A stretch of DNA of 64,000 bases from an uncultured Gammaproteobacteria bacterium (GTDB lineage Bacteria; Patescibacteriota; Patescibacteriia; UBA11705; JABHMO01), in the NCBI GenBank assembly GCA_964362205.1, contig CAYIDA010000005.1, positions 1 through 64,000 of the forward strand. The letters run 5' to 3'. The notes beneath the pieces were generated by a model. The model ran no database searches and was not told where the DNA came from. It saw only the letters and a program-made list of their open reading frames with translations. Below, one piece after another: positions 1-64,000 of this stretch. Both the position numbers and the translations under genes were made by a program. The first letter of the stretch is position 1. Every line of letters starts with the position of its first letter.

Positions 1-229
1 CATTACCGAACTTCACACAAAAAATCAAGTAATGGACGATTATCAGGGACATGGAGGTGCTAATTGGCTTTTAGGCAATTATCAAGCTGCTCTTGACTGT
101 TTACCGTATTTCGATTGGAGTCGTGGCTATGGGCAGGCTGACTTCCACGGGGGTTATCCGGGGGATCGCAATCTGTACTTCGGTTTTCGCTCCGCGGTGA
201 GAGTGGGACGCCGAAGTTCTGAAACGTAG
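1..229 (+). CDS. C-terminal fragment of a protein entering from upstream; possibly an FGE-sulfatase/SUMF1-like domain tail
   Basis: The ORF is open to the window edge. The tail ...HGGYPGDRNLYFGFRSA resembles the C-terminus of formylglycine-generating-enzyme-like domains. The match is weak. Confidence 0.3.
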   Translation, partial: ITELHTKNQVMDDYQGHGGANWLLGNYQAALDCLPYFDWSRGYGQADFHGGYPGDRNLYFGFRSAVRVGRRSSET

Positions 230-421
230 GCGGCGAGTGAGATATAAATTATACTAATTATTTTAATTAATCTAATTATTCAAAATAATAATCAGTGACG
301 AAATCCCAATAAAAACAATTCAGATTTTAGAAATTTTTGTGATTTGAGAATTGGATATTATTTAGGTTAATTAGTATAATTAGGTCAATTAGGTTAATTC
401 ATTTTCACTTTATAATCTTTT

Positions 422-3400
422 ATGTCAAAACGAGAAGCCGGAATGCCGAGCGTGGAACAAAAATCAAATATTTCATTAAATCAAGAACAAATCGATTTGA
501 TAAAAATGCGCGCGGATGTTCGCAGGCGCGATCAGATTTTGCGCGTTGAAATCATGAATATCAAACAGCCATGGGCAACAGACGCCATGAAAGAACGCGA
601 GGAACAGGTCAGGCAAACCGTCTTGGCTGAAGCCAGAGGATATGAATCCAGCTTGGCCGGCAAATCAGCGGATGAATTATTGGCGCAGGCTGACGCGCTC
701 CAAGACAGAGCAGATGAAGCGACAAAAATTTTTCCTGATTTGGCTGTCTATCAGCTGAGCCGCGTGGTGAAGTTGCGCATGTTGGCCGGCAGTGATGTGA
801 GTAAAGAGCTGGAGATAGCCAGAAAAGCGCGCGAAAGATCAAACGTCAAATTCAATACAGCCGCGGCCAACCTTTTGCCTGACGCTATTATTCTTGGCGT
901 ACAAAAAAAATTGATTGAACGCAAACCTTTGCCTTCGCCGGAGCAGGTGGCGGTCATGGTCGCCACTGATAAAAAAATATTGGTTGATTATGCTTTGGTT
1001 CTGACGGAAAAAGAGCGGCCAGGCTTTTTGGCGTTGATTCCTGATAAAGATCGTCGCGAGGTGGCGATCATGCTGGATGAAGCGGTCGCCAAGGTTTTGC
1101 ATCAAGCCATTGTGGAAAAAGATACTGATGAAGACAAACAAAGAAAAGAAGTTCGCTTACGCGTTTTCAGGGAGTTGCAGCAAACATTGAAAGAGGGCAA
1201 AAAATCAGATAAATTCATGGCCGCGAAATTGGCTCGGGCAATGCTGAAATTGGGTGGAGATTCGCGTTTGTTGTTGCTTGAACTTGCGCGCGATGAAATG
1301 GAAGGCGAGCGTTTTGGCGTCAGCAATGAAGCAGAATACTTGCCTTACGTACTTGGAGTTTTAATGAAAGAATTCGATGATTATCGCATTAATGACGTTG
1401 CTCTTCAGCTTGTTGGCGATACTCGCACCCCCGTTCCGGTGGCGATCAGTTTATTGCACAAATTGGTTAGGCGCGGTTATGTACCGGCAACAGTCGATGA
1501 ATGGTGGAAGAAGCGAAACGAAGGATTTGACTCAACAAAGAAATATTCTGAATATAAAGAGTTGCAGGAGGATCATAAAAAACGTTTGGTGCTCTTGCAA
1601 AAAGTCATTGCTGATCTCGGCGTGGTGCCGAGTAAGGATGTTTTGGAATTTTTGGATGATGATAAACGCTGGAAAGGCGCGTCGCTCGATGAACGCGTTG
1701 AAACTATTCAAAAGAGCCAAGCTGAATTTGACAAAGCTCAAAGTCAGCATGAATTAGTCGGCATTCTAGCGCAAGACGAACACAAAGCCATGATTTATTA
1801 TCTTCTGCACGGCGGAGACGATCGGTTTAATTTGATCAATAATTACGGCATTGATAAATTCAAGGAAATGTTAAAGATGATTGTTGACTTGAAAATTCAC
1901 GAGAAACCAATTCAAATGTTTGCGCAATCTTTGAAAAAAGCCGGTATGAAACCAGCGGAAATTGAAAAAATTATTGAACGGCTGCGCGCCGGACATTTTC
2001 CATTGGATCATCCGGGACAAGATACCCAGGAAGCCAGCTTTGAAGTCAGCGAGAACGCGGCGGTGAAGAATGCTAATGCGGAAATCGGTCGGGTTTTAGG
2101 AAGAGAACAGTTAGGTGTGGTTTTGCTTTTCCCGATGTATCGCGATTATTTGGAAAAAGAGAATGGTGGTCAGGCCAAAACATTTCTGAAGGAGATGCAG
2201 GCCGCGCATACTTTCTCCGACCGATTGAGAATGATTGGAGAAATTGAAACAGCTTATCCTGATTTTCAAGCAAAAGTTAAAGCAGAGCTTGAAGATAGCT
2301 GGAAAGCTTTGGGTGAGAAAATGGTTTTGGAGGTTTCCCTGGAACAAGTTTTTACCGGCCAGTCCGTGCCGGTGCGCGGCGAAGAACTTATTCCGCGCCT
2401 GAATTCCAAACGAGTTGATTTGAAAAGAATGAAAAAAGATTTGCTCGTGGCTTTGCGCGGCGGAAATGAAAAATTGGAAAAAATTTACGCGGAAATATCA
2501 AAAAAGAAAAAAGCGCGTTCCGGCCTGTCCGCCGGACTGGAAAAGCAAACTGATCCTGCGAAGAAAAAGGAATTGGAAAAAAAACTGGAAGAACTTGATC
2601 GAGATTTGGGCGATCTTGAAGCGCAGAAAGCGCTCGTGAATAACGCAAAAACATCAGAACGTTTTTCGCATTTGGGTAAAGCCGAGAAAGATGAGGAAAT
2701 TGAACGCATTAGTCGAGAAATCATTGCGCTCACAGAAAAATCAGCCAGTGCCATTTTCACTTACTTAACGATGCAAGTATTGGGAGAAGACAGATTGCGC
2801 GAACAGGATGTGGCGTTGGTTCAGGAAATGGAGAGCCATTTGCAAGGGCCGTTTCAAACCGTGAACGATTTTTTGACTTATCAACCGACCGGCAAAGAAA
2901 AAACAGAAAAGAAAAATCAGCGCGTGACTTTGTGTTATCTGGATAAGGTTAAACGTTTGATGAATATGGTGCGGTTTGCTGACAGTAAAATTTGTTGTTT
3001 TTCCAGTATTAATTATGAAATGAAGGTTCAACACGAAACCGCGAACAAATATTGGGTGGCATCAATCAATGCTGATCCGATGTCATTTGTTATTTCCATG
3101 GAAATTCCTCAAGGCGAAGTAGCGGCAGAAGCGCGGCAATCAAAGTCAGTGGAAAACCTCGGGTTTATTTTTGGCAGTTTTTCAATTGACAATGATGGTT
3201 TGCCGGGAATAATGTTGAACGGTATTTATTATGCTCCGGGCATTGAGGACAGCAAGCAGGTGGCGGCGATTATGGAAAAGATTGAGAAGATTTTCGAGGG
3301 CATGCCGCTCAAACATATTGCTCTGGCCAGCCAACACGGCGGATCAATCAAATTACCCAATGAATATACCAATGAGGCGGTGGAATTGACTCGTTTGCGC

Positions 3401-3532
3401 GGTCTTGATGACAATAGCGGTTCGCCGGAAACAAAAGTTTACGATGATATTGGAACTAACGAAAGTTTGAATACTGCTAAGGTTTATAATGCCGGTGACA
3501 GTGGCAGTTTGTGGCATAAGAGGGTTAAATAG
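422..3532 (+). CDS. Large hypothetical protein (1036 aa), coiled-coil/charged, no recognised domain
   Basis: Long uninterrupted ORF with no competing frame. The ATG follows an AT-rich palindromic leader. A rho-independent terminator lies at 3546-3583. Confidence 0.8.
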   Translation: MSKREAGMPSVEQKSNISLNQEQIDLIKMRADVRRRDQILRVEIMNIKQPWATDAMKEREEQVRQTVLAEARGYESSLAGKSADELLAQADALQDRADEATKIFPDLAVYQLSRVVKLRMLAGSDVSKELEIARKARERSNVKFNTAAANLLPDAIILGVQKKLIERKPLPSPEQVAVMVATDKKILVDYALVLTEKERPGFLALIPDKDRREVAIMLDEAVAKVLHQAIVEKDTDEDKQRKEVRLRVFRELQQTLKEGKKSDKFMAAKLARAMLKLGGDSRLLLLELARDEMEGERFGVSNEAEYLPYVLGVLMKEFDDYRINDVALQLVGDTRTPVPVAISLLHKLVRRGYVPATVDEWWKKRNEGFDSTKKYSEYKELQEDHKKRLVLLQKVIADLGVVPSKDVLEFLDDDKRWKGASLDERVETIQKSQAEFDKAQSQHELVGILAQDEHKAMIYYLLHGGDDRFNLINNYGIDKFKEMLKMIVDLKIHEKPIQMFAQSLKKAGMKPAEIEKIIERLRAGHFPLDHPGQDTQEASFEVSENAAVKNANAEIGRVLGREQLGVVLLFPMYRDYLEKENGGQAKTFLKEMQAAHTFSDRLRMIGEIETAYPDFQAKVKAELEDSWKALGEKMVLEVSLEQVFTGQSVPVRGEELIPRLNSKRVDLKRMKKDLLVALRGGNEKLEKIYAEISKKKKARSGLSAGLEKQTDPAKKKELEKKLEELDRDLGDLEAQKALVNNAKTSERFSHLGKAEKDEEIERISREIIALTEKSASAIFTYLTMQVLGEDRLREQDVALVQEMESHLQGPFQTVNDFLTYQPTGKEKTEKKNQRVTLCYLDKVKRLMNMVRFADSKICCFSSINYEMKVQHETANKYWVASINADPMSFVISMEIPQGEVAAEARQSKSVENLGFIFGSFSIDNDGLPGIMLNGIYYAPGIEDSKQVAAIMEKIEKIFEGMPLKHIALASQHGGSIKLPNEYTNEAVELTRLRGLDDNSGSPETKVYDDIGTNESLNTAKVYNAGDSGSLWHKRVK

Positions 3533-3545
3533 TTGAATTGCACGG

Positions 3546-3583
3546 AAAACACAGCGAGGTATGATCGCTGTGTTTTGTTTTAA
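3546..3583 (+). terminator. Rho-independent terminator
   Basis: Stem acacagcga / tcgctgtgt with a 7-nt loop, followed by tttgtttt. Confidence 0.75.
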
Positions 3584-3703
3584 TTTAGTGGAGGTTTATA
3601 TGAAAGAAAGCTTGACAGATTCATTGGAATAGCATATAGTGTGACATTGAATCAGTTGATTCTGTTTTGTCCTTTTCCAAATAAACCAAACGGAGGTGAT
3701 TCT

Positions 3704-4294
3704 ATGGGAAGTACTTGCGATGTTTGCAAGAAAGTGCGAAAACGCGTTCATCGTAATCTTCTGACTGGTAAATACGTTTGCGCTAATTGTTATTGGATGG
3801 CTCGCTATTATAATCCCGCCTCTCATGAACGTTGTATGAAATGCGGCAAGAAAAAGCCGGTGCAGGCGCGTGATGAGTCTGGTCAGGCCATTTGTCCAAA
3901 TTGTCGGCTCAAGAATCCTGCTATTCACGAGCGATGTTTCAAATGCGGAAAAATGAGATGGGTGGAAATTCGCACAAGTTCTGGTAAAGCTATTTGCGGT
4001 CGTTGTTACAATGTATCTCGTTATCATGATCTATCCACTCACGAACGTTGTATGAAATGCGGCAAGAAGAAGCCGGTGACAAAACGTAGTAAAACCGGCG
4101 AAGCTATTTGCTCAAATTGTTACAAAAAGGCTCGCTATCACGATTCATCCACCTTTGAACGATGCTCAAAATGTGGCGAAACAAAACCGGTGGCAACACG
4201 CAACAAAAATGGCAAGGCTATCTGTCATAAATGCCGTTCACGCGATATTCGGAAGCAATGTTTAAAAATGAAGGAAAGGAAGGTTGCCACGTGA
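3704..4294 (+). CDS. Basic protein made of 5 tandem C4 zinc-ribbon units (CxxCG-x15-17-CxxC, each preceded by HERC)
   Basis: ATG at 3704 is preceded by GGAGGTGA at 3693-3700. The unit 'HERCMKCGKKKPV..R...G.AIC.NC' repeats five times. The protein is K/R-rich. Confidence 0.7.
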   Translation: MGSTCDVCKKVRKRVHRNLLTGKYVCANCYWMARYYNPASHERCMKCGKKKPVQARDESGQAICPNCRLKNPAIHERCFKCGKMRWVEIRTSSGKAICGRCYNVSRYHDLSTHERCMKCGKKKPVTKRSKTGEAICSNCYKKARYHDSSTFERCSKCGETKPVATRNKNGKAICHKCRSRDIRKQCLKMKERKVAT

Positions 4295-4914
4295 AAGGTA
4301 TCTGTGTTGTGTGCGGTCTTGAAAAGACTGTTTACAAAAACAGAAAAACCGGCAAGCAGACTTGTCATAGTTGCAGTGAGAGAGCTCGTTTCCACGCTGT
4401 TTCCAGTCACGAGAAATGTTTCAAGTGTGGTGAGATTAAAGCAGTGCATTCTCGCGATAAGAATAATCGGGCTGTCTGCAACGTTTGCTATTATCGTCAT
4501 TTTGTTAGCCGTGAAAAGTGCCGGCAATGTGGCAGGGTTCAAAAAGTGTATTCACGGAATGAAGCAGGGCAGCCTGTTTGCCGCAATTGTTTTAATCATG
4601 ATTCTTCTAATCACGAGAAGTGTTGCCAGTGCGGTCAGCTTAAAATAGTGCATGGACGGAGCGAATCCAATCAACCCATTTGCAACAGCTGTTATCGCAA
4701 AAATCCATCCACCCACGAAAAGTGCATCAAGTGCGACCAGGTAAAACGGGTATGTGTAAGGCATGAACTTGGCGCCATCTGCGAGAACTGTCGAGGCCAA
4801 GATCCCTCAACACACGAAGAATGCATCAAGTGCGGTCGAGTCAGACGGGTAAACAGCAGAGATAAGTCCGGTCGAGCTATTTGCCCTGCGTGTAATCAAA
4901 AAAGCAAGTGCTAA
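4291..4914 (+). CDS. Second tandem zinc-ribbon array protein (6 HEKC.KCG...C..C units)
   Basis: The frame has the same repeat architecture. A likely GTG start at 4291 lies after GGAAAGGAAGG and overlaps the upstream stop by 4 nt (GTGA). Alternative ATGs at 4231 and 4258 are in frame. Confidence 0.6.
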   Translation: MKGICVVCGLEKTVYKNRKTGKQTCHSCSERARFHAVSSHEKCFKCGEIKAVHSRDKNNRAVCNVCYYRHFVSREKCRQCGRVQKVYSRNEAGQPVCRNCFNHDSSNHEKCCQCGQLKIVHGRSESNQPICNSCYRKNPSTHEKCIKCDQVKRVCVRHELGAICENCRGQDPSTHEECIKCGRVRRVNSRDKSGRAICPACNQKSKC

Positions 4915-5012
4915 TATCAACGGTCCCAGTCATAAAAGGTTGGGACTTTTTCATTTTTTAAAAATCGTATTATGTGGTATAATAAACATTGAAGTAAAAT
5001 TAAAGCATTAAT

Positions 5013-5249
5013 ATGTTTTTAAGAATTTTGATCGGAATAGTCATGTGCGTAGTCGGATTTTTTATGGTCAAAAAACCGGACGCCGCACTTCGGGCAATCG
5101 GCCAGGTGGACTTCGCGGAAAAATTTTTCAGCGGCGGCAGTTATACTTTTTTTCAGATATTCGGCGTGGTTTTGGTTATGCTCGGTTTTGCCATAATTCT
5201 GAATTTGCATCTACTACTGCTCGGCAAATTCTATAATTTGTTTTTTTAA
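5013..5249 (+). CDS. Small hydrophobic (2-TM) hypothetical protein
   Basis: 78-aa ORF with two hydrophobic stretches. No homology recognised. Confidence 0.35.
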   Translation: MFLRILIGIVMCVVGFFMVKKPDAALRAIGQVDFAEKFFSGGSYTFFQIFGVVLVMLGFAIILNLHLLLLGKFYNLFF

Positions 5250-5250
5250 C

Positions 5251-5625
5251 ATGCTCGGTTATAAGAAAAAACTGGGCGCGTGGGGAGAAGAACTGGCGTT
5301 AAAATATTTTGAAGAAAAAGGTTATCGCTTGGTTGAAAAGAATTGGCACGCTTCCGGTCAGAAACAGATTGGTGAAATAGATTTGATTGTCGGGCTTGGT
5401 CAGGATTTGGTTTTTGTTGAAGTTAAAACCAGAACCACCAAAGAATTCGGTTTCGCGGAGAACGCGGTTGATCGATTTAAAAAAGAAAAAATCAGCAGGG
5501 CGATCAATCAGTTTATTTTTCTGCACGAGCAATATTGTGATCATTATCCGAGGTTTGATATTTTGGTGGTGGAAATTTTTGGTTTAACACCGAGGTTTGA
5601 ACATTTCTCGAACGTTGAACTGTAG
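5251..5625 (+). CDS. yraN: YraN family (UPF0102) predicted endonuclease
   Basis: Matches the GEELALKYFEEKGYRLVEKNW...GEIDLIV...LVFVEVKTR pattern of the UPF0102 family. Confidence 0.8.
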   Translation: MLGYKKKLGAWGEELALKYFEEKGYRLVEKNWHASGQKQIGEIDLIVGLGQDLVFVEVKTRTTKEFGFAENAVDRFKKEKISRAINQFIFLHEQYCDHYPRFDILVVEIFGLTPRFEHFSNVEL

Positions 5626-5803
5626 CCGCTTAAACTGAATTGGAAAGAATACATGATCTACTGATTACTAATGATATACTGATTACCGTTGACTATAATT
5701 TTAGTTGAGGTTTAATCAGTAGATTACGTAACTATCAGTACATCTGTATTATTTTGCTTCAAAGTTTTTAATCTTTCAATCTATTTTAATAATCCCAAAC
5801 TTT

Positions 5804-6139
5804 ATGTCAGAAGAAACACAGCAATTAAGCTCCAAGGACGTGTCGGACAATAAAGTAATCTCCGCCATCGGTTATATCGGCGTACTGTGCTTGATTCCGC
5901 TTTTGTTAAAAAAAGATAGCAAGTTCGCGCAGTTTCACGCCAAGCAGGGATTGGTTTTGTTTATCGCGGAAATCATGGTTTCTTTTGTGAATATTGTTCC
6001 ATTGCTTGGACAAATTGTTTGGTTTTTCGCCGGTTTAGTTTTTTTGGTGATGTCAGTGATTGGTTTACTGAAAGCCTGGAAAGGCGAGTGGTGGAAAATA
6101 CCGTATCTGCATGAATACGCGGAAAAAATTAATATTTAA
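5804..6139 (+). CDS. Small membrane protein (DUF4870-like, FHAKQG motif)
   Basis: 111 aa with two TM segments and a 'FAQFHAKQGLVLF' motif. Confidence 0.6.
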   Translation: MSEETQQLSSKDVSDNKVISAIGYIGVLCLIPLLLKKDSKFAQFHAKQGLVLFIAEIMVSFVNIVPLLGQIVWFFAGLVFLVMSVIGLLKAWKGEWWKIPYLHEYAEKINI

Positions 6140-6149
6140 GTTGTAAGGA

Positions 6150-6423
6150 TTGACAGCGTTGTATATAGTTTAATCTATAGATTCAATGAATATTCCGACA
6201 AATTGGTTTATCGCAGTTCTCCGAAGGGTTACTTTTTGACGCCCTGCACCAGTCGCTACGCCTGCCTGCGCGGCAGGGCTCCGGTGCAGGGCAAGCCAAA
6301 AGAGTTCACCTTTACCGTGAATTCGACGAAGGAGTGGTTTACGGCCAGACCCCGTGAAATGCAATGTAATCACGATAAACTATTAAATAAGTGGTTTCAT
6401 TATAAAACGTAAACAACGTTGGC
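6150..6423 (+). repeat. ~250-bp TIR-flanked structured element, copy A (candidate ncRNA or MITE). It is paralogous to 24520-24772 on the opposite strand.
   Basis: GC-rich island in AT-rich DNA. The ends AGCGTTGTATATAG (left) and AAACAACGTT (right) form an inverted repeat. The conserved 5' block is aatctatagattcaatgaatattccgacaaattggtttatcgc and the conserved 3' block is ccagaccccgtgaaatgcaatgtaatcac. The internal 9-bp stem is ccctgcacc...ggtgcaggg. Two six-frame ORFs called here are rejected as compositional artefacts. Confidence 0.6.
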
Positions 6424-6434
6424 AAATCTAATAT

Positions 6435-7880
6435 TTGATTATGGAAAATTTAAAACGAACAAAAATTGTTTGCACGCTGGGGCCGACTTCTGACAAGAAA
6501 CCGATTATCAAGCGTTTGATCAAAGCAGGCATGAATGTCAGCCGGCTTAATTTTTCGCACAATGTTCACTCTTATCATTTGAAAGTAATGAAGATGGTGA
6601 GGGCGGCGGCTATGGAATGCGCTGAACCGGTTGCAATTCTTCAAGATTTGCAAGGTCCGCGGATTAGATTGGGCGAATTGTCGGAAACTGGAATTAATCT
6701 GAAAAATAAAAGCCGTGTAATATTGACTACGGCTGATTCGACGGATGGGAAAAAGATTCCAGTGACTTACAAAAAAATGCATGAAGACGTTAAGGCTGGA
6801 GAAAGAATTTTGATTAGCGATGGTTTGATCGAGTTAAAAGTAAAAAGCGTTCAAAAAAAAGATATTATCTGCGTGGTGATAAACGGCGGTAAAATTTTTT
6901 CTCATAAAGGCATTAATTTGCCCGATACCAATGTTCGAATCGAGGCCTTGTCCGAGAAAGATAAAGAAGACCTGTTGTTTGGTGTGAAAAATAAAGTTGA
7001 TTTTGTGGCCTTGTCGTTTGTGAGAACCGCGAAAGATATTTATAATCTTAGAAAATTAATAGAGAAATATGAACGCCAACTAAAAATCAAAGCAACGTCG
7101 CCGATCAGAATTATCGCGAAAATAGAGCGGCGCGAGGCGATTGAAAACATAGACGAGATTTTGGCGTCGGCCGATGGTTTAATGGTGGCGCGCGGGGATC
7201 TTGGAATTGAAATGCCGGCTGAAGAGATTCCTTTGCTCCAAAAAATGTTGATTGACAAATGTTTGCACGCGGCCAAGCCAGTGATCGTGGCCACGCAAAT
7301 GTTGGAGTCCATGATCAATAATCCGCGACCGACCAGAGCCGAGGTTTCAGACGTGGCTAACGCCGTGATTGATCACACTGACGCGATCATGCTTTCCGGC
7401 GAAACGGCCAATGGGAAATTTCCGGTTGAGGCAGTGGAATATATGACGAAAATCGCGATCAATACGGAAAAATCAACTTATGATGATTTTGTTCTGCAGG
7501 AAAAAGTGAATCAAATTACTCCGGCGAATGACGCGGTGGCCGGCGTAGCCAAAGTTTTGACCGAGCAAGCAAATGTTAAATTAATTTTAGTTGCCTCATT
7601 GTCCGGGCATTCCGGCCGCGTGGTGAGCCGTTATCGGCCGGAAAAACCCATCTATGTTGCTTGCGATGAGCATCGGGTCGAACGTCAACTGAATTTGAAC
7701 TGGGGACTCAAACCGTTTGTTTTGCCCGCTTGTCAAACGATAAACAGCTTCATTGATCAGGCAACAAATTATTTGAAAAGGAAAAAAGTTGTTAAAAAAA
7801 ATGATCGAATCACGATTGTGTCCGGCATCACCATGGGGAAGTCGGGGACAACAGATTTTATAGAAATAAAAAAAATATAA
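6435..7880 (+). CDS. pyk: Pyruvate kinase
   Basis: N-terminus KIVCTLGPTSDKK...MNVSRLNFSHN and the MVARGDLGIEMP signature. The 481-aa length is consistent with pyruvate kinase. Confidence 0.95.
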   Translation: MIMENLKRTKIVCTLGPTSDKKPIIKRLIKAGMNVSRLNFSHNVHSYHLKVMKMVRAAAMECAEPVAILQDLQGPRIRLGELSETGINLKNKSRVILTTADSTDGKKIPVTYKKMHEDVKAGERILISDGLIELKVKSVQKKDIICVVINGGKIFSHKGINLPDTNVRIEALSEKDKEDLLFGVKNKVDFVALSFVRTAKDIYNLRKLIEKYERQLKIKATSPIRIIAKIERREAIENIDEILASADGLMVARGDLGIEMPAEEIPLLQKMLIDKCLHAAKPVIVATQMLESMINNPRPTRAEVSDVANAVIDHTDAIMLSGETANGKFPVEAVEYMTKIAINTEKSTYDDFVLQEKVNQITPANDAVAGVAKVLTEQANVKLILVASLSGHSGRVVSRYRPEKPIYVACDEHRVERQLNLNWGLKPFVLPACQTINSFIDQATNYLKRKKVVKKNDRITIVSGITMGKSGTTDFIEIKKI

Positions 7881-8150
7881 ATGTTTAAGCATTCAAAATA
7901 TTTGTTGCTTATATTTTTCATTTTAATGGTTTTGATAGCCATGATTTTAATTTACTCAAATGTTAATTCAACCGACAAAGTGGTTTACTTCGCTTCCAAA
8001 CAAGCGCCTTCTTGGTCAGAATTAATCGGTTGTGTGATTCGCGGCGGAGCGGTTGAGAGCGCGCCGGCCGGCAGTTCAGATAGCGCTGACTGTGAGAAGA
8101 AGACTGAAAGTTGCCAGAATAGCGCGCGATATTTATGTCATTATCGTTAA
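7881..8150 (+). CDS. Small hypothetical membrane-anchored protein
   Basis: 89-aa ORF with an N-terminal TM segment. It overlaps the next gene start. Weak support. Confidence 0.3.
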   Translation: MFKHSKYLLLIFFILMVLIAMILIYSNVNSTDKVVYFASKQAPSWSELIGCVIRGGAVESAPAGSSDSADCEKKTESCQNSARYLCHYR

Positions 8151-9280
8151 AAATAAAAGCAGTTAATTTTTGGGAAGCAGTGGCGGTTTTGACCGGTACG
8201 ATTATTGGCGCCGGTGTTTTGGGGTTACCTTTTGTCATTGCCAAACTGGGCGCGTTGCCCGGACTGGCTATGTTGCTCGTTTTGGGATTAGCGTCACTCA
8301 TTTTAAATTTGATGTTCGCGGAAGTCATTTTGCGTACACGTTACCGCCATCAGCTCGCCGGTTACGCGAGAAAGTACTTGGGAAAATTCGCTTTCACTTT
8401 GGAAACCGTTTCATTCCTCGTTGGCGGCTTTGGCGCGCTCACCGCTTATTTGATTGGCGAGGGAAAGGTGCTGACTGCTTTGTTCGGCGGTTCGGAGATG
8501 ACGAACGCGCTGATTTTTTTTGTTGTGACCGCGATTATTTTGTTCGCCGGGTTGAAAATTTTAAAAGTATTTGAACTATGGATGGTGCTCGCGCTCTTGG
8601 CGGTTGTTTTTTCCATTTTTATTTTTGGTTTTTCTTCGGTAGATCTTTCTAATTATAAAAACATTCAGATGAACGGCTGGTTGGTTGCTTACGGCGTAAT
8701 TCTTTTCGCTTACGGAGGCGCGGCTTCCATTGTGCCACTGCGAGAAATTTTACGTGGACATGAGCAACAAGTGAAACGAGCTGTTATTGTTGCGACCGTT
8801 ATTCCAATTGTTGTTTATATTTTATTCAGCTTAATCGTGGTGGGCGTGACCGGTCTCGCGACCACGGAAGTGGCGACCGTCGGACTGGGCGAAAAATTAG
8901 GACAGTACATGATTATTTTTGGCAATCTTTTCGCTTTTTTTGCCATGGGCACAAGTTTTTTAACGGTCGGAAACACGCTCAAAGAATTTTTGCATTATGA
9001 TTTGAAATTATCGCGCATTGTTTCATGGGCGCTGACCTTGATTGTGCCACTCTCAATATTTTTATTTGTGGCTCGCGGTTTTATCGATACGCTGGGCGTG
9101 GTGGGCGGTCTGGCTTTTGGGTTATCCGGTATTATTTTGGTCTTAATGTTTTGGCGCGCCAAAAAGCGCGGCGATCGATTGCCTGAATTTCATTTGTCAA
9201 AATTGAAAATCGTTGGTGGCGCGCTCGTTTTAATGTTTTTGTTTGGGTTGGTTTATACGGTTTACGGTTTTCTGAATTAG
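8135..9280 (+). CDS. Amino-acid permease (aromatic/Trp-Tyr permease-like transporter family)
   Basis: Polytopic membrane protein with the N-terminal 'GTIIGAGVLGLPF' motif typical of amino-acid transporter families. Confidence 0.7.
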   Translation: MSLSLKIKAVNFWEAVAVLTGTIIGAGVLGLPFVIAKLGALPGLAMLLVLGLASLILNLMFAEVILRTRYRHQLAGYARKYLGKFAFTLETVSFLVGGFGALTAYLIGEGKVLTALFGGSEMTNALIFFVVTAIILFAGLKILKVFELWMVLALLAVVFSIFIFGFSSVDLSNYKNIQMNGWLVAYGVILFAYGGAASIVPLREILRGHEQQVKRAVIVATVIPIVVYILFSLIVVGVTGLATTEVATVGLGEKLGQYMIIFGNLFAFFAMGTSFLTVGNTLKEFLHYDLKLSRIVSWALTLIVPLSIFLFVARGFIDTLGVVGGLAFGLSGIILVLMFWRAKKRGDRLPEFHLSKLKIVGGALVLMFLFGLVYTVYGFLN

Positions 9281-9500
9281 AAAGGTGCGGGGTTTGGCTG
9301 ACATTTTAATAATACTGATTTACCCTGTACTATAATTATTTCATATTAAGTACAGGGCAAGCTGATTGCTACTGATTTACTGATTATGCACTAATGGGAC
9401 AAAATAGACGAGATAATTAGGAGACGAGGGGCTCTTTTTTGTTTAATTTAATGACTTGATTTTCGTAAGAAATAATGATATGGTATTGGAGCAAATATTT

Positions 9501-18895: not shown

Positions 18896-21800
18896 ATGAA
18901 ATACACTCCTCTTCACGTCCACAGCCACTACAGTCTGCTCGACGGTTTGTCGAAGATTGATGATTTGGTTGATAAAGCCAAGGCAGACGGCATGACCAGC
19001 TTGGCCCTGACTGATCACGGCGTGATGTATGGCGCGATTGAATTTTATCAGAAATGTAAAGCCAACGGGATTAAACCGATTGTCGGAGTTGAAGCATATA
19101 TCGTGAATGATCGGAAACGCAAAGAGGCTGGCGAAGAACAAAGATTTCACGCGATTTTATTAGCCAAAAATTATGATGGATACAGAAATTTGATCAAACT
19201 GACCACCATCGCGCACCTTGAAGGATTTTATTATCGGCCGAGAATTGACTGGGAATTATTGGAGAAATACGGAAATAATATTATTTGTTTGACTGCATGT
19301 CTCGCCGGTGAAATTCCGCGAGCGATCCAAGCCGGATTAAACGATGAAAAAATTAAAGAAATTATTAAGAGATATCAAAAAGTTTTCGGGCAAGAAAATT
19401 TTTATTTGGAAGTTCAGCATCATCCGAATATTCCGGAGCAGAAAATTGTAAATAATAAAATTTTTGAGCTGGGCCGCAAACTGGACATCCCGATTGTCGC
19501 CACCAATGATAGTCATTATTTGGATAGCGAGGACGCGGAAGCGCATGATATTTTGATTTGCCTGCAAACTAAACATGTTCTCAGCGACACGAATCGCATG
19601 AGCTATCTCGGTGAAGATTTTTCTTTGCAAAATTCAGCGCAGATGTCAGATATTTGGCGCGGTAATTTGGAAGTGCTGGAAAACACAAATAAAGTCGCGG
19701 ATCAGTGTCAAATTGAAATTCCTCTCGGACAAATTCAGTTGCCGGTTTTTGAAGTACCTGTGGGAAAAACCGATTTTGAATATTTGGCTGAACTTTGTTA
19801 TGGCAATTTAATGGGTCGCTATAAATTCAGCGCGGATAAAGAAGGGTTGAGCGACAAAGAAAAAAAACTTATTGACCGAATTGAATACGAGCTCGGTGTG
19901 ATCAAACGCACCGGATATGCCTCGTATTTTTTGATTGTTCAAGACTTTGTGGTTTGGGCGAAGAACAATGGGATCATTGTTGGTCCGGGCAGAGGCTCGG
20001 CCGCCGGTAGTGTGGTTGCTTATTTATTGCACATTACGAACCTTGATCCGTTGCCGTATGATTTATTGTTTGAGAGATTTCTCAATCCTGATCGTATTTC
20101 CATGCCTGATATTGATATTGATTTTGCGGATGAGCGGCGCGACCAAGTGATCAGTTATGTTGAACAAAAATACGGCAAGGATCATGTCTCGCAGATTATC
20201 ACGTTTGGCACCATGGCCGCGAGAGCCGCGGTGCGCGATGTTGGTCGCGTGCTGGCTATGCCATACAGTTTTTGCGATCAAGTGGCCAAGCTTATTCCGG
20301 CGAATGAAACATTAAGCGAAGCGATTGAAAAAGTGGCTGAAGTTAAGGAGATTTACAAATCGAACAGTGAAGCAAAGCGTTTACTCGATTTTGCCAAAAA
20401 GCTGGAAGGCGTTGTTCGCCATGCTTCCACTCACGCGTGCGGCGTGGTGATTACTCGCGAGCCGGTGGATAATTATTGTCCGTGTCAATTCGCACGCGAC
20501 GAAAAGGAAGCGGTCATCACGCAATATTCGCTGCATCCAATTGAAGATTTGGGACTTTTAAAAATGGACTTTTTGGGTTTGAAGAATTTAACCATTATTG
20601 AGAGGGCGCGCGAGATTATAGAAAAAATTCATAACAAAAAAATAATTATTGACGAGATTCCGCTGGATGACAAGAAAGCTTATCAATTATTTCAAAAAGG
20701 CCAGACCACCGGCGTTTTTCAGTTTGAATCGAGCGGCATGAAAAAATATTTGAAACAATTGCGGCCAACCGAGTTTGAAGATTTGATTGCCATGGTGGCG
20801 CTCTATCGGCCGGGTCCACTCAATTCCGGCATGGTGGATGAATTCATCAGCCGCAAACACGGCGAAAAACAGATCAGCTACGCGCATTCGCTCATGAAAA
20901 ATTCTTTGCAGAATACTTACGGTGTGATCGTTTATCAGGAGCAGGTCATGCAATTGTCAAAAGACATGGCCGGCTACACCGGCGGGCAGGCGGACACTTT
21001 GCGCAAAGCCATGGGTAAGAAGATTGCCGAGCTCATGGAAAAAATGAAAAAAAGTTTCATTGAAGGTTGCGTGAAAAATAATATTTCCGAAAATATCGCG
21101 AAAGAAACCTTCACCAGTATGGAAAAGTTCGCGGAATATGGTTTCAATAAATCACACGCCGCCTGTTACGCGCTCATTGCTTATCAAACAGCTTATCTCA
21201 AAGCGAATTATCCGGCTGAATTCATGGCTTCTCTTCTGACTTCCGATCAGGATGATCTTGACCGTATTAGCGTTGAAATTGATGAATGCAAACAGCTCGG
21301 AATTGAAATCATGCCGCCCAGCATCATTGAAAGTTTTTCGACCTTTACGGTGGTGGCAGAATCATTGCAAGGAGAGAAGCCACGCATTCGTTTTGGTTTA
21401 AACGCGATCAGAAATGTCGGCGAGAATGTGGCCAAAGAGCTTATTCATGAACGAAAAAAAAGCGGAGATTATAAAAGTTTGGCTGATTTTTTGAGTCGCG
21501 TGGGCGGTTCGGTTCTGAATAAAAAATCTTTGGAAGGGCTGATCAAGAGTGGCGCGATGGATCAGTTCGGCCTACGGTCGCAACTGCTAGATAATATGGA
21601 CAAGATGCTGCTTTTTGTCAAAGAGGCGGAGAGCGGACGATCCAGTAAACAAATAAATATTTTTAATTTAAATAATAACGACAACTCTTCTTTACCGCAA
21701 CTGGTTTTAAGGCCGTCGACCGATCTACCGAGCGGGCAATTGCTGTCATGGGAAAAAGAATTTCTTGGTTTATACGTGTCGCAACACCCGTTCAATGAGT

Positions 21801-22429
21801 TTGAAAAAGAGCTTCATGATTATGTGGTACCGATCACCGCGCTGGTTGATTGCGAGGAAAACAGAATGCTTCGAGTCGGCGGCGTGATTTCAACCATTAA
21901 GAAAATTATTACGAAAAAAGGAGATCCCATGTTGTTTGTTACGCTTGAAGATGCTTTGCGGGCGGTGGAATGTTTGATTTTCCCGAAATTGTACAAGCAG
22001 TATGAACAGCTCTGGGTTCCCGGCGCGGTCATTGTGATTGAAGGGGCGTTGTCGTTAAAAGAAGGAGCGCCGAAAATTTTAGGCAATAAGGTTTGGCCGC
22101 TCAATCAAGAAACGCTCGCCAATATAAAAAAAGATTTGTCAGTGGGGCCGGTCGCTCGCGAACAAAACCATTATCGCAGGTTTGATAAAAATGAAAGTGT
22201 GGTAGTTCCGGTAAGACCGCAAGGACAATTGGTGATCAATTACCCTCATGGCGCCAGCAAAGATTTCGCGGATAAAGCCAAGATGCTTTTTATGGCCATT
22301 CCGGGAAAAGTCCAAGTAATCTTAAAAGTTCAGGACAAATTGATAAAAACCAATTTTTTGATAGAATTTAACAATGAAATAAAAACTCGGTTAGAGTCTG
22401 TTTTTGGCGCAAATTGCGTTAACGGTTGA
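18896..22429 (+). CDS. dnaE: DNA polymerase III alpha subunit
   Basis: PHP domain (HVHSHYSLLDG), polymerase core and OB fold. 1177 aa. Confidence 0.95.
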   Translation: MKYTPLHVHSHYSLLDGLSKIDDLVDKAKADGMTSLALTDHGVMYGAIEFYQKCKANGIKPIVGVEAYIVNDRKRKEAGEEQRFHAILLAKNYDGYRNLIKLTTIAHLEGFYYRPRIDWELLEKYGNNIICLTACLAGEIPRAIQAGLNDEKIKEIIKRYQKVFGQENFYLEVQHHPNIPEQKIVNNKIFELGRKLDIPIVATNDSHYLDSEDAEAHDILICLQTKHVLSDTNRMSYLGEDFSLQNSAQMSDIWRGNLEVLENTNKVADQCQIEIPLGQIQLPVFEVPVGKTDFEYLAELCYGNLMGRYKFSADKEGLSDKEKKLIDRIEYELGVIKRTGYASYFLIVQDFVVWAKNNGIIVGPGRGSAAGSVVAYLLHITNLDPLPYDLLFERFLNPDRISMPDIDIDFADERRDQVISYVEQKYGKDHVSQIITFGTMAARAAVRDVGRVLAMPYSFCDQVAKLIPANETLSEAIEKVAEVKEIYKSNSEAKRLLDFAKKLEGVVRHASTHACGVVITREPVDNYCPCQFARDEKEAVITQYSLHPIEDLGLLKMDFLGLKNLTIIERAREIIEKIHNKKIIIDEIPLDDKKAYQLFQKGQTTGVFQFESSGMKKYLKQLRPTEFEDLIAMVALYRPGPLNSGMVDEFISRKHGEKQISYAHSLMKNSLQNTYGVIVYQEQVMQLSKDMAGYTGGQADTLRKAMGKKIAELMEKMKKSFIEGCVKNNISENIAKETFTSMEKFAEYGFNKSHAACYALIAYQTAYLKANYPAEFMASLLTSDQDDLDRISVEIDECKQLGIEIMPPSIIESFSTFTVVAESLQGEKPRIRFGLNAIRNVGENVAKELIHERKKSGDYKSLADFLSRVGGSVLNKKSLEGLIKSGAMDQFGLRSQLLDNMDKMLLFVKEAESGRSSKQINIFNLNNNDNSSLPQLVLRPSTDLPSGQLLSWEKEFLGLYVSQHPFNEFEKELHDYVVPITALVDCEENRMLRVGGVISTIKKIITKKGDPMLFVTLEDALRAVECLIFPKLYKQYEQLWVPGAVIVIEGALSLKEGAPKILGNKVWPLNQETLANIKKDLSVGPVAREQNHYRRFDKNESVVVPVRPQGQLVINYPHGASKDFADKAKMLFMAIPGKVQVILKVQDKLIKTNFLIEFNNEIKTRLESVFGANCVNG

Positions 22430-22463
22430 GTTGCATTTATCTGTAGATTTGGTAAGCTATTAA

Positions 22464-22603
22464 GGGCTACAAATTACAAATCGTACAAATGTTACAAATT
22501 ACGAATTGTACGAATGTAATGTTGTGAATGGATTTGAAGTGGATTGGTAAGATTTGTATTATCTGTAATTTGTAACATTTGTACGATTTGTAATGTGTAA
22601 CGA
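22464..22603. repeat. Inverted-repeat leader (family F2: gctacaaattacaaatcgtacaaat words), copy a
   Basis: Left arm gggctacaaattacaaatcgtacaaatgttacaaattacgaattgtacgaatgtaatg. Right arm ttgtattatctgtaatttgtaacatttgtacgatttgtaatgtgtaacg. Confidence 0.75.
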
Positions 22604-22642
22604 AAAATTTTTCACCTTTGATTCTAATTTATAAAAATTTTT

Positions 22643-23788
22643 ATGTATTTAAGAAAACACCCGGGAGTAACAGAGGGTTATAAAAAAATGATTTTAGGTT
22701 TTGTTATCGTGACGGTACTGCTCGTCGGCGTGATTATTTATTTTTCCGCCAGCCGAGCGGTCATCGGAATCGTGCCAAAAGGGAAAACAGTGGAAACTGA
22801 TTTTGTGGCTGATGTCGCGACCGATGGCGGAGGAAATCAAGCAGAAGTTTTTCAGGGCGTGTTAAAAGAAATGGAACTTGTGGGAGAGCTCGAGGGTGAC
22901 GCGACCGGTTCGCAGATTTTGAATGGCAATACGATCGGCAAAGTGACTTTGTTCAATAAACGACCTGAAGCGCAAACTTTAGTGAAGACCACGCGTCTTC
23001 TAAGCAAGGACAATGTTTTATTACGATTGACGAATCAAGTGGTGATTCCGGCGAATGGCCAGATCGAAGCTGATGTTTACGCTGATAATCCTAATTCTTT
23101 TCAGGAAATGGCGCCCACCTCTTTTATTATCCCAGGACTTTGGGAGGGGATTCAAGATAAGGTTTATGCTCAAAACAAGAGCGCTTTGAAAAGTACAGGC
23201 ACGGCCGTGAAAGTGGTCAAGGACGTTGACATCACCCGCGTTGAAGAAGAACTCACGAACAAATTGTATGATCAAGCGATTGAACAATTTAAGAAACAAG
23301 CGCCGGATCAGAATTTCGTGACGTTTGTTGTTTCTAAAAAAGTTATTGAGAAGCAGGTGGTGCCGGCAGCGGAAACCGTGCAGGACAAAGTTAAAGTTTC
23401 TTTGAAAGTGAGCGTTGCTCTCGTGGCCATCAATCAAAATGAAATTGTTAATAAGGCTGGTGAGCGTCTTAAGGGCGTGGTGCCGACCGGTTATGATCTC
23501 ATGAATCTTGATGTTGATAAATTTGTTTACACTGTGCAAGCGTTTGATGAGCAAAAGAAAACCGCGAACGTTAAAGTTCATGTCATTGGTGAGGCGGTTG
23601 TCAAAGCGGACAATGAAATTTTCAATAAAGACAAAATCGCCGGTTTAAGTCCGAAAGGCGTTGAACTTTATTTATCAAATTTTGAAGAAGTTGAAGCAGT
23701 CAGCGTGGAATTATCGCCATTCTGGGTAAAAAAAGTGCCGGGTTTGCGCGATCATATTGAAATCGTGGTAGTGAGTCCGTCGAAGTAG
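22643..23788 (+). CDS. Membrane-anchored hypothetical protein
   Basis: 381-aa ORF with an N-terminal TM segment. No recognised domain. Confidence 0.75.
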   Translation: MYLRKHPGVTEGYKKMILGFVIVTVLLVGVIIYFSASRAVIGIVPKGKTVETDFVADVATDGGGNQAEVFQGVLKEMELVGELEGDATGSQILNGNTIGKVTLFNKRPEAQTLVKTTRLLSKDNVLLRLTNQVVIPANGQIEADVYADNPNSFQEMAPTSFIIPGLWEGIQDKVYAQNKSALKSTGTAVKVVKDVDITRVEEELTNKLYDQAIEQFKKQAPDQNFVTFVVSKKVIEKQVVPAAETVQDKVKVSLKVSVALVAINQNEIVNKAGERLKGVVPTGYDLMNLDVDKFVYTVQAFDEQKKTANVKVHVIGEAVVKADNEIFNKDKIAGLSPKGVELYLSNFEEVEAVSVELSPFWVKKVPGLRDHIEIVVVSPSK

Positions 23789-23811
23789 TGTTACAATTTA
23801 AACATAATTAT

Positions 23812-24036
23812 ATGAAAAATCTACACTTAACAAGCTACATAGAAAAAGACGAAGATGGTGTGTTTATTGGATCTATACCGGCTATTCCCAGTTGCTATGC
23901 TCAAGGAAAAACTCAAGAAGAAATGCTGAAAAATTTAAATGAGGTTTTACGGCTTTGCCTGCGAAACACCAGTCAAGGAAATTTGAGGAGAACCAAATTT
24001 ATAGGCATACAGAATATAGAAATTTCCTATGCCTAA
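23812..24036 (+). CDS. hicB: HicB-family (UPF0150) antitoxin
   Basis: LTSYIEKDEDGVFIGSIPAIPSCYAQGKTQEEMLKNLNEVLRLCL matches the UPF0150/HicB pattern. The ORF opens at GTG 23788. The first ATG is at 23812. Confidence 0.7.
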   Translation: MKNLHLTSYIEKDEDGVFIGSIPAIPSCYAQGKTQEEMLKNLNEVLRLCLRNTSQGNLRRTKFIGIQNIEISYA

Positions 24037-24253
24037 ATTGGTTCCAATTAAACCAAAAAGGTTAATAAAAATCATACTCGGTTTAGGCTTCAGACAACGT
24101 GATGCCGAAGGCTCGCATATTTTTTTTCGCCATCTCGACGGTCGAACCACGGTTATTCCAATACATGCTAACGAAATCAGCAGAGGTCTTTTGAGAAAAA
24201 TTTTGAACGATGTTCAGTTGTCAATTGAGGAATACGATGTCCTGAGAAAATAA
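24029..24253 (+). CDS. hicA: HicA-family mRNA interferase toxin
   Basis: MPKLVPIKPKRLIKIILGLGFRQRDAEGSHIFFRHLDGRTTVIPIH is the HicA/YcfA fold. It overlaps hicB by 8 nt. Confidence 0.75.
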   Translation: MPKLVPIKPKRLIKIILGLGFRQRDAEGSHIFFRHLDGRTTVIPIHANEISRGLLRKILNDVQLSIEEYDVLRK

Positions 24254-24463
24254 GTTATGGTTTATTGCGATGCGTGTTATTGACGAAGAAATATATTTTT
24301 AGTACAATTAAAGTGTTCAAGAAATTGGGTCAGCTACCAACTGATTAACCGTCCACCTTCGCATAAAGCTCCGGTGGATCGGTTGAACCAATGTTTTGAT
24401 GAATTAAGAGCTCTGGAATCTGATTTTCCGGAGAACTTGGGTGGGACCCCCCGCAATTTGTGG

Positions 24464-24497
24464 GGCCCAAGGCATAGAGCCTTGGGTTTTTGTTTTA
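24464..24497 (+). terminator. Rho-independent terminator on the + strand
   Basis: Stem cccaaggc / gccttggg with loop atag, followed by tttttgtttt. It lies ~210 nt after the hicA stop. Confidence 0.7.
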
Positions 24498-24519
24498 ATA
24501 ACAAGCTGTTAGAAACGAG

Positions 24520-24772
24520 AGCGTTGTATACATTTTTACCCTTTAACACTCTTATTTGATTTACGGTGATTACGTTGCATTTCACGGGGTCTGGGGTGAA
24601 CTCTTGCCACTTTCAGCACCACGAAAGATGATAGAACCACGCAATTGTGAACCCCAGCGCTTTTGCCTACTTTTGGCGTCAAAAGTAGGTCTGCGAAGCA
24701 TCGCGATAAACTAATTTGTTGGGATATTCATTGAATCCATAGATTAAACTGTAAACAACGCTACCAATTCTT
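24520..24772 (-). repeat. ~250-bp TIR-flanked structured element, copy B (paralogue of 6150-6423; minus-strand orientation)
   Basis: The reverse complement aligns with copy A. Both 5' blocks read agtttaatctat(a/g)gattcaatgaatat(t/c)cc(g/a)acaaatt(g/a)gtttatcgc. Both 3' blocks read ccagaccccgtgaaatgcaa(t/c)gtaatcac. They share ttttgacgcc and agagttcacc. The TIRs are AGCGTTGTATACAT and GTAAACAACGCT. Confidence 0.6.
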
Positions 24773-24791
24773 ACAAATAAGTCTTAATTTT

Positions 24792-26591
24792 ATGAACAAC
24801 AATTTAGAAACAATGCGTCATTCACTTAGCCACGTCATGGCGCAGGCAGTGCTTAAATTTTTTCCTGATGTGAAATTAACGATCGGCCCCCCGATTGACA
24901 ATGGCTTTTATTATGATTTTGATTTAGGCGAAAAATCTTTTACGAAAGATGATTTGAAAAGAATTGAAAAAGAGATGAGAAAAATTGTCAGAGAAGATCA
25001 AGCGTTTGAACAGTTTTCGTTGTCAGCAGAAGAAGCGCTCAAAAAACTGGCGGATAATCCGTATAAACAAGAATTGATCGAAGAGCTTGTTAAACAAGGA
25101 GAAACTCAAATTAGTTTTTACAAAAACATCAACAAACAAGGCGAAATTGTTTTTGAAGATATGTGCCGCGGACCGCACCTTGAATCAACGGGCGGGGCTG
25201 GCGCGTTTAAACTGCACAAACTGGCCGGCGCGTATTGGCGCGGAGATGAGAAAAATAAAATGTTGCAAAGAATATACGCCCTGGCGTTTGAAACCGAGGA
25301 AGAGATTGAAAAATATTTGATTCTGCTCGCGGAAGCGGAAAAAAGAGACCACCGCGTCATCGGCAAAGACTTGTTTTTGCTTGATCCGCAAGTTGGCATG
25401 GGTCTCGCCATGTGGAAACCAAAAGGCGGCCAACTTTGGCGCACGATTGAAGATTTTTGGTATAAAGCGCATCTTGATAACGGTTATGAACTGGTTCGTT
25501 CTCCGCATATCGGCAGCCGCGCTTTGTGGGAGACGAGCGGCCACTGGAATTTTTACAATGACAGCATGTATCCGGTGCTTGAAGTCAGTAAATCACTCAA
25601 AGAAATGCAGACCGGCGCAGTGGTTGATCGCCCGAAAGAAGAGTATTTATTAAAACCAATGAACTGCCCGTTCCATGTTCGGCTTTATAAATCAGAGAAA
25701 TGGTCATATCGCGATTTGCCATTGCGCTGGGCGGAATGCGGCACGGTTTATCGTTACGAAAAGTCCGGCGAATTGTCGGGACTAACTCGCGTGCGCGGAT
25801 TTACGCAGGATGACGCGCATATCATTTGTTCAAAAAAACAAGTTGAAGAAGAATTGAAACGCGTGGCCAATTTCGTTAAATATATTTTTGATACGTTCGG
25901 TTTCAAGGATTATAAAATTTATTTATCCCTTAGTGATCCGAACAATATGAGTAAATATGCCGGCGACAAAGAGGGTTGGCAGTTTACAGAAACGGTTTTA
26001 GAAAAGGTGGCCAAGGAATTGGGCATTCCTTATGAAAAAGAAATCGGCGAAGCGGCGTTTTACGGACCGAAACTGGATTATAAAGTGAAAGACGCGCTGG
26101 GGCGCGAGTGGCAATGTTCTACTTTGCAGTTTGATTTTAATTTGCCGGAACGTTTTGATATGACTTTCACCAATGATGAGGGACAAGAAGAACGGCCATA
26201 CATGTTGCATCGAGCTTTGTTTGGTTCGTTTGAAAGATTCATGGGATTGCTGATTGAACATTACAGCGCGGCTTTTCCACTGTGGCTTTCGCCGGTGCAA
26301 GTAAAAGTCTTGTCGGTTTCGGAAAAATTCAATGATTATGCCAGTGAAGTGGTGTCTGCTCTCAAAAAGAAAAGCATCAGGGTTAAGTTGGCTGATGATG
26401 GCGATTCATTACCCAAGAAAGTTCGCAACGGAGAAAAAGAAAAAATTCCTTATCTTTTAGTTGTTGGAGAAAAGGAAGTCGCTGATAGAACGGTCGCGGT
26501 CAGAAAACGCGGTCAAGGCGATCTTGGACCGCAAATATTGGCTGATTTCGTTGAGCTTGTTTCACGAGAAAACGAAGAGCGAGTAATTTAA
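24792..26591 (+). CDS. thrS: Threonyl-tRNA synthetase
   Basis: N-terminal HSLSHVMAQAV (second additional domain), class II core and anticodon-binding domain. 599 aa. Confidence 0.95.
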   Translation: MNNNLETMRHSLSHVMAQAVLKFFPDVKLTIGPPIDNGFYYDFDLGEKSFTKDDLKRIEKEMRKIVREDQAFEQFSLSAEEALKKLADNPYKQELIEELVKQGETQISFYKNINKQGEIVFEDMCRGPHLESTGGAGAFKLHKLAGAYWRGDEKNKMLQRIYALAFETEEEIEKYLILLAEAEKRDHRVIGKDLFLLDPQVGMGLAMWKPKGGQLWRTIEDFWYKAHLDNGYELVRSPHIGSRALWETSGHWNFYNDSMYPVLEVSKSLKEMQTGAVVDRPKEEYLLKPMNCPFHVRLYKSEKWSYRDLPLRWAECGTVYRYEKSGELSGLTRVRGFTQDDAHIICSKKQVEEELKRVANFVKYIFDTFGFKDYKIYLSLSDPNNMSKYAGDKEGWQFTETVLEKVAKELGIPYEKEIGEAAFYGPKLDYKVKDALGREWQCSTLQFDFNLPERFDMTFTNDEGQEERPYMLHRALFGSFERFMGLLIEHYSAAFPLWLSPVQVKVLSVSEKFNDYASEVVSALKKKSIRVKLADDGDSLPKKVRNGEKEKIPYLLVVGEKEVADRTVAVRKRGQGDLGPQILADFVELVSRENEERVI

Positions 26592-26609
26592 ATAATTGGA
26601 AAATTAAAA

Positions 26610-26645
26610 AGCGGGCTGAATTTGATTCAGCCCGTTTTGATTTAT
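26610..26645. terminator. Bidirectional rho-independent terminator
   Basis: Stem cgggctga / tcagcccg, with T-runs on both sides. It sits between convergent thrS and 26677-27330. Confidence 0.75.
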
Positions 26646-26676
26646 GGTTTACCATGAACCGAACCGGAGTTCTGGT

Positions 26677-27330
26677 TCAGGGCAGACGGTCAACGCTGAC
26701 GCGTTTTGATTTGTTTGTTTTTTTTGTCGCTTCGGCAAAATCTTTTTCATGTTGCTTGCGATACATGCGCAAGACAATAAAAAAGTACATTTCACCTTTG
26801 ACCAATTTCAGCGGCACTTCAGGCGGCTCCACCGGTTTCGCGAATTCGTCTTTCAGAAAAAGGACTCGGTTGGTTCGTTGTTCTGGAGAAACCTTGAAAT
26901 TCACGTGCGCAGTCATGAAGTCAAAGCGAGGAATCAATTCCTCTTCTTCAATTATTGCGTTCATCCAGAGAGCTTCTTCTTTTTTAGCGAGCTGGTTGGC
27001 GGTCGGCTTTGGGGGTTCAGTATATTCATTCATGACATCGAGTACAGTGTCCGTGTCAACAAACGGCAGGAGCGTGCGTAGGGGCTCGGTGGCTCTGCAA
27101 ATTTTGGCGTGTTCCTGCCAACTGATCAGAGCGTCTCTGCCTGGACGTTTTCTAGGCAGTTTGCCGAGATAGGACAGTATTGGATCACGGCGCGGCTCTT
27201 CTGCTACTGGTGTTGGAACCAATGTTTTGGTTTTTTTTTCAATTGGCGACAAGGAATAATCGGTTGGCGGACGTCGCTTTTTAAGGGCAAGTTTTATAAC
27301 CTTGCCATCAGTTTTATCTTGGCCGGTCAT
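26677..27330 (-). CDS. Hypothetical protein
   Basis: ATG at 27330 (MTGQDK...) is preceded by GGAGGAGG. The overlapping +-strand ORF 26654-27172 has no RBS and is rejected. Confidence 0.7.
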   Translation of the reverse strand: MTGQDKTDGKVIKLALKKRRPPTDYSLSPIEKKTKTLVPTPVAEEPRRDPILSYLGKLPRKRPGRDALISWQEHAKICRATEPLRTLLPFVDTDTVLDVMNEYTEPPKPTANQLAKKEEALWMNAIIEEEELIPRFDFMTAHVNFKVSPEQRTNRVLFLKDEFAKPVEPPEVPLKLVKGEMYFFIVLRMYRKQHEKDFAEATKKTNKSKRVSVDRLP

Positions 27331-27462
27331 CGTTACCTCCTCCTTTGATTCTAGCTCATTCAAGGAACATTTATAGGTTAAAACATTATGACAAAGATTA
27401 ATTAAGTTGTCAAGCTCTTGGTTTTTTCTTAAATTATGCTACAATAATTGCAGGTTTTAAAG

Positions 27463-29559
27463 ATGAAAAATACAATTATGAAAAGAAAGATATTTTTAGT
27501 TGTTTTTTTGTTAACCGGTTTTTTGATTTCTAGCACTGTGCTCGCCAGCAGTGATCCTTATTTTCCGAAGCAATGGTACTTGCAAAAAGTTCATGCTCCT
27601 GAAGTTTGGGAAAAAACAAAAGGCAGTTCTTCCATCATTATCGCAGTGCTCGATACCGGAGTTGATGTTGATCATCCTGACTTAAAAGATAATATCTGGG
27701 TGAACAGCGATGAAGTTCCGAATGATGGATATGACAATGATAAAAACGGTTACATTGATGATGTGAATGGCTGGGATTTTGTGCACGATTCAGCCAGCCC
27801 GGCGCCGAAATTGACTTCAAAATATACGGTCAGCGCGGCCAATCACGGCACTTTTGTGGCCGGGATTATTTCCGCTGTGCATGACAATAACATTGGCACG
27901 AAAGGCATAACCGCCAATGTTAAAATAATGCCGCTGGTCGTTCTGGACGCCGAAGGTTATGGCGGTTCAGCGGCGGTGGCGGAAGCAATCAATTACGCGG
28001 TCAATAATGGCGCGGACATTGTTAATTTGAGTTTTGGAGGCAATGAAAAAAGCGCTGATTTGAAAGGCAGTATTACCAATGCGTACAATAAAGGAGTGCT
28101 GGTTGTGGCCGCTGCCGGTAATGCGATTAACGGAGAAAAAACCGGCAAGGACTTGACCAATGCGCCGATTTATCCGATTTGTTATGATCAGGAATTTTCA
28201 AAGAATATGATTTTGGGTGTTCTGGCCACCGACGAAAACAGCAAAGTCACCTCATTCACGAATTACGGTGAAGGTTGCATTGATCTCGCGGCTCCGGGTA
28301 CGGATTTTGTCAGTACAATTTATCAAAATGAACAATTAAGCCAGTTTCAATCATATTATGAAGATGGCTGGAACGGCAGTTCTTTTGCCGCGGCCTTGGT
28401 TTCCGGCGCGGCCGCATTGCTTTTGTCCGCGGACAACTCACTGAAACCGGAAACATTAATAAAAGTTTTAACCGAGGAAAGCGGCTTGTTGTTTCTTGAC
28501 GCGAAATATAAGGATAAGGCCGGTTCCGGTTTGCTTGATATAAAAAAAGCGTTTGATAAAATTTATTCGCCCTCTAAACTTATTAATGAACCGGTGACGA
28601 CAACGATCAATACAACAAACAATCAAAATTTAATTTTAAAAACAAATAAGAACGCGGCCGCGCAACTGTTTGTTTCAACAAAATCCGGCGGTCTCGGTAC
28701 AGTGAATATTTACGATTATCAATTCAAAAAGAAGAATGAACTTTTGGTGATCATGGCCGACGAGTTCAAAGGATTGAATATCACGCTGGCTGACATTATT
28801 CCTGAAGGCAACAAAGAAATCGTGGCCGGCGCGGCGAGAGGAGGGACGCCGTTTGTGCGCGTGGTGGATGTTTACGGCAATATCATCAGCAGTTTTTTGG
28901 CGTTTGACGCGAAATTTAAAGGCGGGGTAAAAGCTGCGGCCGGCGATGTTGATGGAGATGGGAAAATTGAGATAGTGGCAGTGCCTGAATCAGCGTCAAA
29001 TCCAACGGTTAAGATTTTTGATCTGAACGGTACTTTGGAAAAAGAGTTTGTTGCTTATAACATTGATTACAAAGGCGGTATGAACGTAGTTGTCGGAGAT
29101 TTGGATAATGATAAAAAGGCGGAGATTGTGGTCGCGCCGCATCAAGGGATTTTGCCAAAAGTGAAAGTATTTGATAATAATGGAAAATTAAAAAAAGAAA
29201 TTTTGGCATATTCGCCGCAGTTTAGCGGTGGAGTGAATATTGCGCTCGCGGATATTGATAAAAATTCAAAACTGGAAATCATCACCGGAGCGGGTCCTGG
29301 TGGCGGACCGCATGTTCAGGCGTTCGGTTATGACGGTGTAAAACTAGTCAGCTTTATGGCGTATGGTTCAAATATGAAACAAGGAGTGGAAGTAAAAGGG
29401 ATGGATTGGGATGGCGATGGCAGTATGGACATTATCACTGCGCCTGGGCCAGGAGCCGGACCGCATATTAAAATTTTTGATCGTTTTGGAGGTTTTCAGC
29501 AGGAATTTTTTCCATTTTCCTCAACGTTCACTTACGGGATAAATATTGAAGCGAATTAA
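27463..29559 (+). CDS. Secreted subtilisin-like (S8) serine protease with C-terminal FG-GAP/VCBS-like repeats
   Basis: Signal peptide. Asp box DTGVDVDHPDL, His region HGTFVAG and Ser region GSSFAAALVSGAAALL. The C-terminus has repeated GDxDGDGKxEIV units. The ORF opens at TTG 27448; the first ATG is at 27463. Confidence 0.9.
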   Translation: MKNTIMKRKIFLVVFLLTGFLISSTVLASSDPYFPKQWYLQKVHAPEVWEKTKGSSSIIIAVLDTGVDVDHPDLKDNIWVNSDEVPNDGYDNDKNGYIDDVNGWDFVHDSASPAPKLTSKYTVSAANHGTFVAGIISAVHDNNIGTKGITANVKIMPLVVLDAEGYGGSAAVAEAINYAVNNGADIVNLSFGGNEKSADLKGSITNAYNKGVLVVAAAGNAINGEKTGKDLTNAPIYPICYDQEFSKNMILGVLATDENSKVTSFTNYGEGCIDLAAPGTDFVSTIYQNEQLSQFQSYYEDGWNGSSFAAALVSGAAALLLSADNSLKPETLIKVLTEESGLLFLDAKYKDKAGSGLLDIKKAFDKIYSPSKLINEPVTTTINTTNNQNLILKTNKNAAAQLFVSTKSGGLGTVNIYDYQFKKKNELLVIMADEFKGLNITLADIIPEGNKEIVAGAARGGTPFVRVVDVYGNIISSFLAFDAKFKGGVKAAAGDVDGDGKIEIVAVPESASNPTVKIFDLNGTLEKEFVAYNIDYKGGMNVVVGDLDNDKKAEIVVAPHQGILPKVKVFDNNGKLKKEILAYSPQFSGGVNIALADIDKNSKLEIITGAGPGGGPHVQAFGYDGVKLVSFMAYGSNMKQGVEVKGMDWDGDGSMDIITAPGPGAGPHIKIFDRFGGFQQEFFPFSSTFTYGINIEAN

Positions 29560-29563
29560 TTTT

Positions 29564-30019
29564 ATGATTGATGGCGTAAAAATCAAACAATTGAAAAAAT
29601 TCAGCGATGATCGAGGTTTTTTTGCGGAGATTATTAAGTTTGGCGAAGAAACGTTTCATGAGGTGAAACAAACGAGTTATACAGAAACTTATCCGGGCGT
29701 GATTAAAGCTTTTCATTGGCATAAAAAACAGTGGGATATCTGGTTTGTGGTAAAAGGAATGGCGCAAGTGGTGTTGTATGATTTGCGCGATGAATCAAAA
29801 ACAAAAGGCGAAACGCAAGTTGTTTACGCCGGAGAGGACAGTCCGGTCACGATCGCCATTCCGCCGGGTGTGGCTCACGGTTATCGCGTTCTTGGCAATG
29901 AAAAAGTGTGTTTGTTCTATCACACGAGCGAAGCATATGATCCGGCGAGTCCCGACGAAGAGCGGATAGCGTTTGATGATCCGAAAATTAACTTTGATTG
30001 GACAACCAAAAACAAATAA
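29564..30019 (+). CDS. rfbC: dTDP-4-dehydrorhamnose 3,5-epimerase
   Basis: RmlC cupin: FSDDRGFFAEI...HWHKKQWDIWFVVKG...IPPGVAHGYRVL. Confidence 0.9.
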   Translation: MIDGVKIKQLKKFSDDRGFFAEIIKFGEETFHEVKQTSYTETYPGVIKAFHWHKKQWDIWFVVKGMAQVVLYDLRDESKTKGETQVVYAGEDSPVTIAIPPGVAHGYRVLGNEKVCLFYHTSEAYDPASPDEERIAFDDPKINFDWTTKNK

Positions 30020-30166
30020 GGCTACAAATCATGGCTACATATTACAAATCACTACGAATTTACGAATAGAACTAAAACGTATGAAGAGCGAAACGAAAGA
30101 ACAGTCTAAACCGATTTGCCTGCCCGCGCAGGCGGGTAAATTTGTAGTGATTTGTAATTTGTAGCA
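30020..30166. repeat. F2 inverted-repeat leader, copy b. It forms a perfect long hairpin and ends 5 nt before the ATG at 30172.
   Basis: Left arm ggctacaaatcatggctacatattacaaatcactacgaattt. Right arm aaatttgtagtgatttgtaatttgtagcaaac. The centre contains the gcccgcgcaggcggg hairpin. Confidence 0.75.
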
Positions 30167-30171
30167 AACAT

Positions 30172-30747
30172 ATGCAGGAAAAAATAGTTTTCGCGCCATA
30201 TGATCGCATAGTAAAGTTTTTTTTACCGATCATTCCGAAAAAGCTAAAACCGAATCAGCTGACTTTTTTCAGGTTGATATGTTCGCCGTTACTTATCGGA
30301 CTTTTGGAAACAAAAGAATATACGATTGCTTTGATTTTTTTTGCGATTTTGGCGATAACGGACATGCTGGACGGCTCGCTCGCGCGGCTACGCAATCAAG
30401 TCACGGAATGGGGAAAAATTTGGGATCCGATCGCGGATAAATTGTTGATTGGTACAGTGGTCGTGGTTTTGTTACTTAAAATAAACTTGAGTTTAACGAT
30501 TTTTCTTTTGGCTTTTGAATTGGCTTTTGTGCTCGGCGGCGCGTTCCATAAAATCGGGGAAAACGGCAATCACGCCTTGCAGGCCAATATGTGGGGCAAA
30601 ATAAAAATGAATTTACATTGTTTTGGCGCGGGGCTCTTGATTCTGGGGGTTATTATGGATCACAACATGCTGACCTTTGTCGCCGAAATTTTATTTTATC
30701 TCAGCTTGTTGTTCGCGGCCGTAAGTTTAATTAAACGCGGCGTGTAG
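30172..30747 (+). CDS. CDP-alcohol phosphatidyltransferase family protein
   Basis: DMLDGSLARLRNQVTEWGKIWDPIADK (D-x2-DG-x2-AR...G-x3-D-x3-D motif) and TM segments. Confidence 0.8.
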   Translation: MQEKIVFAPYDRIVKFFLPIIPKKLKPNQLTFFRLICSPLLIGLLETKEYTIALIFFAILAITDMLDGSLARLRNQVTEWGKIWDPIADKLLIGTVVVVLLLKINLSLTIFLLAFELAFVLGGAFHKIGENGNHALQANMWGKIKMNLHCFGAGLLILGVIMDHNMLTFVAEILFYLSLLFAAVSLIKRGV

Positions 30748-30890
30748 GTTAGTTGATAATTAACCTAATTATTCTAATTATTTTAATTGACCTAAATAAT
30801 AGCCAAATAACAATAACCAAAAACTATTTTATGTTTGGGATTTCGGAATTCGAAATTATTTAGAATAATTAGAACAATTAGGTCAATTAT
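30748..30890. repeat. AT-rich inverted-repeat leader (family F4: taattagg / cctaatta words), copy b
   Basis: Left arm ttgataattaacctaattattctaattattttaattgacctaaataat. Right arm ttagaataattagaacaattaggtcaattatcg. Sister copy at 251-400. Confidence 0.65.
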
Positions 30891-30931
30891 CGTGTCAGGG
30901 CCAGATCCGTCCTTTGGCGGAGAATAATTTA

Positions 30932-31348
30932 ATGCTTATGTCTTGCTTGTTTTGTGAAATTATCAACAAAGAAATTCCCGCGGAAATCGTTTATGAAGAC
31001 GATTTTGTTTTGGCTTTTCTTGATATCAATCCGGTGAATCCCGGGCACACTTTGGTTGTTCCGAAAAATCATTGCGAAAATTTGTTGGACGCGAGAGAAG
31101 ATGATTTAAAAAAACTAATCGCGATTATCCCGAAAATAGCCAAAGCAGTTATGGCCGGTAGTCAGTCTGAGGCTTTTAATTTGAGTAACAATAACGGGGT
31201 TGCGGCCGGACAAGTGATCCCGCATTTGCATTTTCATGTTATTCCAAGGAGAATTGACGACGGCGTTCATTTGTTCAAAGGAACAGCGAGGGCTAATGAA
31301 GAATTGAGAGCTGATGGGGAGAAGATAAGAAAACTTTTAAGCATTTAA
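30932..31348 (+). CDS. HIT-family (histidine triad) nucleotide hydrolase
   Basis: CLFCEII...NPVNPGHTLVVPK...HLHFHVIPR is the histidine triad motif. The ORF opens at TTG 30914; the first ATG is at 30932. Confidence 0.85.
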   Translation: MLMSCLFCEIINKEIPAEIVYEDDFVLAFLDINPVNPGHTLVVPKNHCENLLDAREDDLKKLIAIIPKIAKAVMAGSQSEAFNLSNNNGVAAGQVIPHLHFHVIPRRIDDGVHLFKGTARANEELRADGEKIRKLLSI

Positions 31349-31383
31349 GCAAAGAAACAAAGCTTAGTTGTTTAAAAAAGAAA

Positions 31384-31409
31384 ATCCCGTCACATGCGTG
31401 TGACGGGAA
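31384..31409. terminator. Rho-independent terminator, mainly for the minus-strand lipoprotein gene (bidirectional)
   Basis: Stem cccgtcaca / tgtgacggg with loop tgcg. The T-run is on the minus side. Confidence 0.7.
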
Positions 31410-31416
31410 ATTGCGT

Positions 31417-32265
31417 TTAAAGAAGAGTAGTCGGTGGACCGAAGATAACGTTTAGTATTGATTCGCCGCGCTCTATGGCACGCAGTTTTTTCGTCAAGTT
31501 ATTGTCATAACAACCGTTTCTAGCGAATTCGTATTCTGCCAGCATCTCATCAATCTTATCAACTTCTTGATAAGGTAAATATTCGCTGTCTGCGTTAGTC
31601 AGGTGAGTAACCAGTTTCGCGTCCAGCGGTTCGTCTAGATAGCAGTGGGAGCCGTCCCAACGCAACTTTTCGCAATTGCCTTCGGCCGGGTCGCTGACGC
31701 GAATTTCTTTTGCTTTGACAATGACTAGCCTGATCGTGTCCTTAGTCAGTTCCAGCATGCTGATTGACCGATCATCGGTTCGCGCGATGATATTGCCAGA
31801 ACCCAAGCTGAGAGATTCTTTGAGAATATCCACGGGATGATCACGGAAAACAACCGTTTCTTGTGAGACGCTTGAACTGCATTTGTCCATACCCGGAATA
31901 CATTCTTTTATGATGGTCTCTCTGACGATTATCTGGGCACTGCGAAAGACATCGTGTGTTCGTACGGATATTGTCATTGTCGGCATTTCAGTTGTTCCAT
32001 CCGGTAGCGGGCGGCTGTTTTCTTTTTCGTATTTTTGATATTCATCGTTTCCAGTGTATTCAGTTTTTTCGTAAACAACCGCTTCCGGAAAATAACGTAT
32101 TGAAAGGTTGCCGCTGGGTTCAATAAATGCGCGTTCTGTTGCCGAGAGAGAAGAAAGTTCAATATCACTCAGCGGATATGATGGGCGCACATAGGATGGT
32201 GTGTTGTACATGCAACCGGTTAAGAAAATTGTGAATAGAACAATAATTTGTATGGTTCTGCGCAT
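31417..32265 (-). CDS. Hypothetical lipoprotein
   Basis: Signal peptide with lipobox LTGC (LFTIFLTGCMY). 282 aa. Confidence 0.75.
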   Translation of the reverse strand: MRRTIQIIVLFTIFLTGCMYNTPSYVRPSYPLSDIELSSLSATERAFIEPSGNLSIRYFPEAVVYEKTEYTGNDEYQKYEKENSRPLPDGTTEMPTMTISVRTHDVFRSAQIIVRETIIKECIPGMDKCSSSVSQETVVFRDHPVDILKESLSLGSGNIIARTDDRSISMLELTKDTIRLVIVKAKEIRVSDPAEGNCEKLRWDGSHCYLDEPLDAKLVTHLTNADSEYLPYQEVDKIDEMLAEYEFARNGCYDNNLTKKLRAIERGESILNVIFGPPTTLL

Positions 32266-32419
32266 TCTGAACCTCCGACAGGAGAACCATTCTCCTTCAA
32301 TATGATATTACATTATTTTTGTCATTGTGTCAAGTGTCATAAAATCGAGACAAAACGATTGACAGCCCAGTGGTTACGTGCTAAGTTGAATTTGAACCCG
32401 AAAGGGAAAGGAGGGAACC

Positions 32420-34657
32420 ATGTCAGATAAAGATAATGTGCATGTCAGTGATGAAATTGGAAACATGTTACTGCTCGACTTTTTGCGCAAGTATCGAGGT
32501 TCTCCGGCCATCAGCACTTTGACAATTCGTGATATTATCCGTTTGTGTCATGAGGTAGAATGTGGAATACATCATCCAAACATTGCAGCAGAGTCAGGAC
32601 ATCCGTGCGTTTGCAGGCAGGATGATTTAGTTTGCGAGGAATCGTTTGAAGTTGAACCTGAACCAGAAACTCAGGATAAGGGTTCTTGGTATTTCAAGGG
32701 ACCAAGCGGATTGACGTACCGCTTCAAAAGTTTTGCCTCGTTGCAGAAGTGGGTAAGAGGGAAGATCAGCGAAGGTCATCCCGAGCATGCTCTTGTTTCG
32801 CCAGATGGAGAGACGTGGAAATTATATGTGGAAGTTGAGAAAAATCTTATTGTCAGCGCCAATTCTGCCATTGAGGCGTTCAAGATGTCGAGAAACATTG
32901 AAGACGATTTTGATTCGGTTGGCGTGGAAGGATCGGGCAAGCCGGATCAGTTGGGCAATATTGGTTTAAGTTTTGATGAACACATGGTTGCAAATGATCC
33001 GTTGTTTAGCCCTGATCGCGCTCCATCTCCTGAATATCAAAGAGAAGCTGAATCAGCGGCCAGATATGCAGAAGCAGATCTTCAGCATCAAGACGGCACT
33101 GGCGCTGTGAGCGTTGTGTCATCCGAGTCTGGCTGTTTCAAAGGCGATCCTGCCAGTTTGGTGAGGAGAACCGAGCCAACGCTAGAACAACCGATTGAAT
33201 CAGAGACAGAACCATCAGTTAAGGAAAATATTCTTTGGAAGTTGAAGGAAACGAGTGGTCAGCATTACAATTTTGTTTCTTTCACTTCTTTGCAAAAGTG
33301 GGTTAGTAATTTACCATACACTGATCTGGCACCTATTTCAATTGACGGCGGAAAAACATGGAAAGCGTATGACGAAGTCATGGCCATTATCAATGCAAGT
33401 AACGGAATCCTCACTCCCATCAAAGCGTTTGACTGTGCTCACGTGATTGAGATAGGTGAAAGGCCAGCTGTTGCAACGGAAATCGTTGAGACAGGGACGG
33501 GCCAGACTTGCGCTTGCGGAACGACTGAAGAAGATTTGAAGATTGCCCCACACTTGTGTGACTGCGGCTGTGGTCAGACAGGCGGATGTAAATTCCCGGT
33601 TGATTCGTCGGGCAAGCCAGAAACGCCGAGAGCTGTTGAGACTGCGTCTGAAGCTGAAGCAGTATCCACTCTCAATGACTATCGTTGGAAATTGATAGCA
33701 CCGGATGGAGTGCTTCATGATTTTTGCACATTAGAGTCTTTGAGTTTGTGGGTAAAAAATTGGGGACTTTCTGGAAAATATTCAATCTCGTCTGACGGAA
33801 ATACGTGGACTGATTATGATGATTTCATGGCTAAGCTTGAACCTGCTGAAGCATTTACACAGGCGGTTGCACCAACAGAAGAAGGTTCAGCTGATTCGTC
33901 AGAGCAGTCGATTGAATTGGATTCGCAGGAAGTTTCTGATGAAACGCCAGGAGAAATGGAGTTGCTTGACGACGAGGTAGTAGAGGCAGATTCAGAGCAA
34001 ACTCCTGACGTCATTGACGAATCGCTTCGCGGTTGTCCGCACGATCCGTTGGCGGAGCAAGAAGTGCCGCGGATAGATTCAGATCAAGCTGATTCATCGG
34101 CCGAAAGTTCAACTCAGCCGGAGACATCAACTACTCCGGTTGTTACTATAGTTAATGAGATAATTTGGAAAGTGAGAGGCGAAAGAAGTGAACGAATTCA
34201 GGAGTTTCCTGGATTTGCCGCTTTGCAGCAGGGAGTGAGCAATCTTCCCGACGCGCCGGATAAGATTTATATTTCACTTGATGGAAAAGAATGGAAAACA
34301 TATGAGCAGGTTCAAAATTTGATAAAAAGTGGTGTTCGGCTTCGTGACGCTTATGAAGTCGCGACTCCAGTACGTTTTCGTAAACCAAGTTTGAACGGAA
34401 TACCAAACGCGGATCTGACAAAATGTGAAATTTGCCGTGACACGGTTGAGCTTTTGACGAGAGAAGATTGCGTGAGCAGAATGATTGTTCCCGTGGCAAT
34501 ACACGGTGGTGTTTTGGTGGTGGCAGTAGCCAATCCTGACGATCTGGAATTGGTTGCGTATCTTGAGAGTAAATATCCGTATTCTATCAGCCGTGTAGAG
34601 GCCGACAGAGAACAGATTCAAGAAGTTTTGGATACAATTTACGAAGAAAAAAGTTAA
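32420..34657 (+). CDS. Acidic multi-repeat protein with four GYF-like ~50-aa modules and a C-terminal T2SS-E N-terminal (GSPII_E_N / MshEN-like) domain
   Basis: RBS AAGGAGGG. Four repeats share W(K/Y)..G......F.SF.SLQKWV......IS.DG.TWK.Y. The C-terminal ~70 aa read LLTREDCVSRMIVPVAIHGGVLVVAVANPDDLELVAYLESKYPYSISRVEADREQIQEVLDTIY, matching the T2SSE_N fold. Confidence 0.8.
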   Translation: MSDKDNVHVSDEIGNMLLLDFLRKYRGSPAISTLTIRDIIRLCHEVECGIHHPNIAAESGHPCVCRQDDLVCEESFEVEPEPETQDKGSWYFKGPSGLTYRFKSFASLQKWVRGKISEGHPEHALVSPDGETWKLYVEVEKNLIVSANSAIEAFKMSRNIEDDFDSVGVEGSGKPDQLGNIGLSFDEHMVANDPLFSPDRAPSPEYQREAESAARYAEADLQHQDGTGAVSVVSSESGCFKGDPASLVRRTEPTLEQPIESETEPSVKENILWKLKETSGQHYNFVSFTSLQKWVSNLPYTDLAPISIDGGKTWKAYDEVMAIINASNGILTPIKAFDCAHVIEIGERPAVATEIVETGTGQTCACGTTEEDLKIAPHLCDCGCGQTGGCKFPVDSSGKPETPRAVETASEAEAVSTLNDYRWKLIAPDGVLHDFCTLESLSLWVKNWGLSGKYSISSDGNTWTDYDDFMAKLEPAEAFTQAVAPTEEGSADSSEQSIELDSQEVSDETPGEMELLDDEVVEADSEQTPDVIDESLRGCPHDPLAEQEVPRIDSDQADSSAESSTQPETSTTPVVTIVNEIIWKVRGERSERIQEFPGFAALQQGVSNLPDAPDKIYISLDGKEWKTYEQVQNLIKSGVRLRDAYEVATPVRFRKPSLNGIPNADLTKCEICRDTVELLTREDCVSRMIVPVAIHGGVLVVAVANPDDLELVAYLESKYPYSISRVEADREQIQEVLDTIYEEKS

Positions 34658-34763
34658 TCGTATTAAACAACCTTGTCTTTCTTAAAGACAGGGTTTTTTG
34701 TTTTAATCGTAGTTATTTAGTGTGAGTTTGCTTCGAGGTTTTCCTGAAGGAAAGTTTGAACAG

Positions 34764-34880
34764 GGAAGGTTGAGGAGGTCAGGAGATCGGCGAAGCCGAC
34801 AAGCCGTTAAGGTTTCTAAAATCCTGTTCATGTCGGAATAGGGTTGGGCATGGGCGGTAAGATGTTTTTGTTTATAAAAC
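34764..34880 (+). repeat. GC-rich structured element family F5, diverged copy 1
   Basis: Begins GGAAGGTTGAGGAGGTC and ends tgtttataaaac. GC-rich in an AT-rich intergenic region. Confidence 0.55.
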
Positions 34881-34894
34881 GTTTAGAGTATAGT

Positions 34895-35074
34895 TCAGCT
34901 GATTTTTTTGTTTAAAAATGGAAGGTTGAGGAGGTCGATAGACCGACGAAACCGACCGCCCGTCAGGGCATCTCAACCCCCTCCACGTCGGAACGGGGAG
35001 GGGGCAGGCTTGCCCAGTACTTGCGCGAAGCAAATAGTGCTGGGGGGTGGGGCGCAGTCCATGTTTATAACACT
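34895..35074 (+). repeat. GC-rich structured element family F5, copy 2 (candidate ncRNA or leader upstream of rfbB)
   Basis: Nearly identical to 52696-52887 over ~170 nt: ggaaggttgagg(a/g)agtcgatagaccgacgaaaccgaccgcccgtcagggca...ggcaggcttgcccagtacttgcgcga(a/t)gcaaatagtgctggggggtgggg. Internal hairpin ttgc-gcgaa-gcaa. A six-frame ORF called here is rejected. Confidence 0.6.
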
Positions 35075-35164
35075 TTGTTTGGAGTCACTTTTTATTGTTG
35101 ACAATCAATTTGCCAGAAATATATTAAACAGGTAAGATATTCTCGATCAAAAGATTACTAAATT

Positions 35165-36211
35165 ATGAAATTACTCGTAACCGGCGGTGCCGGTTTTATC
35201 GGTTCAAATTTCATTCGGCATATTTTGAATAAATATCCGTACTATTTTGTTATTAATCTTGATAAACTGACTTACGCCGGCAATTTGGACAATTTGAAAC
35301 AGTTTGAGAGTCATCCGAATTACAAATTCGTTAAAGGAGATATTCTGAACTCAGAATTAATTGAGCATGTCGCGGCTGATGTTGATATTATTGTTCACTT
35401 TGCCGCTGAGACGCACGTTGATCGTTCGGTTCTTGATCCGTTTTCTTTTGTGAAAACCAATGTCCTCGGCACGCACGTTCTGCTTGAAGCCGCGAGAAAA
35501 TTAGGCAACAAAAGATTTCATCATATTTCCACTGACGAAGTTTTCGGTTCTTTGCCGCTTGAGGATACGCATCGTTCATTTCACGAAGAAACGCCGTATG
35601 ATCCGAAGAGTCCGTATTCATCATCAAAAGCCGCGTCCGATCATTTGGTTCGGGCGTATTATCACACTTATGGTTTGCCGATTACGATTTCCAATTGTTC
35701 AAATAATTATGGACAGTTTCAATTTCCGGAAAAAGTGATTCCGCTTTTCATTACCAATTTACTGGAAGGGAAAAAAGTGCCGCTTTACGGAGATGGAAAA
35801 AATGTACGTGATTGGATTCACGTGGAGGATCATTGCGAAGCAGTGGACGCGATTATTCACAAAGGAAAAATCGGCCATACTTATGTTGTTGGCGCTGATT
35901 GCGAGAAAACAAATTATGAATTGACCATGACGATTTTGAAACATTTGGGACATGGCGAAGAAATGATTGAATTTGTGAAAGACCGTCCGGGCCATGATCG
36001 CCGCTATGCTATGCGTTCGCACAAAATTCAGGCAGAACTCGGCTGGAAACCGAAATACAATTTTGAAGATGGTATGCGCCAAACCATTGATTGGTATGTG
36101 GCAAACAAAGATTGGTGGCAGAAAGTGAAGTCAGGGGAGTATTTGAAATATTATGACGAGTGGTACGGAAGTCGGCTACAAATTACGAATCGTACAAATG
36201 TTACAAATTGA
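35165..36211 (+). CDS. rfbB: dTDP-glucose 4,6-dehydratase
   Basis: MKLLVTGGAGFIGSNF... SDR-family with YxxxK. 348 aa. The last ~12 codons are encoded by the left arm of an F2 repeat. Confidence 0.95.
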   Translation: MKLLVTGGAGFIGSNFIRHILNKYPYYFVINLDKLTYAGNLDNLKQFESHPNYKFVKGDILNSELIEHVAADVDIIVHFAAETHVDRSVLDPFSFVKTNVLGTHVLLEAARKLGNKRFHHISTDEVFGSLPLEDTHRSFHEETPYDPKSPYSSSKAASDHLVRAYYHTYGLPITISNCSNNYGQFQFPEKVIPLFITNLLEGKKVPLYGDGKNVRDWIHVEDHCEAVDAIIHKGKIGHTYVVGADCEKTNYELTMTILKHLGHGEEMIEFVKDRPGHDRRYAMRSHKIQAELGWKPKYNFEDGMRQTIDWYVANKDWWQKVKSGEYLKYYDEWYGSRLQITNRTNVTN

Positions 36212-36347
36212 CCAAGACTGTATATTTTGTTCTAAATGATTTTTCGACTGCTTTTTCCTAACTGATAAGCCTGTTCTTCCGTTCTTTCGTTTAAAGTTTT
36301 TTATGTAGAAATTCGTAGATTCGTAGCCAATTCGTAATTGGTAGCCC
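36174..36347. repeat. F2 inverted-repeat element, copy c. Its left arm overlaps the rfbB 3' end.
   Basis: cggctacaaattacgaatcgtacaaatgttacaaatt ... gtagaaattcgtagattcgtagccaattcgtaattggtagccc. The centre holds ccgttctttcgtt words. Confidence 0.7.
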
Positions 36348-36392
36348 TTGTTTATTGACAATAAAAACCCCATGGTGGGGAAAGGAGGTTCA

Positions 36393-37640
36393 ATGAATAA
36401 TGATTTGATCGAATTTACGAAAGATAATGACCGCAATTGGTCTGAAGTGAAAAGGTTGAGAGAAATACCGATAACTGAATTGATTGAAGAAGTTCAAGTT
36501 GATTCGCGAGAAGTCGCCTTTAAACGTGGCGTTCAAGCTTTGCAAGTGATTCTCAATAATTTGCATGATGCGGGTGTGAGATTCAGAATGACTGATCCGG
36601 GGCATGGTCCAGGACACCTGGCGCGCGACGCGGCCAATGCCGTATCATTGCTTAGCAAGATTGAAGCTGATCCGAGGCACATCTTCATCGGGCTGATGGC
36701 CGGTGTTCTTCATGACGTAGGTTGCGCGCTGGTTGATCGCTATGCGGATAAGACGCGCGCGGTTCGTCACGCGGAAGTCGGAGCCATGGTCGTAAATCAT
36801 GTTCTAGGCCTCAATCATTCAGCGATAAAATTGAGTGAAGCTGAAAGGCGGTTGGTTTGCTACGCGATTGCCGCTCATACTCATTATTTGAAGTCAACCG
36901 AGGTGACTCGCGCTGACGGACAAGTTCGCACAATTGAACCGTACGTTGATCTTGATAAAGACGGAAAACCGTTTTATTTTGTTTGGTTCCCTCGCTGGAT
37001 TGATCGTTTGGATTGCGTAGGGCCGAGTTTTATCGCGAGGCACTATCTGACTTTAGTAAAACCGCACGCTGACTTTGCGGGAGATAAAGGTTTTGTTGAT
37101 ACGTCATTTGAAAAAGATATGACGCCGAAATTTCAGGAAGAATGCGGTCAGCGCACTATGCTGGATCATCTCCGAATGTTCGCTAATAGCCAGACCAATG
37201 ATTCTCCTTACGGCAAGTGGGATTATGGTTGGATGATTGAACTTCGCGATCACGCGAAAAAAAGAACAAATGAGGTTGTTCTGGCTGTGCGTGATTTAGA
37301 TAAACGTGAACAGACCTTTGGAAGCTCGGAAGCGGTCAGTGCTGATTGGCGAATAATATTAATGGAAGCGATCAGTGCTGAGTGGCACAGATTTTTAGCT
37401 GAAAAGATTGAACCGACCGGCAAAGGCGCGGCTGTGGCTGATGAACTTCAAATAATGTTTGAGAATTTGCCGCTCGAAACGCAGAAAGCGTGGTGCGTTG
37501 GATTTCGAACGGTCATGTCACAATACAAAGAGTGGAAGAATGAAATGCTTATTGAGGACGTGATGCCACAGCTTCATGCTCTTAGTCCTTTGGGATTGAT
37601 AATACCAAGAATGGGAAAAACCATTGAACTAATGTTATAG
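36393..37640 (+). CDS. HD-domain phosphohydrolase-like protein
   Basis: ATG at 36393 lies after AAAGGAGG. H...HD motifs are present: HGPGHLARD and LMAGVLHDVGCA. The ORF opens earlier, at 36348. Confidence 0.75.
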   Translation: MNNDLIEFTKDNDRNWSEVKRLREIPITELIEEVQVDSREVAFKRGVQALQVILNNLHDAGVRFRMTDPGHGPGHLARDAANAVSLLSKIEADPRHIFIGLMAGVLHDVGCALVDRYADKTRAVRHAEVGAMVVNHVLGLNHSAIKLSEAERRLVCYAIAAHTHYLKSTEVTRADGQVRTIEPYVDLDKDGKPFYFVWFPRWIDRLDCVGPSFIARHYLTLVKPHADFAGDKGFVDTSFEKDMTPKFQEECGQRTMLDHLRMFANSQTNDSPYGKWDYGWMIELRDHAKKRTNEVVLAVRDLDKREQTFGSSEAVSADWRIILMEAISAEWHRFLAEKIEPTGKGAAVADELQIMFENLPLETQKAWCVGFRTVMSQYKEWKNEMLIEDVMPQLHALSPLGLIIPRMGKTIELML

Positions 37641-37654
37641 TTTGAGAAGCAAGG

Positions 37655-37682
37655 AGGCGTTAATAACGCCTCCTTTTAAAAT
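37655..37682 (+). terminator. Rho-independent terminator
   Basis: aggaggcgtta ataacgcctcct, followed by ttttaaaat. A near-duplicate hairpin lies at 38159-38186. Confidence 0.7.
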
Positions 37683-37741
37683 ATTTGCCACTTTAAATAA
37701 TCATTGATATAATACCCGCAGATATAAAATTGAATTAAAAT

Positions 37742-38140
37742 ATGGATGCAGAAATCAAACAAGAATTTGAGAAGTTAGCAACGGGGTTAACGAAAGAAAT
37801 AGAAGATTTAACGGTTGTGATTAAGGAAAGCTTCGAAGCCGTAGATGTCAGGATGGATAGCCTGGAAAATAAAATGGATGTCAGAATGGACGGTTTGGAA
37901 AACAAAGTGAATGGCCTGGAAAATAAAATGGACGCTGGATTCTCTTCGGTTCAAACGGAATTAAGATCGATTCGAGCGGAACTAAGATCAATTGACGAAC
38001 GATTAACTGCCTTGGAAATTTTCGTGGCAAAAATCAACAAAACCGAAACTGAAGACATCGGCGTTGCTTATAAAGACTTAGAAGAAATAAAAACACGCGT
38101 TGCCAACATTGAACAGCAAATGAAACTTCAATCAGTTTAG
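37742..38140 (+). CDS. Small coiled-coil protein with MD(S/G)LENK(M/V) heptad-like repeats
   Basis: 132-aa ORF with repeats RMDSLENKMDVRMDGLENKVNGLENKMD. It is bracketed by two similar terminator hairpins. Confidence 0.55.
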   Translation: MDAEIKQEFEKLATGLTKEIEDLTVVIKESFEAVDVRMDSLENKMDVRMDGLENKVNGLENKMDAGFSSVQTELRSIRAELRSIDERLTALEIFVAKINKTETEDIGVAYKDLEEIKTRVANIEQQMKLQSV

Positions 38141-38158
38141 GGCTTGATTTTTACCGAT

Positions 38159-38186
38159 TAAGAGAGGTGTTAATGCCGCCTCTTTT
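38159..38186 (+). terminator. Rho-independent terminator (paralogue of 37655-37682)
   Basis: agaggtgttaatgccgcctct followed by ttttgattt. Confidence 0.6.
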
Positions 38187-38246
38187 TGATTTGACTTTTT
38201 TCTATCAATTGATAAAGTGTTAGCGATAAAATTAACATCAGACATT

Positions 38247-40019
38247 ATGAAGATTCTAATCATTGGCGCCAAGGGTATGCTTGGTCAGGAATTGGCCAAG
38301 GCGTTTATTGGCAATGAACTTGTTCTGTGGGACAAAGAAGAGTTGGACATTACGGATTTTGAACGAGTAAAAAAGACGATTAAAGAATTACAGCCGGAAC
38401 TCATTATTAATTCCGCAGCCTTTAACGCGGTGGATGATTGCGAACAAAATTTTGATTTGGCGAAAAAAATAAATTACGACGGTCCGGTGAATTTGGCGAA
38501 AGCGGCTAACATGGTTGGCGCTTTTTTTGTTCATTACAGCACTGATTATGTTTTTGATGGAGAAAGAAGAGATGGCTACGTGGAATATGATTTGCCGGCG
38601 CCGATTTCAAAATACGGAGAATCAAAATATTTAGGCGAAGAAGTATTGGAGCATAATGATGCGATCTATTTAATAAGAACATCGCGTTTGTTCGGTAAAC
38701 AGGCGAGCGCAATCGGCGCAAAAAAAAGTTTTGTGGAAGTGATGCTCAAGTTGGCCGATGAAAAAGAGGAGCTCGAAGTTGTGAATGAGGAAGTGAGTAA
38801 TCCGACGTATGTCGTTGATCTGGCTTATCAAACAAAATTAATTGTTGATGGAAATTATTCACCGGGAATTTATCACGCCACGAATGAAGGCGGTTGTACG
38901 TGGTATGAGTTTGCTTTGGAAATTTTCAAATTATCAGGAAAAACTGTTCGAGTTAAACCGGTTGGCGGAGAAAAGTTTCCGCGGCCGGCCAAACGTCCGA
39001 AATTTTCTTCACTGCGCAATACCAAATTACCGAAAATGAGAAGTTGGCAAGAGGCGTTGGGAGAGTTTCTTGGTGAGTTGGGACACGTGAGTTCAGTTCA
39101 ACAAGTTAGGGCTGAGTCATCTTTTGTTAACGCCTCAACGAGCGAACCCAAGAACAATTTGAACAACGTCAACAACTCCAACAATTCGAACAACTCTAAC
39201 ATCTTGAGCAAAGTTACTCTCAACGAAGTTATCTTGAAAGCGAGCAAACAAGCAACAAATAATCAAAAAATCATGAAAGGCATCATTTTGTCGGGAGGGA
39301 AGGGCACACGCTTACATCCATTAACAAAAATTACGAGTAAACAATTATTACCGGTTTTTCACAAACCAATGATCATGTTTCCGCTCGAAACCTTAATGAA
39401 GGCGGGGATTAAAGATATTTTAATAATTGTTTCGCCTGAGTACGCCGGACAATATTTGCATCTGCTCGGTTCTGGTAAAGAAATGGGCATAAAATTGACT
39501 TATGAAATTCAAGATGAACCGCGCGGTTTGCCGGAAGCATTTATTATCGGCGAAAATTTTATTGGTGATGATAATGTGACCATGATTCTCGGCGACAACA
39601 TATTTTTTGACCATGATTTCACGGACGATATTAAATCGTTTACCAGTGGCGGCCGGGTTTTTGCAGTGGAAGTGCCTGATCCGGAGAGATTTGGCGTGGT
39701 GGAATTTGATCAGAATAATCGCGTCTTATCCATTGAAGAAAAACCGCAAAAGCCGAAAAGCAATTACGCGATTCCGGGAATGTATATTTACGATCAACGT
39801 GTTTGTAATATCGCCAAGGGCATAAAACCAACTTGGCGGCCGGAAACTGATATCACTGAAGTTCACAAAGCTTATTTGAATATGAACGAACTCGATGTGC
39901 GCAAAGTTCACGGCCGCTGGCTCGATGCCGGCACGCACGAATCGTTGTTAAAAGCTTCCAACTGGATCGCGGCTATGGAGTATCAGAAGAGAATGGGGTA
40001 TAATGACATTAAAGCATAG
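38247..40019 (+). CDS. rfbD-rfbA: Bifunctional fusion: dTDP-4-dehydrorhamnose reductase (RfbD, N-terminal) + glucose-1-phosphate thymidylyltransferase (RfbA, C-terminal), joined by an Asn/Ser-rich linker
   Basis: N-terminal half MKILIIGAKGMLGQEL...YSTDYVFDG...SKYGESK matches RmlD. The linker is NNLNNVNNSNNSNNSNILS. C-terminal half MKGIILSGGKGTRLHPLT...GDNIF...LDAGTHESLL matches RmlA. It is a single frame with no stop. The ORF opens at GTG 38217; the first ATG is at 38247. Confidence 0.9.
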   Translation: MKILIIGAKGMLGQELAKAFIGNELVLWDKEELDITDFERVKKTIKELQPELIINSAAFNAVDDCEQNFDLAKKINYDGPVNLAKAANMVGAFFVHYSTDYVFDGERRDGYVEYDLPAPISKYGESKYLGEEVLEHNDAIYLIRTSRLFGKQASAIGAKKSFVEVMLKLADEKEELEVVNEEVSNPTYVVDLAYQTKLIVDGNYSPGIYHATNEGGCTWYEFALEIFKLSGKTVRVKPVGGEKFPRPAKRPKFSSLRNTKLPKMRSWQEALGEFLGELGHVSSVQQVRAESSFVNASTSEPKNNLNNVNNSNNSNNSNILSKVTLNEVILKASKQATNNQKIMKGIILSGGKGTRLHPLTKITSKQLLPVFHKPMIMFPLETLMKAGIKDILIIVSPEYAGQYLHLLGSGKEMGIKLTYEIQDEPRGLPEAFIIGENFIGDDNVTMILGDNIFFDHDFTDDIKSFTSGGRVFAVEVPDPERFGVVEFDQNNRVLSIEEKPQKPKSNYAIPGMYIYDQRVCNIAKGIKPTWRPETDITEVHKAYLNMNELDVRKVHGRWLDAGTHESLLKASNWIAAMEYQKRMGYNDIKA

Positions 40020-40099
40020 AAGCAATTAAACAATGAAGCACAAAATTCTAAGCTCAAAGCACAAATAAAATTCAAAATAGAAAATTCAAAATTTAAATT

Positions 40100-40972
40100 A
40101 TGAAAAAGCTTCAGTTCGAAGAAATAATAAAAAGCGCGTGGCAATTGGCGATCAAGAGCCGGTTGTTGTGGTTTTTCGGTATCTTTACAGGCGGCGGCAT
40201 GATGATGAGTTTTCAGACAGATCAGTGGGACGTTAAAAGTCTCAATTTTTCGGAAATGATAAAGAGGTTTTTGGAAGCAATCAAAGAGCCGCTTTTCTTA
40301 TGGACATTGATTATCGCTTGGTTGTTGTTTGTCGTGGCGCTTATCATCAGCTTTGTGGCGCGCGCCGCCATGCTTCATGGAATTGATGGGAAAAGCAAAT
40401 CAGGCGTGGTCGGTTCATTTAAACAGCTTTTGAAATTTGGTTTTTCCAAATCGCTTAGAGTTATCTTGATGGAGCTTATTTATTTCATTCCGAGCGTTGT
40501 CCTTGGTTCTTTGCTGGTTTTGTTTTTGATTTATTTACCGACAGAAGCGCTGGGTCTTGTTATTATCATCGCCCTGGTTTTGTTTTTTATTTATTTTCTA
40601 GTAATTTCATTTTTTCGCGGATATTCTTATTGTTTTTTGGTTTTCGAAGATGAAAGTCCGTGGACCGCGATCAAATCAGGTTGGAAATTATTGATGAATA
40701 ATTTTGGGGAATTGATAACCGCCGGGGTTTTAAAAATGGCCTTGCTCATTGGCGCCGGGCTGGCCACTTTGATCGCTCTGGTGGCGGCCGCTTTGCCGCT
40801 GTTGCTGGTTGGCGCTTTGGTTTTAATTTTTGTGGGTAACACTGGACTGTATGTTCTGATCGGCCTGGGTCTATTTGCATTATTGGTAGTTTTTATGATT
40901 ATACGCGGTTTTTTGAACACGTTTTTTTACGCATATACTGTCTTTGTGTATCGTCGATTAACAGGAAAATAG
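40100..40972 (+). CDS. Polytopic membrane protein, hypothetical
   Basis: 290 aa with ~6 hydrophobic segments. No recognised family. Confidence 0.7.
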   Translation: MKKLQFEEIIKSAWQLAIKSRLLWFFGIFTGGGMMMSFQTDQWDVKSLNFSEMIKRFLEAIKEPLFLWTLIIAWLLFVVALIISFVARAAMLHGIDGKSKSGVVGSFKQLLKFGFSKSLRVILMELIYFIPSVVLGSLLVLFLIYLPTEALGLVIIIALVLFFIYFLVISFFRGYSYCFLVFEDESPWTAIKSGWKLLMNNFGELITAGVLKMALLIGAGLATLIALVAAALPLLLVGALVLIFVGNTGLYVLIGLGLFALLVVFMIIRGFLNTFFYAYTVFVYRRLTGK

Positions 40973-40980
40973 TAATAATT

Positions 40981-41017
40981 AAAACCCCGCCGTTCGCGAA
41001 CGGCGGGGTTTTGTTTT
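40981..41017. terminator. Bidirectional rho-independent terminator
   Basis: Perfect palindrome ccccgccgttcg/cgaacggcgggg flanked by aaaa and ttttgtttt, between convergent genes. Confidence 0.8.
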
Positions 41018-41020
41018 GGA

Positions 41021-42394
41021 TTAATCTAACTCTAAATATTGCAATTCTGTTGATGGCGGTTTATTTGCTTCAAGAAAAAAAACGGTTTGCGATTTGGCGT
41101 CAGTGCTGAAAGTGACAGCCGGCGTGGAAGTAATATTGGTTATTTGGTGACCGCTTCGATCATCGAGCTCAATGATGTCAATCAAACCGTCTCGCAAGAC
41201 AAAAGCATAATTGCTCGAGGAGTGCCATTTGGCTTTTTGTAAACCCTGACTGTAACGGGTAATGATTTTTTCCTGCGGATTGGCGTCTCGTAAATCAAGG
41301 AAAGACAGTTCCTGGCCTGTGGCAATGAGCAGGAGATAGCCGTTTTTGTGCAGATCCGCGCTGATCACGCTTTCTTTTTGAAAATAAATTTTATTTAAAT
41401 CAGTGTCGATCAGGTAGAGCGCTTGGTTTGTCAGGTCCTTGAAGGATAATAATCCACGATAGGTGGAGTCAAATTTGAAAGCATCGTTTTTCAGTTCAAT
41501 GGCTCTTGATAAATTTTGCGTATCGCCGCTCTTCGCGGGCTGTTTGGTTAGAAAAGTTTTTCCGCTGATTTTTTCAATCAAATATATTTTTTTATCAAAA
41601 ACGAAATAATCCAAGAGAGCTTCGTCGTTCGGCAGAGAGAACATTTTTTCTTCCACGTTGGTTGAAATATTGAATTCAAATAGATCGTTGTCTCTCTGAA
41701 AAAACAAGAGCTCGTTCGATTCATTGCTCCAGCGGAAATTTTTTGATTCAGATTGACCGTCCTTGTTTGGTAAAGATATTTTTCTAGTTGGTTCAAAGGT
41801 CGAGAAAATAAAAGGTTTGTCTTTGGCGTAAAGAAATAATAATGAACCATTCTTTGACCAAGAAATACTGGATGTTTCAAGATTTTTTATTTCAATCAAC
41901 GGCTCGAGTTTGCGGTTATTCAAGTTGAGAAAAGACAAATCAGCGGAATTCAGAGTAGAATCTTGTTCGACGTAGAGCGCGAACTTTTTATCCGGAGAAA
42001 AATCAATCCAAACAGATTTGTTAGTCTGCGATTTGATTGTTGTCGGGGATGATTTTTTGAAGAGGACGATATCCTCGGCAAAGGTGGTCGCTTGCGTGGC
42101 GATGGTTAGTTTTTTGTTCCATGGATAATAACCTTCTTTTTCTATTTTGATGGAATATTCATCAGGTAAAATATTATTTAATCGCACCGGTGTTTTGGAT
42201 TTGATTTTTTGTTCATTCAAAAAAATATTCGCGCCGCTCGGTTCAGTGTCGAGCACCAGCGCGCCGGTTTTGGTCAGTTGCGCTTTTTTGAGATTATAGC
42301 GAAAACCGGCTGTGTACAGGATCAGCATGGGTGCGCTCACCATAAAGAAGATGAAGAAAGTAATGGCGATAATGCGTCTGGTGGTTAAGCTCAT
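41021..42394 (-). CDS. Membrane-anchored PEGA-domain protein with a beta-rich (propeller-like) C-terminal region
   Basis: N-terminal TM segment. PEGA-like ALVLDTEPSGANIFLNEQKIKSKTPVRLNNILPDEYSIKIEKEGYYPW. 457 aa. Confidence 0.8.
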   Translation of the reverse strand: MSLTTRRIIAITFFIFFMVSAPMLILYTAGFRYNLKKAQLTKTGALVLDTEPSGANIFLNEQKIKSKTPVRLNNILPDEYSIKIEKEGYYPWNKKLTIATQATTFAEDIVLFKKSSPTTIKSQTNKSVWIDFSPDKKFALYVEQDSTLNSADLSFLNLNNRKLEPLIEIKNLETSSISWSKNGSLLFLYAKDKPFIFSTFEPTRKISLPNKDGQSESKNFRWSNESNELLFFQRDNDLFEFNISTNVEEKMFSLPNDEALLDYFVFDKKIYLIEKISGKTFLTKQPAKSGDTQNLSRAIELKNDAFKFDSTYRGLLSFKDLTNQALYLIDTDLNKIYFQKESVISADLHKNGYLLLIATGQELSFLDLRDANPQEKIITRYSQGLQKAKWHSSSNYAFVLRDGLIDIIELDDRSGHQITNITSTPAVTFSTDAKSQTVFFLEANKPPSTELQYLELD

Positions 42395-42578
42395 AATATT
42401 GTTGTTAGCTGGTGATATTAAAGCAAATTATAAGGAAATTTGCAATGCTATGGGATTTTTTAAAATCGTGGTATAATATTAAAGCAATTAAGCACAGAAA
42501 CAATTAAGCATAGAAACACAACCTTAAATTGCCGTATTTTCTTATCTAAGCGAATTAAATAAATTTAAACTAAATATT

Positions 42579-42881
42579 ATGAATCCACAGGAAATAATCA
42601 ACGAGAACATTATTGCTGCTTTGGGTCTGCAATCATTGCCCCTTGAAAAGAAGCAGGAGGTTTTGAACAAATTGGTTGAATTGGTGCAAAAAAGAATTAT
42701 GCTCCGAGTTATGGACGGTTTGTCAAAAGAGGATGGCGAGAAAATGGCTGAACTCGAAAAAAATCCAATGGCCATGCTGGCGTTTATCGCGGAAAAGTTT
42801 CCGAATTTTGAGGAAATCGTGAAAGAAGAAGTTGAAAAAGTAAAAGAAGAAGCGCTGGCTGCGGCTGAACAAGTCAATTAA
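42579..42881 (+). CDS. Small acidic hypothetical protein
   Basis: 100-aa ORF. The stop is immediately followed by an F2 repeat. Confidence 0.55.
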   Translation: MNPQEIINENIIAALGLQSLPLEKKQEVLNKLVELVQKRIMLRVMDGLSKEDGEKMAELEKNPMAMLAFIAEKFPNFEEIVKEEVEKVKEEALAAAEQVN

Positions 42882-42993
42882 TGGCTACAAATTACAAATC
42901 ACTACAAATTTACAAATAGACAAAAGAATGTATGAACAAAAGAACAGTCTAAACAGATTTGTAAATTTGTAGTGATTTGTAATTTGTAGCAAC
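42882..42993. repeat. F2 inverted-repeat leader, copy d (perfect long hairpin), ending 1 nt before the ATG at 42995
   Basis: tggctacaaattacaaatcactacaaattt ... aaatttgtagtgatttgtaatttgtagcaac. Confidence 0.75.
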
Positions 42994-42994
42994 T

Positions 42995-43180
42995 ATGAGC
43001 ACAGACACAAAAAAGCAAGAGTTGATCGCCAAGATGCGGCTGGCTTATGATGAGTTCGTTAAATATGTTGAAGCGCTTGAAAAAGAGGGTGATGTTTTGT
43101 TGCATCAGCATATTCAGAAGATTGAAAAAGAAAAGATTGATCAAGTGTTAAAAAATATTCAAAATATCGGCTCAAAATAA
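42995..43180 (+). CDS. Small coiled-coil hypothetical protein
   Basis: 61-aa ORF. It has the same start-codon context (F2 right arm 'tttgtagcaa' then ATG) as two recognisable genes (CDP-alcohol phosphatidyltransferase at 30172 and pyrG at 50965). That raises its plausibility. Confidence 0.5.
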   Translation: MSTDTKKQELIAKMRLAYDEFVKYVEALEKEGDVLLHQHIQKIEKEKIDQVLKNIQNIGSK

Positions 43181-43190
43181 TTTTTAGAAT

Positions 43191-46100
43191 ATGGCTAAGT
43201 TAGAGGCATCGTTACCAAAAAAACAACAAGACGAAATTGATAAGATTGAATCAACCGAACCGGAAGAACGGCCGGAAGCAAAGGTTGAGCTCAAAGTTGT
43301 TCCTGATTTAAAAAAAGAAGCAGAGATCTTTTTGGGTGGTGCAAACGCTTTGATGCAGCGTTTTGAGAGTTTTGTTTCAAAGCTGGAATCATTTGGCGCG
43401 ACCGATGAAAGCAAGGTGCTCCTCGAAAAAGCCAAAGCTAAACATCAAGAGTTTTCTGTGTTGATGGAAGAATTTAAAAAGCAAGCTGAACTTCATGAGA
43501 AGAGGACCAAGCTCGATGAAAACGTAAAGGAACTGCATCTTGATTTTAATCGCGCTAAAGATAATGAAAAGCAAAAAGCAGCTTTGCGCGGAAAGATTGA
43601 GCAAGCTGAAGAGGCGCTCTATCAAGCGAAGAAACCGGCCGAGGTCAATCTTAGTGCACATGAAAAAGCAATTGCCGAGCTTGAAATGGAGAGTGAAAAA
43701 ATCGGCGGAGAATTTAAATCCGGAGAAACGGTTAAATGGAAATCTGAAAAAGGCGAGGAGTTGGCTGGCGAGATCGTTGGCCCAGCTGAAAGAATCGGTT
43801 CAATAATCGTTAAAACCGAAAAAAATCCGGGTGGTTTTGCGATTCAAAAAGGCAAATTGGAAAAATTTGTAAAAACAATTGAAGAGCGACCCTTCGATGC
43901 GACTCAGGGTGACATAACGGAGCGGGATGATACAAAAAAAGAAAAGTCTGAAGCAGCGGAATTGATTGGTGGTGCGCAAGATTTTGAATCATTGGCGCAG
44001 GCCATTGAAAAGATCGGTGAAATAAAAGGGATGGATGGGAAGGTTTATGGAGCAGAAATATTAAAACAAATCATTCAAGATATTTCAAAACATTTACCTG
44101 AAAACCATAGCCCGCTTGTGAATTTAATTACCAGAAACGAAGGGTTGCGCGATAAAGTAAGAGAACTTTTGCAGAATAAGCGATTAGAAATAAAACGCAA
44201 TGATTTTGCGGACAAAGACGTTAAATTAAATCGCGAATATGGCACGGTGACCGGTTGGCTGAAACGCGCGCTTAGTTCAACCAATTATCTTGAAGCGAAG
44301 GTTGCTCGCGATGAAGCTTATGAAATTTATGGCAAAGAAAGAGCAGAAGCGGTGTTGGCCAATGTGGAAAAAATGATGGGCGAACAAATAAAATTGGCTG
44401 ACTCGCGTGCCGAAGCGTTTAATGACGCCAAAGGCTGGGGAGCTCGAGCTTATGATGTTTATAAAAATAACCCACTCTTTAAAAAATTTAATCGAGCGCG
44501 ATTGATTACCAATATAGGTCTTATGGGTGCTGGTTTTGTTATTGGTGCGCCGGCAATAGCTGCGACGTTAGGAGGCGGATATATTGCTTGGCAAGTACTT
44601 GGCCGCGGTTTGGGTGGCGTTGCTTCAACTATCAGTTCATATGACATGATGAGTATGATCGCGCGCAACAAAGGTACGAAAGTTTTGTCAAAAGGACAGG
44701 AAGGAGAGTTGCAGCAATATAGCGATGAGCAAGGACTTTCCAAGTTTAAAAGATTTTTTAACAGAAAAGTTAAAGTTGGTGATCGCGAGGTTGGAGCCAG
44801 AGATTTATATGAACAAAAGAAACTTGAACTGGAAACAAAACAGGCGAAGAGTTTGAGCAATGAACGCTTGGATGAATTGATTGAATATTATGAAGCGGTC
44901 GTGGCCGCGGATGGCAAAAAACCGTCAGAAGACCCTAAGTATTTGATGCTCATGCGCGAGAAAGCAAATCGTTTCAAGAAAGCTTTGGGTGGCGAGAATG
45001 AAGCTGTCAAAGATATTGTCGAGGGGGACGCGTTTGATGAAATTAAACAAGCGGAGAAAATAAAATTGACTGATTATTTAAAACAAAAGTTTTTAGTGGA
45101 AACTGTTTTGTTTGAAAAAATGAGAACCGCGACCGGTGACGCGACTGCTCGAAAAAATTCTAAAGAATATCAAGGTTGGAGTGCTGGACAGATCAAATTG
45201 CAAAAGCAGTATGAAGCGCTGACGCCAGAATTGCAGATATTGGTTGATCGTTTCATTCAGAGTCACAAACAGCCGGTCATGGAAATGCTTAATCCGAAAA
45301 ACAGCGATGAATTGAAAGGCATTAAAGCAGGTGAAGTTGATGAAGCTGGTGTCTGGGCTGCGGATTGGAAATTTAATCCGGTTTTAACTGATGAGATTGA
45401 GGAGCTTTTGAATCAAAATGAAGTTTTAAGTCAAATGGCGGCTGAGGCCGGAGAAGGAGAGATGAAAAAATTTGTCAGCGCGGTGGAGGGACGTGATCAA
45501 AAGGTCGAACAAAAAACAGCGGCTTTACTTAGGTTTTGCGAAAAAGGGATAAAGGAGGCGCAGGAAATGATTGATAATAAACGAACGGAAAAAGGATATT
45601 CTGCGGTTGCCTGGAAAAAAGCGCGTCAAGCTATGGCGGTTTTGATTGGCGTTGGCATGGGTAGTGGATTTATTCAGAAACACATCATGGAGTTTTTGGC
45701 GCCGTCTGTTTCAGCCGAGATATTGCCTGCTTCCGGCAAGGGAGGAGTCATCGCGCATGTCAGCGAAGCAGGAGGAGGAGTAGAGAGTGAAGGTCTTATA
45801 AATCTTGATAAATTGGAGAAGGCCGGCGTCCTCAGACCGGATTGGCAGAAGCATATCAGTTATGATGTTGTTAAAGATCCGTCTAAAGTACAAAGTGTGA
45901 TAATGGCCAGAGCCAGAGAAATATTTTTGATTGAGAAGGCTCTTGATCAAGCCCAAGCAGCCGGCAACGCAAAGGAATTTAAATTATTGCAAGGAGTGTT
46001 GGATCAAAAAATAGCAAAAGCTGAAAGTCTTTATGGAAATGTTTTTAGTGAACCGCCGAAACTTGAAGCGCCGGTTGAGGTTGTTTCGGAAAAACCTGCG

Positions 46101-47807
46101 TTAACTGTTGAAGAGCCAAAAGCGCCGATGAAAGCGGCTGATATTGAGCCGGCAAAAGCGCCAAAAGTGATTGAACGGCCGAAAGTTGGTCGAGTGATTG
46201 ATGCGAAACCAGCGTCAACGGTTGAAGAGATGAAAACTGGAAAGCCGGAAATTGTGGAATCTTCAGTGATCATGGGTGGTGGACAAGATGAGCTGATAAA
46301 AGCTGGCGTTCTAAAAAAAGGTTTTTGGTCTGAAGTAAAGCCAAGCGTATTAAAAGGCGAGGTCGGTTATCATAGATCGCAGATTTTGGCTTCTGCTCAA
46401 AATATTTATTCAACAGAGCAAGCACTATTAAGGGCGAAAGAAATTGGTGATGTGAAAGGATTTAGGTTATTACAGGAATCTTTAGAAAAAGATATTGCTG
46501 CCGTAGAAGCAAAATATGGTAATATTTTTGAAGAACCGCCGAAAATTGAACCGCCGGTTGAGGTTCCAACTGCAGCAACAACTGAAGCTGTTTCTAAACC
46601 AGCAATTAAAGACGTTAAATATGATGCGGCCAGTGAGCATAAAATAATAACTTCTGGCGAAGTGTCTGTTGACGCTCAAGGGTTGGTTAAAGCCGGTGTT
46701 CTAAAGGAAGATTGGCATAAATTTGTTCAATCAAAAATTCAAAATCCAAGTATGTTGACGACAGTGGTTGAGGGTCGAGCGAGAAGTATTTTATTAACTG
46801 AGCGTGCGTTGATAGACGCGAAAGAAGCCGGTGATTTGAAATCATTTAATGCTTTACAAGCAAAACTGGATAAGCAGATATTTTTAGCCGAAAAAAATTT
46901 AGGCAAAATTTTTGAAAAACCACTGACTATTGAACCGCCAGTTGGAACTATCCAACCAGAGGCGGAAGTTGTGGTTGAAAGGCCAAGAGGCGCGATGAGA
47001 GTAGCTGACGTTGAATCAGGCAAAACAGCGGAACGAGCGATTGAAGTTAAAACAACCGCAAAAGTAATTGAAAAAATTGATAAACCGGAAATAGAAAAAC
47101 CAGTTGCGCCAAAAGTCGCGGAACAAGTTGGAAAAGTTAAAGTGGAACATCCACGAGTTGAAGAAACGGTTGAAAGAATTGAAACCGCTGAGCCGGATCA
47201 TGATTTTGATGAACGCGCCACGGAAGCTGAACTGGATGAAATAGCAAAAAAATATGGAACAGGGTCTGCTGTATCTCACAGAGCGGATGATGCGTTTGCT
47301 GAAATGGACGATAAACCCACTTCTGGATATAAGCCATTACAACCGCATACGGCTAGACCCAGAATTATTGAAACTACTGATGAAGCGCCAAAACCGAGAG
47401 GCGGCAGGGTTCAGGTTGAAGACGTTGAAACCAAACAGTACGGTGATCGCGTGAAGTTTAGAAACGGACGTTTATCAATTAAAGAAGATCAGATATCAAC
47501 CGATCGTCTGCCGACTCGGCCGCGCATTACTCCTGAAGATCTTAAGATTCAGAAAGAAGATCCTGATCCTCTCTGGAAAAAGCTGTTGGGTTCAAAGCAT
47601 AAAGATGAATTTCATTATCATAAGCCGAAGATTAGTCTGCATGAAGAGGCTTTGCATTCTCGCGCTCGCTTACTTCCTGAATTGAAAACAGCGTTGGAAC
47701 AAGCTGAAGAAGCCGGTGATAAAGACGCGGCTTATGCCATTCGTCAGGAGATGAATAAAATTATGAATTCCATGGGCGGAAGAAATCGGGGATCGTTTAG
47801 ACCGTAA
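43191..47807 (+). CDS. Giant hypothetical protein (1538 aa): N-terminal coiled-coil, central TM hairpin, three ~100-aa tandem repeats, basic C-terminus
   Basis: One long frame. Hydrophobic pair NIGLMGAGFVIGAPAIAATLGGGYIAWQVL. Repeats GxxxLxKAGVL(R/K)xDW...ALxxAxxxGxxKxFxLLQxxLxxxIxxAExxYGNxFxEPPKxExPVEV occur three times. The terminator at 47825-47856 follows. Confidence 0.85.
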   Translation: MAKLEASLPKKQQDEIDKIESTEPEERPEAKVELKVVPDLKKEAEIFLGGANALMQRFESFVSKLESFGATDESKVLLEKAKAKHQEFSVLMEEFKKQAELHEKRTKLDENVKELHLDFNRAKDNEKQKAALRGKIEQAEEALYQAKKPAEVNLSAHEKAIAELEMESEKIGGEFKSGETVKWKSEKGEELAGEIVGPAERIGSIIVKTEKNPGGFAIQKGKLEKFVKTIEERPFDATQGDITERDDTKKEKSEAAELIGGAQDFESLAQAIEKIGEIKGMDGKVYGAEILKQIIQDISKHLPENHSPLVNLITRNEGLRDKVRELLQNKRLEIKRNDFADKDVKLNREYGTVTGWLKRALSSTNYLEAKVARDEAYEIYGKERAEAVLANVEKMMGEQIKLADSRAEAFNDAKGWGARAYDVYKNNPLFKKFNRARLITNIGLMGAGFVIGAPAIAATLGGGYIAWQVLGRGLGGVASTISSYDMMSMIARNKGTKVLSKGQEGELQQYSDEQGLSKFKRFFNRKVKVGDREVGARDLYEQKKLELETKQAKSLSNERLDELIEYYEAVVAADGKKPSEDPKYLMLMREKANRFKKALGGENEAVKDIVEGDAFDEIKQAEKIKLTDYLKQKFLVETVLFEKMRTATGDATARKNSKEYQGWSAGQIKLQKQYEALTPELQILVDRFIQSHKQPVMEMLNPKNSDELKGIKAGEVDEAGVWAADWKFNPVLTDEIEELLNQNEVLSQMAAEAGEGEMKKFVSAVEGRDQKVEQKTAALLRFCEKGIKEAQEMIDNKRTEKGYSAVAWKKARQAMAVLIGVGMGSGFIQKHIMEFLAPSVSAEILPASGKGGVIAHVSEAGGGVESEGLINLDKLEKAGVLRPDWQKHISYDVVKDPSKVQSVIMARAREIFLIEKALDQAQAAGNAKEFKLLQGVLDQKIAKAESLYGNVFSEPPKLEAPVEVVSEKPALTVEEPKAPMKAADIEPAKAPKVIERPKVGRVIDAKPASTVEEMKTGKPEIVESSVIMGGGQDELIKAGVLKKGFWSEVKPSVLKGEVGYHRSQILASAQNIYSTEQALLRAKEIGDVKGFRLLQESLEKDIAAVEAKYGNIFEEPPKIEPPVEVPTAATTEAVSKPAIKDVKYDAASEHKIITSGEVSVDAQGLVKAGVLKEDWHKFVQSKIQNPSMLTTVVEGRARSILLTERALIDAKEAGDLKSFNALQAKLDKQIFLAEKNLGKIFEKPLTIEPPVGTIQPEAEVVVERPRGAMRVADVESGKTAERAIEVKTTAKVIEKIDKPEIEKPVAPKVAEQVGKVKVEHPRVEETVERIETAEPDHDFDERATEAELDEIAKKYGTGSAVSHRADDAFAEMDDKPTSGYKPLQPHTARPRIIETTDEAPKPRGGRVQVEDVETKQYGDRVKFRNGRLSIKEDQISTDRLPTRPRITPEDLKIQKEDPDPLWKKLLGSKHKDEFHYHKPKISLHEEALHSRARLLPELKTALEQAEEAGDKDAAYAIRQEMNKIMNSMGGRNRGSFRP

Positions 47808-47824
47808 TTAATTTAACTTTATTT

Positions 47825-47856
47825 TAGGCCGTCCATTGTGACGGCCTTTTTATTTG
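47825..47856 (+). terminator. Rho-independent terminator
   Basis: ggccgtc cattg tgacggcc followed by tttttattt. Confidence 0.75.
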
Positions 47857-47939
47857 TTGTGGAAAATTAGTGATAGTTTTAATATTTGCCCGCTTGTTAT
47901 TTTTATGATAAGATGGCTTACGAAATAACAACTCAATTT

Positions 47940-49190
47940 ATGCCAAGATTTATCATAAAAGGAGGTCAAAAACTAAAAGGAGAGATTCGGGTTAATGGCG
48001 CGAAAAACGCGGCTTTGAAAATCATCGCCGCTTCATTGCTTTCAGACGAGGAAATCACCATAAATAATGTGCCTGACATTGAAGAGGTTAATCGGCTTTT
48101 GGAATTATGCGTTGAAGTTGGCAGTAAAGTTGAACGGATTGACGGCCAAGTAGTCATGAAAACAGAAAAAATTTTATCCGATAATTTGAATCCTGAATTA
48201 GTAAAAAAAATTCGCGCGGCAGTTTTGCTGATTGGACCAATACTTATCCGTCGGGGAGAAGTGCGTTTGCCCCATCCGGGCGGTTGCGCCATCGGCGAGC
48301 GTCCGATTGATATTTTCGTTGACGGCTTCAAAAAATTCGGTGTAGAGGTTGAGGAGAGTGATCATGATTATTATTTCAAAGCGAAAAAACTCAAAGGCAT
48401 GACTTTTGTTTTTCCAAAAATTTCCGTGACCGCGACCGAAGTGTTGATGATGAGCGCGACTTTGGCCGAAGGAACAACGATTTTGAAAAATTGCGCGTGC
48501 GAACCGGAAATTCCGGCGCTGGCGGAATATTTGAATAGCGTTGGCGCGAAGATTACAGGCGCCGGCACGCACACCATTCAGATTGAGGGCGTGGCCAAAT
48601 TGTCAGCCGGTACTTATGAAGTTATTCCGGACAGAGTTGAAGCTGGTGGCTTTGCGATTTTAGGCGCGTTGTGCGGCGATCCGATCAGAGTAACCAATTG
48701 TCGGCCGGAGCACCTTGAGGCGCTCTGGTGCATGTTTGATAAAATGGGTATTGAATATAAATTGGGCCATGATTGGGTGGAGGTGGCTCAACCGAAAAGG
48801 CTGAACTCGGTTGACGTGGTCACTCACGAATATCCGGGATTTATCACTGATTTGCAACAACCGTTTACCGTACTTTTAACGCAAGCGACCGGCATCAGTC
48901 TGGTGCACGAAACGATTTTTGAGGGACGTTTGTTTTATACTGATAAATTGAAACAGATGGGCGCGAATATTATCATGTGTGATCCTCATCGCGTGATTGT
49001 GAATGGCCCGAGCGTTCTTTACGGCCGACATCTTGAGAGTCCTGATTTGCGAGCCGGTTTCGCTTTGGTGATGGCCGGACTGATTGCACAAGGAGAGACG
49101 TTGATTGACAATATTTATCAGATTGACCGCGGTTATGAAAAAATTGAGGAGCGTTTAAAAAAGATTGGCGCGCAAATTGAACGAATTTAA
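47940..49190 (+). CDS. murA: UDP-N-acetylglucosamine 1-carboxyvinyltransferase
   Basis: MPRFIIKGGQKLKGEIRVNGAKNAALKIIAASLL aligns with the E. coli MurA N-terminus. The ORF opens at TTG 47886; in-frame ATGs lie at 47913 and 47940. Confidence 0.9.
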   Translation: MPRFIIKGGQKLKGEIRVNGAKNAALKIIAASLLSDEEITINNVPDIEEVNRLLELCVEVGSKVERIDGQVVMKTEKILSDNLNPELVKKIRAAVLLIGPILIRRGEVRLPHPGGCAIGERPIDIFVDGFKKFGVEVEESDHDYYFKAKKLKGMTFVFPKISVTATEVLMMSATLAEGTTILKNCACEPEIPALAEYLNSVGAKITGAGTHTIQIEGVAKLSAGTYEVIPDRVEAGGFAILGALCGDPIRVTNCRPEHLEALWCMFDKMGIEYKLGHDWVEVAQPKRLNSVDVVTHEYPGFITDLQQPFTVLLTQATGISLVHETIFEGRLFYTDKLKQMGANIIMCDPHRVIVNGPSVLYGRHLESPDLRAGFALVMAGLIAQGETLIDNIYQIDRGYEKIEERLKKIGAQIERI

Positions 49191-49193
49191 TTT

Positions 49194-50456
49194 ATGAATA
49201 ATAACTTTAACGCAGAAGCAACGAAGCAAGGAAGTAAAAAAACAAAGAAAAAAAAGGGAAAGGTTTTTTATGTTTTTATATTTTTAATTTTTATTTTTAT
49301 TGTTTCTCTTTCTGGTTTTACGGTAGGAAAATTTTCTGAAGGGAAAATAACGATTAAGGGTAATCCGACTTTGTATAAAGAAACAAAATTAACCGAGTTG
49401 TTTGACAATAGTTTGGTCGAACAAGCGTGGACGATTTTGAAGAGCGATTTTGTTGATCAAGGAAAACTGGATGAAAAAGAAATGTTCTATGGAGCCTTGA
49501 AGGGTTTTGTGTCAGCCGCAGGTGATCCTTATACGGTTTTGTTTGATCCGCAAACCGCCAAGGAATTCGAAGACCAAATCGCCGGCGCGTTCGAGGGAAT
49601 TGGCGCGGAAATCGGATTGAAAGAAGGAGTGGTTGTGGTGGTGGCAGCTCTGCCGGATAGTCCGGCGTCAAAAGCCGGTCTCATGTCCGGCGATAAAATT
49701 TTCAGTGTTGACGCTAAACAGGTGACTGGCATGAGTTTGGATAAAGTTGTTCGAATGATTCGCGGAGCGAAAGGAACAAATGTTTCCTTGATTATTGTTC
49801 GCGGTGATGAAGAGCCAAGAGAGGTAGTGATTACGCGTGACGTAATTGAATTGAAGAGTATTAAATGGCAGTTTCGTGATGATGGGATTTTAAAAATTGA
49901 TTTAATGGCTTTCAATGTTGATACAACGGATTTGTTTATGCAAATCGTCAAAGAGGCAAAAACGAAAAATCCAAGAGGGATTATCTTGGACTTACGGAAC
50001 AATCCTGGCGGTTTGCTTGATACGGCGCTTGATATTGCTTCAGCTTGGGTGCAAACTGATTTAGTGCTTATAGAGAAATTCGGAGATGGTCGGGAGATTG
50101 CTTACAATGGTTCGAAAAACGCATTTTTCAAGGGACTGCCGACGGTTGTTCTGATAAATCAAGGCAGTGCTTCCGGCTCGGAAATTGTAGCCGGCGCGCT
50201 TCAAGATTATGGCTTGGCCAAAATCGTCGGGCAAAAGAGTTTCGGCAAGGGATCAGTGCAAGCAGTGAAAAAGCTTTCCGACGGTTCATCACTCAAAGTT
50301 ACGATCGCCAAGTGGTTGACGCCAAAAGGCCGCAGTATTAATGACGAAGGTATTAAACCGGACATTGAAGTTAAATTCACCAAAGAAGATTTTGATCAGA
50401 AAAAAGATCCGCAATTGGACAAAGCGATTGAAATATTATTGAAAAAAGATAAGTAA
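49194..50456 (+). CDS. ctpA: Carboxyl-terminal processing protease (S41) with PDZ domain
   Basis: N-terminal TM segment. PDZ region GVVVVVAALPDSPASKAGLMSGDKI. S41 motifs ILDLRNNPGG and INQGSASGSEIVAGALQD. Confidence 0.9.
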   Translation: MNNNFNAEATKQGSKKTKKKKGKVFYVFIFLIFIFIVSLSGFTVGKFSEGKITIKGNPTLYKETKLTELFDNSLVEQAWTILKSDFVDQGKLDEKEMFYGALKGFVSAAGDPYTVLFDPQTAKEFEDQIAGAFEGIGAEIGLKEGVVVVVAALPDSPASKAGLMSGDKIFSVDAKQVTGMSLDKVVRMIRGAKGTNVSLIIVRGDEEPREVVITRDVIELKSIKWQFRDDGILKIDLMAFNVDTTDLFMQIVKEAKTKNPRGIILDLRNNPGGLLDTALDIASAWVQTDLVLIEKFGDGREIAYNGSKNAFFKGLPTVVLINQGSASGSEIVAGALQDYGLAKIVGQKSFGKGSVQAVKKLSDGSSLKVTIAKWLTPKGRSINDEGIKPDIEVKFTKEDFDQKKDPQLDKAIEILLKKDK

Positions 50457-50463
50457 AAATTTT

Positions 50464-50910
50464 ATGAAAATTCTCTTGATTAAACACTTAGAATCATTAG
50501 GCCGCAGAGGAGAAATAAAAAATGTCGCAGAAGGTTACGCGAGAAATTTTTTATTGCCGGGGAAATTTGCGGTGGTGGCCAATGAAGCGAATGTAAAGAA
50601 ATATGCTAATATCGAAAATCAGGTTGAATCGAAACAGGTTAATAAAAAATTAAAAACTCCGGAGGAAATCGCGGCGCGGCTTCGCACGATATCAATCGTG
50701 TTGGCGGAAAAAGCGGATGACAGTGGAACGTTATTCGCCGGCCTTACCAAAGAAAAACTGGTTCAATTGCTCGCGGCCAAAGGCATTGATTTAAAAACAA
50801 AACAAATTGATTTGGCGGAACCAATAAAGAAGATCGGTGATTATAGAATCGGAGTGAATATCAGCGCCAGTTTCAAAAGTGAATTTCGGGTTTCAATAAA
50901 AAAAAATTAA
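50464..50910 (+). CDS. rplI: 50S ribosomal protein L9
   Basis: MKILLIKHLESLGRRGEIKNVAEGYARNFLLP matches the L9 N-domain. 148 aa. Confidence 0.9.
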   Translation: MKILLIKHLESLGRRGEIKNVAEGYARNFLLPGKFAVVANEANVKKYANIENQVESKQVNKKLKTPEEIAARLRTISIVLAEKADDSGTLFAGLTKEKLVQLLAAKGIDLKTKQIDLAEPIKKIGDYRIGVNISASFKSEFRVSIKKN

Positions 50911-50964
50911 AATTTGTATAATTCGTAATTTGTAACATTTGTACGATTTGTAATTTGTAGCAAT
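50911..50964. repeat. F2 half-element (right-arm type only) filling the rplI-pyrG spacer, ending 0 nt before the pyrG ATG
   Basis: aatttgtataattcgtaatttgtaacatttgtacgatttgtaatttgtagcaat then ATG. Confidence 0.7.
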
Positions 50965-52611
50965 ATGTGCAAGTTTATTTTCGTGGTCGGCGGAGTGATG
51001 AGCGGTGTTGGCAAAGGAGTGGCCGCTGCTTCCATCGGCCGGATTTTGCAGAGCAAAGGCTATCGCGTTTCCGCGATTAAGATTGACCCATATATCAATA
51101 TTGACGCCGGCACCATGAATCCCACGGAGCACGGCGAAGTTTTTGTCACAGAGGATGGAGATGAGACTGATCAAGATATTGGCAACTATGAACGCTTTCT
51201 AAATCAGAATATATATTCCGATAACTACATGACCACCGGCCGAGTTTACCAAACAGTAATCGAGCGCGAAAGAAATCTCGGCTATCATGGAAAATGCGTG
51301 GAGGTGGTGCCGCATATTCCCGAGGAAATTATTCGTCGCATAAATAACGCGGCCAAGAAGAGCGACGCTGAAATAATGATGGTGGAAATCGGCGGCACGG
51401 TCGGTGAATATCAAAACCTGTTATTTTTGGAGGCAGCGCGCATGATGAAGATGCAGAATTTTCATGATGTGCTTTTTATTTTGGTTTCTTTTTTGCCGGT
51501 GCCGGGAAAATTGGGAGAAATGAAAACCAAACCAACGCAATATGCGATTCGCACTTTGAATTCCGCCGGCATTCAAGCTGACTTTGTCCTGTGCCGCGCC
51601 GAGCAAGCGATTGACAAAGAACGTAAACAAAAAATTGCCGTGAATGGCGGTTTGTTTCCGGATCATATTATATCCGCGCCGGACGTTGATTCTATTTATG
51701 ATATTCCGGTTAATTTTGAAGCAGAACATTTGGGTGAAAAGATTTTGAAACAATTCGGTTGGAGCCCGCGTCAGATCGGCGGACTTGAGGAATGGAAAGA
51801 GTTCGTGATGAAAAGCAAATCAGCGCAGAAAATAGTTAAAATCGGTATCTGCGGAAAATATTTTAAAACCGGTGATTTTGTTTTAAAGGATTCATACATT
51901 TCTGTGATTGAGGCGATCAAACACGCGGCCGGCGTAAATGATGTTAAGACGGAAATACAATGGCTGAACGCAGAAGTTTACGAAGAAGACGCTTCAAAAC
52001 TGAGAGAGTTGTCACAGTTTGACGGAGTGATTGTGCCGGGCGGTTTTGGCGGACGGGGGGTGGAAGGAAAAATTAATGCTATTCGTTATTTGCGAGAGAA
52101 TAAAATTCCATTTTTCGGGCTTTGCTACGGATTGCAATTAGCGACGATTGAATTTGCCAGGAATGTTTGCGGATTAACGGACGCGACTTCTGAAGAAATC
52201 AATTCGAGCGCCAGTCATCAAGTGATTCATATCATGCCTGACCAAATTCAAAATATTGATCAGAAGAAATACGGCGCGACCATGCGTCTCGGCGCCTACC
52301 CCTGTGTTCTCGACGAGCGTTCGATTTGTTATCAGGCATATGGCGAAAAACAAATATCCGAGCGCCACCGCCACCGCTATGAAGTTAACAATTATTATCG
52401 CGATTTAATGGAACAAAAAGGATTGATGTTTGCCGGCTTGTCGCCTGATCGGCGTTTGGTGGAAGCGATTGAATTGCCCGGACATCCGTTTTTCGTGGCC
52501 ACGCAATTTCATCCTGAATTTAAATCAAGACCAATTGTCGGGCACCCGCTATTTAATGCGTTTATTAAAGTTTGCCTTAATAAATATGAACGAGAATTTA
52601 ATAGTAGATAA
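50965..52611 (+). CDS. pyrG: CTP synthase
   Basis: MCKFIFVVGGVMSGVGKGV... synthetase domain plus a GATase-1 domain (GLCYGLQ). 548 aa. Confidence 0.95.
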   Translation: MCKFIFVVGGVMSGVGKGVAAASIGRILQSKGYRVSAIKIDPYINIDAGTMNPTEHGEVFVTEDGDETDQDIGNYERFLNQNIYSDNYMTTGRVYQTVIERERNLGYHGKCVEVVPHIPEEIIRRINNAAKKSDAEIMMVEIGGTVGEYQNLLFLEAARMMKMQNFHDVLFILVSFLPVPGKLGEMKTKPTQYAIRTLNSAGIQADFVLCRAEQAIDKERKQKIAVNGGLFPDHIISAPDVDSIYDIPVNFEAEHLGEKILKQFGWSPRQIGGLEEWKEFVMKSKSAQKIVKIGICGKYFKTGDFVLKDSYISVIEAIKHAAGVNDVKTEIQWLNAEVYEEDASKLRELSQFDGVIVPGGFGGRGVEGKINAIRYLRENKIPFFGLCYGLQLATIEFARNVCGLTDATSEEINSSASHQVIHIMPDQIQNIDQKKYGATMRLGAYPCVLDERSICYQAYGEKQISERHRHRYEVNNYYRDLMEQKGLMFAGLSPDRRLVEAIELPGHPFFVATQFHPEFKSRPIVGHPLFNAFIKVCLNKYEREFNSR

Positions 52612-52695
52612 AGAGTTTTGATGGAGCTTGTTCGGAGCGATTGGACAAAAGTCAATTTAAAAATCATAAATAGATTTCAGGATAATTAGACTGAT

Positions 52696-52887
52696 TTTTT
52701 TTGTTTTAAAATAGAAGGTTGAGGGAGTCGATAGACCGACGAAACCGACCGCCCGTCAGGGCACCTCAAACCCCCTCCACGTCGCCCTTCGAGTACCTCA
52801 GGGTGACAGGAGGAGGGGGCAGGCTTGCCCAGTACTTGCGCGATGCAAATAGTGCTGGGGGGTGGGGTGCGGTCTTGGTTATAAAAG
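52696..52887 (+). repeat. GC-rich structured element family F5, copy 3
   Basis: Close paralogue of 34895-35074, including the shared upstream gatttttttgtttaaaa(t/a)(g/t)(g/a) context. A six-frame ORF called here is rejected. Confidence 0.6.
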
Positions 52888-53089
52888 TTTTAGTTATTCG
52901 TCAGGCTGACAATAAATAAATCCTGCCAATATTCGTAGCCGTTTTTGAAATGTTTTTTCAAGCCGCATTTCTTCTGGAAATAATTTAACCAACGCTCATT
53001 ATTCATAATATTATTAATCTTGAGAGGAACACTCATCTTGGCTAAAAGTTTGAGGGGTCTTTATTAAACTGTTTATTTTACGAAAAATT

Positions 53090-54433
53090 TCAATAATGCA
53101 GAATGTTTTTTATTGCGTTAATTTCTTCTTCTTTGTTGGCCAAGATTTTTTTAATATTATCAACCCCGCAGGTGGAGGCCTCAAGAAATCCGTTCATGGC
53201 TGCTTCCGCGAACCAGCCGCTGTCTAGCCAGTCGAAGAACCATTGATGCGCGCATGTTGGATCTTCTTGATTGACGCCCGAGCCAATGGCGCGCAACCAA
53301 TTATGATTGAATTTTTCCTGCGAGCCGATGATGGGTGACATGATAATGGGTAGACCGAGCGCGGTATAGAAAGACAGTTCGCTCGGTTTAGTCCAGAGAA
53401 CGTCGGTATGTTTCAAGGAGTTATTGAATTTTCTGAAATAATCTTCTTTGGTCTGGCTGAAAATTATTTTTATTTGTTTATTGATTTGTTCGCGCAATCC
53501 GAGCTTGACGAGTTCACTGCGGAAATATTTACTGACTTCATTGTGAATGCCGGCGACCAGAATCAGATTAATTTTATTTTGTTGTATTTGTTTTTTTAAG
53601 CTCTTGGCGATTTCAATTCCCAGTTCTCTTTGAGCGCCAGCGCCGCCCACGGCAAAAGTGATCGTCAGAGGATGATGTTTTCGGCGCGGGAAATTGGCTT
53701 GACCGAGATGACGGACGATTGATTCCTTAAAGCGGCCTAAATACACCTTTTTTGGATCAAGATTAAACAGGCGATAGCCCAACTCTTTGCGCAAAACATT
53801 TTTATTGTTCGCGCCAATTAATTCTTCAGGTAGAGGAAAGCCGGTGACAAAAATGTTTTCATCTTTGACGCCGTAAAGTTTCAAACGTTCCTCGACGCGG
53901 TGATTGGGCGCGAAATATTTGATTTTGCTTTTTGACGGATTGAGCGGCGCCCAAGCGCGGCTGATGTCAGAGTCAGTGGCCAAGCAATAAATTTCTCCCG
54001 GATATTTAAAAGTTTCAGCCATGAAAGCTGGAATAAAAAAAGTAGCGACGATTGGCAAAGGCTTTTTCGCCAGAGTTTCAAATAAATGTTTGCCCCAATT
54101 TTTTCTTTTAATCAACGAATAAATCGCTTTCAGTTGAAGCGTTGGAGCTGATAAATCTTGCTTGGGATAAAACGGCGGAATTTCCTGAAGTTTGTCATAA
54201 AGATCCCAGACGATTTCGCCGATCAGCGGAGTTTTTTTGAAGCGCGACATGAATTCATAACTTTTTCTGCTGTTCTGCCAGATTTTTTTATCAGCTTCGG
54301 GAATTCCTTTGTAAACATTGGCGTTCAAAACTTCATTGTTTATTGACAGCTTGCGCAGGGGATAAGCGGCGCGTTGATGGCCATAGCCCATGTCCACGGC
54401 GATAATGTACGCTTTTTGGTTGTGATTAGGCAT
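53090..54433 (-). CDS. Putative GT-B fold glycosyltransferase (MurG/MGDG-synthase-like)
   Basis: N-terminal IAVDMGYGHQRAA resembles the G-loop of GT28-type enzymes. C-terminal LGLPIIMSPIIGSQEKFNHNWLRAIGSGV resembles the donor-binding region. 447 aa. Function is tentative. Confidence 0.55.
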   Translation of the reverse strand: MPNHNQKAYIIAVDMGYGHQRAAYPLRKLSINNEVLNANVYKGIPEADKKIWQNSRKSYEFMSRFKKTPLIGEIVWDLYDKLQEIPPFYPKQDLSAPTLQLKAIYSLIKRKNWGKHLFETLAKKPLPIVATFFIPAFMAETFKYPGEIYCLATDSDISRAWAPLNPSKSKIKYFAPNHRVEERLKLYGVKDENIFVTGFPLPEELIGANNKNVLRKELGYRLFNLDPKKVYLGRFKESIVRHLGQANFPRRKHHPLTITFAVGGAGAQRELGIEIAKSLKKQIQQNKINLILVAGIHNEVSKYFRSELVKLGLREQINKQIKIIFSQTKEDYFRKFNNSLKHTDVLWTKPSELSFYTALGLPIIMSPIIGSQEKFNHNWLRAIGSGVNQEDPTCAHQWFFDWLDSGWFAEAAMNGFLEASTCGVDNIKKILANKEEEINAIKNILHY

Positions 54434-54548
54434 AGAGTTACGGGTAGATATTGTTTAATGGTAAACTAAGTATATTTTATCATGAATTGACGGAATAAAA
54501 AATAGTTTGGCGGAATTGTCGTTAAATAAGCCAGTTTCAAATTTGTTG

Positions 54549-54577
54549 TTGACAAACCTGATAAATAGGAGTATACT
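54549..54577 (+). promoter_or_regulatory. Sigma70-like promoter for the cold-shock gene
   Basis: TTGACA (54549-54554), 17-nt spacer, TATACT (54572-54577). It lies ~80 nt upstream of the csp ATG, consistent with the long csp 5' UTRs. Confidence 0.5.
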
Positions 54578-54655
54578 GAAGATCTACAAAATTCGTTTAG
54601 AAAATTGGTCGGGCTTCTACCATTTTGTAATTATTCACTAAACATTATTTATACT

Positions 54656-54856
54656 ATGAAGGGTACAATCAAAACCTTAATTGCTGAAAAGCATTTTGGC
54701 TTCATCACTCCTGAAGACGGCTCAAAGGATGTTTTTTTCCACGAGTCCGGCCTCCAAGGCGTTCAATTTTCTGAATTGAAAGCCGGCGACGCTGTCAGCT
54801 TCGAAATGGAGCAATCTGACAAAGGACCTCGCGCAGTCGGAGTTACTCGCGAATAA
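54656..54856 (+). CDS. cspA: Cold-shock protein (CspA family)
   Basis: MKGTIKTLIAEKHFGFITPEDGSKDVFFHESGL... contains the RNP1/RNP2 cold-shock domain. The ORF opens at TTG 54605; the first ATG is at 54656. Confidence 0.9.
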   Translation: MKGTIKTLIAEKHFGFITPEDGSKDVFFHESGLQGVQFSELKAGDAVSFEMEQSDKGPRAVGVTRE

Positions 54857-54871
54857 ATTTATCAGAAAAAT

Positions 54872-54908
54872 AAAACTCCGGCCGCAAGGCCGGAGTTTTA
54901 TTTTAGTT
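54872..54908. terminator. Bidirectional rho-independent terminator
   Basis: actccggcc gcaa ggccggagt flanked by aaaa and ttttatttt, between convergent csp and the CxxC gene. Confidence 0.8.
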
Positions 54909-55559
54909 TTACTTTTTCTTTTTTTCTGAAGTTTTTTTCGTCGCAGTTTTTGCCTTAGTTTTTTTATCCTTGGCAGTTTCTTCGGCGATTTCCACTTTCT
55001 TGATTTCCCCTGTTTTAACAGCGGGAATCGGCTTTTCGTTTTTTTCTTTTTCAACCGGAGCGTTTGGAGTCAATATCCTGATAAGTTTATCAATTTTGGA
55101 ATTAAGCATTGTTAATTGCTCGGCCACATTGCCTGAATCCTTGCTGGAGTTTTCGTTGCCCTTGCCGAAACAGTCGCGGCAAAATACAGGTTTGCCTTCT
55201 CTTGGTCTGAATGGCAATTGGCATGATTGACCGCATTTATCGCAAACAGCATCATATCTCGGCTTATCGCCAAAATTTGATCTTTCACGTCTGTCGCCAA
55301 AGCTTGGTCTTTCGTGTCGATCGCTGTTGAATCTGGTTGGTCGCTCATCGCCACCTTTTTGCTTGCCGAAGCAGTCACTGCAGAAGACCGGTCTGTCTCC
55401 GCTTGGTCTGAACGGCAATTCACAGCTGACCCCGCATTCACTGCAGGTTGCGCTGTGCATAGCTGGACGGCCTTCATCTCTGTCGCTAAAGGAATTGTTG
55501 CTGAATTTACGGCTAAAACCGCCACCTGGCCGTTTACCGTCTCGCTTAAAATTTCCCAT
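54909..55559 (-). CDS. Double CxxC-x17-CxxC zinc-ribbon protein with Lys-rich C-terminal tail
   Basis: Two copies of C.ECG..C.LPFRP...PVFC.DCF, each flanked by RP/ER-rich low-complexity sequence. C-terminus KKTKAKTATKKTSEKKKK. Confidence 0.8.
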   Translation of the reverse strand: MGNFKRDGKRPGGGFSRKFSNNSFSDRDEGRPAMHSATCSECGVSCELPFRPSGDRPVFCSDCFGKQKGGDERPTRFNSDRHERPSFGDRRERSNFGDKPRYDAVCDKCGQSCQLPFRPREGKPVFCRDCFGKGNENSSKDSGNVAEQLTMLNSKIDKLIRILTPNAPVEKEKNEKPIPAVKTGEIKKVEIAEETAKDKKTKAKTATKKTSEKKKK

Positions 55560-55634
55560 ACTTAATGTTTAATTATTTAAGTTGCTTAACTATAACATAA
55601 CTTCAAAAAAAAATCAAGAGCGCTGGAGTTTTTG

Positions 55635-57086
55635 TTAAAATTTGCCCAAATCAAGCTCCTGGTCAAATTTTATTTCTTTAACAAAATCAGGCATGTGGCT
55701 GATTAAAATTAACGCGCCGTCATAAGCGTTTATGGCTTTGGCAATCACCGGCAAATGGCGAAAGTTGATATGATTGGTCGGCTCGTCCAAAACCAATAAT
55801 CCTGGTTTCATGAGTACTAGTCGCGCGAAAGACAGCAATCCTTTTTGGCCCTCTGATAAATGAGAAATTTTTAGTCCCATGAGTTCGCCGGAAATGAGAA
55901 AGCCTGCGGCAATGGAACGCATGTCCTGAATATCGGTTCCGGGAGTAAGAGCGCTTTTTAGAGAATCAAAAACCGTTTGCTCATAATCAAGCGTGGCAAA
56001 ATCTTGGCTGTAATAGCCGACGCGAGTGCCTTCAAGGATATTGACGCCTTCGCTCGTTTGATTTACCAGTGTTCGCAATAAAGTGCTTTTGCCAATACCA
56101 TTCGGTCCGGAAATCAACAGACGATCTCGCTGTCTTAACAAAACATCAACTTCTTTTGTTATTGGTTCGTGATTTTTTATTATTTTTATTGATTTGATGG
56201 TAACCACATTGCCGACAATTCCTTGAGCGGGGATAGTGAAGTCTCGAATGGTTTTGTCTTCTCGGCGAACGTCAACTTTATTTTCTTCCAGCTCTTCAAC
56301 ATCGTCTTTTAATTTTTTCGCCAGCCGACGCATTTTTCCTCCTTTGTGGGCGAAGAAATTCACTTTGTCTTTGTTGTCTTGGATTTCTTTTTCCAGTTGA
56401 GCGTTCTTTTTTATTTCTCGTTCGATTCTCCTGTCAATTTCTTCCACCACGGAAAAGTAATCTCCGACATAAGTTTCTGTTTTTTTCGTGTGGCCGTCGA
56501 GATAAACAACGCCTTCGGTAAAACAATTCAAAAAATCAGCGTCATGAGAAATGACCATTACGGTTTTGTCGTACATGACCAGAAATTCAATCAAATGATC
56601 AATGCCCGCTTTGTCCAAATTATTCGTTGGCTCATCCAAAAGCAAAATATCCGGATTCTGAATGAGCGCGTAGGCCAATAAAATTCTCGCTTGTTGCCCG
56701 CCGGACAGCATGCCGACCTTGAGACTAATCGGAACATCGAGATTGACCGCGTTCATGACCTTGCTGATTTGGCTTCTGATATTTCCGGGAACAGGCTTGA
56801 AGGCCTTGCTGAAATATTGTTCAACGGTTAAATCCGCGTCTTTTTTATCAAGCATCTGGCTGGCAATGGCAATGGTGGCGTTATCGGAAAGGGAAACATT
56901 GCCTTCGGTTGATTTGAGTTCGCCGGTGGTTAGTTTGAAAATCGTGCTTTTGCCGGATCCGTTCTGTCCCATTAATGTTATCTTTGCGCCTTTACGCACG
57001 CTAAAACACACCTCGTCCAATACAGGTTTTCTTTCTTCATATTCAAAGGTTACATTGTCGAATCTTAAGATTACATTTTCAGACAT
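55635..57086 (-). CDS. ABC-F family ATPase (two tandem ABC domains, no TMD; EttA/Uup-like)
   Basis: Two Walker A motifs (GQNGSGKST, GPNGIGKST), two LSGGQ-type signature motifs and an inter-domain linker. 483 aa. Confidence 0.9.
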   Translation of the reverse strand: MSENVILRFDNVTFEYEERKPVLDEVCFSVRKGAKITLMGQNGSGKSTIFKLTTGELKSTEGNVSLSDNATIAIASQMLDKKDADLTVEQYFSKAFKPVPGNIRSQISKVMNAVNLDVPISLKVGMLSGGQQARILLAYALIQNPDILLLDEPTNNLDKAGIDHLIEFLVMYDKTVMVISHDADFLNCFTEGVVYLDGHTKKTETYVGDYFSVVEEIDRRIEREIKKNAQLEKEIQDNKDKVNFFAHKGGKMRRLAKKLKDDVEELEENKVDVRREDKTIRDFTIPAQGIVGNVVTIKSIKIIKNHEPITKEVDVLLRQRDRLLISGPNGIGKSTLLRTLVNQTSEGVNILEGTRVGYYSQDFATLDYEQTVFDSLKSALTPGTDIQDMRSIAAGFLISGELMGLKISHLSEGQKGLLSFARLVLMKPGLLVLDEPTNHINFRHLPVIAKAINAYDGALILISHMPDFVKEIKFDQELDLGKF

Positions 57087-57114
57087 AATAACTATTTAAC
57101 CAGCTTAAAATCAA

Positions 57115-57360
57115 TTAGAGTTGTTCCTTGATGTCGTCCCAGGTAATACCGCTATATGATTCAATTTCTTTTAATAAATAATACAAAACATCTTTTCTCA
57201 GGTTGAATTGCATTGTTATTGTTTTTTGCGTTTTCGGCCAAGTGGCTTTGTAGTGACTGCCGGCACCTCCTGCTTTGTCAATAATAAATCCGAGCCGTTG
57301 CAAAGCCCGGATAAATTTTCGGCGTTTTATTTCACCAGGTAATTCGCTAAGCGATGGCAT
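57115..57360 (-). CDS. HicA/YcfA-family toxin-like protein
   Basis: ATG at 57360 (MPSLSELPG...) lies after AGGGAGA. KRRKFIRALQRLGFIIDKAGGAGSHYK matches the YcfA/HicA core. The ORF opens further upstream, at 57426. Confidence 0.6.
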   Translation of the reverse strand: MPSLSELPGEIKRRKFIRALQRLGFIIDKAGGAGSHYKATWPKTQKTITMQFNLRKDVLYYLLKEIESYSGITWDDIKEQL

Positions 57361-57676
57361 ATTCTCCCTGCTTGTCACCAACCTTACATATTGCGGCTTC
57401 CTTAGCGAACGAAGAAGGAATATCAAAAGAGGTTAAAATAGCATCTTTAATATTTTCATCCAGCTGCTCCAGTGTCTTTGCTGAAGTTATAATAGAACCA
57501 TATTTAAAATTGTTACTGACAGCAATGATGTTTCCGTCCTCTCCTTTTTCTTGCCTGAAGTTTATTGGTTCGTTATGTATAAAATATTGATTTAACTCAA
57601 ACAGTCCGCGGGGAACTGAATCTTTTCCTGAAAGCGCCTTGATCAGTTGGTCTTTGATTTTTTTGGTTATAGTCAT
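57347..57676 (-). CDS. HicB/UPF0150-family antitoxin-like protein
   Basis: ATG at 57676 (MTITKKIK...). EKGEDGNIIAVSNNFKYGSIITSAKTLEQLDENIKDAI follows the UPF0150 pattern. It overlaps the downstream toxin by 14 nt. Confidence 0.55.
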   Translation of the reverse strand: MTITKKIKDQLIKALSGKDSVPRGLFELNQYFIHNEPINFRQEKGEDGNIIAVSNNFKYGSIITSAKTLEQLDENIKDAILTSFDIPSSFAKEAAICKVGDKQGEYAIA

Positions 57677-57789
57677 ATGTTTGGTTTTTCTGTTATTTGA
57701 GATAATAGCACGGATTATTTTGTGTGTCAATTATTCGCATCCGCGACGTTTGACTTTTTTTGTTATATTAGATAGTATATCAGTAGTCT

Positions 57790-57930
57790 GTTTGAATTTA
57801 AATTGTTCGGTGATTGTCTGACTTGCTCCGCCGTTGGCGGGGTGAAGTAGGGTAGTCGGTCTAGTGATTTGTTTGAATTTTTAATTTGGAATTTTATTTG
57901 GGTTTCGGATTTTGAATTTTGAGTTTGTCT
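57790..57930 (+). repeat. Word-stutter leader (tttgaatttt words) upstream of tRNA-Gln
   Basis: gtttgaatttaaattg ... gatttgtttgaatttttaatttggaattttatttgggtttcggattttgaattttgagtttg. Includes the small GC hairpin ccgccgttggcgg. Confidence 0.55.
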
Positions 57931-57933
57931 TAT

Positions 57934-58007
57934 TCGGGGATCGTCTAATGGTAGGACTCCAGGTTTTGGTCCTGGCTATCGGGGTTCGAATCCCTGTCCC
58001 CGAGCCA
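57934..58007 (+). tRNA. tRNA-Gln (anticodon UUG)
   Basis: Acceptor stem TCGGGGA/TCCCCGA (U1-A72). D-arm GTCT-AATGGTA-GGAC. Anticodon stem CCAGG/CCTGG with loop TTTTGGT, giving UUG. T-arm CGGGG-TTCGAAT-CCCTG. Discriminator G then CCA. 74 nt. Confidence 0.9.
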
Positions 58008-58106
58008 AATTGAATTGAACATTTTGCTGTAGTGGAAATAAATTTTATAAAAAGTAAATGAGTGAATGAAAAAGACCAAGCGTTGGAGCGTGGTCTTTTT
58101 GTTTTT

Positions 58107-58532
58107 TTATTGAGGGCAATTGCAGGGCATCTTGTCTATACATTCGTCCGATGATCGTTCGGTTGAAGCAATGCTGAGCAGGATAGCGCCGGGCGCCAGT
58201 CGCACTTTGTGCCAGAGCATATTGGGAACGAGCAAACCTTGCTTCGGAGAGTCAAGAGTAACGTGAGTGCAGAATTGCAGACAATGCAATTCAACATTGG
58301 CAAGGCCGGATAGGCAAATCATGATTTCCCTTTTACCGCCTTGCGGATGGCAGTGTCCGCCGCGTTCCACTTCTTGCTCCGTGTTGTTTATAATCCAATA
58401 AACGCGCGGAGCGGAATGAAAGAAATTGAGACAAATTTTTCTCGGTTCAGCGATAATAAGATCACCCGGCTTGTGAGTTAAAACCGGCAGGGTAATCAGC
58501 AAGTCGTTTAGGTGTAATGTGCCTGAATTCAT
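58107..58532 (-). CDS. WxcM/FdtA-like cupin (dTDP-sugar 3,4-ketoisomerase-like)
   Basis: HCHPQGGKREIMICLSGLANVELHCL...LLVPNMLWHKVRLAPGAILLSIAS follows the FdtA/WxcM C-terminal domain pattern. Confidence 0.7.
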   Translation of the reverse strand: MNSGTLHLNDLLITLPVLTHKPGDLIIAEPRKICLNFFHSAPRVYWIINNTEQEVERGGHCHPQGGKREIMICLSGLANVELHCLQFCTHVTLDSPKQGLLVPNMLWHKVRLAPGAILLSIASTERSSDECIDKMPCNCPQ

Positions 58533-58676
58533 CTCAACCCCCTTTCATTGGTTGAATCTTTAAGAGTTTAACCGAGGAGAAACGGTTTGTCAAGCGGTTA
58601 AATTTTTGTTATACTTTTGTCGTTATGCGCTACACGCTACACGATATACGACACACGTATACGATACACGAACATT

Positions 58677-59816
58677 ATGAAAAAGGCTTTGATAGTATTT
58701 TTATTGATTATAGCGATTGCGCCAAATTTTGTATTTGCTGGAGAAATCCAGACTGAAGGGACAGAACAGGCGATTAAAGATCAAAATTTTGAGGCGAAAG
58801 TTATTGAAGTTTTGGAAGAGAAAAAGGTAACACGCGAAGATGGATCCACGGCGATTCAGCAGAATTTGAAACTGAAAGGTTTGGCTGGTGATTTTAAGGG
58901 CAAGGAATTTGTGTTTAGCGGTATCGGAGACATTGAAGTCATGAGCGCGTTCCAGGCGAAAAAAGGCGATAAGGTGGTGGTTTCTTATTCTGTGGGAGAA
59001 GACGGGGCTGGAACTTTTTACGTTACAGATTTTGTCCGGCGCGGATATTTGTATTTGCTGGCGATTGTTTTTTCAGTTGTCATCGTACTCATTGGGAAAA
59101 AACAGGGATTCAAATCACTGATCAGTTTGATTTTGACATTCGTGGTGATTATGAAATATATTGTGCCGAAAATCGTGGCCGGCGGAAATCCATTGTTCGT
59201 GAGTATTATCGGCTCAGTGATAATTTTGGCAGTGATAATTTATTTAACTTGGGGATTTAAATTGAAAGCGCATATCGGGCTTCTCAGTATTCTGCTTAGT
59301 TTGATTATCACCGGGTTGATTTCAATTTTATTCACAAAACTCACTGAACTGTCCGGTTTATCAGATGAGAATGCCATGTTTTTAGTTGGTTTGAGTAAGA
59401 CAGCGATAAATTTCAAAGGATTGCTTCTGGCCGGCATAGTTCTCGGTACAGTGGGCGTACTTGACGACGTGGTAATCAGTCAGATTTCCAGTGTGGAACA
59501 ATTGTCTGACGCGAACAAAAGTTGGAAGTTTAAGGAACTGTACAAAAGCGCGATGAAGGTGGGCGTTGACCATATCAGTTCCATGACCAATACTTTATTT
59601 CTAGCTTATGCCGGAGCGTCGTTGCCATTGCTTTTATTATTTAATTTAAATTCCGGACCGTTTATTAATTTTTCACAAATAATAAATAATGAAGCCATTG
59701 CCACGGAAATCGTGCGCACTTTGACCGGCAGTGTTGGCTTGATGCTGGCCATGCCGCTGTCAACTTTGATTGCCGCGAAATATTACGCGCGGAAATATAA
59801 AAATATAAAAACATAG
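58677..59816 (+). CDS. YibE/F-family membrane protein
   Basis: Signal peptide then multiple TM segments. 'YIVPKIVAGGNPLFVSIIGSVIIL' is YibE/F-like. The ORF opens upstream, at 58617, inside the tacacg/atacga stutter. Confidence 0.75.
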   Translation: MKKALIVFLLIIAIAPNFVFAGEIQTEGTEQAIKDQNFEAKVIEVLEEKKVTREDGSTAIQQNLKLKGLAGDFKGKEFVFSGIGDIEVMSAFQAKKGDKVVVSYSVGEDGAGTFYVTDFVRRGYLYLLAIVFSVVIVLIGKKQGFKSLISLILTFVVIMKYIVPKIVAGGNPLFVSIIGSVIILAVIIYLTWGFKLKAHIGLLSILLSLIITGLISILFTKLTELSGLSDENAMFLVGLSKTAINFKGLLLAGIVLGTVGVLDDVVISQISSVEQLSDANKSWKFKELYKSAMKVGVDHISSMTNTLFLAYAGASLPLLLLFNLNSGPFINFSQIINNEAIATEIVRTLTGSVGLMLAMPLSTLIAAKYYARKYKNIKT

Positions 59817-59825
59817 AAATAGTAT

Positions 59826-60569
59826 ATGGTTTGGTTTAATACTTTATTCAGTGTAATCGTGGTCAGCCTGCTTTCTTTCAGCGGCGCGTTATTGTTTTTG
59901 ATGAAAAAAGAACGGTCAACGCATTTTCTGTTATATTTGGTGAGTTTCTCCGTGGGCGCTCTGCTTGGCGATGTTTTTATTCATATTCTGCCTGAAATAG
60001 TTGAGAAAGAAAGATTTTCCGCGTCAACGGGTTTGTATTTCTTAATTGGTATTGTGATTTTTTTCGTGATTGAAAAATTCGCCAATTGGCATCACTGTCA
60101 TGATTTGGAACATACTCATCATTTGAAAAAACTAGCGTACACAAATTTAATCGGCGACGGTCTGCACAATTTTATTGACGGTATGATTATCGCCGGCGTG
60201 TATTTAATCAGTTTTCCTCTTGGGTTGGCCACCACACTCGCCGTTGTTTTTCATGAAATACCGCAAGAGATCGGAGATCTTGGAGTTCTTATGTATTCAG
60301 GTATGAGCCGCGTTAAAGCATTGTTCTTTAACTTTTTTTCCGCTTGTTTGGCCTTGCTTGGAGCAATCGTTACGCTCATTGTTGTTGAGAATGTTGAAAA
60401 TTTATTAGTTGTTTTGTTGGCCATTGCCGGCGGCGGATTTATTTATATTGCCGGTTCTGATCTGATTCCCGAATTGCACAAGGAATGTAAATTTTGCCGG
60501 TCAATTTATCAATTACTCTTTATTGTTGGAGGTATGGCGCTGATGTGGGGGTTGAAGTTGGTTGGGTAA
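59826..60569 (+). CDS. zupT: ZIP-family zinc transporter
   Basis: HNFIDGMIIAG...VVFHEIPQEIGDLGVL signature. 247 aa. Confidence 0.9.
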   Translation: MVWFNTLFSVIVVSLLSFSGALLFLMKKERSTHFLLYLVSFSVGALLGDVFIHILPEIVEKERFSASTGLYFLIGIVIFFVIEKFANWHHCHDLEHTHHLKKLAYTNLIGDGLHNFIDGMIIAGVYLISFPLGLATTLAVVFHEIPQEIGDLGVLMYSGMSRVKALFFNFFSACLALLGAIVTLIVVENVENLLVVLLAIAGGGFIYIAGSDLIPELHKECKFCRSIYQLLFIVGGMALMWGLKLVG

Positions 60570-60623
60570 AATTTTTAAAAATATAAAAATAAAAAATAGA
60601 AAAAATATAAAAAAATAAAAATA

Positions 60624-60657
60624 AAAAGCCCGCCTTTTGTGAAAGACGGGTTTTTTG
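60624..60657. terminator. Bidirectional rho-independent terminator
   Basis: agcccgcctttt tgtg aaagacgggtt followed by ttttttg. Preceded by an A-rich run. Confidence 0.65.
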
Positions 60658-60963
60658 TTATTCAGTGAAGGTGAGCGGAACGCAGAGTCCTCGCACTTTT
60701 TGAGAAAATCGTTTGCAAGCTTGAATAAAGCGTTGGTCAATAACCAACCATTCCACTAACTTGTCTACTTTTTTGCCCAAGAATTTTAGTGCAATGAAGG
60801 AAAGGATAAAAGGGGAGAATACAATGGCGAGTGCTGATAGAATGATAAATTTGAAAGGGGCGCAAAGGAGATCAAATAAAAATCCTACCAAGGTTTTTTC
60901 TGAGATCGGGTCATCTAAAAAGTAAGCGAGTTTGTACAATGGATTCTTTTTCGAAATCGTCAT
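60658..60963 (-). CDS. Small membrane protein, MTISKN-family paralogue 1
   Basis: ATG at 60963 after GGGAGGTG. N-terminus MTISKKNPLYKLAYFLDDP. Two TM segments. Confidence 0.6.
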   Translation of the reverse strand: MTISKKNPLYKLAYFLDDPISEKTLVGFLFDLLCAPFKFIILSALAIVFSPFILSFIALKFLGKKVDKLVEWLVIDQRFIQACKRFSQKVRGLCVPLTFTE

Positions 60964-61541
60964 TTGGCACCTCCCAAGGTGGTATCAGTCGCGGTTTGTT
61001 CTTCAACGAAAGTAATCAATGGACAGACGTGTTCTTTTTTGGCCTTGATGTAGGCAATGGTCAATTGATAGACAGATGAATTTTTAAGCGACCCAAAAGA
61101 CTTTTTGAACGAAACAACAAGTAAACAAAAACTTATGAGACATGTTGCGACTATTGCGAGACAGAGCAAGAGGATAAAAATTCGTGACGTTTCTTCAGGG
61201 TATTGCCAGAACAAACAACTAAGTCCGATAATGGTCAACGGGTAAATCGGCAAGATGCGAAATCCTTTGATTGTCGGCAACCAGGTTATTTTTTTCTGAT
61301 CCTCTACGTCTGGGACAGGCAGGGTTATTGGGAAATAAAATCCGAAAGCGACAAAAATAATTTCTAAAATTGTGCAAAGTATCGCTGTAATACAGCCTAG
61401 AATTAATAGCAAGATCGGAAAGGCAGTCACGGCCAAGATGAATCGCCAAAAAAATTCGCACAAATTAGTTTGATTGTTTTCCGGCTTGTCATACCAACTG
61501 TAAGTGTATTTGTAAAGAACACTGTTTTTGGAGATTGTCAT
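60960..61541 (-). CDS. Membrane protein, MTISKN-family paralogue 2
   Basis: ATG at 61541 after AAGGAGG. N-terminus MTISKNSVLYKYTYSWYDKPEN. Four TM segments. The 4-nt ATGA overlap with paralogue 1 suggests translational coupling. The ORF opens upstream, at 61574. Confidence 0.65.
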   Translation of the reverse strand: MTISKNSVLYKYTYSWYDKPENNQTNLCEFFWRFILAVTAFPILLLILGCITAILCTILEIIFVAFGFYFPITLPVPDVEDQKKITWLPTIKGFRILPIYPLTIIGLSCLFWQYPEETSRIFILLLCLAIVATCLISFCLLVVSFKKSFGSLKNSSVYQLTIAYIKAKKEHVCPLITFVEEQTATDTTLGGAK

Positions 61542-61697
61542 TGGGAACCTCCTTTGGCGTTTCGCCAAGTCCACTTTTTATTCTAATAAGAAACTTTCGT
61601 TTTGTCAAATCTTGTAACTTGTCAACACTACTCTGATTACCGATCGTCTTTGACGAAAGAAGATAGATTGCGTAAGATATTAGTGTTATAAAACAAT

Positions 61698-63314
61698 ATG
61701 TCCCACCAGGAAAACAATGTTTGCTGTCGTAATATTACGATAATCGCGCGCTATGTCCAGAATGCTTTGGGCAGTGATGTTTTATTGCTGGAAAATTTGC
61801 CGTACTCAGTTGAATATCTGAAAGACGAGCATAACTGGATTCCTCTCGAGCTTTATGTTCAAATAATGGAGCGAGCGATTGAACTTTTGAAAGACGATGA
61901 AGCGCCGTTCAAAATGGGTTTGTCCGCGCAGGAACTCGAATCTTGGGGTGCATTTAAATATTTGCAGAAAGTTTTCGGCAGTGTGATTTTCGGTCCGATT
62001 GAAGTTTACAAACAAGTCGGGAAATACAATGAGTTTTTTAATCGCACGAAAGATTTGATTGTGGTTAAGACCGGCCTTGACCATTGTTACGTTAAAATAA
62101 AATTCAAAAATAACGTCAACCCGGTAGATGATTTCGCGAGTGACGCTTTTATTCGCGGCATTCTTTGCGGCGTGCCGAATATTTGGCATTTGCCGCCGGC
62201 GAAGTTGGAGGAACCGCTTTTTGAATATGATCTCAAATATTTATTAACGAAGATTGGCGGCGTTGACATAGCGGCGATTGAATTGCGCGGAGATAATTAT
62301 TTTGTAAATGGCGTAGAGTGCGCTAAGCGCGTGGCGTTAATATCTGAATTCAACGGTAATGAACCTCTTTTTCTCGGACAGTATCGGGAAATCAAATCAA
62401 ACGATAATTTGGATGGTTTTACGCTGGCTATTTTGATCACCAAGGATTTGGAAATTAATAAAAAGCTTGTTTTGAAAAAAGGACAAATTTACAACGCGCC
62501 GTATTTTATTTATAGATTAACTTGGAAGCCGCTCAGTTTTTGGCGGAAAATGTATCAGTTGACCATTCATTCGTTTCTTAGTAAGCGCGCCTATCGCGAA
62601 GGCATTGAATCGCAGCTCGCGACCATTAGAAATTACGTTGAAACTTTGGAAGATAAGGTTTTGAAACGAACAGAACAATTGAATCAAGCCAAAGCTGAAG
62701 CTGAATTTTGGCGCGCCAAAGCTGACAATCTTTTGCACACCATGTTGCCGCAAAACATTGTTGAAAAAATGATCAAGGGAAAATTGATTGCTGAAGAAAT
62801 AAACGGCACCGTGGTTTTTACTGACTTGGTTGGGTTCACTGATTTCAGCCGCAACCTCGAACCGCAACAAGTGGCTGATGTGCTGACAAAATATTTTACC
62901 GGCATGAGCAGAATTCTCACGAAACACGGTGGCTGGGTGAATAAATTTATGGGTGATGGCATTCTCGCTTTATTTGGTTTGGCAGGTGAAGTTGACGCAG
63001 CCGAACGCGCGGTTGAAGCGGCTATTGAAATGCAGAAACAAATGTCAGAGTACACTTGGAAGATGCGCGTTGGCGTAGCCAGCGGAAAATTTATTGTTGG
63101 AGAGTTCGGCGCTGAAGGATTGCGCAGGTTTGATTGTCTCGGACATATTGTCAATTTGGCAAGCAGATTGCAATCAGAAGCAAAGGAAGATGAGATTTTG
63201 GTTTGCAGCCGCACGCGTGAACTTTTGACTGACAAATTTAATTTTTCAGAAGTAAAAAAAATATCACCGAAAGGAATCGGCGAGGTGGAAGTGTTTACAA
63301 TAAAAAGCGTTTAG
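61698..63314 (+). CDS. Class III adenylate/guanylate cyclase with ~330-aa N-terminal domain of unknown function
   Basis: The C-terminal CHD core reads GTVVFTDLVGFTDFS...FMGDGILALFG...RVGVASGKFIVGEFG. Confidence 0.85.
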   Translation: MSHQENNVCCRNITIIARYVQNALGSDVLLLENLPYSVEYLKDEHNWIPLELYVQIMERAIELLKDDEAPFKMGLSAQELESWGAFKYLQKVFGSVIFGPIEVYKQVGKYNEFFNRTKDLIVVKTGLDHCYVKIKFKNNVNPVDDFASDAFIRGILCGVPNIWHLPPAKLEEPLFEYDLKYLLTKIGGVDIAAIELRGDNYFVNGVECAKRVALISEFNGNEPLFLGQYREIKSNDNLDGFTLAILITKDLEINKKLVLKKGQIYNAPYFIYRLTWKPLSFWRKMYQLTIHSFLSKRAYREGIESQLATIRNYVETLEDKVLKRTEQLNQAKAEAEFWRAKADNLLHTMLPQNIVEKMIKGKLIAEEINGTVVFTDLVGFTDFSRNLEPQQVADVLTKYFTGMSRILTKHGGWVNKFMGDGILALFGLAGEVDAAERAVEAAIEMQKQMSEYTWKMRVGVASGKFIVGEFGAEGLRRFDCLGHIVNLASRLQSEAKEDEILVCSRTRELLTDKFNFSEVKKISPKGIGEVEVFTIKSV

Positions 63315-63413
63315 GATTGGTGAGATGATTGGGATATTTGAGATGATTGAGATTTATTTGAATCATATATAGATGTCCCAATATTCCCAAATTTCTCAAT
63401 GATCCCAATAATC
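63314..63413. repeat. F1 inverted-repeat element, copy b (ttgggata/gagat ... atctcaa/atcccaa words)
   Basis: ggattggtgagatgattgggatatttgagatgattgagat ... gtcccaatattcccaaatttctcaatgatcccaataatcc. It lies between convergent genes. Confidence 0.7.
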
Positions 63414-64000
63414 CTAGTTCGGGTTTAGGATCACTTGCCAGTCATGATCAACCGCATAGTCCAAAAGTTTTTCGTCCGGATTGACGGCCGTGGGATATTT
63501 CACTAATTGGAGAAAGGGGACATCAGAACTGCTGTCCGCAAAAGCATAACTTTTATTTAGATCAATATTCGCTCGTTTGGCGAAATCATGCACCAAGCGG
63601 GCTTTTTGTTCTTTGTAGCAAAGGCAAGTTGTCTCGCCCGTGTAACAGTGGTGGACAGTTTGCAAACGCGTATCAAGACTGCTTTTGGCGTGAACAAGAT
63701 TTTTGAATTCGCGAGCCAGCGGATGGATAACTTCTGAAACCAAGACAATAGTATGATTCAATTCCGAGTGATCTTTGAGTAGGGGGAAAAAGCCATATTG
63801 AATATTTTTCAAGAGTTTGTGTTCAAAAGTTTCGTGAACAGCTTTATTAAGTTCAGCCACGTCCCAGCCTTTTAAAACCAACAACGCTTTGCGCATCAGA
63901 TCAGCGTGTTGAATTTTATGGAGCTTTTCTAGGAAAAGCCAGTAAGCGACTTTGAAGGCACTTTTTGCTGGGATTTGGTGAAGCCAGAATAAATATGAAA
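63414..64000 (-). CDS. HAD-superfamily hydrolase, subfamily IB-like (partial; N-terminus beyond window end)
   Basis: C-terminal YAFADSSSDVPFLQLVKYPTAVNPDEKL is the HAD-IB motif III region. The frame stays open upstream of the first Met to position 64000. Confidence 0.7.
   Translation of the reverse strand, partial: SYLFWLHQIPAKSAFKVAYWLFLEKLHKIQHADLMRKALLVLKGWDVAELNKAVHETFEHKLLKNIQYGFFPLLKDHSELNHTIVLVSEVIHPLAREFKNLVHAKSSLDTRLQTVHHCYTGETTCLCYKEQKARLVHDFAKRANIDLNKSYAFADSSSDVPFLQLVKYPTAVNPDEKLLDYAVDHDWQVILNPN

Follow-up and report, generated by a model that had tools for sequence, protein, structure and literature searches.

Three copies of a GC-rich, hairpin-forming element, a candidate family of small structured-RNA genes, in intergenic DNA of a groundwater Patescibacteria genome

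A groundwater Patescibacteria genome carries three plus-strand copies of a GC-rich, hairpin-forming element of ~100 to 165 nt, located in two gene gaps within the 64-kb stretch of DNA analysed here (referred to below as the window). The three copies are real, and we interpret them, with a probability of about 0.45, as an orphan family of genes for small structured RNAs, restricted to one species, whose number has recently grown through duplication or through insertion into intergenic DNA near terminators, and not as a cis-regulator of rfbB. Among the interpretations offered in the initial annotation, a small noncoding RNA gene family is viable and is the best reading, with folding that favours one strand and helices that are kept in the most diverged copy. 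The best named matches of the rfbB and pyrG products, which are encoded next to the element, are Candidatus Falkowbacteria proteins.

Copies c1 and c2 lie in tandem within the 507-bp gap between a gene for a 745-aa MshEN-domain protein and rfbB, and c3 lies in the 478-bp gap between the convergent genes pyrG (plus strand) and a DUF6938 gene (minus strand). A profile HMM and a covariance model, both used with filters off, find exactly three copies in the 64 kb, confirming the plus-strand positions at which they had originally been noticed. Copy c1 (34763-34859) is a short form consisting of a 5' domain and the hairpin P5, and lacks the P6 domain and with it the 3' third of the long form. Copies c2 (34919-35059, including a G-rich tail at 35045-35059) and c3 (52712-52875) are long forms with the same helices. 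Each core is followed by an AT-rich 3' flank on the same strand: 34860-34893 for c1 (GTTTTTGTTTATAAAACGTTTAGAGTAT; similar to the c2 and c3 flanks, as read from the sequence), 35060-35089 for c2 (CATGTTTATAACACTTTGTTTGGAGTCAC), and 52876-52899 for c3 (TTGGTTATAAAAGTTTTAGTTATT).

The two long forms had been described as nearly identical, upstream context included. This holds for two ungapped blocks, of 79 nt (92% identity) and 63 nt (95% identity), and for ~32 nt of AT-rich upstream context common to both, whereas the full blastn alignment of 201 columns with indels is 81% identical (E = 5e-51). The differences between c2 and c3 consist of 10 substitutions, one 1-nt indel, and one replacement at a hairpin tip, where a c3-specific 28-nt segment (52784-52811, plus strand) stands in place of the 7-nt GGAACGG of c2, a net change of +21 nt; this segment forms its own hairpin (GUCGCCCU/AGGGUGAC) that lengthens P5. 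Copy c1 is indeed a diverged tandem duplicate, with 73% identity to c2 over 85 nt (blastn, E = 1e-7) and a covariance-model score of 110 bits. Two features attributed to all copies have narrower distributions: the common start GGAAGGTTGAGGAGGTC is present in c1 and c2, but c3 reads AGAAGGTTGAGGGAGTC, and the GCGAAGC mini-hairpin is found only in c2, with GCGATGC in c3 and the whole 3' domain absent from c1. Likewise, the GC shift ascribed to the 507-bp gap belongs to the cores and not to the gap as a whole, which at 0.43 is about the genome mean. The core values are 0.52 (c1), 0.64 (c2) and 0.63 (c3), and the c2 and c3 cores stand out as the two top GC peaks anywhere in the window, reaching 0.69 and 0.67 where the window as a whole has 0.418. 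Structural RNA genes in AT-rich genomes are classically marked by high GC content.

The element is present in two assemblies of this species obtained independently from the Hainich aquifer: L037, which is 99.5% identical to the window, covers c3, and L040, which is 99.97% identical, covers c1 and c2. The copies are identical in both, and the element is therefore not an assembly artefact; because assemblies this similar have zero differences inside the elements, the strain comparison is uninformative on constraint. As a separate matter, L037 departs from the window at 53 positions, and 48 of these fall within a 166-bp tract (49541-49706) inside an S41 peptidase gene, a hypervariable or recombined segment.

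Each copy folds better as plus-strand than as minus-strand RNA, an asymmetry that arises because of G.U pairs. The minimum free energies are -29.9 versus -13.3 kcal/mol for c1, -69.6 versus -58.4 kcal/mol for c2, and -78.1 versus -69.7 kcal/mol for c3, and the plus-strand z-scores are -1.9, -3.8 and -3.5, respectively. The 5' domain is organised around GGUUGAGG, which has two mutually exclusive partners that are both kept in all three copies. Paired with a local AACC, it forms a 13-position rod with two tandem G.A/A.G steps and a tetraloop cap; paired with CUCAACC ~40 nt downstream, it closes a three-way junction holding helices P2 and P4. Nearest-neighbour energies favour the rod over the junction by 2.4 to 8.4 kcal/mol, and a U-to-C change in c3 converts a G.U to a G-C pair in the GGUUGAGG/CUCAACC helix. 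The strand that pairs in two ways is at 34768-34775 in c1 (a candidate helix with 34794-34797 as local rod or with 34815-34823), at 34924-34931 in c2 (with 34950-34953 as rod or with 34971-34978), and at 52717-52724 in c3 (with 52764-52772 or the local partner).

The remaining helices, all on the plus strand, are retained to different extents. P2 is GGUC/GACC (34933-34936/34941-34944 in c2) and becomes GGUC/GAUC in c1, where the candidate helix is at 34777-34780/34785-34788. P4 is GCCC/GGGC (34958-34961/34966-34969 in c2; 52751-52754/52759-52762 in c3), with one G-C replaced by A-U in the c1 candidate (34802-34805/34810-34813). P5 is CCCCCUCC/GGAGGGGG in c2 (34979-34988/34993-35002) and c3 (52773-52782/52808-52817), and is kept as a candidate helix in c1 (34824-34833/34838-34847) through a C-G to U-A change, a C-G to G.U change, and three wobble changes. 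Only the long forms carry P6, a bulged hairpin (8 bp plus 4 bp) located at 35013-35024/35030-35044 in c2 and at 52828-52839/52845-52859 in c3. The diverged c1 thus retains P2, P4 and P5 together with both partners of GGUUGAGG. When the c2/c3 alignment is read against the c2 fold, none of the 10 substitutions falls in P4, lower P5 or P6, and the single pair-breaking substitution is at the base of P2. In the three-sequence alignment 93% of cells are paired, versus 38-57% after the 3' partners have been shifted by 1-3 columns, and four pairs have changes on both sides; these counts come from three sequences of one species, two of them near-identical, with the structures derived from the same sequences, and the statistical power for covariation is accordingly almost nil. 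A secondary structure conserved on one strand, as expected of a stand-alone small RNA gene, is weakly indicated by these three sequences.

Similarity to known RNAs was sought with the covariance models of Rfam 15. Across the whole window at gathering thresholds, tRNA-Gln alone is reported, and at E-values up to 10 the matches at both loci are at chance level and lie outside or antisense to the cores; the best of these low-stringency matches, at 25.6 bits, is to the terminator part of L10_leader and falls on the terminator of the upstream gene. The first-pass statement that no known riboswitch is recognisable is borne out, with no family matched at either locus. Scans of the IMG/VR viral (three patterns, one of them a 17-mer), GTDB species genome (two patterns) and JGI metagenome (one pattern) collections, which require an exact match to the pattern, gave only chance matches (judged by reading the flanks and by nhmmer), and no match was found in phage and plasmid records by blastn. 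A full-text literature search returned no description of native regulatory or small RNAs, or of similar elements, in Patescibacteria.

Relatives were retrieved by synteny through rfbB, pyrG, L9 and CDP-alcohol phosphatidyltransferase. This recovered the same species twice, with identical copies, and several relatives, all of them element-free. The gap upstream of rfbB, 507 bp here, is 117 bp in L010 (91% rfbB identity), 210 bp in L013 (83%) and 18 bp in L015 (82%), and the element is absent from it in all three by blastn, nhmmer and covariance model. Downstream of pyrG the 478-bp gap compares with 36 bp in L027 and 58 bp in L039 (92-93% pyrG identity), and in L029 (91%) an unrelated 348-aa gene occupies the c3 site. 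Both loci are thus empty in every relative examined, where flanking proteins are 82-94% identical, a pattern of insertion polymorphism which indicates that the copies are recent, lineage-specific additions. Searches of ~92 kb of close-relative DNA by nhmmer and covariance model found no copy, where roughly four would be expected at the density of the window (three per 64 kb), suggesting that the family is either confined to the species or evolving too fast for recognition.

The flanks of the cores share several sequence words. The AT-rich 5' flank of c2 (34887-34918, plus strand) is homologous to that of c3 (52680-52711, plus strand), and in both the order is a -10-like hexamer (TATAGT in c2, GATAAT in c3), (C)AG(C/A)CTGA, a T-run, and GTTTAAAAT; the last of these reads GTTTAAAAAT at c2 and GTTTTAAAATA at c3. 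A 3' flank of GTTTATAAAA-GTTTAG type is common to all three copies, and each core is bordered by words resembling GTTTAAAA and GTTTATAA. Exact matches to the 13-mer TTTTTTGTTTWAA number three across the whole window: one in the host terminator tail ahead of c1, and one in the 5' flank of each of the two long forms. The empty site of L010 reads TTTTGTTTATAA. Occurrence of the 13-mer at the three element loci, together with the form of the empty site, suggests that the element either targets terminator tails or carries the tail along on duplication. Candidate flanking direct repeats are GTTTAAAAA/GTTTATAAC at c2 and GTTTTAAAA/GGTTATAAA at c3; 6-7 of the 9 positions agree, the surrounding DNA is AT-rich, and words like GTTTATAAAA are frequent across the window (25 matches). 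An inverted-repeat search of both loci found internal hairpins only and no terminal inverted repeats.

By position c1 and c2 are upstream of rfbB, as the initial annotation put it, but both are also upstream of the predicted rfbB promoter. An 11/12 promoter-like site, TTGACA-16-TATATT, is called by consensus scan at 35098-35125 (plus strand), between c2 and the rfbB ATG at 35165, and because this predicted promoter lies downstream, the element would not be in the rfbB 5' UTR. The downstream part of the promoter-like region, ATTAAACAGGTAAGATAT, is conserved in the element-free L010. The intrinsic terminator of the 745-aa MshEN-domain gene, with a 12-bp stem and the tail TTTTTTGTTTTAA, is at 34669-34706 (plus strand), before c1. 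The consensus scan called no canonical promoter upstream of c1 or c2, and its best call upstream of c3 is a 9/12 site; the -10-like hexamers that open the shared 5' flank are aligned between c2 and c3. No intrinsic terminator or U-tract is called after any of the three copies, and none is called between c3 and the stop codon of pyrG (52611), a place where L027 carries a bidirectional terminator hairpin. Beside rfbB neither a terminator nor an SD-sequestering platform was found.

Sites complementary to the 5' 16-mer of the element are absent from the window at up to 3 mismatches (<=3), so no target is in sight. The 64-kb window encodes no transposase, reverse transcriptase, Y1/RAYT protein, recombinase, Cas protein, or TnpB- or IscB-like protein. 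A 48-aa ORF on the minus strand (52890-53036) adjoins the c3 3' flank and was annotated as a gene in L037; database searching recovers nothing but the ORF itself, on two contigs of the same species, and it belongs to no Pfam family.

Other repeats and features of the window were recorded in the course of the analysis. A second intergenic repeat, family B, is unrelated to the c1-c3 element and occurs at 6141-6400 (plus strand) and 24540-24776 (minus strand), and at a different location in L029 (1505-1801); its arms are conserved (82% over 96 nt, 91% over 35 nt), its GC-rich centre is variable, and it has no Rfam match. The second copy, B2 (~250 nt), is inserted in the opposite orientation after the T-box terminator tail GTTTTTGTTTTAA and before the thrS start codon (ATG at 24792); L010 is without this insert. 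The c1-c3 element and this copy of family B are both beside terminators, which suggests that gain of intergenic elements there is a habit of this genome. The T-box leader itself (24307-24472, plus strand) reaches 31 bits (E = 4e-5), below the Rfam gathering score of 93, and is conserved in L010. A HicB/HicA-type toxin-antitoxin pair (23813-24255, plus strand) lies in the 1-kb gap before thrS, is absent from L010, and is called in L040 as UPF0150 and HicA_toxin. Arrays of TACAAAT/TACGAAT heptamers at 22457-22600, 30022-30177, 36166-36211, 42875-42995 and 50908-50984 give rise to long inverted repeats of AT-rich sequence immediately at the ends of genes, rfbB (3' end) among them, and resemble a repeat family of REP or terminator type. 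AATTAnnnn arrays with a 9-bp period (AATTAGGTT AATTAGTAT AATTAGGTC), at 247-400 and 30758-30889 upstream of two genes, share 79-88% similarity and may represent iterated binding sites. An 848-aa protein (13208-15754, plus strand) matches Pfam MVP_shoulder (1e-26) and Vault_3 (4e-11), a major-vault-protein-like product in a Patescibacteria genome; its gene is followed by one for an NYN-domain nuclease (15888-16409), and this region has no NCBIfam or PADLOC match.

Several specific identities for the element were considered and rejected. It is not a tRNA or tmRNA, since tRNA-Gln is the only ARAGORN find, and an 11-nt match, ACCGCCCGUCA, to the 16S decoding region is missing from c1 while rRNA models are silent, which removes an rRNA fragment. 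Template and variable repeats of a diversity-generating retroelement (DGR) do not apply, as c2 and c3 do not differ specifically at adenines and neither a reverse transcriptase nor a target ORF is present. The segment UUGAGGA-[GGUC GAUA GACC]-GAC-GAAA is similar to a hammerhead ribozyme core, but has U for C3 and three extra nt before GAAA; c1 has GAAG, there is no Rfam match, and the CUGANGA plus GAAA core is not formed. An HDV-like fold is set aside as its P2 partner is misplaced, and a CsrA sponge as c2 has 4 GGA motifs where ~3.7 are expected from base composition. Pairing with the 48-aa ORF as a type I toxin-antitoxin system is rejected since that orphan ORF is seen in this species alone, encodes a non-hydrophobic product and has no counterpart beside c1 and c2.

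The main rival to a family of RNA genes, which we regard as a serious possibility though an unlikely one, is a selfish non-autonomous DNA repeat, MITE-like or REP-like, that has no RNA function and inserts or copies itself beside T-rich terminator tails, its hairpins acting at the DNA level or being leftovers. Absence of the element from both orthologous sites would fit such a repeat equally well, and the presence/absence polymorphism at both loci, the near-identical pair 18 kb apart, the confinement of TTTTTTGTTTWAA to element loci, the GTTTAAAA-like and GTTTATAA-like words around each core, the presence of other intergenic repeat families (family B between the T-box leader and thrS, and the TACAAAT palindromes), and the lack of a homologue outside the species in the collections searched all point in the same direction. 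Other observations argue against it. The element is not a classical MITE because it has no terminal inverted repeats, so that the GC-rich MITE suggested at the outset survives only in the loose sense of a recent repeat absent from orthologous sites. The flanking direct repeats are ambiguous, with 6-7 matching positions out of 9 in an AT-rich setting where GTTTATAAAA-like words are common, and genes for a transposase, reverse transcriptase or Y1/RAYT protein are missing from the window. The strand asymmetry of folding comes from G.U pairs, of which a DNA cruciform would have no need, and helices are retained in the diverged c1. At the c3 locus the excess over L027 (478 versus 36 bp) is much larger than one element, and so this is not a clean insertion. 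An origin in the RNA of a mobile element is quite improbable. The element would then be a scaffold or guide RNA left behind as an orphan, or a fragment from one end of the mobile element; the candidates are TnpB or IscB omega RNAs, IS110 bridge RNAs, retron msr-msd RNAs and group II intron domains. Such RNAs are resembled in the ~150-nt size, the GC-rich multi-hairpin fold, the multiple copies and the lineage-specific insertion, and the arrangement of P6, with a lower helix, a 3' bulge, an upper helix and a loop, is that of intron domain V. As read from the sequence, however, P6 is without the AGC catalytic triad of domain V, c2 and c3 differ by no variable guide-like segment, families of HEARO, group II intron and retron type give no Rfam match at E up to 10, and nuclease, recombinase and reverse-transcriptase genes of this kind are absent within the 64 kb.

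The remaining alternatives assign the element a role in the expression of neighbouring genes or a coding function. Transcription running on from the gene upstream (pyrG in the case of c3, the MshEN-domain gene in that of c1 and c2) could in principle make it a 3'-end or inter-cistronic structure for processing, stabilisation or termination, and this improbable reading draws on the absence of a called terminator between pyrG and c3 where L027 has its bidirectional hairpin, on the co-orientation of every copy with its upstream gene, and on the lack of a convincing promoter for the element itself. Against this, a canonical 12-bp terminator with a T-tail precedes c1 and c2, a U-tract follows no copy, and, since 35 of the 45 genes assigned from the window ORF list are on the plus strand, co-orientation is what chance would give. 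A riboswitch or leader family, in particular a tandem riboswitch or 5' leader controlling rfbB (dTDP-glucose 4,6-dehydratase), had been among the original candidates and is now contradicted, to the point that we consider it very improbable. It is true that c1 and c2 are upstream of and co-oriented with rfbB in the 507-bp gap and that the alternative pairings of GGUUGAGG are conserved and switch-like. The consensus scans, however, place the 11/12 promoter downstream of c2 and a terminator before c1; rfbB homologues at 82-91% identity have element-free gaps of 117, 210 and 18 bp; c3, between convergent genes, is upstream of no co-oriented gene; and no expression platform adjoins rfbB and no Rfam family matches. 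Least credible of all is a small protein, for which TTG-start ORFs overlap c2 (34908-35135, 75 aa) and c3 (52719-52919, 66 aa) in the mechanical ORF list: the reading frame is not conserved, the frames of c2 and c3 diverging after ~17 codons through a +1 indel and that of c1 reaching an early stop after 25 codons, and the translations are low-complexity Arg/Pro/Gly sequence.

We therefore return to the family of small structured-RNA genes. Its proposed unit would comprise an AT-rich 5' flank (the -10-like hexamer, T-run and GTTTAAAAT), the GC-rich core, and an AT-rich 3' flank beginning GTTTATAAAA. On the plus strand the core would form a 5' domain with the two-way pairing of GGUUGAGG followed by a G/C-rich hairpin P5 of variable length, to which the long form of c2 and c3 would add the bulged hairpin P6 and a G-run tail. 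Transcription of the units may start in the shared 5' flank or reach them as read-through, and the RNA would act in trans, as a base-pairing or protein-binding small RNA. A bolder version, which is a more speculative and doubtful proposition, is that the element represents an undescribed class of structured small RNA in Patescibacteria, with no Rfam relative, that spreads as its own gene unit into DNA close to terminators and has a 5' domain toggling between the tandem-G.A rod and the three-way junction; it would then be either a trans-acting or protein-binding riboregulator or a stand-alone RNA responsive to a ligand.

Among known systems, the element resembles multicopy sibling small RNAs—LhrC1-5 of Listeria, the tandem PrrF1/PrrF2 of Pseudomonas, and Qrr1-5 of Vibrio—in having paralogous copies both in tandem and dispersed, as with the tandem LhrC1-5 copies and those elsewhere in Listeria, and in being intergenic, roughly 100-200 nt long, lineage-restricted, and furnished with conserved hairpins. 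Those families have mapped promoters, Rho-independent terminators, known regulators and targets, and genus-wide conservation, whereas the element is without a convincing promoter or terminator and is absent even from relatives with 91-94% identical housekeeping proteins. It also resembles the pneumococcal BOX and RUP, Neisseria Correia, Rickettsia palindromic, and enterobacterial REP/BIME and ERIC elements, which are short non-coding multicopy units that vary in presence between close relatives, insert beside gene ends, and are foldable when transcribed. Repeats of the latter kind are bounded by terminal inverted repeats or consist of one long palindrome, and there are usually tens to hundreds of them, in both orientations; the element differs in having no terminal inverted repeats, a multi-hairpin fold favoured on one strand, a GC content far above that of the genome, and three known copies, all on the plus strand. 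With tandem riboswitches (glycine and other tandem aptamers) it shares two head-to-tail structured units upstream of a metabolic gene and alternative pairings in the 5' domain, but it is not conserved with the gene, has a third copy without a downstream gene, and matches no known aptamer class.

The value of these findings is mostly corrective, in that an rfbB riboswitch annotation should be avoided. The element also shows the gain, by this genome, of intergenic elements beside terminators. If it is transcribed, a structured, self-duplicating RNA family would offer a first handle on RNA-based regulation or genome plasticity in the reduced genomes of Patescibacteria.

Follow-up and report, generated by a model that had tools for sequence, protein, structure and literature searches.

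An intact rmlD–rmlA fusion gene joining the last and first steps of dTDP-L-rhamnose synthesis in a groundwater Patescibacteria genome

Does a single frame in a groundwater Patescibacteria genome really encode both the last and the first enzyme of dTDP-L-rhamnose synthesis, and if so, what would such a protein be for? The frame lies in a stretch of 64,000 nucleotides (the window). The initial annotation described it as one frame of 591 aa; it is indeed a single ORF, open throughout from an ATG (MKILIIGAKG) to a TAG, but its 591 codons include the stop and the protein has 590 aa. An alternative GTG upstream, at 38217, would add 10 aa; the ATG is the start used in relatives. The exact fusion protein was found in NCBI/ENA/Logan, where its database name is RmlD (dTDP-4-dehydrorhamnose reductase) only, and full-text literature searches found no biochemical study or description of an RmlD–RmlA fusion. 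The fusion is a genuine, intact gene, and it is not unique. Coordinates of the gene, its parts, and the other rml genes of the window are given in Table 1.

Table 1. The fused gene, features within it, and other rml genes of the window.
Feature	Position	Strand	Evidence
Fused rmlD–linker–rmlA ORF (590 aa + stop)	38247..40019	+	ORF list and sequence
RmlD domain (dTDP-4-dehydrorhamnose reductase), aa 1–277	38247..39077	+	PF04321, TIGR01214, 1VL0, motifs, pLDDT
Linker, aa 278–342 (65 aa), low-complexity, predicted disordered, hypervariable	39078..39272	+	pLDDT, length, dN, stops
Imperfect 9-nt tandem repeat (GAACAACTC x5.6), codes for Asn/Ser run	39152..39201	+	Tandem Repeats Finder
Promoter-like site TTGAAA-18-AATAAT, 9 nt before internal ATG	39234..39263	+	Consensus scan, 10/12 matches
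Internal in-frame ATG (Met343; MKGIILSGG), possible secondary start for free RmlA	39273..39275	+	
RmlA domain (glucose-1-phosphate thymidylyltransferase, extra-short form), aa 343–590	39273..40016	+	PF00483, TIGR01207, 4HO0, motifs
rmlB (dTDP-glucose 4,6-dehydratase), pathway step 2	35165..36211	+	TIGR01181, 482 bits vs cut-off of 365; Pfam
rmlC-like cupin (dTDP-4-dehydrorhamnose 3,5-epimerase-like), step 3, divergent	29564..30019	+	PF00908, E 9e-24

Domain searches (Pfam, NCBIfam) bear out the order RmlD then RmlA within the one frame. The N-terminal part matches Pfam RmlD_sub_bind (PF04321) over aa 1–277 (E 6e-82, 275 bits) and passes the equivalog cut-off of TIGR01214 (266.6 bits against 224; model positions 1–283 of 285). 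Its best matches are Gram-positive-type enzymes, with a sequence match to PDB 1VL0 at E 2e-64, and its AF2 model (pLDDT >90) has the RmlD fold, superposing on 1VL0 in Foldseek with a TM of 0.94, an rmsd of 1.3 Å, and 45% identity. The motifs GAKGMLG, STDYVFDG, and YGESK are present, as is the Gly-rich NAD(P)H motif G7-x-x-G10-x-x-G13 at the N-terminus. The SDR triad Thr/Tyr/Lys, which corresponds to T104, Y128, and K132 of SeRmlD (PMC4832382), is intact as T99 (HYSTDY) and Y123/K127 (YGESK), aligned with STDY and YG.(S/T)K of 1VL0 and 3SC6. Across 48 fusions K127 does not vary, and conservation reaches 90% or more at Y123, S98, and D100; these four, G7/G10, and Y101 are the RmlD motif positions that are invariant or nearly so. 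The Gram-positive RmlD class has been reported to be monomeric (van der Beek 2015, PMC4832382), and its members from Clostridium acetobutylicum (RfbD, 1VL0), Bacillus anthracis (RfbD, 3SC6), and Streptococcus pyogenes (GacA, 4WPG) share with our domain the fold, the triad, the GxxGxxG motif, and a length of ~277 aa. Unlike these stand-alone enzymes, the protein described here extends past the RmlD C-terminus through a linker to a second enzyme.

That second enzyme matches Pfam NTP_transferase (PF00483) over aa 344–573 (E 1e-60) and PDB 4HO0 at E 6e-89. Its AF2 model again has a pLDDT >90, and Foldseek aligns it with chains of the 4HO0 series at about 57%–58% identity and a TM of about 0.8 of the target. 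The active-site motifs (GGxGTRL as GGKGTRL, KQ, Q, LGDN, EEKP, and WLDAGT) are identical in an alignment with 4HO0 and 6N0U, and by HMMER alignment to 4HO0 the thymine-reading Gln and the nucleotide, sugar, and Mg motifs are all kept. In the same 48 fusions, G350/G353, R355, K365, Q422, D450, E498/K499, and W558/D560 are invariant or nearly so. Stand-alone short-form RmlAs (Aneurinibacillus thermoaerophilus 4HO0, Pseudomonas aeruginosa [Pa] 1FXO, Escherichia coli 1H5R) are 50%–58% identical over the core and sugar-binding region and have the motifs in common. In contrast to them, the domain stops at about Pa residue 255, ~45 residues short of the end of solved RmlA structures. The TIGR01207 equivalog cut-off is missed (310 bits against 360.65, with model positions 1–243 of 286 matched) because this C-terminal region is missing, and not because the core has diverged. 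Thus, of the two enzymes said to be complete, RmlD is so by TIGR01214, whereas RmlA lacks the C-terminal ~45 aa along with pocket residues.

The canonical regulatory pocket lies at a monomer–monomer interface and includes Pa Leu45, His119, Glu120, Ile256, Arg259, and Gln260; allosteric inhibitors bind this pocket of the RmlA tetramer, and dTDP-L-rhamnose has been reported as an RmlA inhibitor (PMC8613358). Compared with the Pa reference sequence, which was checked against 1FXO, the domain has no Ile256, Arg259, or Gln260, carries the changes L45K, G115D, H119T, and E120D, and is shortened in the Arg219–Gly220 region. Part of the canonical dimer interface is missing as well, and with it and the pocket residues gone, neither oligomeric state nor regulation should be assumed. 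The same C-terminal and pocket loss is common to unfused Patescibacteria RmlAs of 237–245 aa (loci L004, L005, L010, L015, and L019), and fusions with an RmlA of canonical length keep the pocket (P0040, P0087, and P0084). We therefore rejected the idea that the fusion arose to compensate for a lost allosteric site.

Between the domains lies the Asn/Ser-rich linker of the initial annotation; the string quoted there, NNLNNVNNSNNSNNSNILS, is found at aa 303–321 (nt 39153–39209). The 9-nt repeat that underlies the Asn/Ser run is not in the closest homologues (P0002 and P0003). AF2 assigns a pLDDT <50 to residues 285–324 and 332–338 and a pTM of 0.53 to the whole protein; with such a pTM and a disordered linker, a rigid interface between the domains cannot be claimed. 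Linker length ranges from 15 to 162 aa among clade members, and linker dN is ~8- to 15-fold that of the domains. With a dN/dS of about 0.03–0.06 in the domains and about 0.3 in the linker, both domains are, on these estimates, under strong purifying selection.

For all its variability, the linker stays open. In-frame stops are absent from the linkers of 11/11 related loci, against stops in nearly all of these loci, up to 13, in the two alternative frames; in the linker of the window's gene the count is zero in frame versus four and five in the other two. The probability that a random linker would be open is 0.0002–0.22 per locus over the 11 loci. Net length differences relative to homologous genes are multiples of three, and none of the genes has an internal stop. 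A stop or an indel concealed in the linker would have made the fusion spurious; both were looked for and neither is present in three independent assemblies (L001, L002, and L003; ENA ERZ1292631, SRR32696677, and SRR32696713), across which the gene is 99.3% identical in nucleotides with zero linker indels; the frame is also open in every relative in the clade.

A search of relatives for the same fusion found RmlD–RmlA clade-wide. The fusion clade is monophyletic within Patescibacteria (Falkowbacteria, Kuenenbacteria, and similar lineages) and all of its members are fused; the fused loci were found partly by way of fused proteins, a bias that a tblastn scan of metagenomes lessens and does not remove. 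L085 and L087 share the gene order found around the fusion. Sister unfused Patescibacteria (L004, L005, L006, and L019) have rmlD followed by rmlA on one strand across a gap of 24–153 nt, and their RmlAs are equally short. Among the matches listed in a scan of GTDB representative genomes there were no members of the fused clade and only unfused neighbors, rmlD then rmlA; we used these neighbors as the ancestral state and not for counting fusions. Since the nearest unfused relatives have rmlD and then rmlA 24–153 nt apart, the likely origin of the fusion would be loss of a stop codon with read-through of the spacer.

The fusion had been called uncommon, and in relative terms it is: there are about seven two-domain representatives in the best 150 of 6,369 clusters at 50% identity (E<=1e-30). 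In absolute terms the label fits less well, as the fusion is carried by >100 clusters at 90% identity and has several origins. Independent fusions in the same order occur in Methanoculleus (including an isolate, Methanoculleus methanifontis, WP_301678182.1), in Woesearchaeota-like archaea (MAGs), and in other bacteria, and fusions in the reverse order, RmlA–RmlD, also exist. The archaeal proteins have a similarly short RmlA, but their linkers are only about 2–5 aa compared with 65 aa here, the RmlA tree places them on branches separate from the window's clade, and the Woesearchaeota-like ones have Val/Ile at the junction instead of Met. Plant RHM is a fusion of a dehydratase with an epimerase-reductase; it and RmlC–RmlD, RmlA–RmlC, and RmlA–RmlB are likewise Rosetta-stone-type fusions within one nucleotide-sugar pathway. 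Those last three pairings have been reported (RmlC–RmlD in about 1% of hits), and the RmlD–RmlA pairing is not listed in the same survey of 21,964 genomes (bioRxiv 10.1101/854612). HldE and RmlA–RmlC join non-consecutive steps, as RmlD–RmlA does (bioRxiv 10.1101/854612). Compared with other rhamnose-pathway fusions, this one has a linker of unusual length and variability.

The remaining pathway genes are scattered, as had been noted, and do not form one operon: unrelated genes separate the rmlC-like gene from rmlB, and both lie at most 9 kb from the fusion. The rmlC-like gene falls under the TIGR01221 cut-off (67.8 bits against 155.75), and with this divergence the pathway could end in another, related 6-deoxyhexose.

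We consider it probable that the gene encodes a bifunctional RmlD–linker–RmlA protein which, together with RmlB and the RmlC-like protein, serves dTDP-L-rhamnose synthesis, and that it arose by stop loss and read-through. One polypeptide would begin with a monomer-type, NADPH-dependent RmlD (step 4) and end with an extra-short RmlA (step 1), the disordered linker of ~65 residues serving as the tether between them. Both domains are predicted to be catalytically competent and would cooperate with the separate RmlB and RmlC-like proteins to make dTDP-L-rhamnose. In the ancestor of the clade, adjacent rmlD and rmlA genes would have lost the rmlD stop codon, and the spacer, once read through, would have become the linker. 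It would since have drifted, its length altered by indels and repeat slippage, under the sole constraint that the frame be kept and no stop arise. The benefit may be an obligatory 1:1 co-expression and co-localization of the two enzymes in a small genome in which the rml genes are not gathered into one operon. That the fusion couples entry to the pathway with exit from it is a speculation.

Compatible with this explanation, and possible though rather doubtful, is a gene with two outputs, the fusion and a free RmlA started at Met343, either by ribosomes on the same message or from an internal promoter that gives a leaderless transcript. The internal ATG noted earlier is present, and Met343 is invariant in 38/38 clade clusters directly after the hypervariable linker, at a position occupied by V, I, R, Y, T, L, or A in fusions of other lineages; yet more than half of the RmlA-domain positions of the clade are invariant anyway, which makes the Met weak evidence. 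True starts have a median start-context score of 3.18; the internal ATG scores 2.56, which places it within the best 3.8% of the 316 internal ATGs. Its local folding energy (−4.7 kcal/mol) is among the 3.5% least structured, and A-rich sequence precedes it in all relatives, but a linker rich in Asn and Lys will be A-rich and weakly structured in any case. No Shine–Dalgarno motif was found in the linker before Met343. Use of this motif is rare in the window (6/42 starts), and a -10-like hexamer at the distance seen before Met343 occurs at 7/42 gene starts versus 13/316 internal ATGs, so that leaderless or Shine–Dalgarno-independent starts appear normal here and would favor an internal start. 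The promoter-like site 9 nt upstream also points that way. By eye, however, the full site was not seen in the other relatives compared, including L084 and L087, with L085/L089 alone sharing its -10-like hexamer; on such weak evidence we set aside a conserved internal promoter. Against two outputs, too, selection holds the linker open in every member, which would be needless if separate proteins alone mattered. An internal start at Met343 is plausible, and given an invariant Met in a start-like context, the gene may have products besides the full-length fusion. Were free RmlA made too, and we lean against it, the gene could yield more RmlA than RmlD and permit mixed RmlA oligomers.

A more elaborate form of the two-output reading, in which mixed oligomers of fusion and free RmlA carry a tunable, sub-stoichiometric complement of tethered RmlD and in-cis flux control or product hand-off replaces the lost pocket, strikes us as improbable. 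As for the causal link that it would draw between fusion and loss of allostery, pocket-less unfused relatives and pocket-bearing canonical-length fusions both speak against it. We likewise think it unlikely that the chemistry is other than that of the preferred bifunctional enzyme, with a different NTP or sugar-1-phosphate, a different 6-deoxyhexose product, or one domain that is regulatory in the manner of MAT2B, a non-catalytic RmlD homologue found among the PDB matches. Such a reading could draw on the sub-threshold TIGR01207 score, on an rmlC-like protein far below its own cut-off, and on the absence of the canonical RmlA pocket. But the missing C-terminus accounts for the first of these, identity to the characterized A. 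thermoaerophilus RmlA is 57%–58% with all motifs and the thymine-reading Gln kept, RmlD is above its equivalog cut-off with triad and Gly-rich NADPH motif intact, and rmlB is above the cut-off for a dTDP-glucose 4,6-dehydratase. Least credible by far is that assembly or sequencing error, or a recent pseudogene-like read-through, hides a true genome with separate rmlD and rmlA and a stop or frameshift in the linker: the tandem repeat is of a type prone to assembler or polymerase slippage and the RmlA domain is truncated in one relative (L095/L097, P0038), but the linker is identical in all three independent assemblies and the fused, stop-free frame, with length differences in multiples of three, has been kept while RmlD domains of the clade diverged to 54% identity, so that an assembly artefact is ruled out and the wider reading appears effectively refuted already.

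None of these points overturns current understanding. With proteins of this kind annotated as RmlD only, RmlA may be wrongly scored as missing when pathways are reconstructed for Patescibacteria and some methanogens. For making dTDP-rhamnose in one pot, the fusions could serve as ready-made bifunctional enzymes whose linkers are either very short or long. An extra-short RmlA subfamily without the classical pocket also prompts the question by what means such organisms control flux. In the window's clade the fusion has been retained across deep divergence, and uniting the enzymes that open and close the dTDP-L-rhamnose pathway is a stable solution, reached repeatedly in bacteria and archaea, and not an error.

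The initial annotation's single frame encoding RmlD (dTDP-4-dehydrorhamnose reductase, step 4 of dTDP-L-rhamnose synthesis) and then RmlA (glucose-1-phosphate thymidylyltransferase, step 1) is borne out by the ORF itself and by domain searches. In the fused protein, Pfam places PF04321 (RmlD_sub_bind) at residues 1–277 (E 6e-82) and PF00483 (NTP_transferase) at residues 344–573 (E 1e-60). Among NCBIfam models, rmlD TIGR01214 scores 266.6 bits (cut-off 224), and rmlA TIGR01207 reaches 310 bits, short of the required 360.65, and matches over model positions 1–243 of 286 only. The description of both enzymes as complete thus holds for RmlD and fails for RmlA, which is C-terminally shorter than canonical RmlA. 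The Asn/Ser-rich linker string (residues 303–321) and the internal ATG are both present as described.

Features of the fusion gene and its surroundings
Feature	Position	Strand	Remarks
rmlC-like cupin gene	29564–30019	+	151 aa; upstream of fusion
rmlB	35165–36211	+	upstream of fusion
HD-like hypothetical	36372–37640	+	422 aa; HD-type motif GHLARD...LHDVG...RHAE...AAH
Predicted coiled-coil protein	37742–38140	+	132 aa; directly upstream of fusion; internal repeats MDVRMDSLENK / MDVRMDGLENK / VNGLENKMD
Fused rmlD-linker-rmlA	ATG 38247 to TAG 40017–40019	+	590 aa, single open frame
Imperfect 9-nt tandem repeat GAACAACTC, 5.6 copies	39152–39201	+	encodes the Asn/Ser string
Internal ATG (MKGIILSGG), Met343	39273	+	start of RmlA domain

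We judged the reality of the ORF by comparing independent assemblies and by asking what constraint acts on it in relatives. NCBI, ENA and Logan all have a record of the exact 590-aa protein (on an 82-kb contig), and a 588-aa variant (P0001) is encoded by three contigs that were assembled independently (ENA ERZ1292631, Hain_H32_02um; Logan SRR32696677 and SRR32696713). The variant's gene is 99.3% identical in nucleotides to that of the window, differing only at five synonymous-type positions and in the last few codons, with no linker indel on any of the three contigs. The interdomain segment (15–144 codons) is free of in-frame stops in 11/11 related loci, while there are almost always stops in its other two frames (up to 13); the random chance of an open linker, from base composition, is 0.0002–0.22 per locus. 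Metagenome matches, found by tblastn and so independent of gene calling, are all fused where the RmlA part shares at least 78% identity with the window and the contig includes the junction. Because independent assemblies and comparative constraint agree on an open frame, with no hidden stop or indel in the linker, we reject an assembly artefact.

Conservation is strong in both domains. In an alignment of 48 fusions, the (near-)invariant residues of RmlD include the Gly-rich NADPH motif (G7, G10), STDY (S98, D100, Y101) and the Y123/K127 pair (the T/Y/K triad was defined by van der Beek 2015, PMC4832382), and those of RmlA include G350/G353, R355, K365, Q422, D450, E498/K499 and W558/D560. These motifs align with solved RmlD (1VL0, 3SC6) and RmlA (4HO0, 6N0U). 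In comparison with the closest homologues, dN/dS is ~0.03–0.06 in both domains versus ~0.3 in the linker, where dN is 8–15 times that of the domains. An AlphaFold2 model has pLDDT >90 in both domains and <50 at residues 285–324 and 332–338, with a short helix at 325–333; with a pTM of 0.53, it gives the two domains no fixed orientation to each other. A Foldseek search of the PDB pairs the RmlD half with 1VL0 (TM 0.94 of target) and the RmlA half with 4HO4/1FXO (TM ~0.8 of target), and finds no chain spanning both.

The RmlA domain is of an extra-short type. The RmlA regulatory pocket comprises Leu45, His119, Glu120, Ile256, Arg259 and Gln260 (PMC8613358). Aligned with the Pseudomonas aeruginosa enzyme, whose sequence was checked against 1FXO, the window domain stops at about residue 255, so that residues 256–260 are absent; it carries L45K, H119T and E120D, as well as G115D, and the Arg219-Gly220 region is shortened. 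Unfused Patescibacteria RmlAs of 237–245 aa (L004, L005, L010, L015, L019) show the same loss, and fusions built on canonical-length RmlA (P0040, P0087, P0084) keep the pocket, which rules out pocket loss as cause or consequence of fusion and marks it, as judged from alignment, as a property of an RmlA subfamily.

Relatives carry the same fusion across the window's clade and in other lineages. Mapping domains onto the best 120 90%-identity clusters, we found PF04321 and PF00483 together in more than 100, in four groups. Named members of group (a) are Falkowbacteria, Kuenenbacteria, Parcubacteria or "Patescibacteria group", and group (b) includes a RefSeq protein from an isolate (WP_301678182.1).

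Groups of fused clusters among the best 120 90%-identity clusters
Group	Clusters	Order	Linker	Junction residue	RmlA
(a) window's clade	P0001–P0038	RmlD-RmlA	15–162 aa, unalignable	Met, 38/38	~245–252 aa
(b) Methanomicrobiales/Methanoculleus	P0042, P0047–P0079	RmlD-RmlA	~5 aa	Met	
(c) Woesearchaeota-like	P0043–46, P0068, P0077, P0081–83	RmlD-RmlA	~2 aa	Val or Ile	
(d) scattered	P0040/41, P0080, P0087, P0094, P0098, P0103, P0108, P0113	RmlD-RmlA	~7–24 aa	various	
(d) scattered, reverse order	P0084, P0088, P0091, P0110	RmlA-RmlD			

In a 50%-identity library the window clade is one representative, and about seven two-domain representatives lie among the best 150 of 6369 matches at E ≤1e-30; measured against both families, then, the architecture is rare, yet not singular. 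The label "uncommon" stands at that scale but not among the nearest clusters. Six other representatives in this library (P0128, P0135, P0169, P0204, P0246, P0251) are 537–598 aa long and match only one of the two domains; evidently, either enzyme has further fusion partners as well. In a rough neighbour-joining tree of RmlA domains, without support values, group (a) forms a single clade of fused proteins only, with the unfused Patescibacteria RmlAs as its sister, and the other fused groups branch separately, a pattern that would imply at least about six independent fusions. One group (a) ORF, P0038 (L095 763–2341, and L097; Parcubacteria GW2011_GWC2_38_7), stops ~150 aa into the RmlA domain, and tblastn similarity at the locus runs on to residue 587; a frameshift or stop interrupts the ORF, and could reflect either decay of this copy or an error in sequencing.

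The nearest unfused genomes (L004 Saccharibacteria, L005 Doudnabacteria, L006, L019) have rmlD followed by rmlA on one strand across a 24–153 nt gap, an order also seen in many other bacteria (gaps of −4 to about 150 nt). The simplest origin, we infer, is that the rmlD stop codon was lost and the spacer came to be translated, which would explain the unconserved linker, the junction Met and growth by slippage, as in the window-specific 9-nt repeat. By eye, another clade member (L096 about 3830–3927, and L098) has an Asn/Leu-rich linker with 9-nt TTGAACAAY-like repeats, LNNLNNFNNLNTLNTSNTLNNLNIN, resembling those of the window; repeat slippage seems a recurrent route of linker growth in the clade.

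Whether Met343 also starts a free RmlA, made in addition to the fusion product rather than replacing it, is doubtful, though there is evidence on both sides. The residue is invariant in the clade, and V, I, R, Y, T, L or A is tolerated there in other fusion lineages; more than half of RmlA positions, however, are invariant in any case. Its start context scores close to the median for genuine starts in the window and ranks in the top 3.8% of the 316 in-frame internal ATGs, and the RNA around it falls within the 3.5% with least structure, but A-rich, unstructured upstream sequence follows automatically from an Asn/Lys-rich linker. A TTGAAA-18-AATAAT site ends 9 nt upstream of the ATG; by eye, L084 and L087 lack it, and L085/L089 share no more than its −10-like hexamer. 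Such a hexamer immediately before the ATG is found at some of the window's genes, most of which lack a Shine-Dalgarno: among the 42 long ORFs, SD-like motifs precede 6/42 starts, most upstream sequences are AT-rich, and a −10-like hexamer lies 4–13 nt before 7/42 gene starts versus 13/316 internal ATGs, a pattern suggesting that initiation in this organism is often leaderless or SD-independent. Against free RmlA, too, the reading frame across the linker is under selection. Many clade linkers (e.g., L091–L098, L087) have a second in-frame ATG 4–5 codons upstream of the RmlA Met, within S-M-K-K-E-M-K-G or S-M-P-K-K-T-M-K-G, kept in several subclades whose linkers are otherwise unalignable and absent from the window linker; this ATG may be left over from an earlier rmlA start or belong to an initiation region.

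The remaining rml genes are scattered, as the initial annotation had it, with unrelated genes for a CDP-alcohol phosphatidyltransferase, a HIT protein, an MshEN-domain protein, two hypotheticals and a minus-strand ORF between the rmlC-like gene, rmlB and the fusion. The rmlC-like cupin scores 67.8 bits on TIGR01221 (cut-off 155.75) and weakly matches Polysacc_synt_C and WbuC-type cupin models; its assignment as the 3,5-epimerase is on weaker ground than the other three enzyme assignments. In two relatives at 74–84% protein identity (L085, L087) the order is kept: S8 peptidase, rmlC-like, CDP-OH transferase, HIT, intervening genes, rmlB, HD-like hypothetical, a small ORF (absent from L087), rmlD-rmlA, DUF7544 and PEGA. 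This scattered arrangement is thus a stable one, in which nothing but the fusion physically couples any of the four steps. The HD-like ORF, conserved at its place between rmlB and the fusion in L001 and L084–L087, has no Pfam match; its motif aligns by pairwise BLASTP (E 2e-5) with the N-terminal HD domain (PF01966) of P0114, in which that domain is fused to RmlD, so an HD-domain protein seems recurrently linked to rmlD in these bacteria. The region's best promoter-like site (TTGCCA-17-TATAAT, 37685–37713) belongs to the coiled-coil gene, which is followed by a hairpin and T-run, noted by eye at about 38161–38190; the fusion gene therefore probably has its own promoter.

Bacterial rhamnose-pathway fusions already documented are RmlC-RmlD, RmlA-RmlC and RmlA-RmlB, alongside the plant fusion RHM, and HldE offers a precedent for fused non-consecutive steps (bioRxiv 10.1101/854612). 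RmlD-RmlA is absent from that survey, and our full-text literature search found no published description of it. The architecture is nonetheless abundant in sequence databases, where the window's own protein is already deposited, JGI naming both functions and NCBI and UniRef one half only. The fusion is thus real, recurrent and modestly surprising, abundant in databases though undescribed in the literature found, and we found no biochemical characterisation in the literature searched. The original observation is confirmed and its interpretation supported, with caveats on "complete RmlA", "uncommon" and functional coupling: for channelling, or for coupling of pathway entry and exit, the fusion itself is the sole argument. 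The closest structural relatives of the RmlD half are Gram-positive-type enzymes, a class shown or predicted to be monomeric (PMC4832382). An RmlA oligomer, here without C-terminal helices, could plausibly form a core with RmlD as arms. The evidence best supports a bifunctional enzyme in which a flexible linker would tether active RmlD to active RmlA in one polypeptide, and which, with RmlB and the RmlC-like protein, would make dTDP-L-rhamnose.
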